Positions 1 to 64,000 of a DNA stretch of 64,000 nucleotides are shown piece after piece. A program made the position numbers and the translations under genes. Source of the DNA: the human T2T-CHM13v2.0 reference genome, Homo sapiens; assembly GCF_009914755.1 (NCBI RefSeq), contig NC_060926.1. One strand, written 5' to 3'. Numbering within the stretch: position 1 is the first letter of the stretch; each line of letters opens with the position of its first letter. Below the pieces are notes generated by a model that saw nothing but the letters and a program-made list of their open reading frames with translations, was not told where the DNA came from and did not search any database.

Positions 1-420
1 ACTGTTGGAACAGATCATTTCACTGGAAGAATTTTCACTAATTCAGAGATTTGCAAACTAACCTGAATAAATTTGTAATAATTATAGTATGAAGTGAGCA
101 TTCTGAAATTAATTCTTTGTGTTTTTATAGAGAAGTTACCTATGATCATAATAAATACAGTGATCAACATACCACACATAGGAAATATGATAGGTGCTTC
201 ATGAAAATTTTCCCGTTAACTCTTCATAAACACCCTGTAAAGTAAGGCATATTTTGCAGATTAAAAAAACAAAAACAAACTGAGTCCCATATAGTAAATG
301 GTTGTGCCGGGATTTAGACTGAAATCTGTCTGGGTCTAAGTCTGTATCTTTTTCATTATATCACATCATGTCTTGCTATTGTGCCTATCATTGTACTTTT
401 TTAAGAAAACAAGTGATTTA

Positions 421-870
<450 letters not shown>

Positions 871-1028
871 TTAGATGACAACACCAACACTGTTACTAGT
901 CAGCCATGCCTTCCAGGCATAAGTAAAGGTAATTTTTTAAGGTCAGGGAGTTTTAAAAGAGCTCAAATGTTTGAGGGAGAAATAGTGGTGAATGTGATAG
1001 TGACTTGTGAATTAAAACCAAGTTTGAG

Positions 1029-1332
<304 letters not shown>

Positions 1333-2238
1333 GAACCAAGTTTGAACATCATTCATGTCTGGGCTTGAAGAATAGACAGAAAGGACAATAGCTAGAGATG
1401 CCACAGAGATAATGTCACCAAGCAATGATTACCTAGGCTAAGTCAGCTAAGCCTAGAGAGTATGATTGAAAGGGGTATGAGGAAAGTTAAGTGTGAAAGT
1501 ATGTATGTAAATGAATCACTTCCCTTCAAAGTAGAATTTCAGATCCATTTAGTAAAAAGATCCATTGTATTCAAGGTTGCCCTGCCAAATTACCCAAGGG
1601 CATGTATTTTCATGACATTATTGGTCTTATGTGTGTTGTTTTCTTGACAATAGGAGTTTCCCTCCTAAGTGTAAGTAGTAATACTTAAATATTAATAAAA
1701 GAACATAGTATTTCCTTGTCCCCCACTACCCATCCTTACGCCGTGTTGTATAATTTATTGTAAATAAATTGTTAATGATACATTCTTGCACTAGAAGTGC
1801 ACAATTTTTGGGTTCAGTATGTTTCTTAAATAAGAGGTCACAGTAAACCAAATACTTACTATGAAACAAATAACTGGTACTCCACAGTTACAATCTTAAT
1901 GTGATTTTTACCTTGAGTTCATAGCTAAAGTTTGAGGCAATCCATTAATTGGATGCTTTAGCACTAAAACAGAAATTTGTCTCAGACAAGAAAACACTTT
2001 TTTGTTTTGTAAACTTGCTTGTTTTTGAATTTTAAATAGGGCAAAATGAATTTACCATATTATACACTTTTATGTGTATTATTCTTTTTTCTCAGCAACT
2101 TGCTTTTTAAGCCTTTGAAAATGAGAGCCTGAAAACACTGTGAATATGCTTGTAACATTGCAAAAATATTCCATCCAAGTAAGGAGGTTTTTGGTCATTT
2201 ATTAAAAAAAATAACAATACAACCAACTAAACAAAAAA

Positions 2239-2239
<1 letters not shown>

Positions 2240-2278
<39 letters not shown>
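2240..2278. repeat. (CA)n microsatellite
   Basis: About 19 perfect units. Confidence 0.95.
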
Positions 2279-2279
<1 letters not shown>

Positions 2280-2441
2280 GTCTTAGATATGCAGGTTGGG
2301 AAAAATTACATTAACGATTCAAAAGTTAAAGACTTTGTCATTTCCTAAAAATTTGTACTCAGGAATAAAATTAAGAGAAAGATCATTTACCAGTCAAAAT
2401 CTTGTGATCCCTTCAGCTGTATTTGTATATAAAGAAGGCCT

Positions 2442-4416
<1,975 letters not shown>

Positions 4417-6789
4417 GCCAAATTTTTACAAGCAAAGAGAAGCTCTTAATTTAAGTATATATGTACATTTTCCGATTTAAAACTAGGTGCTGATTTTATT
4501 TGAAAAATATATGAGGAATCACAAGCTCTTCAAAGCTTCAGGCCTCCTCTAAATGAGGCCCTCCCTTGCACTCTTAGTCTTGAGGAGATTAAAAGTCTCT
4601 GAGATCTTCTTATGTTTTGTGCACTTTATTATTCCCCTACAGATAGCAGTCTTATGACCAAAAACCCTAAAATGTGTCAGATTCCCCTTGTGATAAGGTC
4701 TTGCTCAGATTCAGATTGTCAGACCCTGACAGCAATGAATTCAATCCTGTCTTGATTGTCTGACTATATACTAGGGCTCCTTTCCAATTTCTTTTTCTCT
4801 TGATGGCTCTGTTCCTGAAGACTTGAGATGACAGTAACAAAATTTTAATTAGACATATAATGGAGAAAATAATACAAGTACTTTTTTTCAGGGTTGTAAG
4901 ATAAGCATTACTAATCTATATATTATCTTAAAAAAAAACAAGACTTACATAATTATGTAGAAATGAAAGTAGAAGAGCTTCATTTAAATACCAAACCACC
5001 TATCTAGCTTTTAGGGAAGACCTCAGGCGTTTCTACTGCAGAGGGTAGGCTATAGTTAGAGTCAGCTGGAAAGTATTTGTGCAAGGTACAGATGAGGGTA
5101 AAAAGAATGCCAGGTAAAATATTATCAATGGGTAGTAATTTTCCCGAGCAAATTTCTCCAAAAGACATGATTTTTCTATATAGAGTTCCTCATCTGTATC
5201 CCAGGCTTACAGACTGGCTGGCAAGTTTTATTGCCAGGAAAATTGATAAATAGTTGTAGCCTGGAGATACGGTTTCTCTCCTTGCACATAAATGTCTTCC
5301 CATATCCCTTGGCTGTTTTTATCTCAAAGCATTAATCTGTATTTCTGGGGGAAAATATATTCATGATTATGCATCAGTATATTCTTAACAGCTCAAAGAT
5401 TTGCCTTAAAATTGCATTTTAAAATATTACTTTTCTGAATTAAATGAAGAATTCACTATTACCTAGATCTGGAGTTTTGAACCAGAGATATGCAAGTTCT
5501 AATTTGCTATAATGACTCTAGAGAGTTTAGTCCTGAGCCATTTTTCAAAACATTTTGAAACAGTAGTTCTAGAAATCTGCATTAAACAAAACAAAATGAC
5601 ACCCCCACCCCGCGCCCAATGACTCACATCTACCTCAGTGATTAAAGCAAAATAGCTACAACTTCAATAATTGTCCATTCTTCCATTTTAAAATGGAATA
5701 AGCTATGAAGATGCCCATTTAAATTGTGCCAAATTTATGCCATTCTGTATACAGGAGGGCTGGCGATGTGATTCGAGCCACACCAGCTTCCCACCATTAG
5801 CAACACTCCCTAAAGGCAATTATTTTATCCAAATTAACATAACCCAGAAGACCTGAGTAGCTGAAAAATGAGGATGAGTGACTTCTGTTTCACTCTCCAT
5901 GGAGCAACTATGTGAGGATGAGCAACTTCTAAGGATCTGCCAATTCTAACATGCCATATATGTTTCTTAATTTCTTTTTATTAACCCACAGCTAGACATT
6001 TTCTTGTATAATACAAAGTGAGACTGGGAAGGAATTGGAAACAAGACAGATAAGTCTGAGGGAAGGAAGATGTGCATTGTATACTGAATGGCCAGGAGCT
6101 GCATTGAGAATCTCTAAATACTGAGGGGCAGCAAAAAAGCACTGAAGAGGAAAAGAAATTCCAAAGATGGGAGAGGATGGCTATCTCATGCTTCTGGGAC
6201 TGTCTACTGTGTGAACAATTTATTAAGTCCTTTGGGGAAGAGATCTCTCTTTAAAGAGACATTAAAATGCATTTTAGAAATATGGACCTCTGGTATAAGG
6301 AACATTTACAAAGATAACCGCTTTGCATTAGATCAGCAAAGTCAATGTCATTTCTACCATCTTTACTAATGCTACAATTAAAACATGTAAGTAACTACTT
6401 TAATGTTATAATTAAAGCATACATTGAAACAGTAAATATTTATGTACTATTCATCATCTGTAAGAAAACTGTGAGAAAGATTTAGATGTTCCCTCTACCC
6501 TGGGAGCTTATGAGATAACACTTGCAGGGTTGATGAATTGTCTGTACTTTGAACATATGAAATTCTCCAAAAACATTCATATATCACAGTTGCTCCATGG
6601 AGAGTGAAACAGTAAACTAAAATGCTTGAATCTTTTGCTACTTAATTTACTTTTCCCTTAGGAAAGTTTAAGATAAGTGAACTTTTAACATCTGGCTAAC
6701 ATCTTAAATTTTTACATATATTAATGATTGTTAAATTGCTTTATCACCTTAGCAGGCTCATCTTAGATCAACCAACAGCCACATCCACT

Positions 6790-7439
6790 TTAATTCATTA
6801 CTGAATGCATATTTAGTATATATTATATGCCGGGCACTGTGCTAGGCACTGGGATACAGATGGAAACAAAAGGCCTCTGTCCTCATGAAACATACATTCT
6901 AGTGGAAAGACAAGTATAAAACAAATAATCGCAAGTAATTAATTGCAAATGTGATAAGCACTTTGAAGAAAAAGGATGAGGGTGAATGGGAAGGTGCTCA
7001 GGAAATTTCTTTCAACAAAAGTGAAAATTAAGCAGAGACCTGAAAATATGAGAAGTTAGTCTGGAAGAGATAGGGTGGACCAGTTCCTCCCATTTTCCAG
7101 GCGGAGATCTTGAATCTTCTTTACATTCTAACCCATTATTCTTAAGCAATGTTATCCAGTCCTACAGTTTCAAATGTAATCTAAAATGCTGACAATTCCA
7201 AAATGTATTATCTGATTCAGACTTCTCTTCAGAGCTTGACCTGCATAGTCCATTACCTACTTGGCATCTCCACTGATGTCTCTTGTGTATTAATATCTCA
7301 AACTTGAAATATCTCAATTATTAAGTCTTCATTCCTCATCACCACTTCCAAATCTGCCCCTCCTCCAAATTTCTCCTTGTTGGTAAAAGATACCTCCATC
7401 CACATAGTTGTTTGTGTCAGAAACTCAAGAGTTATCCTT

Positions 7440-7440
<1 letters not shown>
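6790..7440. mobile_element. L2 fragments
   Basis: tatgccgggcactgtgctaggcactggggataca-type and ccattacctacttggcatctccact-type L2 motifs. Confidence 0.55.
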
Positions 7441-7745
<305 letters not shown>

Positions 7746-8403
7746 TTATCCTTGACCTTCAACCCACCCCCACACACATCTTACACAGTTTATAGCCAGG
7801 TCCCATCAATTCTACCTCCAAAATATATATCTCAAGTCTGTCTCCTCTCTTTGACACTGCTTCTACACCAGCATATTTTGCTTGGATTACTGCAGTAGCA
7901 CCAATAAACACAAACTCAATATTGTCTGAATACAACCACAGCTCTGGAGCCACAGACAGCATTCTGGAGGAGATTCTTTTATCTCAGTATATGTCATGGC
8001 AATTGCTTTGTTCTTACATTATACAAATGATTCAGCAAACTTTCTTTTCTGATGGCTAGTAAGGCTATCAATAACTTTCTTTTAAGACAATCTCGCTCTT
8101 GTCATCCAGGCTAAAGTAAAGTGGCGATTGTAGCTCAATGTAGCCTTGAACTCCTGGGATCAAGCAATCCTGCTTCAACCTCTCAAGTAGCTGGGACCAC
8201 AGGTGCATGCCACCATGCCTGGCTATTTTTTATTTTTTTATTTTTTATAGAGATAGGGGATCTCACCATGTTGGCTAAGTTGGTCTCAAAGTCCTAGGCT
8301 CAAATGATCTGCCCACTTTGGCCTCCCAAAGTGCTGGGATTACAGGAATGAGCCACTACTGCACCCTTCCAAGGCTATCAGTAACTTAAAATTAATTTTT
8401 CCC

Positions 8404-8431
8404 TGTGGTACTATATAGAGAAAACTCATTT

Positions 8432-8471
<40 letters not shown>

Positions 8472-9040
8472 GTTTGGGTTTTTTTTTTTTTTTTTTTAAT
8501 AAACTGAGACAAGTTTAATAAACTGAGACAAACTCCTGGGCTTTTGACTGACTGCATTCAAGTTGGGGTTCCCACAACCCCCTCTTAGGATTCGATTACT
8601 TTACTGGATTGTCTCACAGAACTCAGTGTAGCATGTTTGTTGGTTTATTATAAAGGATACAGATGAAAAGATGTGTAGGGTGAGGGATGGTGGAAGGGAT
8701 GCAGGGCTTCCATGCCCTCCCTGGGCACACTACCCTCCAAGAACCTCCAAGTATTCCGCTATTCGGAAGCTCTGTGAATCCTGTCCTCTTGGTTTTTCAG
8801 AGAAGCTTCAGGACATCAGCACTCCTTTGCCCATAGGGTGGGAGCCTTTCAGAGAAGGGTCTTAAGACCCTTAATCAGAAAGTCGGGGAAACATTAGAGT
8901 AGAAGAAGGGCAAGAGAAGGTCAGAGGCCTGCCAGAGAGGCCTAACACACCCAACAGTGTAACAAAAGACTGCAACAAGGGCAATGGTAGTTATGAACCG
9001 GGAACCATGGACGAAAACCATTATGTATCATAACACCACA
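8404..9040. mobile_element. MER21-family LTR with internal (TG)n/poly-T
   Basis: Diagnostic ggggttcccacaacccc...cacagaactcag...ggtttattataaaggatacagatga...gcttccatgccctc; TG...CA ends. Confidence 0.7.
8436..8468. repeat. (TG)n microsatellite
   Basis: About 16 perfect units. Confidence 0.95.
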
Positions 9041-9303
9041 GGCACCTAACCAAAAGGAAGAATTTGAGGAAGAAATTATTTTCACACGACTACTGGAAGA
9101 ACTGAACTGGTTATTTCACTTGACATCTGAGTTTAAAATGTCAAGTCAAATATCCTACTAAAAAATTCAATCTCTAATTAAAACACCAAACATATTTTGG
9201 CCCCAAGCTGTACAGCTATTTAAAAAATATATCAGCATTTGGCCTGGTGCGGTGGCTCATGCCTGTAATCCCAGCACTTTGGGAGGCCGAGGCAGGTGGA
9301 TCA

Positions 9304-9558
<255 letters not shown>

Positions 9559-10192
9559 TCAGCTTTATGACATAGAGCTAGAGAGTTACAAATATAAAAA
9601 TAAAAATAGAATATATATACAGCTAATTTTTATAACACCCTCAAAATACAGTATTACTTCAAAGTTTAAATAACTTGTACTTAAAAAAAAGAGAGATCAA
9701 ATTGTTAAACGAAATTGTAACATAATTCATTTAACCATAATGTAGAGTTGTTGATAACCACCCATTTTTTCTGTTAGTGCTTAAAAATACTTAAACATGC
9801 TATTGAATGAAAATATATTAATCCTTGCTGGGTCTTTAAAGTGTTTCCAAAAAATATCCTTAAAAGCAATCTCAATTTGTGATCAAGAATATTGACCAGT
9901 ATATAACATCTATGTTCATTTGCAACAGAGATGTGGGAAAAGTATTGGCATTTACGCAAGATCAGTTTTATTCCATTCTGAGGTAGAAAGCAATGCAAAC
10001 TTTTATAGATATACTGATCATTATAAAAGACAAAGCAACTAGATTATATTTATGATGTAGGGTGAAAATTTTCAGTAAATGCACAACTACTACTATATGT
10101 ACCATCACTTATTATCTTTATAGCACAATTGCTATAGCTGCTTCATCTTACCATGACTGTAACTCTTTGTGTAACATAATATTTATTGCTGA

Positions 10193-10569
<377 letters not shown>

Positions 10570-10572
10570 TGA

Positions 10573-10758
<186 letters not shown>

Positions 10759-11495
10759 TAAGTAGCTGGGACTACAGGCGCTTGCCACCACGCCTGGTTA
10801 ATTTTGTATTTTTAGTAGAGACAGGGTTTCACTATGTTGGCCAGGCTGGTCTCAAACTCCTCAAACTCCTGACCTAAGGTGATCCACCTGCCTTGGCCTC
10901 CCAAACTGCTGGGATTACAGGCATGAGCCACCACACCTGGCTCTACTTCCTTTTAAACAATTGTAGTACTTGATCTACTGATGTGAATTACGATTCATGG
11001 TTTCATCCATTTCTCTTAGAGTCTAGACCCATTTCTACCCATGAAGTTGGTCTCTTCATCTGGTGATGAAAAGATAGCACTTATTTATTTTGAAACCTCT
11101 AAAATAATCAATTCTGATGTGGTAATTTCTACTCATTTCAGAGTTCCTTTAAATTAAAATATGCAATTCAATGATATTTAATGTTTGAGTTTAAAACATC
11201 TTTGTCATTCAGTTTTAGAATTATTATACATTGGAGGAGCTGAAAGTTGATTGATAGAGATTGTTATTTTCCTAAAACCATCCTTTATAACGGGGACTAG
11301 ATTCTCCTTGTAGAGATAGGAACTTGGATCTTGCAAGGCACAATTAGCTGTGAACCATTTCTGCTTTTCTGTGTGCTTTTCACACAGAGGGGAAATGGAT
11401 AAGAGAGCTAAAAAAAATAATTTTTTCTATCAACAAGACCAGTTTTTTCTCTTCTATTTCTCTGATGTAATCATTTTGTCTTCTGAATCTCACAG

Positions 11496-12334
11496 TGAAA
11501 CAGGAAATTTTCTCTGACCCCTTCATGGGCAGGAACTAGAGTGTGGGCACTAGAACTAGTCAGCCATTTCAGTGGTAGCAGCAAACTCCACTCCACTCAA
11601 CTCAAACCTGTTGCATTGCGCTCAACCCCTCGTGGGAGGGAGCACGCAGGTGAGCGGTTGCAGGAGGCTAGGCTAGTGTTTTCAGCACCGGCAGGAGCAA
11701 AACTCCATGTGGGACCCGAGGCAGCGTCTAAGAGGGAATACCGATGACCCCTGAAGCCCCAGAAGAGTGGTACAGTGAGGCTCTTTTAGTTTTTGCCATC
11801 TGCAGACAGGCTCAGTGGGCCCTCTGCCTTTTTGTGTGAGATAGTTGCTCTCTGCCAGTGAGGGCAGAGGGTCTAGTGTGACAGCCTGCTGTATCCCGAG
11901 CTCTTGTCCAGCATCCAGGAAAAATCAGGTCACAGGAAAGAACTGAAGGATAGTAAATGTGGGAGGTTTTATTGCCAATGGAAGTGCCTCTCAGCGGGAA
12001 GAGGAGCTGGAAAGGGGATAGAGCAGGACAGTATTCTTCCCCTGAAGTCCGGCCATCTTTGCTGGACTCCACTCTGAAGTCCCGCTGTCGAGCTGTCCCT
12101 CTGAAGTCAAACTACTTCTCTCCAACATTCAGCTGCTTCTTCTCCTCTTGATGTTTAGCTGCTTCTGGGGTCTTTATAGACACAGGGTGGGGTGGGGTGA
12201 GGCCATGGGTGGGAAAACAGAGATATCAGTTCTCGCTTTAGGCCATGGTCTCAGGCTTTTCGGCTTGAGGGTGGGGCTTCGCCAGGGACCCTGCCCTTTT
12301 CTGCCTAGAATTTCTCTGCCTCCTGTCCCTATCA
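11496..12334 (-). mobile_element. ERV1 solo LTR (LTR1/LTR27/LTR28 group)
   Basis: TG...CA termini; 4-bp TSD ACAG (11492-11495 / 12335-12338); minus-strand start TGATAGGGACAGGAGGCAGAG; TATAAA (12173-12178) and AATAAA (11968-11973) on the minus strand. Confidence 0.85.
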
Positions 12335-12964
12335 ACAGTGTGATATATAAAGGTTAAAGAAGAAATTCAGATTCAAAATCTTCAAACTCACATGCAGGTA
12401 TCAAAAGATAGAGCAACTTTATTTTGAAAAGAACTCTGCTGTAACCTGAAAATTTACAAACACAAATATGTTTTACTTATCTTACTAAAGACCACATCCC
12501 CAGCTTTGGTGGTAGAACACTGGTTGTGTTAACACAGAATAACGAATACTTTTCTATTGATCTACGTAATCTGATTCCATTTCCTGACGCTGGATATATG
12601 CCAAGGGTTTTGCTCCTAAACACCTGGTTACTTTCTGATCCTGATTACTATATAACAGAGGAATAATGCTTCATAGTCCTTGAATTTTTAGTGTTATATT
12701 CTCATCCCCTTAAGTGTTCTCATTATGTTTTTATTAAAATTTAATTTTTTCTCTTTTATTTGATTTGCCTTCATATAAGCCACCTGTTTTAGTTGTTCAA
12801 CTTGATGTGCCTCCTTCCAGCTACTGTGCCTTGTTAAATGACTTGTAATAATTTTATTTTGCTTGCTGATTTCAGGGAGTTTAGAATGTATCAAACTCTG
12901 GTAATCAGGATTTTGGGTCTTTTGAATATTGATGTATTGACAGAAATGTAAGAATATGTATGAG

Positions 12965-15438
<2,474 letters not shown>

Positions 15439-16701
15439 TTAAGGTGAATGAGAATTGTTCCAGTGGCATGTGGCAGTCAGCAAGCTGTAACCTCTTGGAA
15501 AATGTTGAGAAAAGATTATCATGTCTCAGGGACAGAGGCCTCACACTGCAATGCTCCTGGGCTGCCAAATTTTAGGGGAAAGCTTTCTCCATAAGCTGCA
15601 TGTAGAAAGTGGACAGAGGCAGTTAGTTGGGGGATCAACTTGAGTCTCTGGCCTGCCTGTCAGAAACAAATGGCGGTCTTTGCCCCACATGAGAGGTATT
15701 TTGGTTCTTTCCCAGGGAACACAAAATATCTCATATATTTATCTCATACCAGGACTGTAGGGGTTCACTCAGCTTTACTGGGGCTCACTTCCAGGTTCTA
15801 CAGTCAGCCAAGGCTGTTTTGAATGATGGATTAGTAATTATGCAAGAAAATGAATGCAGTGACAGTAAAGGGAGCAGGTAGAAATACAGTCAAACAATAT
15901 TTGTATGAGATCAGAGAATAATGGTGGTCAAGAAAACAGTAATGGGTATATGTACAGCTCCTGTTGGAAGAATAGAGAAGTTATAATGCTCATTCTTAAC
16001 CATAATTGAGGCACAACAGGAGCCAGAGGATTCAGGTTTTAAACAAGGGTTTCTTCTTTGGACATGTTGAGTTTAACATCCCTGAAGGTCTGCGTAGGTA
16101 GAAATGTCCACCAGGTAGTTGGAACTATGATTTGACCTTTAAAAAAGATTGAGCTTAGAGTCTCGGAAAGTGCAACATAAAGGCCATAGTCGAAGCTGCT
16201 GGAGTTGAGATTTCTTTCCCCATGTGAGATAATATGAAGTGATAAGACAAGTTAGTTAAAGTTAGGAACTTAGGAAATACCACTTAAGAGATGGGAAGAA
16301 GAACAATCCTGTATTGGAGACTAGAAAAGGTATTAGGAAGGAAGAGATCCTAGAGAAGATATTATCAAAGATGCTAAAGAAGAGAGCTCCCATAAGGAGA
16401 TTGTTCTCAGTACAGTACAGGATGAAGACTGTGAAAAGTCAGTAAAATTTGCCAAGTAAGAGGTCAACAATAATTTTATTTATTTATTTTATCTACCAAT
16501 TTTTTATAAATAAATAGAGACGGGACCTTGCTATGTTGTCCAGGCTGATCTCAAACTCCTGGACTCAAGCCATCCTCCTGCCTCAGCCTCCCAAAGTGCT
16601 AGGATTACAGGTATGAACTATTGTGCCCAGCCTCAAAAATAACTTTAAAAAATAAATAAGCTACTTTTTTAAACTTTTTTTTTAGTTTGTTTTTGTTTTG
16701 A

Positions 16702-16920
<219 letters not shown>

Positions 16921-16987
16921 TGATCCACCCACCTCGGCCTCCCAAAGTGCTGGGATTACAGGCATGAGCCACCGCACCCAGCCTAAA

Positions 16988-18450
<1,463 letters not shown>

Positions 18451-19719
18451 TGATGACTCTTGGGAGAGCAATTTCACCAGAGTGGTAAACACAGCATAAC
18501 AGTACGTTGAGAAGTAAATAAGTGTTGAAGAAGTGGAAGCACAAAGGCAGTTAAGTAGCACCTTAAATCAGGGTGAGGCTTAATATTTGTCTTTATAAGT
18601 CCTTAAGACATTTTAATCTCATAAAACACAGGTAGATGAAAGCCCTGCCTATGCCATGAAAAGCCCTGAAGCATTAAAAGAAAAAAAAAAAAAAAAACCT
18701 TAAAAATCCCAGAGTGATCAAATTGGATGAACACCGAGGACACCACTAAAAATTTATATCTGATGAGGTTGAGCCAAAGAAAAAAGAAAATAGTTACTGT
18801 TTGTTCTTATGGCTTTAATATTTGGCATACACTAGTTTTTTTTTAAACAGGGAGTAATGTAAACGTTAATTATAATGTGAGTATGCCAGAATATTTGAGG
18901 TACTTAAAGCTTCCCTATGAATGCCAACAGTGCAGGATTATAGAGAAAATGATTTGATTTTAGGTCTCATTTAAATTCCTGCAAAGACTTGATCTTCAGA
19001 AATGCTATAAAAATGTTTTCCAATGAATAGGTAATTTTTCTCACAGTGAATGTCTTCTAGCAGTAAAGCAATTTTAAAATATTTAGAACACAAAAGTTGT
19101 GTTCATTTTGTTCTCTGATCATTTCCTCAAATTAACTGATGAAGTTTTAAAATTTAACTGGGGGCAAAAAAAGCGAGAGAGAGTTGGGGTGTTGCTTGAT
19201 AGGGTGTCGACAGGTTAAGGATAAAGAGAAAATATTAATTTATAACTCCTCCCACACACACTATTATCAGCAATGGTTCATGTGTTGGGTCCAGGGAAGC
19301 CATTTCCAGCAGCCATTCTAGTAGTATTCAGTCAGTACCCACTTTGCACCAAGCAATGTGCCAGATGCTGAAGATAGTACATTGAACAAGGAACAGTCCC
19401 TGCTCTCAAGGAATCGGTGAGTATAGGAGACATCCTGGTGCAGGGAGCGGGAGATAAGTGGGCCACAAATGTAGCACAGTGCAAACCTTGTGCTGTGGTG
19501 GAAGATACATGTGTAAGTGTATAGGAGGACACCTAACCCAGAGAGGGACAGGCAAGTTTATAGTGATTTATAAACTGAATCCTGAAGGACAAATAGGAAG
19601 TAATCAGAGGGTGCAAGGGGAAGGGGTGCCGAGGAGATGAGGCACTTTAAGCAAGGAAAAGCATGACAGCTGAGGAAGTAACAAGTCTTTCAGTATGGCT
19701 GGATTGTAGAGTTTTAGAG

Positions 19720-20351
<632 letters not shown>

Positions 20352-20625
20352 TGAAGTCACGAGCAATTAATCTGCAGAGATAATATGGGAGCAGATTAGG
20401 GCAGATATTGTTTGTCAGCGAAATTGTTTAACCCGAGGGTTATGGGAAGCTGTGAAAGGTCTATGCATGGGAGGACCTGATCAAATTAGTGATGACTCTA
20501 ACTTTCACGGTGGAGAATGGATTATAGGTGGACTTGATCAGAAGCCAACTAGGCCATAGATGATAATAACCTTAACCAGCGGAGTAACTTGGGTGTGGTG
20601 AGAAGTAGAATATGGACACAAGGCA

Positions 20626-20694
20626 TCTGTAAGAATTGTAAGGAATCTGTAACAGAATTGTAAGAGAATTGTAACTGTAAGAGAATCTGTAAGG
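20626..20694. repeat. Degenerate ~11-bp minisatellite (gaat[c]tgtaa[g/ga])
   Basis: Seven tgtaa cores in about 70 bp. Confidence 0.75.
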
Positions 20695-20961
20695 ATTGGA
20701 AGTGTGTTGAGAAGACAGGAATGCCCCCTCACTTCTGCTTTCTCCCTCAAAACCCTGAGGAACACAGCAGAACCATTTTAAGGATTGGGGGAAACAAGAG
20801 GAAGAATGGCAGGATTGAGAAACAATGTGTTCTGCTTGGGACATTTTAAATTATCCAAGCGTAACATTTGCATGTGAAACAGAGAAGTCCATGTCACCAG
20901 TATACAGACAGTAACCAAAGCCCTGGGATTGGATAAAATTACCCAGGATGAGTAGATTAAA

Positions 20962-21148
20962 CAGTATTTCTCATACCTGAATTAAAAACAAAAAGTACCT
21001 GGGAGCTGATTTAAAATGCAGATTTTTGGCTTTATCCCCAAGTTACTGGTTCAGTAGCTGTTGGGAGAGGGCTAGAAATTGCGTTTTTAATAAGAGCCCC
21101 TAGGAACTGATGCAAGTGGTGCTTAAAACACTCCTTTACACACACTAG
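20962..21148. mobile_element. MER5A-like hAT element
   Basis: cctgggagctgatttaaaatgcagatt...ttcagtag...gcgtttttaataag. Confidence 0.6.
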
Positions 21149-22582
21149 AGTAGAATAATATATAAGAGGACCCAGAAGGAGATTGCCTGTGTGTATGGAA
21201 GGTTAGAGAACAAAAGCCCTTGAAGCAGCTAGGAAATGAGCCACTAGAGAGGTTAATGAAAAACCAAAAGTCCTGTCTGCTATTAAAGTAGAGGGGAGTG
21301 GCAGATTCTTATTTAAAGGGAACAAGACTGAAGGTGGGACAACTAGGTAGGTACCTTACTTGGTGGGACAATCAGCATGGGAAAAAAGCACTATTCTTTG
21401 CTTACTGTTCAAGGTGTCTGTCCTGGGGATGTCACCTCACCATACCACCAAATTTATCAAATTCCTTGAGGATTTGGAGGAAGTCACTGCCTCAAAGTAA
21501 CAGAGAAAGTAAATAGAGTACCAGTTGAAAGTGACAATTGGATTTAGTAACTAAGGCCATTGGGTGGCAATTTGGATGACCTAGCAGGAATGGAAGCCCA
21601 GCTGCAATAGATGAGTTGAACAAGTGGGTCAAATTAGTGTAGAAAAGTCTTCTTGGCAGAGAAAAGGAGGAGAGAGAAGGCAGAGTGCATACAAGGATGT
21701 TCACTTAGGAAATGCTAAGGGATGTGTGCCCTTCTTTCACAGTATTCATCCTATTTCATTTCTATTCTGTAGGTTGAGTCAATACTGTGAAACCACAGAA
21801 TCTCTGTCTCTGCTTCATAAATATACTCATTAAATAATTTATGTTTATATATTTAAATCAGTCAAATGATCTCCAGTCATACTGTCACTTCTACTAGTAA
21901 TTGAATGGATAAACCATTTTGCAGAATAACTATAGCTGATTACTGATGGCTTGAAAGAAGTGCCAAGCTGCAGTAGTTTGGGGTTGGATGAGGGAGATGA
22001 GAAAGGAGGAGAAACTGGAACCTTGAATCTGAATTTCTCAGTCTCCTTCTTACCTGTCCTCTACTGCCCAATAATCTTAGCCCCAAACTGGTAAAATTCT
22101 ACCATCATTCAACCATGGGTAGCCCACAAATAAGTTGATGTATCTCTGCTAAATAAGAGGTTGTCAGAACTTCATTGTTACAGTAGTTTTGTATTTGCTG
22201 TTTCCTCCTTTCTACCCAACATCATCCCCATTACCTGGTTAATCTAGAATTGGCTGATTATCAGCCACCAAACTTGTTAGTTAACATTGTTAACACCACA
22301 CATTGTTGAGTACCAGCTTAGATATTGCACATATGCAGTAAATATTTAAAAGATGTGTTTTGCTTTCAACATGAATGTGGAGTGCTACAAAGTATCAAAA
22401 CAAATAAAAGGAGATATAAACAGGCGTATTAGAGCTTCAGTTCTAAACAGAGTTGAACATTTAATTAGGTTAAATGTACATTCATTTTTTTTTTTTTTTA
22501 AATTTCCTTCCAAGAGGATGGATTCGTTTTGGAATGGAGCCAATTAATTTGAAAATCTGGGTTTGGTGGCTCACGCCTGTGA

Positions 22583-22899
<317 letters not shown>

Positions 22900-23089
22900 T
22901 GAACTCCTGACCTTGTGATCCGCCCGCTTCGGCCTCCCAAAGTGTTGGGATTACAGGCATGAGCCACAGGCCCCTCAACTAAAAAATTAAAAAAATAGCT
23001 GCGTGTGGTGACACTGACCTGTAGTCCCAGCTATTCAGGAGGCTGAGGTGGAAGGATCACTTGACCCCAGGAGGTCATGGCTGCACTGA

Positions 23090-23571
<482 letters not shown>

Positions 23572-24736
23572 TAAAAAAAAAAAAATGAGTGCTGGGCAGA
23601 GGTATAACAGCATCATACTGGCTAATGTCATTGCCTATACATTTTGGTAATCTCAAAACTGTTCCAGCTACAAAGCTACTGCTTGTACTTGAAATTCCTA
23701 TTTAAAATATAGGGAGAGTATTACAAACTAATTCTGGAAACTTATTCTCAAAATTACATTGAAAAATTCTAGGTTTATAAAATCATTTACGTACTATAAT
23801 ATGGTTCAATTCCTTGAGCATTATAGACATTAGATAGTATATTTGTTTAATTTGTATTTATTGCAGTGCTTGATTTTTTACTTTCATTTTTCCAAACAGA
23901 AACGCTACCAATTAAACATTAACTTCCCATTCCCCATTTCTTTCTACCCAACCCTCTGGTAACCTCTATTCTACTTTCTTGTCTCTATAAATTTTCCTAT
24001 TCTAAATACCTCATAGAAGTGAAATCATATAATGTCTGTGTTTTTGTGTCTGGCTTATTTCACTTAGCATAGTGTTTTTAAGGTTAATTCATGTTGTAGC
24101 ATGTATTTCTATTTGAATTCCAAAGCTAATGTTAATGTATTACCTTGATCAAAAAAATAAAAATTAAAATAAACAATATCCTGCAAAGTATTGATCATTC
24201 TACAGGTACTGAAAATGAAGCTTAATGATCACGTTAAAGCCACAGGAAATAAGTTAGAAGAGATGGTGTTCAGATTTGATTCTATCTTTTTTTCTTTGTT
24301 TGTTTTTGAGATGGGGTCTCACTCTGTGTCAAAAAAAAGGCTGGAGTGCAGTGGCACAATCACAGCTCACTGCAGCCTTGACCTCCAGGCTCAAGCGATC
24401 TTCCCACCTCAGCTCCTGAGTAGCTGGGACTACAAGCGTGCACCACCATGCCTGGCTAATTTTTGAATTTTTTGTAGAGATGGGATTTCGCCGTGTTGCC
24501 CAGGCTGGTCTTGAACTCCTGGCCTCAAGCGATCCGCCCACCTCAGCCTCCCAAAGTGTTGGGATTACAGATGTGAGCCAGCACACTCAACAATTCTTTT
24601 TATTTTATTTTTTTATTTACTTAAGCGTACCCTGATGTGCCCAGCAATTCTATCTTCTTGAAACTTCTGCAGTTCAACAATTTCTCTTTATCCACTGTCA
24701 CTTCTCACATGGGTTGTCCCTATCACAGTTTCCTAA

Positions 24737-25600
24737 TTGTTTTAATTTCCTATTGCTGCTATAACACATTACCACATATTTGGTGGCTTCAAACAATACA
24801 AATTTGTTATGCAGCTCTGTAGGTCTGACACGAATTTCACTGAGCCAAAACCAGGGTGTCAGCAGGGCCACGTTTCTTCTGGAGGCTCTAAGGAGGAATC
24901 CATTTCCTGTTTTTCTAGCTTTAGAGGCTACCCACATTCCTTAGTTCAGGGGTCCTCACCCCCCACCCACCTCCCCCCACCACCAACCCCCTACAGACCC
25001 GGTAAGGCCGGTAGGGCCTTTTAGGAACACTGCTGCACAGCAGGAGGTGAGCGGAGGGTGAGCGAGCATTACCGCCTGAGCTTTGCCTCCTATCAGATAA
25101 GCAGCAGCATTAAATTCTCATGGGAGCACGAACCCTATGGTGAACCGTGCCTGTGAGGGATCTAGGTTGCACACTGCTTATGAGAATCTAATGCCTGATC
25201 ATCTCAGGTGGAGCAGTTTCATCCTGAAGCCATCCCCCTGCCATCTGTGGAAAAAGTGTCTTCTAGGAGACTGGTCCCTGGCGCCAAAAAGGTTGGGGGA
25301 CTGCTGCCTTAGCTTGTGGCTCCCTTTATTCAGCAACATTTTATCTCTCTGAGTGTCATTTCTCTTTATCTTCCTCTGACTCTCCTCTTCTTCCCTCTTC
25401 CATTTTTAGAGTCTCTTATGATTAAATCGGGCCCATTTGGATAATTGAAACTAATTTGTTCATTTCGAGGTCAGTTGGTTAGCAACTTTAATTCCATCTC
25501 CAGCCTTTGTACCCTTTGCCATGTAATCTACATGTTCATAGGATCCAGGGATTAGCATGTGGATGTCTTTATGGGGGAGGCATTATTCTGTCTACCACCC
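24737..25600. mobile_element. MLT1 (MaLR) LTR split by MER1B
   Basis: ttcctattgctgctataaca...ggtggcttcaaacaa...cttctggaggctctaaggaggaatcc and ...ggcattattctgtctacca termini. Confidence 0.75.
24947..25306. mobile_element. MER1B nested in an MLT1 LTR
   Basis: CAGGGGTCC...GGGGACTGCTG TIRs; 8-bp TSD ccttagtt/ccttagct; body similar to the 31096 copy. Confidence 0.87.
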
Positions 25601-26035
25601 TAGTCGTATGATAATATGATTTCCCTTCTTGCCCATGATCACGTCACTTGCCCACCGAAAATTCTTCAATGGCCCTTGTTGCCCTCAGGGTAGCATTCAG
25701 ACTCATTCAGGCTCCTTAATGTGATACACAAAGGCCTTCCTTACCAGTCCTGTCTCATCTCTCCCAACTCCCCATGCCCAAAACACACAACAAGATTGTG
25801 TGTTTCACTTCCCCAAACTGAAAACCAGGCATTCACTCATCTCATTCATCTGCTTGTTTGCTCTTTTCCCAGCCTTTTATCTGACTCTACTACTCATCCA
25901 TAAGTCAGACTTCAGATGTGACTTCCTTTGGGAAGCCTGAGTGTATCCCCAAATTTTGGCCTTTGCTACCGTTGCAAGCTATACCTATATCTAACATAGC
26001 ACTTGCCATGCGATACTGTAATTATCTCTTTAATT

Positions 26036-26065
26036 ACCATCCACCACCACCACCACCACCACCAC
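26036..26065. repeat. (CCA)n trinucleotide repeat
   Basis: About 8 perfect units plus a flanking imperfect unit. Confidence 0.85.
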
Positions 26066-26343
26066 GAGACTACAGGCAACTTAAGGGTCAGCCTCTCATT
26101 TGTTCACCCTTGTATCAGTTACTTATCAGAGTGGCTTGCACACAATAAAAACACAAACTTTCTATTTTTTAAAGCAACCCTATTAACTGAGAAGCACAAA
26201 CTTTTGCTTAAAGATATATCCCTTAATATTTATGTGTCTCTTTTTCCAAGACAGACTTATAGAGGATGTAGAGTCATATAAATCTAAGGACTGAAAAGTA
26301 AATGTACCTTTAATCCTCCAAATGGATTTCATTTAATTAATGA

Positions 26344-26484
<141 letters not shown>

Positions 26485-27049
26485 TGACACCATGCCCATC
26501 TAATTTTTAAAACAATTTTTTTGTACAGAAGAGGTCTCGCTATGTTGTCCAGACTGGTCTTGAACTCCTGGGCTCAAGCGATCCTCCCATCTTGGCCTCC
26601 GCCTATGCTGGAATTATAGGTGAGCTACTGAACTCGGCCCTTATCTGGCTTCTTATATCAAGACTGTGCACAGGTCACTATTTTTGCAAGAATTTCTATA
26701 CCACTTCCTCTGAAAATGTTGGTAATTTAAAAAAGAAACAGCCAGACATGGTGGCTCACACCTGTAATTCCAACACTTTGGGAGATGGAGGTCGGCCAAT
26801 TGCTTGAGCCCAGGAGTTCAAGACCAGTCTGGGCAACATGATGAAACTGTGTCTCTACAAAAAATTCAAAAATTAGCCAGGCATGGTGGTGCATGCCTGT
26901 GGTCCCAGCTACTCAGGAGGCTGAGGTGGGAGGATCACTTGAGTTTGGGAGGTCGAGGCTGCAGTGAGCCAAGAGATAGTGACACTGTATACTCCAGCCT
27001 GGGCAACAGAGCTAGACCCTATCTCAAAAAAACAAAAATAAAAATAGGT

Positions 27050-27240
27050 TGGATAATGTAAGAGTTAAGAACAGAGACTCTAGAGCCAGCCTGGGATCCT
27101 GGCTCTGCCATATTTTATGTAACCATCTCAGTTTTCTTCATTTGTGAAATAGACACAGTAATATCCACCTCAGAGGGTTACTGTAGAATTAAATGAGTTC
27201 CATTTAGAGCATTTAAATGGTGCCTGGCACATTTTAAATA
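27050..27240. mobile_element. MIR
   Basis: ctcagttttcttcatttgtgaaat...gtgcctggcaca core. Confidence 0.6.
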
Positions 27241-28460
27241 ATACCGCTTCATGTGGTTAGGGTGGGAAGGAAGATTGTAAAACATAAATGCTTAGAGAAA
27301 GCAACTGTCGTTGTAATTAAAATGAAACTTGGGTGTGATGAAATCATTGGAGGCTGTAGGTGAGATCATCTATGAGAAAGAAAAAGCCAAGCATGATGGG
27401 TCGCTAACCACCGGGCACTGCCAGAAGCATTTCTCATGAAACATTAGGAAGTTTCCAAATCTTCTCTAAAGACGTGTGCTTGAAAAAACAAAACAAAAAA
27501 AGAATGACAACAACAACAAAAAGATATGTGCTGGAAAGAAGAGATGGGATTCTATGAAGAATGTGAAAGTGGCTTATTGTATGAAATACAAAATATAATC
27601 CAAGCTTTACCTAGAAATAGTACAAGAAAAATTCAGAAATCCCTGCAAGCTATTCTTGTTTTGACAATTCATTTCTTGCCTTCCCTAATATTTAGAATTT
27701 TGCTGCATTGTTGCCATCAAATATTTTTTAAGAAATAAAGGTAAGCAGTATTTGCTAAGACAGAACACGTGTGTCTTGATTTTAGAAGATGTACTTGATT
27801 ATTTTCATAAATGTCAGGTGTGAAATGGGTCACCTTATTAATTAAAGCCTTAGGCAAAATTTGAAATTTGATCTGTGATGACATTTTAAAATGGATGTAT
27901 TAATTTCAACCAGTTTAACAAATGAGCCTTTTTAAAAAAATTTACGTGGTAACTTATTGTTAATTCATTTCCATGTTGACAGTTTTCCTTAAATTGAAGT
28001 GTAATCACCCACAAATACTTTTGAAGTTTGCCATATTCATGTGGATATTTATGCCACTTTTTTCTAATTCCTTTGGACTAGGAGTTATGTTCTGAAAAGT
28101 CAATTTCTGCTGTGCCAGTAGAGTTGCAAATGACCTAAAATGGCTACCTACCACACCTGTTTTTCTTCATCTTACTACTCTGTGAGTGAATGAGCTTGCC
28201 TGGAAGCAAGATTGAGAAGTTAGCAATTTGTCTACAGTTTTTCTTCTTTCCCTTTGTACCACACTACCCTCAAGAATCTAGACAACCGTGTTTTCTCTTT
28301 TCTTAGAACTTCCTCTTTAGAAAAAACCTAAGGAAAATATATTCTCACGGAGGTATAAATAGGTAATACAACTGTAGCAATTTCCCTCCAAGTTCTTCCG
28401 GTTTCAAGGCCCAGGGATGAAATGCTAACTGTGTAATTGTAGGAATTGGCAAGTACACTA

Positions 28461-28673
<213 letters not shown>

Positions 28674-29764
28674 TCATGGCACTATGACGTGGGCAAATGT
28701 GTGGTCAACGTGTTAGTCTGGCTCTGGCTCTGAGTTTTTTGCTTTTGTTCATTCTTCTGAGTAGGTCTTTCTCTTTCTCTTGAGCCTGGTCTCATCTGTA
28801 TTTTCGAAAGGACTTGCCATGGTCAATCAGAGGCTTTAAGCTTCTCTGTTATTGTCTGTCTTCCAGGAGAGATGCCTAATGCTAACACCTTTTATTTGTA
28901 TTGCCATGGCAATACAAACCCTTAAACTAAGGGTTCTGGTTATTCTTAGGTTAGGATCATGTAGGCAGATCATAAAAAAGTTAATTTTTCTCCCCTGGGT
29001 GAGAAGTTGCTTAAATTTTTGTGTCAATTGTTTCATTTCTCCAATCTATTTTTGTCTCTGCAAATAGCCTGAAACTCGGTTTTATTGCACAAGCCTACCA
29101 ATTCAGAATGATCTCAGGCGCATCAGACAAGTTTGTCCCTCACCAGAGTTGTATTGGTTTATTTCTCCCTGCCTTCGTGTGCCCATCTCAAAATGGTGGG
29201 GTCTGTGGAAGAGGATGGCCTTCCCAGATATGCAATTTTTGCTCTTTAGAAAGGAGTTTAAAAAAAAAAAATCCCAGCTACTGTGTGGGGAAGGCGAAGG
29301 AGGTGGGAGGTGGAAGGATTTTGCTTGAGCCTGGGAGGTTGAGTCTGCAGTGAGCTGTGATTGCACCACTGCACTCCAGCCTGGGAGACAGAATGAGACC
29401 CCGTCTCAAAAAAAATGTTTTTTTTTTTTTATTTAGAAAGGAGTATAAGGGGAGCTGTGCTCCTCTAGTGAGAACTCCCATGGACTTCTAAAGGCCCATT
29501 TATCCTACCTTAGTCTTTAGAGCTTGCCAAAAATGAGATGGTAGAGCCATAATTTCTCAGGGATCAGAAAAAGACTACCGCGTGGGTCCAACTTCCCCAT
29601 TCTGACAGTGTGTTTGCCGTGTTAGATGTTACACAGTGCCACAGGTCTCGAATAATGGAAATAATTTGTATCCTTTAAATATCTCTGGCATCAGTTTTAG
29701 AGCTGGAGCTTCAATCCCCAGGCTGAAATAGTCTCTAAAAATGAATAGTAGCTATTAAGTTTGA

Positions 29765-30145
<381 letters not shown>

Positions 30146-30214
30146 TAATATCCCCACACCCCACCACATTGGTACAGCAATATAATTTAGTCTTCCTTGT
30201 ACTCCTAATGACTT

Positions 30215-32097
<1,883 letters not shown>

Positions 32098-32296
32098 GCC
32101 TCTCTAGGCATAGCTTTGTCTAAAGTAAACTTTTAGGCCATGTAAAAGTAACAGTTTAAACTGGAGATGAATTTAGGAAGGGGTCTTTATCATTGGTTAT
32201 TACTAATCTTGAATCACGGAAAGAACAAGTGAGTTTGAAAGGCCTGATTTCTTAGAATTAGTCGTGTTCTTTTTTTTGTTTGTTTTGTTTTTTTGA

Positions 32297-32581
<285 letters not shown>

Positions 32582-35033
32582 TAGTCATGTTCTTTATAGA
32601 TTTCATTAAAGACTCTTAATTTTGTTGTGTATGATGACTATTTTCTCCTCTGTAAGAGGGAAACCCAGGTTTATGACATGGACTTCCTTCAGCCACTGCT
32701 AAAGATTGGGGTATGAAGTAGGTTTCTTATTTCCTCTTTTGTATTAATAGTTGGTTCTTTTCAAATCCTCTGAGGGGCAAAAAGACCCTTGGATTTACTA
32801 TATCATGTCTCACAAAGGTAGACTGGTCACATTTGAAATTTTAGATATGTGAACTAATATTGTGGCTGAAGCAGCATGAATAAGCTAAACAATGAAAGGT
32901 AAACCATTTACACATAATTCAGTACCTCTCTTTCCCCCAGGTACTGAAAATCATTTATACTATTTTTATAGTTGAGATGAGCTTCTTTATGAATCAAGTG
33001 AGGTGGCTGGAAAAAGAAAATGTCTTACACTTTCAGAAAGTTTTATGATTATAACATATTAGAAAGTCTTTACCCTAACATATTTCTTATATATAAAACT
33101 GGTAAAGATAAAATGAAATTCATATATTGTTGCTGTAGTGTCCATTATTTGACTCAGCAGGTGATTTTGTGTAAGCCTGCAAGTCATTTTCTGAGATTCC
33201 TTTTCTCAGTAGGAAAAGTAATATGCTAGTATGCAGATGAATCATTTATTCTATCTGATAATTTTGCTTGAAAATCTGCCCAAATCAGTGTGTATACACT
33301 TGAAAGTAAATAAATGTTTGGGTGAGTTTAAAAAGTGTTAGGAGACACAGTCTCTATTTTCAAGTTGCTTACCACATAGTTTTCTATAGGGATGACATTT
33401 AAAATATGTAACAATTAGTAAAGAATAGGCACCAACCAAGTAGAATGGGAGTGACTAATAAGAGCTGGGTCCAAAGGGCTCTATCTTAGCCAGGTATTAA
33501 CCCACTAGTTCCTAAAATGTGGAGGTCTGGGGAATCTTGAGAGGAAGGACTGGCACAGGGGTGAGAAGCATGGGGGGATACCACTCAGAGTTGCAGCTGT
33601 TAACCAACTTGCATTGAAGTATTTCAGTATTTGATTAGTTGGTTCAGCCGTACTTGTGTGTACCAGCTGAACATTAGCCTTGTATATCCATAACTAAAAA
33701 AGCAGTGTAGGTGCCCTAAAATGTAAGGACTGCAAGCGCTATATCTTATTGATATTTGAAAGAAAGGTTATGTATGTTTTAAGGGTGTTGATAATAATGT
33801 GTTCAATAAAATAATTATGAGCCATAAAATATCAAGCTAATTTGGAAGCTTCTTATGCTTTGCACACAAAGGATGTACTATCATGATTTTATGAACTCTA
33901 AGGACTTTAGTTCTAGGATGAACCTTAGAATATATTTAAAACGATCCCCTTAATTTATCAATGAATCTGAGGACCACAGCTATTGTCTCACATTTAGTGG
34001 CAATGGTGAGACTTGAAACTAGGACTCAGGCTTAATCTCTTTTCTCCACACCTCAGGACTTCTCCCTTTGTAAGCAGGAGTGAGGTCCATGCTCTGGCTT
34101 TCCAAACAAGGAAAAGGGCATATGAGTAGTTCAGTGTTCTGAACTACGTATGGCAATCAGTAGGCATTTATCAAGCACCATTTTCGTTGTTTTGGATGTT
34201 TTTTGTAGAGATACAAAACAAAAAATAACCTTCTTTCATGAAGGTATAATATGCAGGTTAGCGGGACTACCTAGCCGTCCATACTGAATGGGTTTGGAAA
34301 TCCCAACTCTTTTCTCTACCTGCTCTGTGATACCAGGCAAGTTAAAGTCTTGTGTGCCTCAGTTTCCTACCTCACCGTGTTATGGTGATTAAATTAATAT
34401 ATATGTGGAGTACTTGACACACAGTCAAGCCTGCGATTACTGCTGTTCATGGTTTTATTTTCTCTACTAGACACCAGTAAGGCACCCCCAGAACTCGCTG
34501 TGTTAAGCAGATTCTGGTTGGATATAGAAACACAGGCACCCCAGGCGGAATGCAGATACGCCTCAACATGTGGATTAAGTAAGAGCCAGGAAGCAGAGTA
34601 ATGAAGCAAAAATAAGATGTCCAGAGTCACCTTTTAAGAAAATGTGGGTTGGTGGTTGCTTAAGAGGGGAGGAGACAATTTAGATGGGATGTATGGCGTG
34701 AGCAAAGGGCAAGAATGAGCACGGTGTAGGCACAAGTCCATGGAACTGCTTGGCTGGATCGGGATTTTTTTGTCATAGAGTGTTAAGAAATAGTCGATCA
34801 GTTGAGGAGTAGAGGAGTGAAGACCTTGGAAAGTTGCCAAAAGCCTCGAGAATTTCTCTACATGTGTGACATGTTCTCAGGACTCAACTTTTTCTTTTAG
34901 GTTTGGAAGACCCGCAGTAAGTGTGCTTTAGAATTAAATGGGTGGGAAGGGGAGCTAGGCAAAACACCTCGCACTTAGCACTAAATAAAGTTCGCTGTTG
35001 CCCTAAGAGACTGAAAAGGTTACTTTAACAAAG

Positions 35034-35042
35034 GGGGCGGGG
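35034..35042 (+). promoter_or_regulatory. GC box (Sp/KLF) GGGGCGGGG
   Basis: Consensus match just upstream of exon 1a. Confidence 0.55.
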
Positions 35043-35217
35043 TTAACTTAACGTAGATGTTTAACTCGTATACAGATGAACATTCCAGTTGATCACTCTG
35101 AAGCTTTTTGGCTAAAGCGTTTGGGTTTAGAGCTTCCATTACTCATCCGCCTTGCCCAAGGCCTCAGCAACCGACGTTCGAAAGCCAGGAGAAAAGGCGA
35201 ATGATAAAGGGCGCTCC

Positions 35218-35227
35218 ACGCATGCGT
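35218..35227. promoter_or_regulatory. NRF1-like palindrome ACGCATGCGT
   Basis: Perfect 10-bp palindrome resembling GCGCATGCGC. Confidence 0.35.
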
Positions 35228-35260
35228 TAAGAAGCCGCCCCAACTCCCCCGCGGCGTTCT

Positions 35261-35269
35261 TTCTTGGAA
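35261..35269. promoter_or_regulatory. GAS element TTCTTGGAA (STAT5/STAT3 site)
   Basis: Perfect TTC-N3-GAA in the core promoter; ZIP10 is a described JAK-STAT target in B cells. Confidence 0.55.
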
Positions 35270-35559
35270 CAAAACTAGCGCGGAGCCACGGAACTCCGCA
35301 GTTTGCGTAGACTTGAATTTCCTATTCCTCGGACGATCCATGTGGAATCCGTGAGTAGTGCGACTCCTTTACGCAACTGGCGTTATCCGAAGTGAATAGC
35401 TAGGTGGCGCGTGTACGCCCATAGCGTAGCACCCATAGGCGGACGGGGTGCGGCTGCGCAGGGAGCTGAGTGGACCTTGTACGCCGCAAGCGTAGCAGGG
35501 TGTCAGACGCGCCGGTTTCTGCGACGCAGTTAGCGCAGTCTGCTTTGGTGAATACACGA

Positions 35560-35621
35560 TTTGGTGCAGCCGGGGTTTGGTACCGAGCGGAGAGGAGATG
35601 CACACGGCACTCGAGTGTGAG
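35560..35621 (+). other. SLC39A10: Non-coding first exon 1b (start approximate)
   Basis: Within the CpG island; donor GAG|gtaact at 35621/35622. The TSS cannot be determined from sequence. Confidence 0.8.
35599..35610 (+). promoter_or_regulatory. Metal response element (MTF-1 site) TGCACACGGCAC in exon 1b
   Basis: Perfect TGCRCNC core plus a GGC flank like high-affinity MREs. Zip10 is reported to be repressed by zinc via MTF-1 at an MRE just downstream of the TSS. Confidence 0.8.
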
Positions 35622-36021
35622 GTAACTATAAAACCCCGATTTGTTTACATTCCCTCCCCCAGAACCGGCCCCGTGCGCGGCGGAGACTGCGAGTCCCGGG
35701 ACGGCGTGGGGGTAGAAAGGGAGAACAGAACCGGGGAGTCGGGGCTGGTTCCCTCGGGGATGCGGGCGCTGGGGTTCCCGCAGCTGCTGCAGTCGGCGGC
35801 GGCCAGCCGAAGCAGAGCGCGTGGTGGGCAGAGTGTTGGGCGCCGCGGCTCCTCGTGTGCGGTCTGGGCTGCTGCGGGCCGCGGGATCGGGAGCCGGCGG
35901 CGTCCACTTCGCGTGCGGAGCCTCGCGCCCCCCTCACCTTCCTGTGGAGGTTGGCGGAGCCTCGCGGGCCGCGCCCGGGGTGGGGGAGTGACCGCTGGGC
36001 GGGTGGCGGCGGTTAGCGGGC

Positions 36022-36028
36022 TGCGCGC
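36022..36028 (+). promoter_or_regulatory. Second MRE core TGCGCGC
   Basis: Matches TGCRCNC, but it lies in GC-rich sequence where chance matches are frequent. Confidence 0.3.
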
Positions 36029-36602
36029 CGGCCGCGGATGGCGTCGCAGGCGCGGGCGGGCGAGGCTTTGGGGATCTGTAGGCAGGTCTTCGGGGGCTTG
36101 GCGACCAGCGCCCCGGTTTTTTCTTCTCCAGTCCTTCTCTCTGGTCTGTAATGGGGCGAGGGGACCCCGGGATGGAGCCTCGGCACCGCTGTTCCGGACC
36201 GAGGCTAACGGACGGCGGCGCCTCTGCTCCTACTAGTTTTCTCCCGGACCAACCGAAAAGCCGAGGCGGAGCGCGGGGGTGTGAAGATCTCGGCCTGCTG
36301 GGGGTCCCTGGAGCTGAGGGTGAGGGTGGGGCCGGGTCGGTGGGACAGGCCGGGTGGGCCGGAGGTGGCGCGGCCGCACGGCTTTGTTCCGGAAAGCCCT
36401 TAGGTGGAGAGCGATGTGGGGCGCGGCAGGGGGATCGCGTAGAGGAACCTTCGCGCACCGCCTCTCCGGGTCTGGGAATCTGCTGAACTCCTTGCCTCTC
36501 CTGGGGTCCCTCGAACGCCCCAGCTAAGAAGGGCGGGGGCCTTGCCAGGGCGCGAGCAACATGACGTTCAAGGTCTTCCTGTGGCTTCTGTAAAGAAATG
36601 TT

Positions 36603-36608
36603 CACGTG
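36603..36608. promoter_or_regulatory. E-box/HRE CACGTG at the 3' edge of the CpG island
   Basis: Motif match only. Confidence 0.3.
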
Positions 36609-39600
36609 GGAGCCTGTCCACATGGGCTGTACTAAGGATCTGGCACGAGGAAGAAATATCACTGCAGAACCTGAAGCCCTCCGTTGGAAGGGTCGTTCAC
36701 TCGAGTACCTATTCTAAGTAACAGTGACACAAAACACATGTTAGAAAAAAACAAAAAGTATGGTAGGTTATACTGTTTTTTAAAAGAAACTTTTATTTAT
36801 GCCTTTTGCTGTTAAGTCCTCTAATTTTACATTGGAACTGAGTCATTCTTGGAGCAAAACTAGAATAGGTTTGTATTTGTTTTCTTTTTGGATGTGTATC
36901 TAAATTGTACATAATTAAGAAAAAGCAAGTAATGGAAAAGCTGGAGATGTAGAACTTAGTTCCTTCTAACTTAGTATGCAATTGAAAGCCTCAAGTCAAG
37001 ACTCCTGTGTATTGTTTTGTATTAGGACTCTATTGTACAAATATTTGAGTACCTTAATATGAGTCAGTTACTTTTTCTAGATCTTGGATCCATGCCAGAC
37101 AACGCACATTCTGCAGACACTGGTTACTCCAGTGGCTCCTTACTGGAAACATATAATATCAGTGATAAGTGCTGTGAAGAAAATAAAACAATGATGTGCT
37201 GGTATGGATTTTTAACTTTTTTATGTGATGAACCACAGAATGATGGTTTTAAATGTATGAAATACATAGAATTGCAACAGAAACCAGTTATGAAATAATG
37301 AAGATATTAAATATGACATCTATATTTTAGTAAAGCATTAGTGAGGACTGTAAATGATCTTTAAAGAATTTGGCTTAAATTTAATCTAAAATTGCTATCA
37401 GGTATTTCACATCGCTGTAATTTTTGCCTGCATTCGTAACTGAAGAGATAAGTAAATGTCAGAGGTTAAGATAAATCTTTTTCTTTTTTTACCTGTCCAT
37501 ATTTACAAACATTCTGCGTTCCGTACATAGACGCCTGGATAAGAACCCCTGTGCAAGAATGACTTTGGTGCTACTTTAAAAAAAGTGGTTGGGGAAGACC
37601 TCATAGGAAATGACATCAATAATAGATTGCATGATAACCTATACTAGTTCTTACTGTTACCAATTTAAATTCTAACTGCTTAAAAGCTAACACGGTCCTT
37701 CCCTTTTTTTGAGCACCTGATTTGAAGTACTTTGAGTAGGCCTCAAGTGTCGTATGCAAGTACTAATCTAGGGGGTGTGCCTTTTTCAAAAGTGATTTTT
37801 GGAGAAGATAGGATGTAGTATTATAGCAAGGAAAATTCAGCATCTGGGATGATCATTTCCTTCTGATTAGAGAAATTTACCTTGTTAATATTCTGTTCAC
37901 CCAACCCTTCTACCCTCAGTGTTGACCAATACTGGAAAAAATTTAGGGCTTTGGAGTGAAATTTTAAAAGTTCAAAACCTTGATCTATTAATTAGTTTGC
38001 TTACCTTGAGGAAGTTGCTTATCTTAATCTTCTATTTGAACTTCAAGTACAAAAACCCTACTCACGGACTTAACTGTGACCATTAAATGAGATAACCAAA
38101 AGGCTGAAGATGATAGTGAGTTGATTTTACCTTTTTTCTACATACAGATGTTTCAGTTCTTTCATTAGTGGTTGAAGGTCTGCGTTCTTTTTCTCCCTCC
38201 ACTCCCTCCTTGACTACCCCCAGAATGAGCTTTGATGGTCTCTACTGGGCCTTTGGGGGGGATACATTATCCTGTTGTTTTTGTTCTGTTACTTATATAT
38301 AATACTCATGGATTTATTTCTACTTCTCTTCCATTTTCTAATTTATAATAACATGTGCATCTTGTTTTCCCTGCCAAACTAAATTTCGTGAGGGGGTACA
38401 TACTGCACAGTTTTTTTTGTCACATACTGCTTATGACACATGAATATGCAGAGCTTGTCAAGCTCTTTAATTAAGTTTAAAATGCTAATTGAGTGAATCA
38501 AAACTTAACCATTATGGTTAGGCTAAAAATGTCAGCTTGTGTTTATATAGTGCTTACCTCAGTATTGGAAATGCCATGAGTTTAGTATCAGAAGGACATT
38601 ATTACTAGTGCATTTTAAAGTGATACCAGTCATAGTTGCAAAAGAAAGTACACAATGGGAAATGGAAGAGAAATGTAGGGAATCAAAACAACTAGTTTTT
38701 TCCTTTATAACGGAAGTTTTATAATTCATCTTTTATGTAAGTGTAATTCTCATTAAAAATACCCTAAAGCTTAAAGTTTGCAAGGCTGCCCAGCCTAACC
38801 CACAACAGTTTGATGCTGCCCCCTAGCGTTTGATTCCCTTCACCTTTTGCTAAAATAAGGTAATGTTTAAATTACAATTAGATTTACTTACTGCTGTAAA
38901 TCTGGTCTATTTTAGTTTCCTCTGGGTAGTTAGTGTTGCTAATAAGATGGACGTAAGTGTTTTTGAACTGGTGAATTCTGATTGCTTTTAGCCCCCAGTT
39001 TTCCAAATAGGGGTGAATTTTGGGTAGAGATAGAACAATCACCAAGTTACCTTGCTCCAAAAAAGAAATTTACGTATGGGATTGTTTTCAAAGCGGGAAG
39101 TTAGCTGTGTAAATAACAACAATTTTATATATTTAATCTGGGCTTCTCCTTATCTTGAATGATATAAAAATCTACTTTCTAGATTAATTTAGTTCCATAT
39201 AACTTTGTATTGCTTTGACTGTACTGATAATAAAGTTTGAAAGTGTTAAATTTACATTGTGAGCTTTTTTTTAAAATTCGAATTTATTTTCTATGACTTT
39301 TATAGAATGATTCTTAAAAAATAGTTTCAAGGACCTCTTCATAGCCACAAGATTTCCTTTTTTATATCATTAATATTATTTTATGTGAATACTATAATGA
39401 AACCCAAGTATTCAGTTTACACACAGATATTATAACACAATATACCACTACACAAAGGCAATGAACAGATAACATTCTACAAAATCTACTTTACAGAAAG
39501 GATTTTCTGTAGTCAATGCAAACTCTTAAGGTTTTAGGTTTTATTTAGATTATTGCAATATCAGTATTTCAAACTCTTTTTTTTCTTTTTATTATCCCTT

Positions 39601-42125
39601 ATAAGTTCTATGGATAGGCCACAGGATAACTTTTAGCTTTTTCTAAAATATCCAAACATATTCTCAATAAAAAATTAGTGGAATGCTTAAAAGTATAGTA
39701 GGTATGAAGAAATATAGAATCAAAATTACAGTTTTAAATAATAGTATGTATTTATTTATATAGAGACAAGGATCTTGCCATGTTGTCCAGGCTGGTCACA
39801 AACTCTTGGGCTCAGGCAATCCTCCCATCTTGGCCTCCCAAAGTGCTGGGATTACAGGCATGAGCCACCGTGCCCAGCCAGTAATACTAAATTATTTCCA
39901 AATTAACTGCTTAGGAGACCACATACAATGTTCAGACATGTTAAAACAGGACACAATTCATTGTATCACATCAGTAATTCTGTGTCGAATACTGTTTTCC
40001 TATCAGAACGTAAGGGTTTTTTTGGATTGCCAGATACAAGGAGTGGTTATTTAATAGATTTTTAATGGTAGATATTTTTATGTTAAAAGATGTTAGAATA
40101 GGATGCTACTGGTGATACAGGTTTGCAGGCTTGTACAAGTATAAGGACAAAATCTAAAATCTTGCTCAGGTAGTGTTTATTTTCACAATCTAAAAGTAAA
40201 TATTTTGTCATAACCTTTTATAATCATGTTTTATAATTACTCATTTTTAGATACTGCTGAAAGGGAGGTATCAGATAATACTTATCCTTGTATTAATATT
40301 TCTAATCAATTTTACCCTTTTATATACTCGACTTTGGGGGACAGCCCATCCCGTTAAGATTTTTAGGGATTAGAAAAGCAAGAATGTTGTAGAATGTATC
40401 CTTATTAATATCATTATGTACTTCCATAGGACGAGAAGTATTGTTATAAGAACTGTGAACTACGAAGGAGGTTAATTTTAATCCTCTATAATGAAGATTT
40501 AATCAGTGATCACTTTAGGTTTTAGATTTTCATTGAATAAAGGAAGAAGAAAAACCTCAGTCACTTTTAGTGTAGTAAGAACATCAGAGATATGTATCCT
40601 ACTGTGGTGTTCCCTTTTTTTTTTTTTTGTGAGACAGTATCTCTGTTCCCCAGGCTGGAGTGCAGTGGTGAGATCAGGGCTCACTGCAGCCCTGACCTCC
40701 TGGGCTTGGGTCATCCCCTTACCTCATCCTTCCTAGTAGCTGGGAATACGGGAGCGTGTGCCACCATGCCTAGCTAATGTTTTGTATTTTTTATTGTAGA
40801 GACAAGAGTTTCACCATGTTGCCCAGGCTGGTCTCAAACTCTTGAACTCAAGTGAGCTACCTGCCTTGGCCTCCTGAAGTGCTGGGATTACAGGCATGAG
40901 CCACCGTGCCCAGCCTATGCTATTACTTTAATATCTATAAATAAAAAGAAACAATTTCAGATATTCCTTGCCTTCCCACCTCTAGGCTTTTTTCTAAATT
41001 CACTTTTATATATTTGAATTTTTGAGTTTTAAAATAGTGGTTTCCCCTATAATTGTCTGCTGGATTGGCACTTTAAAAAAAAATCTGTAAATTAAATTTG
41101 GATCAGCAAACTATGGGCCAAATATCCCTGCTTCTGTAAATTGTTGGAACAAAACTTGCTTATTGATGTGTGTATTGTCTATAGCTGCTCTTGCGGTAAA
41201 ATACTTTAGTAGAAAAATGTTCAGTCAAATGATCAATTCATAGGTAATGTGAATTTGCAGGTGTTCTTTACCTACATAGTAGAGAAGCTTTTTGTCTCTT
41301 TCCGCTTTCCATTTTTCCTCTGCAGAGGGAATTATGCTTTATTATGCTTGGAGTCGGAAAAGGAATGTGAAGCCCTTGGCCTTCAACTGTTGGTTACCAC
41401 CGAACTGTCACACTGTTTGTAGCTACTTATGTAGCTCTCTCACAGTTTACCTTTTCTAATTGAAAAGCTGATTGTGTCTTCCTTGTAACTCTCTCAGAGC
41501 AGGAAATGGATCATATTTTTATGCCGCCTATGTCTCATGTCTTCTTTCCCTTCCCCTTTCCCTCCTATCTTCTCACTCCCCTCATAAAGCAATTCAAAAC
41601 TGCATGCTTACAGGCCTTTAAACAAATATTTTGGTATATTAACTCAGTGCACTTCTACTGAAGATGACTCCTTACATTATTTTGCTTGCATGTGAAGAAA
41701 TATACTTTGCACTGTGTTATAGAGGAACATAGCTTCTTGATGAAAGGGGCTAGGGAAAGATTTATTTAAATACTTTATCAATATAAATGAAACAATACAT
41801 GGTGTGTTACTACATTATAAAATGAGATCAGTAAAACAATGTAAGAAAACGTAATAATAAGATAGTATAATATACACATAACGTATTCTGTGTATATATA
41901 CATTATAAGGCAGTGAGATCATGTTTTCTATTCCCATGGACCTTTTTTAGAAAAGCATATCATATTTTCATAATTTTTTAATGTTTGGAATATACTGTTT
42001 TTAAGATTTTGATTTTATGGTGTTTCAAGAATATAGAAGTTATGAAAAAAAAAGAAATAAGAGAAAAGTAAATTGTATATTAAAACAGAAAAAAGATTTG
42101 GGTTTTAAATTAGGATAGTCTATAG

Positions 42126-42310
42126 TTTTTTTCTTTTTTTTTTTTTTCAACTTTTATTTTAGATTCAGGGGGTACATGTACAGGTTTGTTACCTGGGTTA
42201 TATTGTGTGATGCTGAAGTTTGGGGCATGAATGATCCTGTCATCCAGGTACTGAGCATGGTGCCCAACAACTAGTTTTTCAGCCCTTTCCCTCCTCCTTC
42301 TCTCCCGTTT
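42126..42310 (-). mobile_element. Truncated L1PA (older primate subfamily) 3' end
   Basis: Poly-T followed by caacttttattttagattcagggggtacatgtacaggtttgttac. Confidence 0.8.
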
Positions 42311-43458
42311 TTTCCAAATAAAGTGAATAATTGAATGTATATAACATCTTATGAAAGCACATACAGTGTACATATAGAATTTATTTTCAAGCAAATAATC
42401 ATGCCAGTTAAAAATTGAAAATCAGAAAGGTATGCTAAAGTTAAATCACTGAAATATATTAAGAAAAAAGTTCTTTAAATTCACTGTAAATATAATTTCA
42501 TGGAATATATAATTTCTAAAACAAATTCTTAAATCTTTTTCTGTGAAGATTTTTGCGTAAACACAAGTACTTAAGGTTTTTTAGTTAACTGATATGTGTG
42601 TGAAAGTGTTGGATGTTAGTGCAACTGACATTTTTCTTTTTCCTAAAAAAGAAATAGATGTTAGGGGTTTTAGTTTTTTAGGAGTTATTTTTAATTATAG
42701 CTTTTCTTTTAAAAAAAAATAAGAAAATATACACTAAAATATGGGGAGAAAAAACTTTTAAAATTTAGCAGCAGTCATAGAAGAAATTGCAGAAACCTTA
42801 ATAAGTTTCATTGCATGTACATGAAAACATCTATACATGAAAGGGAAAACATGATCAAAATAAAAAGGAACAGAACTGCAGGGTTTTTGCAGAAAATGTG
42901 ACTGAATCATGTTATGTAAAAGCTCATATATGTTGGAAAAAATATTGAGACATCAGGAATAACTTTAAAAATATGAATTAAAAATAAAGTAAGACCTTTT
43001 ATTTATTTAAAAATTTATAATAATGTGAATGAGAGTGCTATGATCATACTGCTGGTGGCAGTATAACCAAGCTTAATTTCTCTAGAAATCAATTTGGAAA
43101 GTAAGTATATGACAAAACCTGAAAAGTGTTAAAGTTTTTATAGTTTTTCCCCTCATCTTGGAATTCATTCGAAGCAAGTAATCAAAGATAATAGCACAAA
43201 TTGGAATTAAAATGTTTGCATATTGTGTTTCAGACTGCAAACAGGCTGGGTGCAGTGGCTCACACCTGTAATCCCAGCACTTTGGGAAGCCGGGGTGGGA
43301 GGATTACTTAAGGCCAAGAGTTTGAGACCATCCTGGGCAACATAGGGAAACCACCATCTCGACAAAAAATTTAGCCCAGTGTGAGGTCGGGCACGGTGGC
43401 TCACGCCTGTAATCCCAGCGCTTTGGGAGGCTGAGGGGGGCTGGATCACCTGAGGTCA

Positions 43459-43677
<219 letters not shown>

Positions 43678-46600
43678 TTAGCTGGGTGTGGTGCTGCGCA
43701 CCTGTAGTCCCAGCTATGTAGGAGGATGGCTTCAGCCCAGGAATTTGAGACTTCAGTGAGCTATCATTGCACCACTGCACTACAGCCTGGGCAACAGTGG
43801 AAACCTGCCTCAAAAAATAAATACTTGAAAAACCCACAGACAAATGCTTGTGAAAATCTTAAAGCTAGAATTCATTTTCTTCCACATGTGACATTATTTT
43901 ATTGGTTTGTCAACTAAAATTTAATTTATAATTGCCAACTTTTAGGTTTTTTTCAAAGTTATACATGAATATAGTTTAAAGAATCAAATAGTTGTGTGAA
44001 GTTTCTTGGGGGGAAAAATCAGTCCCCTGTCTGTTCCTTTCATATTCTGCCTAGAGAGATAAGGAACCCCTTAATTCCTTTAGTTGATTATTTTGCTATT
44101 CATTACCATGTCTCCAGATAACATGTTCATTACTTGCAGCTGATTTTCAGTTCTAACCATTATCTATTTAATGAAGAATGATTTTAGTGCTCTTTCACTT
44201 CTGTGCATACCTTCCTATTTCCTGTACTCCAGTTTCTCCGTACAATTTTCATTGTAATTTTGGTTTAGAACAGTAATTGGGGTTACATTTTTATGCTATA
44301 AATATTATTTTATACAATGTGCCATTGTAATAAATGACTACTTTCCTGCACAACTTTGTTTTTTCTGGTAATAATTAGCTTGATTTTTTTGTCCTTTTAT
44401 TTAATATGCATATATTAAAAGACCCCAGCTCTGTGTTTCTGAATGTAGCTATATAAGAAAGGGGAATGTGGTCAAGACTCTATGTTCAAGAATTTTATGT
44501 AGTTTTAAAAAATTAATTGGACAGAAAGCTCCCATGTTGGGGAATAAGTAGCCTCTGTGTTGTCTGAAACATAAAAAAAGTCAATGTTATACAAAGATTG
44601 ACTTGGAGATTTTTTGATTATTTTTTTCCCATGACGTCATGGAAAAGAAGGATCATTTTAGCTGGCAGTTTTTACAATGGCAAGCTGGTATAAAATCAAG
44701 GATGTATAACAGTGACAAGACACTGAAAAAGGGAAGGGTGAAAATGCATGGAATAATAAAGATTTGAGGTAGTGCAGCAGTAGCTATTTTTAGAATAAAG
44801 ACAGCTGTCAGTGATGAGTGGAAAGAGAACAATAAGCTGTTGCCAGGCTGGAGTATAGTGGTACGATCACAGCTCACTGCAGCCTTGACCTCCCGGGCTC
44901 AAGTAATCCTCCCACCTGAGCCTCCCAGGTAGCTGGGACTACAGGCATGGGCTACCACACCTGGCTAATTTTTAAAACATTTTCTGTAGAGATGGGGTTT
45001 GGCCATGTTGCTCAGGATGCTCTCAAATTCCTGGGCTCAAGCCATATGCCTGCTTTGGTCTCCCAAAGTGCTGGGATTACAGGTGTGAGCCACTGCATCT
45101 GGCTGGTTAGCACTGTAAGTCTGCTTCATAATGCATGTAACTAAAATCATAAACATTTTAGTAGCTTCAAAAGACATCCCAACGACTGCATTTACTAATC
45201 TCAGATGTTTGTATTCACAAATAGCAGAACAGAGGTAGCAATATTACAGGTAGCTTTCTCCAATATGGTTCCAGGTTCCCTGTAACGAAAGGCTGAAAAG
45301 CAGAAATGCAGGTAATTGTTTTGACATTTGATGAGAAAATGTAGGTTTGTACATGAATGTATAGAATACAATAAAGATAGATATGATGTGTTGTTGATTG
45401 ATTTGATACTTTAAATCAAGGTATAAATGTTTATATTCTCTCTCAAGTTAGTGAAACAGGAGAACTGAGTTAATGCCCAAGCTTAATTAGCATGCACTTA
45501 ACTTTTTACATGAATGAATCTCAGTGGAAAGATTGGGTTGCCTGAACTGTGCTTTTATTTATTTATTGGAAGAGTTGCAGTGGCATTCCAAACTGAATAT
45601 GATTTCCAGTAGATTAGATAGCTGGTGAAGTAGGGGGATGAAAAAGCAAACCATGAAGCTGTAAGAGGATTTTGTGGTCCCTGCTGAGAACTCATTACTA
45701 AAATACTTTTTATCCCTTGAAGAATATTCTAATGTCAGTGAAACTGGTAAGGTGTAGTGAGTCTTTCCAACTTCTGCTCAGATACTAGTGAATTGGGTGC
45801 CTCCTGCAATCTAGAGCAGGTCTTGGATGTGCTAACGATGCATGTGCTCTTGTAATATTTTGTTAGCATTCTTTCAAAAGAGTCACAACAGAGAGACTCC
45901 TCCCCCACCACCATACTTTTTGTAATTTAAGTGAAAGATACATAATACTACATCTAATAATGGTAATACCTTAGGTTAATATATTTAATTGCTTTACAAA
46001 GCAGTTTCGTATACATTGGTTTATTTGGTGGATAAGTGTAGGTATTATTTTCCCTGTTTTGCAGAGAGAAAACAGTGGCACAACCGGGATGAACTAGAGA
46101 CAGAGGTTTCTGATTCCTGGTTCTGTACTGTATACAAAATACCACATTTAATGGATATACGAGAAGTAGGGACAGAACTCAATTTATATTATTAATAGCT
46201 TGCACTTAAATAACATTTAAATATTGCAAATAATGTAGGAAAATTAACAAATATTTTACAAAAATATGTACGTAATTTTATTTTGTTCTTATAGTTACCA
46301 TAAAATAGAACAGAAATTAACAGTCCCACTTTATAAGTAGTAATAAGACTTAAAGTGGTTAAGGGACTTGCTCAAGGACTCATAGCTAATAAATGGCAGA
46401 GTCAGATCTCTAACATCTTTGACTCCTAGGCTAATCTATCTTCACTATGCACACAGCCTCACTGCTTCTCTGTTACTCTGTGTGTGCCATTACTGAATCA
46501 CAGAAGGAAACTAAATTGATATTTGACTACCTACATTGCTGTCAAGATAAAGTTTGATAAAGCCATTCAGTCATATAGATACCAGCTGTGTTTATATGAT

Positions 46601-47277
46601 TGAGGCTATAAAACTGATTTCAACCATTTAAAGTAGTCCTGTAATGAAACTTTTAAAAAATGAAGTCCTTTATGAAATTAGGAAACTGTATATACATTTA
46701 TTGAATAGATTTTCACATTAAGTTTACTTAAAACATGGTATATTATCCAGGATGAGGGTTTTAGTGATTAATCTTTTGGTTTCTACCTTATTTACCTTCA
46801 GAATAGCAATCTGGAACACTGAAAAAGCTTGCTTTAAAACCTTGCTAAGCAACTTATAGTATCTTTCCCCATCATTATTAGCATATTTTGTGTGTTTGTG
46901 TGCATGTGCACATGTGCATACACACATGGGTATGAAAGAAAGAATTGCGATACAGATAATAACTTCTCATTCTTTTATTTGGTCTTCATTTTCCTTTAAA
47001 AAAATACTCCCTAGAGTAAAAAGAGGTTTTTGTTGTTGTTGTTGTTTGTTTGTTTTTTGGTTGTTGGTTTTGGTTTTAGTGAAATGAGTTAAGTAGATTA
47101 CACACAGGCAATAAGTACTAAATTGATTGGGCCGGGTACTGTCGCTCGCACCCAGCACTTTGGGTCACATCCCAGCACTTTGGGAGGCTGAGGCGGGTAG
47201 ATTACCTGAGGTCAGGAGTTCAAGACCAACCTGGCCAACATAGTGAAACCCTGTCTCTACTAAAAATACAAAAATTA

Positions 47278-47491
<214 letters not shown>

Positions 47492-48075
47492 CTATTTTTC
47501 TTACTATGTCAGACAGTCATTTTGTTAAGTAATCTAAATTTATTCACAATGTCTTGGTTTTTTCTATTGAGTAAGTAGTATTAGGAGACAATTTCTTTTC
47601 CCTTAAAAAAAGTCTTTGTAGTATATTTTAGATGACTTTAATAAAGATCTCACAGTGTTCTGGTTTCAAGATACACAAATATGCTACTGTAGTAGACTAA
47701 AGAGCCCCTGTCTTTCAAGTCAGAGAAATGCCACAGACTTGAAATAACAGCTTAATCACGTTAGATACCTTTTCTGGGTCTTAGATTCCTTGTACATAAC
47801 ATTATTTAGCTAAATACACCTGAGGATTTTTAAAATCTCAAACATTCTACATTTTTATTATGTTCATCTATATGAAATAAAAAACAATCTAAGACAAAAT
47901 ATCTGTAGGAAGATTTGTCATGTTAACCATTTGTATATATTCCTACTGAACTTGTTATTTAGGTGTTTAATTTTATTTAAAATTTTTAAAATTTGTAGCT
48001 TGGCATTTTACACATTTCAAAACTACAATCCAAAGCCTATAGTTAAGGTTTTTGTAGGCTGGGCACGATGGCTTA

Positions 48076-48713
<638 letters not shown>

Positions 48714-48819
48714 ACAATATAGACCATTTCACAAATTTGCATGTTATCTTTGTGCAGGGGCTATGCCAATCTTCTCTGTATTTTTTCAATCTTGGTGTAT
48801 GTGCTGCTGAAGCACACAC
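48714..48819 (-). pseudogene. Full-length U6 snRNA retropseudogene (5' part of a U6/L1 chimera)
   Basis: Reverse complement aligns without gaps to the 106-nt U6 (GTGCTCGCTTCGGCAGCACATATAC...ACAGAGAAGATTAGCATGGCCCC...CCATATTTT), with about 22 mismatches by manual count. Confidence 0.92.
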
Positions 48820-51800
48820 CCTAATTCCTTTCATTTAAGGATCTAGTTAACCTTTCTCTTAAGTATAACCATGTATTTTGTTAAGCAATATCTTTTTATT
48901 ACAAAAATGCCATTTTTTTCTGGTTAGAAAATTGATTTTCTATTACAATATTTTTTAGAGTGTGTGTAAAACCTGATGAAATTTGAATAAGGTTCGTAGT
49001 TAATAGTATCGATGTCAGTTTCTTGGTTTTGAACATGTACTACAGTTATGTTAGATGTTATTGGGAAAAGTTGGGGAAAGAGTACATGGAAACTCTGAAC
49101 TAATTTTACAACTTCTTGTGAATCTTAAATTATTTCAAAATAAGTTAAAAAAAGCACATTTCCCTTTGCGTATTATTAAGTATGGATGTGTTTCTAGAAA
49201 TTATGTGTTACTGATTTTACTAATTGAAGGTTGGAATAAACTTCATGTGGGGAATAAAAATTAAGTTTTGGATGAAATATAACACAGCTACAGAAAAGTA
49301 CTCAAATGTTAAGTGTAAAATTCAAGCAGTTTTCATGAAGTGAAGTGCAACCATGTACCCAGCACCCAGGTAAGGAAATAGGACATTAATAGGAACCCAG
49401 AATTCCTCTCATGATTCTGCCCAGTCACTCCCCACACCAAAGTATAATCACTTCACTACACATTTAGTTCTGGTTTTAGTCTTAAATACAAGAGAATATT
49501 AGTGAACTTCATTTTTTCTTTGCATCCAAAGCAAAATATTTGCATTCAAAATAGTATAATAATTAGCACAATGATTAAGTTCCTAACTGTAAATTAGCCC
49601 CACTCTTAATGCAGAAATTATACAGTGATAGAATACTTAGGCTTTTAACTGTGGTTATGTATTGGAAATCAACAGCAAAAGATGAAAATAAATTTGTTGT
49701 GGCACTGCTAGTTATTTACCGGAATCCCTTTTCCCATTTCTTGTCAGTAGCCTCATCCATTGATGTCGACAGCACCTAGCAGAACTCTTCAGCAGATGTA
49801 ACTCAGCTGAACTGAAAAAATATTATCAATTATAAAACTAACATATTCTTAATGCATAAAACTTGGAAAACTCCAAAACACAAGAGACATAATAGAATAT
49901 TTTGGCTTGGGCAAAGCTGTGTCCTATAAATGTCAGTTTTTAGGGTTGAGTGGTATATGGGCTTCTACCATTTCCCCCATTCCTGTCTCCATCTCAGAGA
50001 TCCTCTTTGTGCTGTCGATGGAAAAGATTGTTAACATCTACTGGAATGCTTGGGAAACTCTGTAAGTTGGTGAGACCCTGGCCTCCTAGCCAATTGAGAT
50101 CATGTGACTAACCCCTTGCCAGTGGAATGTGATGAGAAGTGATGCCTGCAACTTCTACTTCCCTTGATACTGAAGAAGAAACTTCTGAACCTGGACTTCC
50201 ATTCTTTCTCTTTCCCTGTTGGCTGGAATATCAACTATGTAAGAATGTTATGTCTCTGAATGACTGGAGCGGAGCTGCACTCAGACCCGGAGCGGTCATC
50301 TTTTTTTTTTTTAATGTCCAAGTGATTTAATATGGAGTAGTCATCTTCAACTGTTATTGAGAGAGACAAAAACTTGCCCATTTCTTAAACCACTGCCTTT
50401 TGAGAGGGGTCTCTTTGCAATCAATAGCTGCTTAGCCTGTGATAACAAAATGCATATTTCATCTAAATGATTTTTTTTTTCTTTTGAGACAGGGTCTTGC
50501 TCTGTCACCCAGGCTGGAGTGCACAGCACAGCACGATCTTGGCTCACTACAGCCTGGCCCTCCTGGGTTCAATCAATCCTCCCACCTTAGCCTGTTAAGT
50601 AGCTGGGAGTACAGGCATACACCACCACACCAGCTAATTTTTTACTTTTTTTGTAGAGATAAGCTCTCAGTATGTTGCCTAGGCTGGCCTCAAACTCCTG
50701 GGCTCAACCATCCTCCTGCCTTGGCCTCCTACTAAAGTGCCAGGATTACAGGCATGATCCACCATACCTGGCCTAAATGATTCTGAAAGCATACATCTGC
50801 TATAGTAGTTCTAAACTAAAGTTGCAAAGTTAGTGAATGATTTACTTTAATAAATAAAAAAAAGCACAGGTTTAGTATTACCTCATAACGTTGCTTGTAT
50901 CATTGTATTCCTATATTCTCTTAAATGTAAGTGATTAGAGTACTCAAGATACTTAAAATCTTTTCCATAATAGAGTATGATGTATTTAAAAAGTAGAGAC
51001 AAATGACGTTTTAAAGCTTGTGTAAACCATCTACAGCTTTTGTGTTTCGTGGAGTCATTCATTTGATGATGTCTGATCAATATATATGAATGTCCTGTTT
51101 CCACCTCTGGTACCTATTCATTTGACAGTGAGATAACATGCATTAAAGAAACCTCATGGTATTTACATATCAGCTGAATGAAGCAACACTCACACCTTTA
51201 ATTAGCATCTTCTAGTGGAAAATCAAGGTAACTGCAGGGAGTGTAACAGGGAGCTAAAGGAATATGTATCTTCCTTTGCTTAACAGTGGTCTTAATCACC
51301 CACGCCTTTTTATCTTCATTAGTGTACGAGTAAAATTGATACACCGTTTAAATGGTGACTTTATCCATGAGACTGTGAGATTAAAAAACATCTCAAACTT
51401 AATGCTGCTTTGGAATTGTTTTATAGGCTATTTTAAAAAATGCTTAACCTATATATGCCATATATGATAATTCAACTTAATTTATTCAGATAGATCATAA
51501 CATTCAGTTGACTAAACTATTATTTATTAATTTATTTTGAGACAATGTCTCTTATTGCCCAGGCTGGAGTGCAGTGGCAAGATCAGGGCTCACTGCAGCC
51601 TTGACCACCCAAGCTCAGATGATCCTCCTACCTTGGCTTCTGACACGCCACCATGCCCAACTAATTTTTTTTGTATTTTTTTTGTAGAGATGGGGTTCTG
51701 CCATGTTGCTCAGGCTGGTCTTGAACTTGCGCTCAAGATCCGCCAACCTCTGCCTCCCAAAGTGTTGGAATTGCAGGCGTGAGCCACAGTGCCCAGCCCA

Positions 51801-51832
51801 AAGTATCATTTTAGAGAAATGGAAGTGTTTGG

Positions 51833-51994
51833 TAATTTATTTGTATAAATAGGCACTCTCAAATGTTGTCTAGCTTGCATCAAACTCACTAGAAAGGCTG
51901 GATAAGTCATTGCTAATTTATATGTGTAAATAGGCACTCTCAAATTTTGTGTAGCTTGCATCAGACTCACTAGAAAGGCTGGATAAGTCATTGC
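51833..51994. repeat. 81-bp tandem duplication (2 copies)
   Basis: 51833-51913 vs 51914-51994, 5 mismatches. Confidence 0.93.
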
Positions 51995-52110
51995 TGGGTC
52001 CTATCCCTAATGTTTCTGTTATAGTAGGTCTGGGTGGGATGCAGGAATTTGCCTTTCAGATTTCTAGCAAGCTTATGCTGCTCTCACAACCACAGTTTGA
52101 TTAACCACTG
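51945..52110. mobile_element. MER5A-like hAT element
   Basis: ctctcaaatttt...gcatcaga...ttgctgggtcc...agtaggtctgggtggg. Confidence 0.55.
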
Positions 52111-52637
52111 ATGCAGGTTATGTGGTATCTTTTCAGATTTATAGAAAAGTACACAGAAGAATAATCAAGCACCTGAATCCCATTATCTTGCTTTAACAAA
52201 TATTAAATGTTTTATCATATTGCATTAGATCCCTTTCCCTTTTTTAAAGAAATAACACACTGCAAATGCAGTTAAATCTGTGTACTTCCTCTATCAGCTG
52301 ATTTCCCTCCTTCCCTTTCTGAGAAGATAATGACTCCAGAATGTAATCATCCCATGTTCTCTTGCTACATGAATATATACCCCCAAATAAGTAATTCTGC
52401 ATGTTTTAAGATTGTCTGTAAATTATACAGCATGTATCTTTTTGCAATTTTAAAAATTATATTTCTGAGATTATTGCATGTTAATACAAAGTCCTTCATA
52501 GTCACATTTATAACTGCAGTGTAATCTTTAAATAAATATACCATATTTATTTATTCTAATGATGAGCATTTAGGTTGTAGCAGGCAACATAATGGTTACA
52601 CAGCTGACCACTTTTCCTTATTTTATTTTATTTTTGA

Positions 52638-52796
<159 letters not shown>

Positions 52797-52994
52797 TAGT
52801 AGAGATGGGGTTTCACCATGTTGGTCAGGCTGGTCTTGAACTCCTGACCTCAGGTGATCCACCCGCCTCGGCCTCCCAAAGTACTGGGATTATAGGTGTG
52901 AACCACTGCACCCGGCCTGCTTTTCTTTATTTACCTCCTTTTTTCTTGAGGCCTCTTATTCCCCCATGTTCTGTGAGTATTGCCTCTCCCACAT

Positions 52995-53388
52995 ACAGTC
53001 ATATGCATTGCTTAATGCTGAGTATGTTCTGAGGTGCAGGCTTAGGTGATTTTGTCATTGTGTGAACATCATAGAGTATACTTAGACAAACCTAGATGGT
53101 GTAGCCTGCTATACACCTACCTATAGAGTATAGCCAGTTGCTTCTAGGCTACAAACCTGTTGATATACTGAATACTGTAGGCAGTTGTGATACAATAGTA
53201 AATATTTGTATGTTTAAACATAGAAAAGGTACAGTAAAAATTCAGTATAAAAGATTTTAAAAATGGTACACCAGTGTTGGGCACTAATATGAATGGAGCT
53301 TGCAGGACTGGAAGCAGCTGTGAGTGAGTCAGTGAGTGGGCAGTGAGTGAATGTGAAGGCCTGGGACATTACTATACACTACTGTAAA
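52995..53388 (+). mobile_element. Tigger3-type (TcMar) DNA transposon fragment
   Basis: cagtcat...gaacatcatagagt...acaaacctagatggt...gaatggagcttgcaggactggaag matches Tigger3/Tigger3b. Confidence 0.8.
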
Positions 53389-54079
53389 CCAGTGATTGGC
53401 TTTAGCATGGGCATGTGGTAGAGACCTGACTGATCAAAGATACGTAAAGAGAGGCTTGAGGGAAATATTTTTCTCCCTGGATAAAAAGAGAGACATGAAG
53501 ATGAACCTTCCATCCAAACAAGATTTCTGAGGAGGAAAAAAAATAAAAATTGTATTTTAAAAAAGATAAATCTTCCAGTTTTGAATATGATTATGCAAGG
53601 TTATCTTGGGACTCTGAGGGTAAATTTGAGCGTGCTTGGATTTTTGGTACTGTCCTAGAATCACCCATTTCTCCTGACTTCTTTTTATGTGAAAGTTTTC
53701 CTCTGTTTTACCCACTTTGGTTGAGTGTTCTGTTATTGCAATAGTTCACATTAGAAAAACATTTACAATATTGTAATAAGGATTCTCTTTTTTTGAGACA
53801 TAGTCTCGCTCTGTCGCCCAGGCTGGAGTGCAGTGGCGTGATCTCAGCTCACTGCAAGCTGCGCTTCCCGGGTTCATGCCATTCTCCTCAGCCTCCCGAG
53901 TAGCTCGTACTACAGGCGCCCGTCACCATGCCTGGCTAATTTTTTTGAATCTTCAGTAGAGATGGAGTTTCACCGTGTTAGCCAGGATGTACTCGATCTC
54001 CTGACCTCATGATCCACCCACCTCGGCCTCCCAAAGTGCTGGGATTACAGGCGTGAGCCACCATGCCTGGCCCCAGTAA

Positions 54080-58240
<4,161 letters not shown>

Positions 58241-58364
58241 ATTTTATCATGAAGGAAATGGAGTAAAACTTTTTTTAGTGGATTGGCAACTTCCAGAGAA
58301 TTAGATTGTTTTGAATGTGTCTAGGTAGAAACTAATACTTGTCTCTCTCTTTAAATCTCTTTAG

Positions 58365-58375
58365 GAAAAATAGAA
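58365..58375 (+). other. SLC39A10: 5'UTR portion of exon 2 (GAAAAATAGAA)
   Basis: Lies between the polypyrimidine/AG acceptor and the ATG at 58376. Confidence 0.9.
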
Positions 58376-59383
58376 ATGAAGGTACATATGCACACAAAAT
58401 TTTGCCTCATTTGTTTGCTGACATTTATTTTTCATCATTGCAACCATTGCCATGAAGAACATGACCATGGCCCTGAAGCGCTTCACAGACAGCATCGTGG
58501 AATGACAGAATTGGAGCCAAGCAAATTTTCAAAGCAAGCTGCTGAAAATGAAAAAAAATACTATATTGAAAAACTTTTTGAGCGTTATGGTGAAAATGGA
58601 AGATTATCCTTTTTTGGTTTGGAGAAACTTTTAACAAACTTGGGCCTTGGAGAGAGAAAAGTAGTTGAGATTAATCATGAGGATCTTGGCCACGATCATG
58701 TTTCTCATTTAGATATTTTGGCAGTTCAAGAGGGAAAGCATTTTCACTCACATAACCACCAGCATTCCCATAATCATTTAAATTCAGAAAATCAAACTGT
58801 GACCAGTGTATCCACAAAAAGAAACCATAAATGTGATCCAGAGAAAGAGACAGTTGAAGTGTCTGTAAAATCTGATGATAAACATATGCATGACCATAAT
58901 CACCGCCTACGTCATCACCATCGTTTGCATCATCATCTTGATCATAACAACACTCACCATTTTCATAATGATTCCATTACTCCCAGTGAGCGTGGGGAGC
59001 CTAGCAATGAACCTTCAACAGAGACCAATAAAACCCAGGAACAATCTGATGTTAAACTACCGAAAGGAAAGAGGAAGAAAAAAGGGAGGAAAAGTAATGA
59101 AAATTCTGAGGTTATTACACCAGGTTTTCCCCCTAACCATGATCAGGGTGAACAGTATGAGCATAATCGGGTCCACAAACCTGATCGTGTACATAACCCA
59201 GGTCATTCTCATGTACATCTTCCAGAACGTAATGGTCATGATCCTGGTCGTGGACACCAAGATCTTGATCCTGATAATGAAGGTGAACTTCGACATACTA
59301 GAAAGAGAGAAGCACCACATGTTAAAAATAATGCAATAATTTCTTTGAGAAAAGATCTAAATGAAGATGACCATCATCATGAA
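58376..59383 (+). CDS. SLC39A10: SLC39A10/ZIP10 coding exon 2 (aa 1-336): signal peptide and His-rich extracellular N-terminus
   Basis: ORF MKVHMHTKFCLICLLTFIFHHCNHC... recognised as ZIP10, with about 50 His in 336 aa. Acceptor tctctttag|G at 58364/58365, ATG at 58376, phase-0 donor GAA|gtaagt at 59383/59384. Confidence 0.97.
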
Positions 59384-59578
59384 GTAAGTATAAAAAGATG
59401 TCCGATAGCTGCTTCGTAATTCTCATATAATTGTGGTGCATTTTAAAAACAGGATAAGTAACAGTGGAGTATTAATCATATTTAAACTTATTTCCATATG
59501 TTTACCTATGAAATATCAGGTAATGTTCATGAACAGAATACATTAAGGAATCAGAATCAGTGTAAAGATTTTTAAGTA

Positions 59579-59880
<302 letters not shown>

Positions 59881-60779
59881 TTAAAATCTGAATTTCACTT
59901 GTATTTGTTTGTTTCTTATATTCTCAAATTTGGTTTCCTCAAATCCAAACGTATTTTTAAGAAATTTTTTTTTGTAGCACGTATCTGAAGACTTAAGTGT
60001 TTTAATGTTGTTAGAAAATGTATTCCTTATGAATTATTTGACCCTCCAAGCTAGTCTCTTACTGTTATTATTGTTAGCCATGTTCTAGGTATTTGAAAAT
60101 TAAAATTTTTTAATTGTTGTTCAACTTGTCCTCTTGGGAAGTAACTAGAACAGTTTCTAGTTCATAAATTGTTAATTTATTGAATTAACTATTGAGTGGT
60201 TCCAAGTCATTGGTGTAGCTCCAAAGTCAGGTATTTTGCACATATGGCTAGCTTGTTTTCTCTGTGTCACTTTATGATAAGGCCTACTTACTCATGATAA
60301 TTGTTTTTGTCTCAGGCCTTTCACAGACTTAGGATGAATATAAAAAGGTATAATAATAAGAAACTAATAGTAATGGGATGTCCTGTTTTCCTTTAAAATT
60401 TTCATACTCTTGGGTACTTACACATTTGGTTGACTCCTTGATTTTCTTTTTAACTATTCACCTTAAGCACATTCATTTTAGTTTCATTAAAGGGATGTTG
60501 ATTCCTTGTTTATTCTATTTTTAGCATTCTTATTAAAGTTTAGAAAAACTTGTTGAGTTTGTTGTTCATATGTATAGAAAGTAGCACCATCAACTGTGGA
60601 AAATGACCACATCCTTTTCTGTCACTGTCGTTGAGATATGTTTTATGTCTAGGTAAAGATCTTTGTGTTTCTTCCCTTGATAAATCATCAGCTATTTGGT
60701 TTTCAGCAGTTATAAACACTGATTTTAAAATAACATATATTAAGATCTTAGTATGATTTTAAAGTATGCATTCATTTTA

Positions 60780-60902
60780 TTATTATTTTCAAAAATTTAT
60801 TTTTTGTAAAGATGGGGTCTCACTATATTGCCCAGACTGGTCTCAAACTCCTCGCCTCAAGTAGTTCTCCAGCCTTAACTTCCCAAAGTGCTGGGATTAC
60901 AG
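60780..60902 (-). mobile_element. Alu monomer (FLAM-like)
   Basis: gatggggtctcactatattgcccag...cccaaagtgctgggattaca. Confidence 0.75.
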
Positions 60903-60907
60903 TGCAT

Positions 60908-60953
60908 TAATTATTATGACTTAGGATAATTAATTATTATGACTTAGGATAAT
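60908..60953. repeat. Perfect 23-bp tandem duplication
   Basis: taattattatgacttaggataat x2. Confidence 0.93.
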
Positions 60954-62031
60954 ATCCTAGAATATTTTGTTGATAATTACAAGATTTTATTGTTCATTTC
61001 CTCTTTGTATCACATCCGTGAGGTTTGCATTATTAGACTTGTTAATGCTATTCTGATAGGTCTGATGTATACTGGGAATCTCATGATTCTGAAATGTTCA
61101 ATACTTTTAATAGAGTAGTACCTTATGGTAGTTAAGACCTAAGAAGATCAAAAGCAATTAAGTGGTGCTAAATAGAAAAAAATAAAAAATAAAAAAAAAA
61201 AACTAAGAAGAATCATTTTTCTGTGTTTATAGGTTTTGATTTTAGTTTTTGATGGGTTTTTTTTGGTGCCATAGATAAAGCCATATAGTGAGGTAGCAAG
61301 TCAATAAACAAGCATGCAACCAGAGCAGATATATGTGACAAAGGGACAGTGCCAATCTCTTTTGCCGTAATATTAGATACTTGTTTTTAACCATATGATG
61401 GATCCAAACTTGTTTGCTATTTGTTTTCTGCGTTGTTTTGTTTTTTATTATTTTTTTCTTTCTCCTCTTTAATCAGTTTTAAGCTTACTTTTTTTTTTGT
61501 TTGTTTTTAAAGTACCAGTGGATGAAGCTGCCTTTATTTTTATCTTCCAGTTTTGTTCCTATCAACCGACATTGGGCTAGAATTTTCCAAAACAATATGC
61601 TTTTAGAGTGCATTTGGCAATGAAAATGTCTATATAAGCCATTAAAGTACTCTAAATCTATTTAATCTGTTTCACAGATAAGGATCTTGAGTCACCGATG
61701 ATTGCAATTTGATAGGGAAATGATTTTTCTCATCATCCTACGAGAGTCTTGGGGATATAGTTGTGAGTCATCCTTATCCATGACAGAAAGTCATTATCTT
61801 TCATGTGTTGGAGTAGAAAAATTATTAAAGTCCATGAAAAGTTTTGGGTAATATAGTTGAGTGTATCCCTATTACAAATTCTTATTAAAAAGTTTTATTT
61901 GTAATAGATATCTATGTATTACAGATTATTTGCAAGTAATATTTAGAGTATTTCTTAGGCAGTAATTTATTTTTTTGCATAATCTCCTTAAAGACACTCT
62001 TATTTAATTTGTTTTATCACTTTCCTTGCAG

Positions 62032-62239
62032 TGTTTGAACGTCACTCAGTTATTAAAATACTATGGTCATGGTGCCAACTCTCCCATCTCAACTGATTTA
62101 TTTACATACCTTTGCCCTGCATTGTTATATCAAATCGACAGCAGACTTTGTATTGAGCATTTTGACAAACTTTTAGTTGAAGATATAAATAAGGATAAAA
62201 ACCTGGTTCCTGAAGATGAGGCAAATATAGGGGCATCAG
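62032..62239 (+). CDS. SLC39A10: SLC39A10 coding exon 3 (CLNVTQLL...CPALLYQID...NIGAS), cysteine-flanked PrP-like core before TM1
   Basis: Acceptor tttccttgcag|TGT is in frame with exon 2. Contains the LIV-1 subfamily CPALLY motif. Donor TCAG|gtaaga at 62239/62240 (phase 1). Confidence 0.96.
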
Positions 62240-64000
62240 GTAAGAGAGATTTTAAGTTTTTTCTCCTTAAAATAGTACCTGTACTTACTTTTTAAACTAT
62301 AGTTGAATTAGAAAAGAATCCTAAATTATTGACTTTCTTTTGTTGTCAGACTTTAAATATATTTTAATCAGGTTTAGATATGCATATTTAAAAGAAACTG
62401 GGGGAAGACGGGGGCACAATGTGTTTTATTTATCTCTTCTGGTATATTACAAAGGGATATTTTGCTATGGACGGAGAACTAGATTAAAAATGAAATATAG
62501 ATTTGTGATAAGTTGATTATTTTTGATGAGCAAATATAAATAATGGGACCCCCTAAATAAAGTTATTTGTTCTTCTAATTACTTAACATTTATCAGGGTG
62601 CCTCTGTTGAAAAGCAAAGATGATTAAAATTTTAAAGACATAAAAAGGGAAGCTACTGTGTGTAAACTCCAGGAATGTCTGGGAAATGCCTAACAAACTT
62701 GACATGTGAACTTTATTATGGGTATTTCTAGAGAGCTTCAACTAGGGTAAAACCAAAACTATTTTTAAATTTCTCTTAGGCTCTTTTTTCATCGTACCCA
62801 CTTGGCTCCACCTTGGTGTTCACAGGTACCTCCCACTTAATATTTCAAAACTTATACTCCAGACAAAATTTGTACCCCTTAATGGATCCCAAATATCATT
62901 AATTTCATTCTTTTGATAAAATCTAGAACTCTTTGACTTTCTTTTTCTCTTTTTTTTCTTTTCCTTTTTTTCCCATTCTATAATCAGGTATGAAGTCCAG
63001 TTAAAGCTATCTCTTCAGTATCTTCTAACTTCATCCACTCTGTCGTAACAATTCTGGATTTTCTTGGTTATTGGATTGTTGAAATAACTTCATAACCTTC
63101 CCTGCCTGTGTTCTTGTCCCCTTGCAAGACATTCTTAGCACTTAAACTAGATTTACCTTTCTAAAATGCAAAGAGATTCTGACACAGAATTTTTTCTTTA
63201 TAGTGATAGCTAACATTTTGTTAATACATACTTTTTAAATCTTATTTACTTAAACACATATCGCAGACACTGTTCTAAGCTGAATTCATTTACTCCTCAC
63301 AACACTTTTATGAGATAGGTAATGTTACTCTTCCCAGTAACTTTTCTGATATCTCAGAGCTAATAAGTGGTAGTACTGGGATTTAGTCCTGTAACCATTT
63401 TGCTATCTTATGTGTTGTTTTAAATGCATTTTTTTTTCACTAAATTTTGGCAGTAATCCTATGAGGGAGATATTATGATCCTTGTTTTTAAAAACAAGAT
63501 AAGGAAACTGACAGAGCCCACAAACCCTAAGGTTTGTCTGATGAAACCTCTGAGTATCTAATCCCTATGACATTGTCTTCCAAATTAAGTTAGTTCTGGT
63601 ATCACCTTTGTGATTTTTCCCATATATCTTTACACTATTTAATACTTTGTATTTTATCACTAATATATATTTTTTATATCTCTGGAACATGGATTTGATG
63701 TGATGTGCTAGTTATATTTTTTTCTCATACATTTTAGGAAACTGCATCATGCTATATTGTTCAGAGCCCTTTACTTGGCCCACAAGGCTTTCCGTAATAT
63801 GATCCTCCCTGCCTGCCTTGACATTCTTAACGCTCATCATTCATTTCTCTCCTCTTTTCTCAGTTCTAACCATAATAAACTACTGATAATAGATTGTGCC
63901 ATTTTTCTCCCATCCCTTTCTCCCTCTTCACTTTCTAAACCCCCATGCCTGACTGACGACTACGATTCTTCAAAGATTCAGATCAAGTATTGGCCCTTCT

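What the first reader, a model, noticed from the sequence alone, without database searches (positions are those of the whole stretch)
35295..35537. Five copies of a spaced inverted repeat (T)ACGC-N5-GCGT(A) across the ZIP10 core promoter
Seen: TCCGC-agttt-GCGTA (35295-35309), TACGC-aactg-GCGTT (35370-35384), TACGC-ccata-GCGTA (35414-35428), TACGC-cgcaa-GCGTA (35480-35494) and GACGC-agtta-GCGCA (35523-35537). Half-sites and the 5-nt spacer length are fixed while the spacer sequence varies, which is the signature of a dimeric protein site rather than a simple repeat. Copies 3 and 4 share 17/20 nt (tgtacgcc-nnn-agcgtagca). Start-to-start distances of 75, 44, 66 and 43 bp are close to multiples of ~10.8 bp. 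Established: GMEB1/GMEB2 (SAND/KDWK proteins, parvovirus initiation factor) bind methylation-sensitive ACGY-N(1-9)-RCGY sites, with a 5-nt spacer at the parvoviral origin, and the GMEB1 SAND domain carries a Zn site. Inference: this may be an undescribed multi-site activating module lying between the two first-exon donors and just upstream of the repressive MRE, possibly the positive arm of low-zinc induction of ZIP10.
Basis: partly seen in the sequence, partly recalled or inferred. Interest (0 to 1): 0.8.

Follow-up and report, generated by a model that had tools for sequence, protein, structure and literature searches.

The report
Repeated dyad sites in ZIP10 promoter
The promoter of the zinc importer gene ZIP10 carries five copies of a small mirror-image DNA word with a fixed 5-base gap, the same arrangement recurs in the GABARAP promoter, and it most likely marks docking sites for a still unidentified paired DNA-binding protein rather than a zinc-specific switch.

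Summary
Three are exact ACGC-N5-GCGT and two are one base off.

Local dinucleotide shuffles almost never give this: 0 of 2000 shuffles. After correcting for all possible dyads and spacers the result is only modest: 3 of 500 to 3 of 1000 shuffles in the 400-bp core, and not significant over the whole 1.5-kb CpG island. The copies are also not fully independent.

The motif is not enriched genome-wide, and N5 is not a favoured spacer.

What strengthens the finding is a recurrence. The only other non-repeat place in the T2T genome with two exact copies close together is the GABARAP promoter. It holds 3-4 copies, again only at N5 and about 40 bp apart.

My best reading is a homotypic cluster of sites for a dimeric, CpG-reading factor. 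GMEB1/2 fits the published loose consensus, but binding could not be tested here. Nothing supports a low-zinc role, and the GABARAP recurrence argues against a zinc-specific one.

Cross-species conservation and ChIP occupancy could not be checked with these tools. Both checks are decisive.

The parts
35295..35309 (.). Dyad 1, TCCGC-agttt-GCGTA. It has 1 mismatch to TACGC-N5-GCGTA. It overlaps the annotated alternative first-exon start at 35298 and lies at -271 to -257 from the main start at 35566.
   Evidence: hub annotation
35370..35384 (.). Dyad 2, TACGC-aactg-GCGTT. It is an exact ACGC-N5-GCGT and lies at -196 to -182.
35414..35428 (.). Dyad 3, TACGC-ccata-GCGTA. It is an exact 10-base dyad at -152 to -138. 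Its right flank TAGCGTAGCACC is identical to a GABARAP copy.
35480..35494 (.). Dyad 4, TACGC-cgcaa-GCGTA. It is an exact 10-base dyad at -86 to -72.
35523..35537 (.). Dyad 5, GACGC-agtta-GCGCA. It has 2 mismatches and lies at -43 to -29. It shares 14 of 17 nt with dyad 1.
35398..35431 (+). First unit of the 34-nt direct repeat that holds dyad 3. All 8 differences from the second unit fall outside the 17 core positions TGTACGCC / AGCGTAGCA.
35464..35497 (+). Second unit of the 34-nt direct repeat, holding dyad 4. Similarity stops sharply outside it: 2 of 10 identical upstream and 0 of 10 downstream.
35599..35605 (+). Context only: the MRE TGCACAC in exon 1. It sits in a stretch identical to the mouse Zip10 MRE oligo outside the bases that oligo mutates.

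Best explanation
The five dyads are a homotypic cluster of binding sites for a dimeric, sequence-specific protein. The protein reads a CpG-centred half-site, (G)C-T-A-C-G-C, twice, with the half-site centres 10 bp (one helical turn) apart. The cluster sits in the unmethylated CpG-island promoter of SLC39A10, from -271 to -29 of the main start.

The factor is not identified. Among described proteins the GMEB1/GMEB2 SAND-domain heterodimer fits best (about 0.25 on its own). An unassigned factor is at least as likely.

Because the same clustered site type sits in the GABARAP promoter, the module most likely acts as a general proximal-promoter element that is lost on CpG methylation, not as a zinc sensor.

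Shown: the sequence pattern, its strict spacing, its excess over local chance, its rarity in the genome, and its recurrence at GABARAP. Inferred: protein binding, dimer geometry, methylation sensitivity and activating function.
For: 1. At up to 1 mismatch, TACGC-Nk-GCGTA occupies only k=5 among k=0..15 at both loci. ZIP10 has 4 sites and the GABARAP region has 3.
2. Over 18 half-sites the core is T 13, A 15, C 18, G 18, C 17. The 2 innermost spacer positions and the outer flanks are near-random.
3. All 3 TACGC and all 3 GCGTA words in 35201-35600 are engaged in N5 dyads.
4. Genome-wide, exact pairs 25-55 bp apart occur at 10 places. By eye, 7 of these are tandem or segmental repeats. The other 3 are ZIP10 (2) and GABARAP (1).
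5. Control patterns give few or no non-repeat pairs by eye:
   - N6 pairs: 14 places, 0 non-repeat
   - N4 pairs: 5 places, 0 non-repeat
   - everted GCGT-N5-ACGC pairs: 6 places, 1-2 non-repeat
   - N5 pairs 56-86 bp apart: 1 place, a tandem repeat
6. The GABARAP region holds 3 sites with at most 1 mismatch, against 0.0137 expected. None of 3000 shuffles gave 2 or more. A fourth site has 2 mismatches.
7. Among all 5-mer half-site words (at most 1 mismatch) and spacers 0-12, TACGC/5 is the top-ranked dyad in both loci.
8. One GABARAP copy shares TAGCGTAGCACC with dyad 3.
9. In the 34-nt repeat around dyads 3 and 4, 0 of 17 core positions differ and 8 of 17 other positions differ. Random placement gives P=0.0013.
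10. Neighbouring sites are 39-44 bp apart in 5 of 8 intervals across three loci.
11. The stretch is unique in the genome, so it is not a transposon copy.
12. For GMEB: PuCGPy half-sites with 7 nt between CpGs fit the range given in PMC4274154.
Against: 1. The strict motif is not enriched genome-wide. There are 29 places against 38 for the reversed control, and 1146 against 1928 for the 8-base form.
2. N5 is not favoured. There are 367 places over 13 spacers, about 28 each.
3. Of 27 other strict sites, 26 have no second copy within 500 bp. Only 5 lie in CpG-island-like DNA with o/e of at least 0.9. Most instances therefore look like chance.
4. Look-elsewhere over all dyads is not significant across the whole island: 285 of 1000 and 95 of 200.
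5. The motif was defined after seeing this locus, by a reader scanning very many windows.
6. The copies are partly related to each other.
7. The ZIP10-GABARAP local alignment scores (24 and 23) are ordinary. 43 of 400 shuffles reach 24.
8. No cross-species alignment, footprint or ChIP data could be consulted.
9. Against GMEB: 17 of 18 half-sites are not ACGT, and the fixed gap is not what a spacing-tolerant factor predicts.
Confidence: 0.5

Rival explanations
1. Neutral pattern. A CpG-rich promoter acquired a few similar short palindromes by chance plus small local duplications (dyads 3/4 and 1/5). The GABARAP resemblance is a coincidence found by a genome-wide search. No protein reads the dyads as such.
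For: - Look-elsewhere over the whole island is not significant.
- The motif is not enriched genome-wide, and N5 is not favoured.
- Dyads 3/4 and 1/5 are pairwise related.
- One control design also gave 1-2 non-repeat pairs somewhere in the genome.
- The general similarity between the two promoters is ordinary.
Against: - For the pre-specified motif, GABARAP has a third site (p about 0.014) and a fourth site beyond the two that led to its discovery.
- Only spacer 5 is used at both loci.
- TACGC/5 ranks first among all dyads at both loci.
- Similarity between dyads 3 and 4 is confined to 34 nt, with all 8 differences outside the core. Plain duplication followed by drift does not predict that.
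Confidence: 0.3
2. GMEB1/GMEB2 bind the five sites and form the activating arm of low-zinc induction of ZIP10, possibly sensing zinc through the SAND-domain zinc site.
For: - The half-sites and the CpG spacing fall inside the published GMEB range.
- In the mouse reporter, TPEN raised Zip10 promoter activity, and MTF-1 siRNA did not change the TPEN effect (PMC3124522, passages). An MTF-1-independent low-zinc input is therefore not excluded.
- PMC5714235 (passages) says the low-zinc promoter element and factor in mammals are unidentified.
Against: - The same module sits at GABARAP, which points away from a zinc-specific role.
- No other place in the genome has two exact copies within about 100 bp, so no other SLC39 or SLC30 promoter does.
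- 17 of 18 half-sites are ACGC-type, not ACGT.
- The GMEB zinc motif has not been shown to affect DNA binding.
- No binding data were available.
Confidence: 0.06
3. Heterogeneous sites that only look alike. Dyads 1 and 5 are initiator-type start-site words (CGCAGT), and the others are sites for different CpG-reading factors. There is no single dimeric reader.
For: - CGCAGT occurs 3 times in 35200-35650, always inside dyads 1 and 5. One occurrence starts at 35297, one base before the annotated alternative start at 35298.
- Dyads 1 and 5 are the two degenerate copies, and they resemble each other more than they resemble the rest.
- An XRE-type core GCGTG abuts dyad 3 (the name is recalled).
Against: - It does not explain the identical 5-nt gap in 9 of 9 sites.
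- It does not explain the recurrence of the full dyad at GABARAP.
- The main annotated start at 35566 is 29 bp downstream of dyad 5, not inside it.
Confidence: 0.1
4. Nucleic-acid structure. The inverted repeats act as hairpins in the intron of the upstream-start transcripts, or as DNA cruciforms.
For: Each copy can form a 5-bp stem with a 5-nt loop. Dyads 2-5 are transcribed as intron from the start at 35298 (hub annotation).
Against: - The RNA fold of 35290-35545 is ordinary. The z-score is -0.60, and 53 of 200 shuffles fold at least as well.
- There is no tRNA.
- No Rfam match comes near a gathering score; the best E-value is 0.23.
- From general knowledge, 5-bp arms with 5-nt loops are too short for stable cruciforms.
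Confidence: 0.03

Closest known systems
GMEB1/GMEB2 (parvovirus initiation factor) sites: two CpG-core half-sites, methylation-sensitive
   Same: Both have two PuCGPy half-sites. The 7 nt between the CpGs here lies within the 4-11 nt range given in PMC4274154. The CpG-island context implies unmethylated CpGs.
   Different: - The published half-site is ACGT. Here 17 of 18 half-sites are ACGC-type.
- The published spacing is flexible, whereas here it is fixed.
- The extra preference for T and (G)C 5' of ACGC is not part of the consensus as I know it.
- Binding was not tested.
NFI sites, TTGGC-N5-GCCAA (recalled)
   Same: Both have 5-base half-sites in a dyad with a 5-nt unspecified gap. That places the half-site centres one helical turn apart, which is the classic geometry of a homodimer.
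   Different: The half-site sequence is different and here has a central CpG. This is not an NFI site.
ZNF410 and its dense motif cluster at CHD4 (recalled)
   Same: The idea is the same: a factor whose only dense site clusters in the genome lie at one or very few promoters, while isolated motif matches elsewhere are chance.
   Different: ZNF410 is a monomeric zinc-finger protein with a non-palindromic motif and many more copies per cluster. No factor is known here.
DEAF1 sites: TTCG half-sites with 6-11 nt between the CpGs
   Same: Both have two CpG half-sites a variable distance apart, and DEAF1 is also a SAND-domain reader.
   Different: None of the 18 half-sites is TTCG. DEAF1 bound the 7-nt spacing less well than the other spacings in PMC4274154.

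Membership tests
GMEB1/GMEB2 binding site | Two half-sites with a CpG core flanked as PuCGPy | tested here: met
   All 18 half-sites have CG. A purine lies 5' in 16 of 18 and a pyrimidine 3' in 18 of 18.
GMEB1/GMEB2 binding site | 4-11 nt between the two CpGs (as summarised in PMC4274154) | tested here: met
   There are 7 nt between the CpGs in 9 of 9 sites.
GMEB1/GMEB2 binding site | ACGT as the half-site | tested here: not met
   Only 1 of 18 half-sites is ACGT (GABARAP copy c, right half). The other 17 carry C after the CpG: 15 are ACGC and 2 are CCGC or GCGC.
GMEB1/GMEB2 binding site | Occupancy by GMEB1/2 that is lost on CpG methylation | not testable with these tools
   No ChIP, EMSA or methylation data can be reached here. 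CpG o/e of 1.1-1.4 across 35100-35600 only suggests an unmethylated island.
DEAF1 binding site | TTCG half-sites | tested here: not met
   0 of 18 half-sites.
E4F1 target site | The gene is listed among E4F1 ChIP-seq targets | tested here: not met
   Neither GABARAP nor SLC39A10 occurs in the one supplementary file held for PMC9409040. The motif resemblance (GCTACGT) is recalled only.
MTF-1 metal response element | TGCRCNC core inside the dyads | tested here: not met
   The only matches in 35000-36700 are at 35599 and 36022, both outside the dyads.
Repeat family or transposon-derived sequence | Other copies in the genome | tested here: not met
   Window 35230-35565 matches only itself in the T2T assembly.
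Structured RNA or tRNA-derived element | A fold better than shuffles, or a match to a family model | tested here: not met
   The fold z-score is -0.60. ARAGORN finds no tRNA. The best Rfam match scores 18.9 bits against a gathering score of 40.

The most novel reading that the evidence does not exclude
The dyad (G)CTACGC-N5-GCGTAG(C) is the recognition site of a dedicated, still unassigned dimeric DNA-binding protein. Its only dense site clusters in the human genome are the promoters of SLC39A10 and GABARAP, plus perhaps one CpG island at C10:96.54 Mb. This would couple zinc import and an autophagy gene under one methylation-sensitive switch, in the manner of ZNF410 at CHD4.
Probability: 0.12. 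Interest if true: 0.8.

Novelty: new member of a known kind. Interest (0 to 1): 0.5.

Why it matters
How mammalian cells switch ZIP10 on is only half understood. The published model is loss of MTF-1 repression at the exon-1 MRE. PMC5714235 (passages) states that the low-zinc promoter element and factor are unidentified.

The passages I read on the ZIP10 promoter address other regions, none within -30 to -270:
- the MRE at +17
- an AhR motif at -646
- c-Myc regions from -941 to -1939

A strict, repeated dyad in that unexamined stretch is a concrete handle for pull-down and mutagenesis. Its recurrence at GABARAP gives a second, independent locus on which to test the same factor.

If it proves neutral, the lesson is methodological. 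Local shuffle statistics in CpG islands overstate significance unless all possible motifs and spacers are counted.

Tried and rejected
Tested and rejected:
- tRNA or RNA-family origin: none found.
- RNA structure: an ordinary fold.
- Transposon or repeat origin: the stretch is unique in the genome.
- General similarity between the ZIP10 and GABARAP promoters: the best local alignments (a 12-mer, and 16 of 19) are ordinary against shuffles.
- Helical phasing: not replicated when the GABARAP distances are added.
- E4F1: I recalled that its site resembles GCTACGT, but neither gene is in the E4F1 target file held for PMC9409040. The main-text passages give no sequence.

Literature searches with no useful result:
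- The motif strings TACGC/GCGTA/palindrome and TGCTACGC/GCGTAGCA returned only unrelated papers.
- The primary PIF/GMEB papers PMC84824, PMC191825 and PMC114429 are not held.
- PMC9776391 and PMC13145115 gave no GMEB site sequence.

Other dead ends and limits:
- The gene at the third locus (C10:96.54 Mb) was not identified. Pfam found nothing credible in 30 ORFs.
- The reversed-pattern control is not valid, because reversal removes CpGs from that pattern.

Full report
**What is in the sequence.** One search shows the five copies at the stated coordinates and with the stated letters. Three are exact ACGC-N5-GCGT (35371, 35415, 35481). Two differ by one base in the 8-base form (35295 CCGC..GCGT, 35523 ACGC..GCGC). 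In the 10-base form TACGC-N5-GCGTA the five copies carry 1, 1, 0, 0 and 2 mismatches. The distances 75, 44, 66 and 43, and the 17-of-20 identity of copies 3 and 4, are correct. The stretch lies in the 5' shoulder of a CpG island, with CpG o/e of 1.1-1.4 across 35100-35600. Relative to the main annotated start at 35566 the copies span -271 to -29. Copy 1 overlaps the alternative first-exon start at 35298. The MRE TGCACAC is at 35599-35605.

**Is it more than chance?** The answer depends on how the question is posed.
- For the stated motif, against dinucleotide shuffles of the local 400 bp: 3 exact copies against a mean of 0.024 (0 of 2000 shuffles reach 3). There are 4 copies with at most 1 mismatch to the 10-base form against 0.03 (0 of 2000). 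The figures are the same for the 1.5-kb island.
- By spacer: only spacer 5 is populated at up to 1 mismatch among spacers 0-15.
- With look-elsewhere, asking whether any half-site word at any spacer from 0 to 12 does as well: 3 of 1000 shuffles (exact 4-mers) and 3 of 500 (5-mers, at most 1 mismatch) in the 400-bp core. Over the whole island the figures are 285 of 1000 and 95 of 200, where GC-only words dominate the maximum.

Given how many windows the first stage reads, the locus alone is suggestive, not compelling.

**The copies are partly related.**
- Copies 3 and 4 sit in a 34-nt direct repeat (26 of 34 identical).
- Copies 1 and 5 share 14 of 17 nt, including 4 of 5 spacer bases.
- Similarity around copies 3 and 4 ends abruptly (2 of 10 identical upstream, 0 of 10 downstream).
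- All 8 differences fall outside the 17 core positions (P=0.0013 for random placement). The core was defined after the fact.

**Genome-wide view.** The window's own assembly (T2T) could be searched by pattern.
- TACGC-N5-GCGTA occurs at 29 places against 38 for the reversed control, which keeps both CpGs.
- Over spacers 0-12 there are 367 places, about 28 per spacer, so N5 is not favoured.
- ACGC-N5-GCGT occurs at 1146 places against 1928.
- I fetched 500 bp on either side of the 27 other strict sites. 26 have no second copy even at 2 mismatches. Only 5 lie in island-like DNA.

The word is therefore not a common promoter motif, and most instances look accidental.

**The recurrence.** I searched for two exact copies 25-55 bp apart. 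This gave 10 places.
- By eye, 7 are tandem or segmental repeats with near-identical units.
- 2 are the ZIP10 pairs.
- 1 is at chr17:7,143,456.

That locus encodes, on the minus strand, the first 30 residues of GABARAP (PDB 1gnu_A residues 1-30, E=1.3e-14). The cluster lies roughly 200-500 bp upstream of the start codon. It holds four copies:
- AACGC-tgcta-GCGTA
- CACGC-catta-GCGTA
- TACGC-aggcg-ACGTA
- TACGC-tgaag-GCGGC

The first three are spaced 39 and 40 bp apart. The first shares TAGCGTAGCACC with ZIP10 copy 3.

Control patterns gave the following:
- N6 pairs: 14 places, none non-repeat by eye.
- N4 pairs: 5 places, none non-repeat by eye.
- Everted GCGT-N5-ACGC pairs: 6 places, 1-2 non-repeat.
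- N5 pairs 56-86 bp apart: 1 place, a tandem repeat.

One chance pair somewhere in the genome is therefore not surprising. But the GABARAP region has a third copy with at most 1 mismatch where 0.0137 are expected, plus a fourth copy. It uses only spacer 5. TACGC/5 is its top-ranked dyad among all words and spacers, as in ZIP10.

Relaxing to ACGY-N5-RCGT pairs gave 60 places, of which 50 were listed. Most are minisatellites.
- Besides ZIP10 and GABARAP, a CpG island at C10:96.54 Mb has three relaxed copies, two of them 39 bp apart. 0 of 3000 shuffles reach that count.
- A CpG-poor place at C5:75.12 Mb has two copies.
- I could not name the chr10 gene.

**Anatomy of the site.** Over the 18 half-sites of ZIP10 and GABARAP the counts are C 10 (position -1), T 13, A 15, C 18, G 18, C 17. 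TGCTACGC occurs in 4 of the 18. The 2 innermost spacer positions and the outer flanks are close to random. Two 5-base half-sites in a dyad with a 5-nt gap put the half-site centres 10 bp apart, which is the geometry of a dimer on one face of the helix (established knowledge). The orientation of the better half-site relative to the gene differs between the two loci, as expected for a symmetric site. Neighbouring sites are 39-44 bp apart in 5 of 8 intervals.

**Which protein?** No tool here tests binding.
- GMEB1/2. [quoted passage not shown] The dyads have 7 nt between the CpGs and PuCGPy half-sites, so they fit the loose consensus named in the title of Christensen 1999 (reference list). However, 17 of 18 half-sites are not ACGT, and the gap is fixed. 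Burnett 2001's title says such sites occur in most human promoters (reference list). The primary papers are not held.
- DEAF1 is excluded: 0 of 18 half-sites are TTCG.
- E4F1, whose recalled site resembles GCTACGT, lists neither gene.
- I know of no catalogued motif equal to this dyad. Two full-text searches for the strings found nothing relevant. Supplements and subscription journals were not covered.

**Function.** Nothing links the dyads to zinc. In the mouse reporter, TPEN raised Zip10 promoter activity and MTF-1 siRNA did not change the TPEN effect. PMC5714235 says the mammalian low-zinc element is unknown. Against a zinc-specific role:
- The module's recurrence at GABARAP.
- Its absence as a pair anywhere else in the genome, which covers every other SLC39 and SLC30 promoter.

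The published ZIP10 promoter work I could read concerns other regions. Mouse oligos printed in PMC3124522 match the human window at 18 of 21, 28 of 28 and 19 of 19 positions between 35549 and 35661. The core promoter is therefore nearly identical in mouse, but these oligos stop 12 bp short of dyad 5.

**Other readings.**
- RNA or DNA structure is not supported.
- Repeat origin is excluded.
- Copies 1 and 5 both contain CGCAGT. One instance starts at 35297, one base before the annotated alternative start at 35298. These two degenerate copies may owe part of their likeness to start-site words.

**Verdict.** The pattern is probably a real cis-element cluster (about 0.5), and neutral origin remains a serious rival (about 0.3). 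GMEB1/2 is a reasonable but unproven candidate. The low-zinc role is unsupported. Two public-data look-ups that I could not make, vertebrate conservation and ChIP/footprint tracks, would settle most of this.

Noticed in passing
L003 (G000:C17:7142700-7144300), positions 756-770, 795-809, 835-849 and 1047-1061: The GABARAP promoter carries 3-4 copies of the same dyad at N5, with the first three 39 and 40 bp apart. Besides the ZIP10 locus itself, it is the only non-repeat place in the T2T genome with two exact copies within about 100 bp.
   Followed up: yes
L035 (G000:C10:96535300-96536400), positions 382, 518 and 557: A CpG island carries three relaxed dyads, including TACGT-cagtg-GCGTA and TACGC-tgttg-ACGTG 39 bp apart. 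0 of 3000 shuffles reach this count. The gene was not identified.
   Followed up: partly
L034 (G000:C5:75116800-75117900), positions 530 and 564: Two GACGC-N5-GCGTA copies lie 34 bp apart in CpG-poor DNA (o/e 0.33), with a donor-like CAGGTGAGTG between them. Their nature is unknown.
   Followed up: no
window 35218-35227: ACGCATGCGT uses the same two half-site words with a 2-nt gap. It is an NRF1-like palindrome (name recalled) 68 bp upstream of dyad 1.
   Followed up: partly
window 35608-35617: A perfect 10-base palindrome CACTCGAGTG lies in exon 1, starting 3 bases after the MRE TGCACAC (35599-35605).
   Followed up: no
window 35297-35302, 35525-35530 and 35534-35539: CGCAGT, an initiator-like word (consensus recalled), occurs three times in 35200-35650, always inside dyads 1 and 5. 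The first starts one base before the annotated alternative start at 35298.
   Followed up: partly
window 35391-35409 and L003 671-689 (minus strand): A 16-of-19 match (GTGAATAG..GTGGCGC) lies between ZIP10, next to dyad 3, and the GABARAP promoter, in gene-sense orientation at both. It is not significant on its own: 74 of 400 shuffles reach that score.
   Followed up: yes
window 35549-35661: Mouse Zip10 oligos printed in PMC3124522 match the human sequence at 65 of 68 specified positions. The core promoter, exon 1 and the start of intron 1 are nearly identical between mouse and human.
   Followed up: yes
window 35915-35927 and 35954-35966: An exact 13-nt direct repeat GCGGAGCCTCGCG occurs 39 bp apart, inside the RefSeq 'silencer' 35915-36034.
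   Followed up: no
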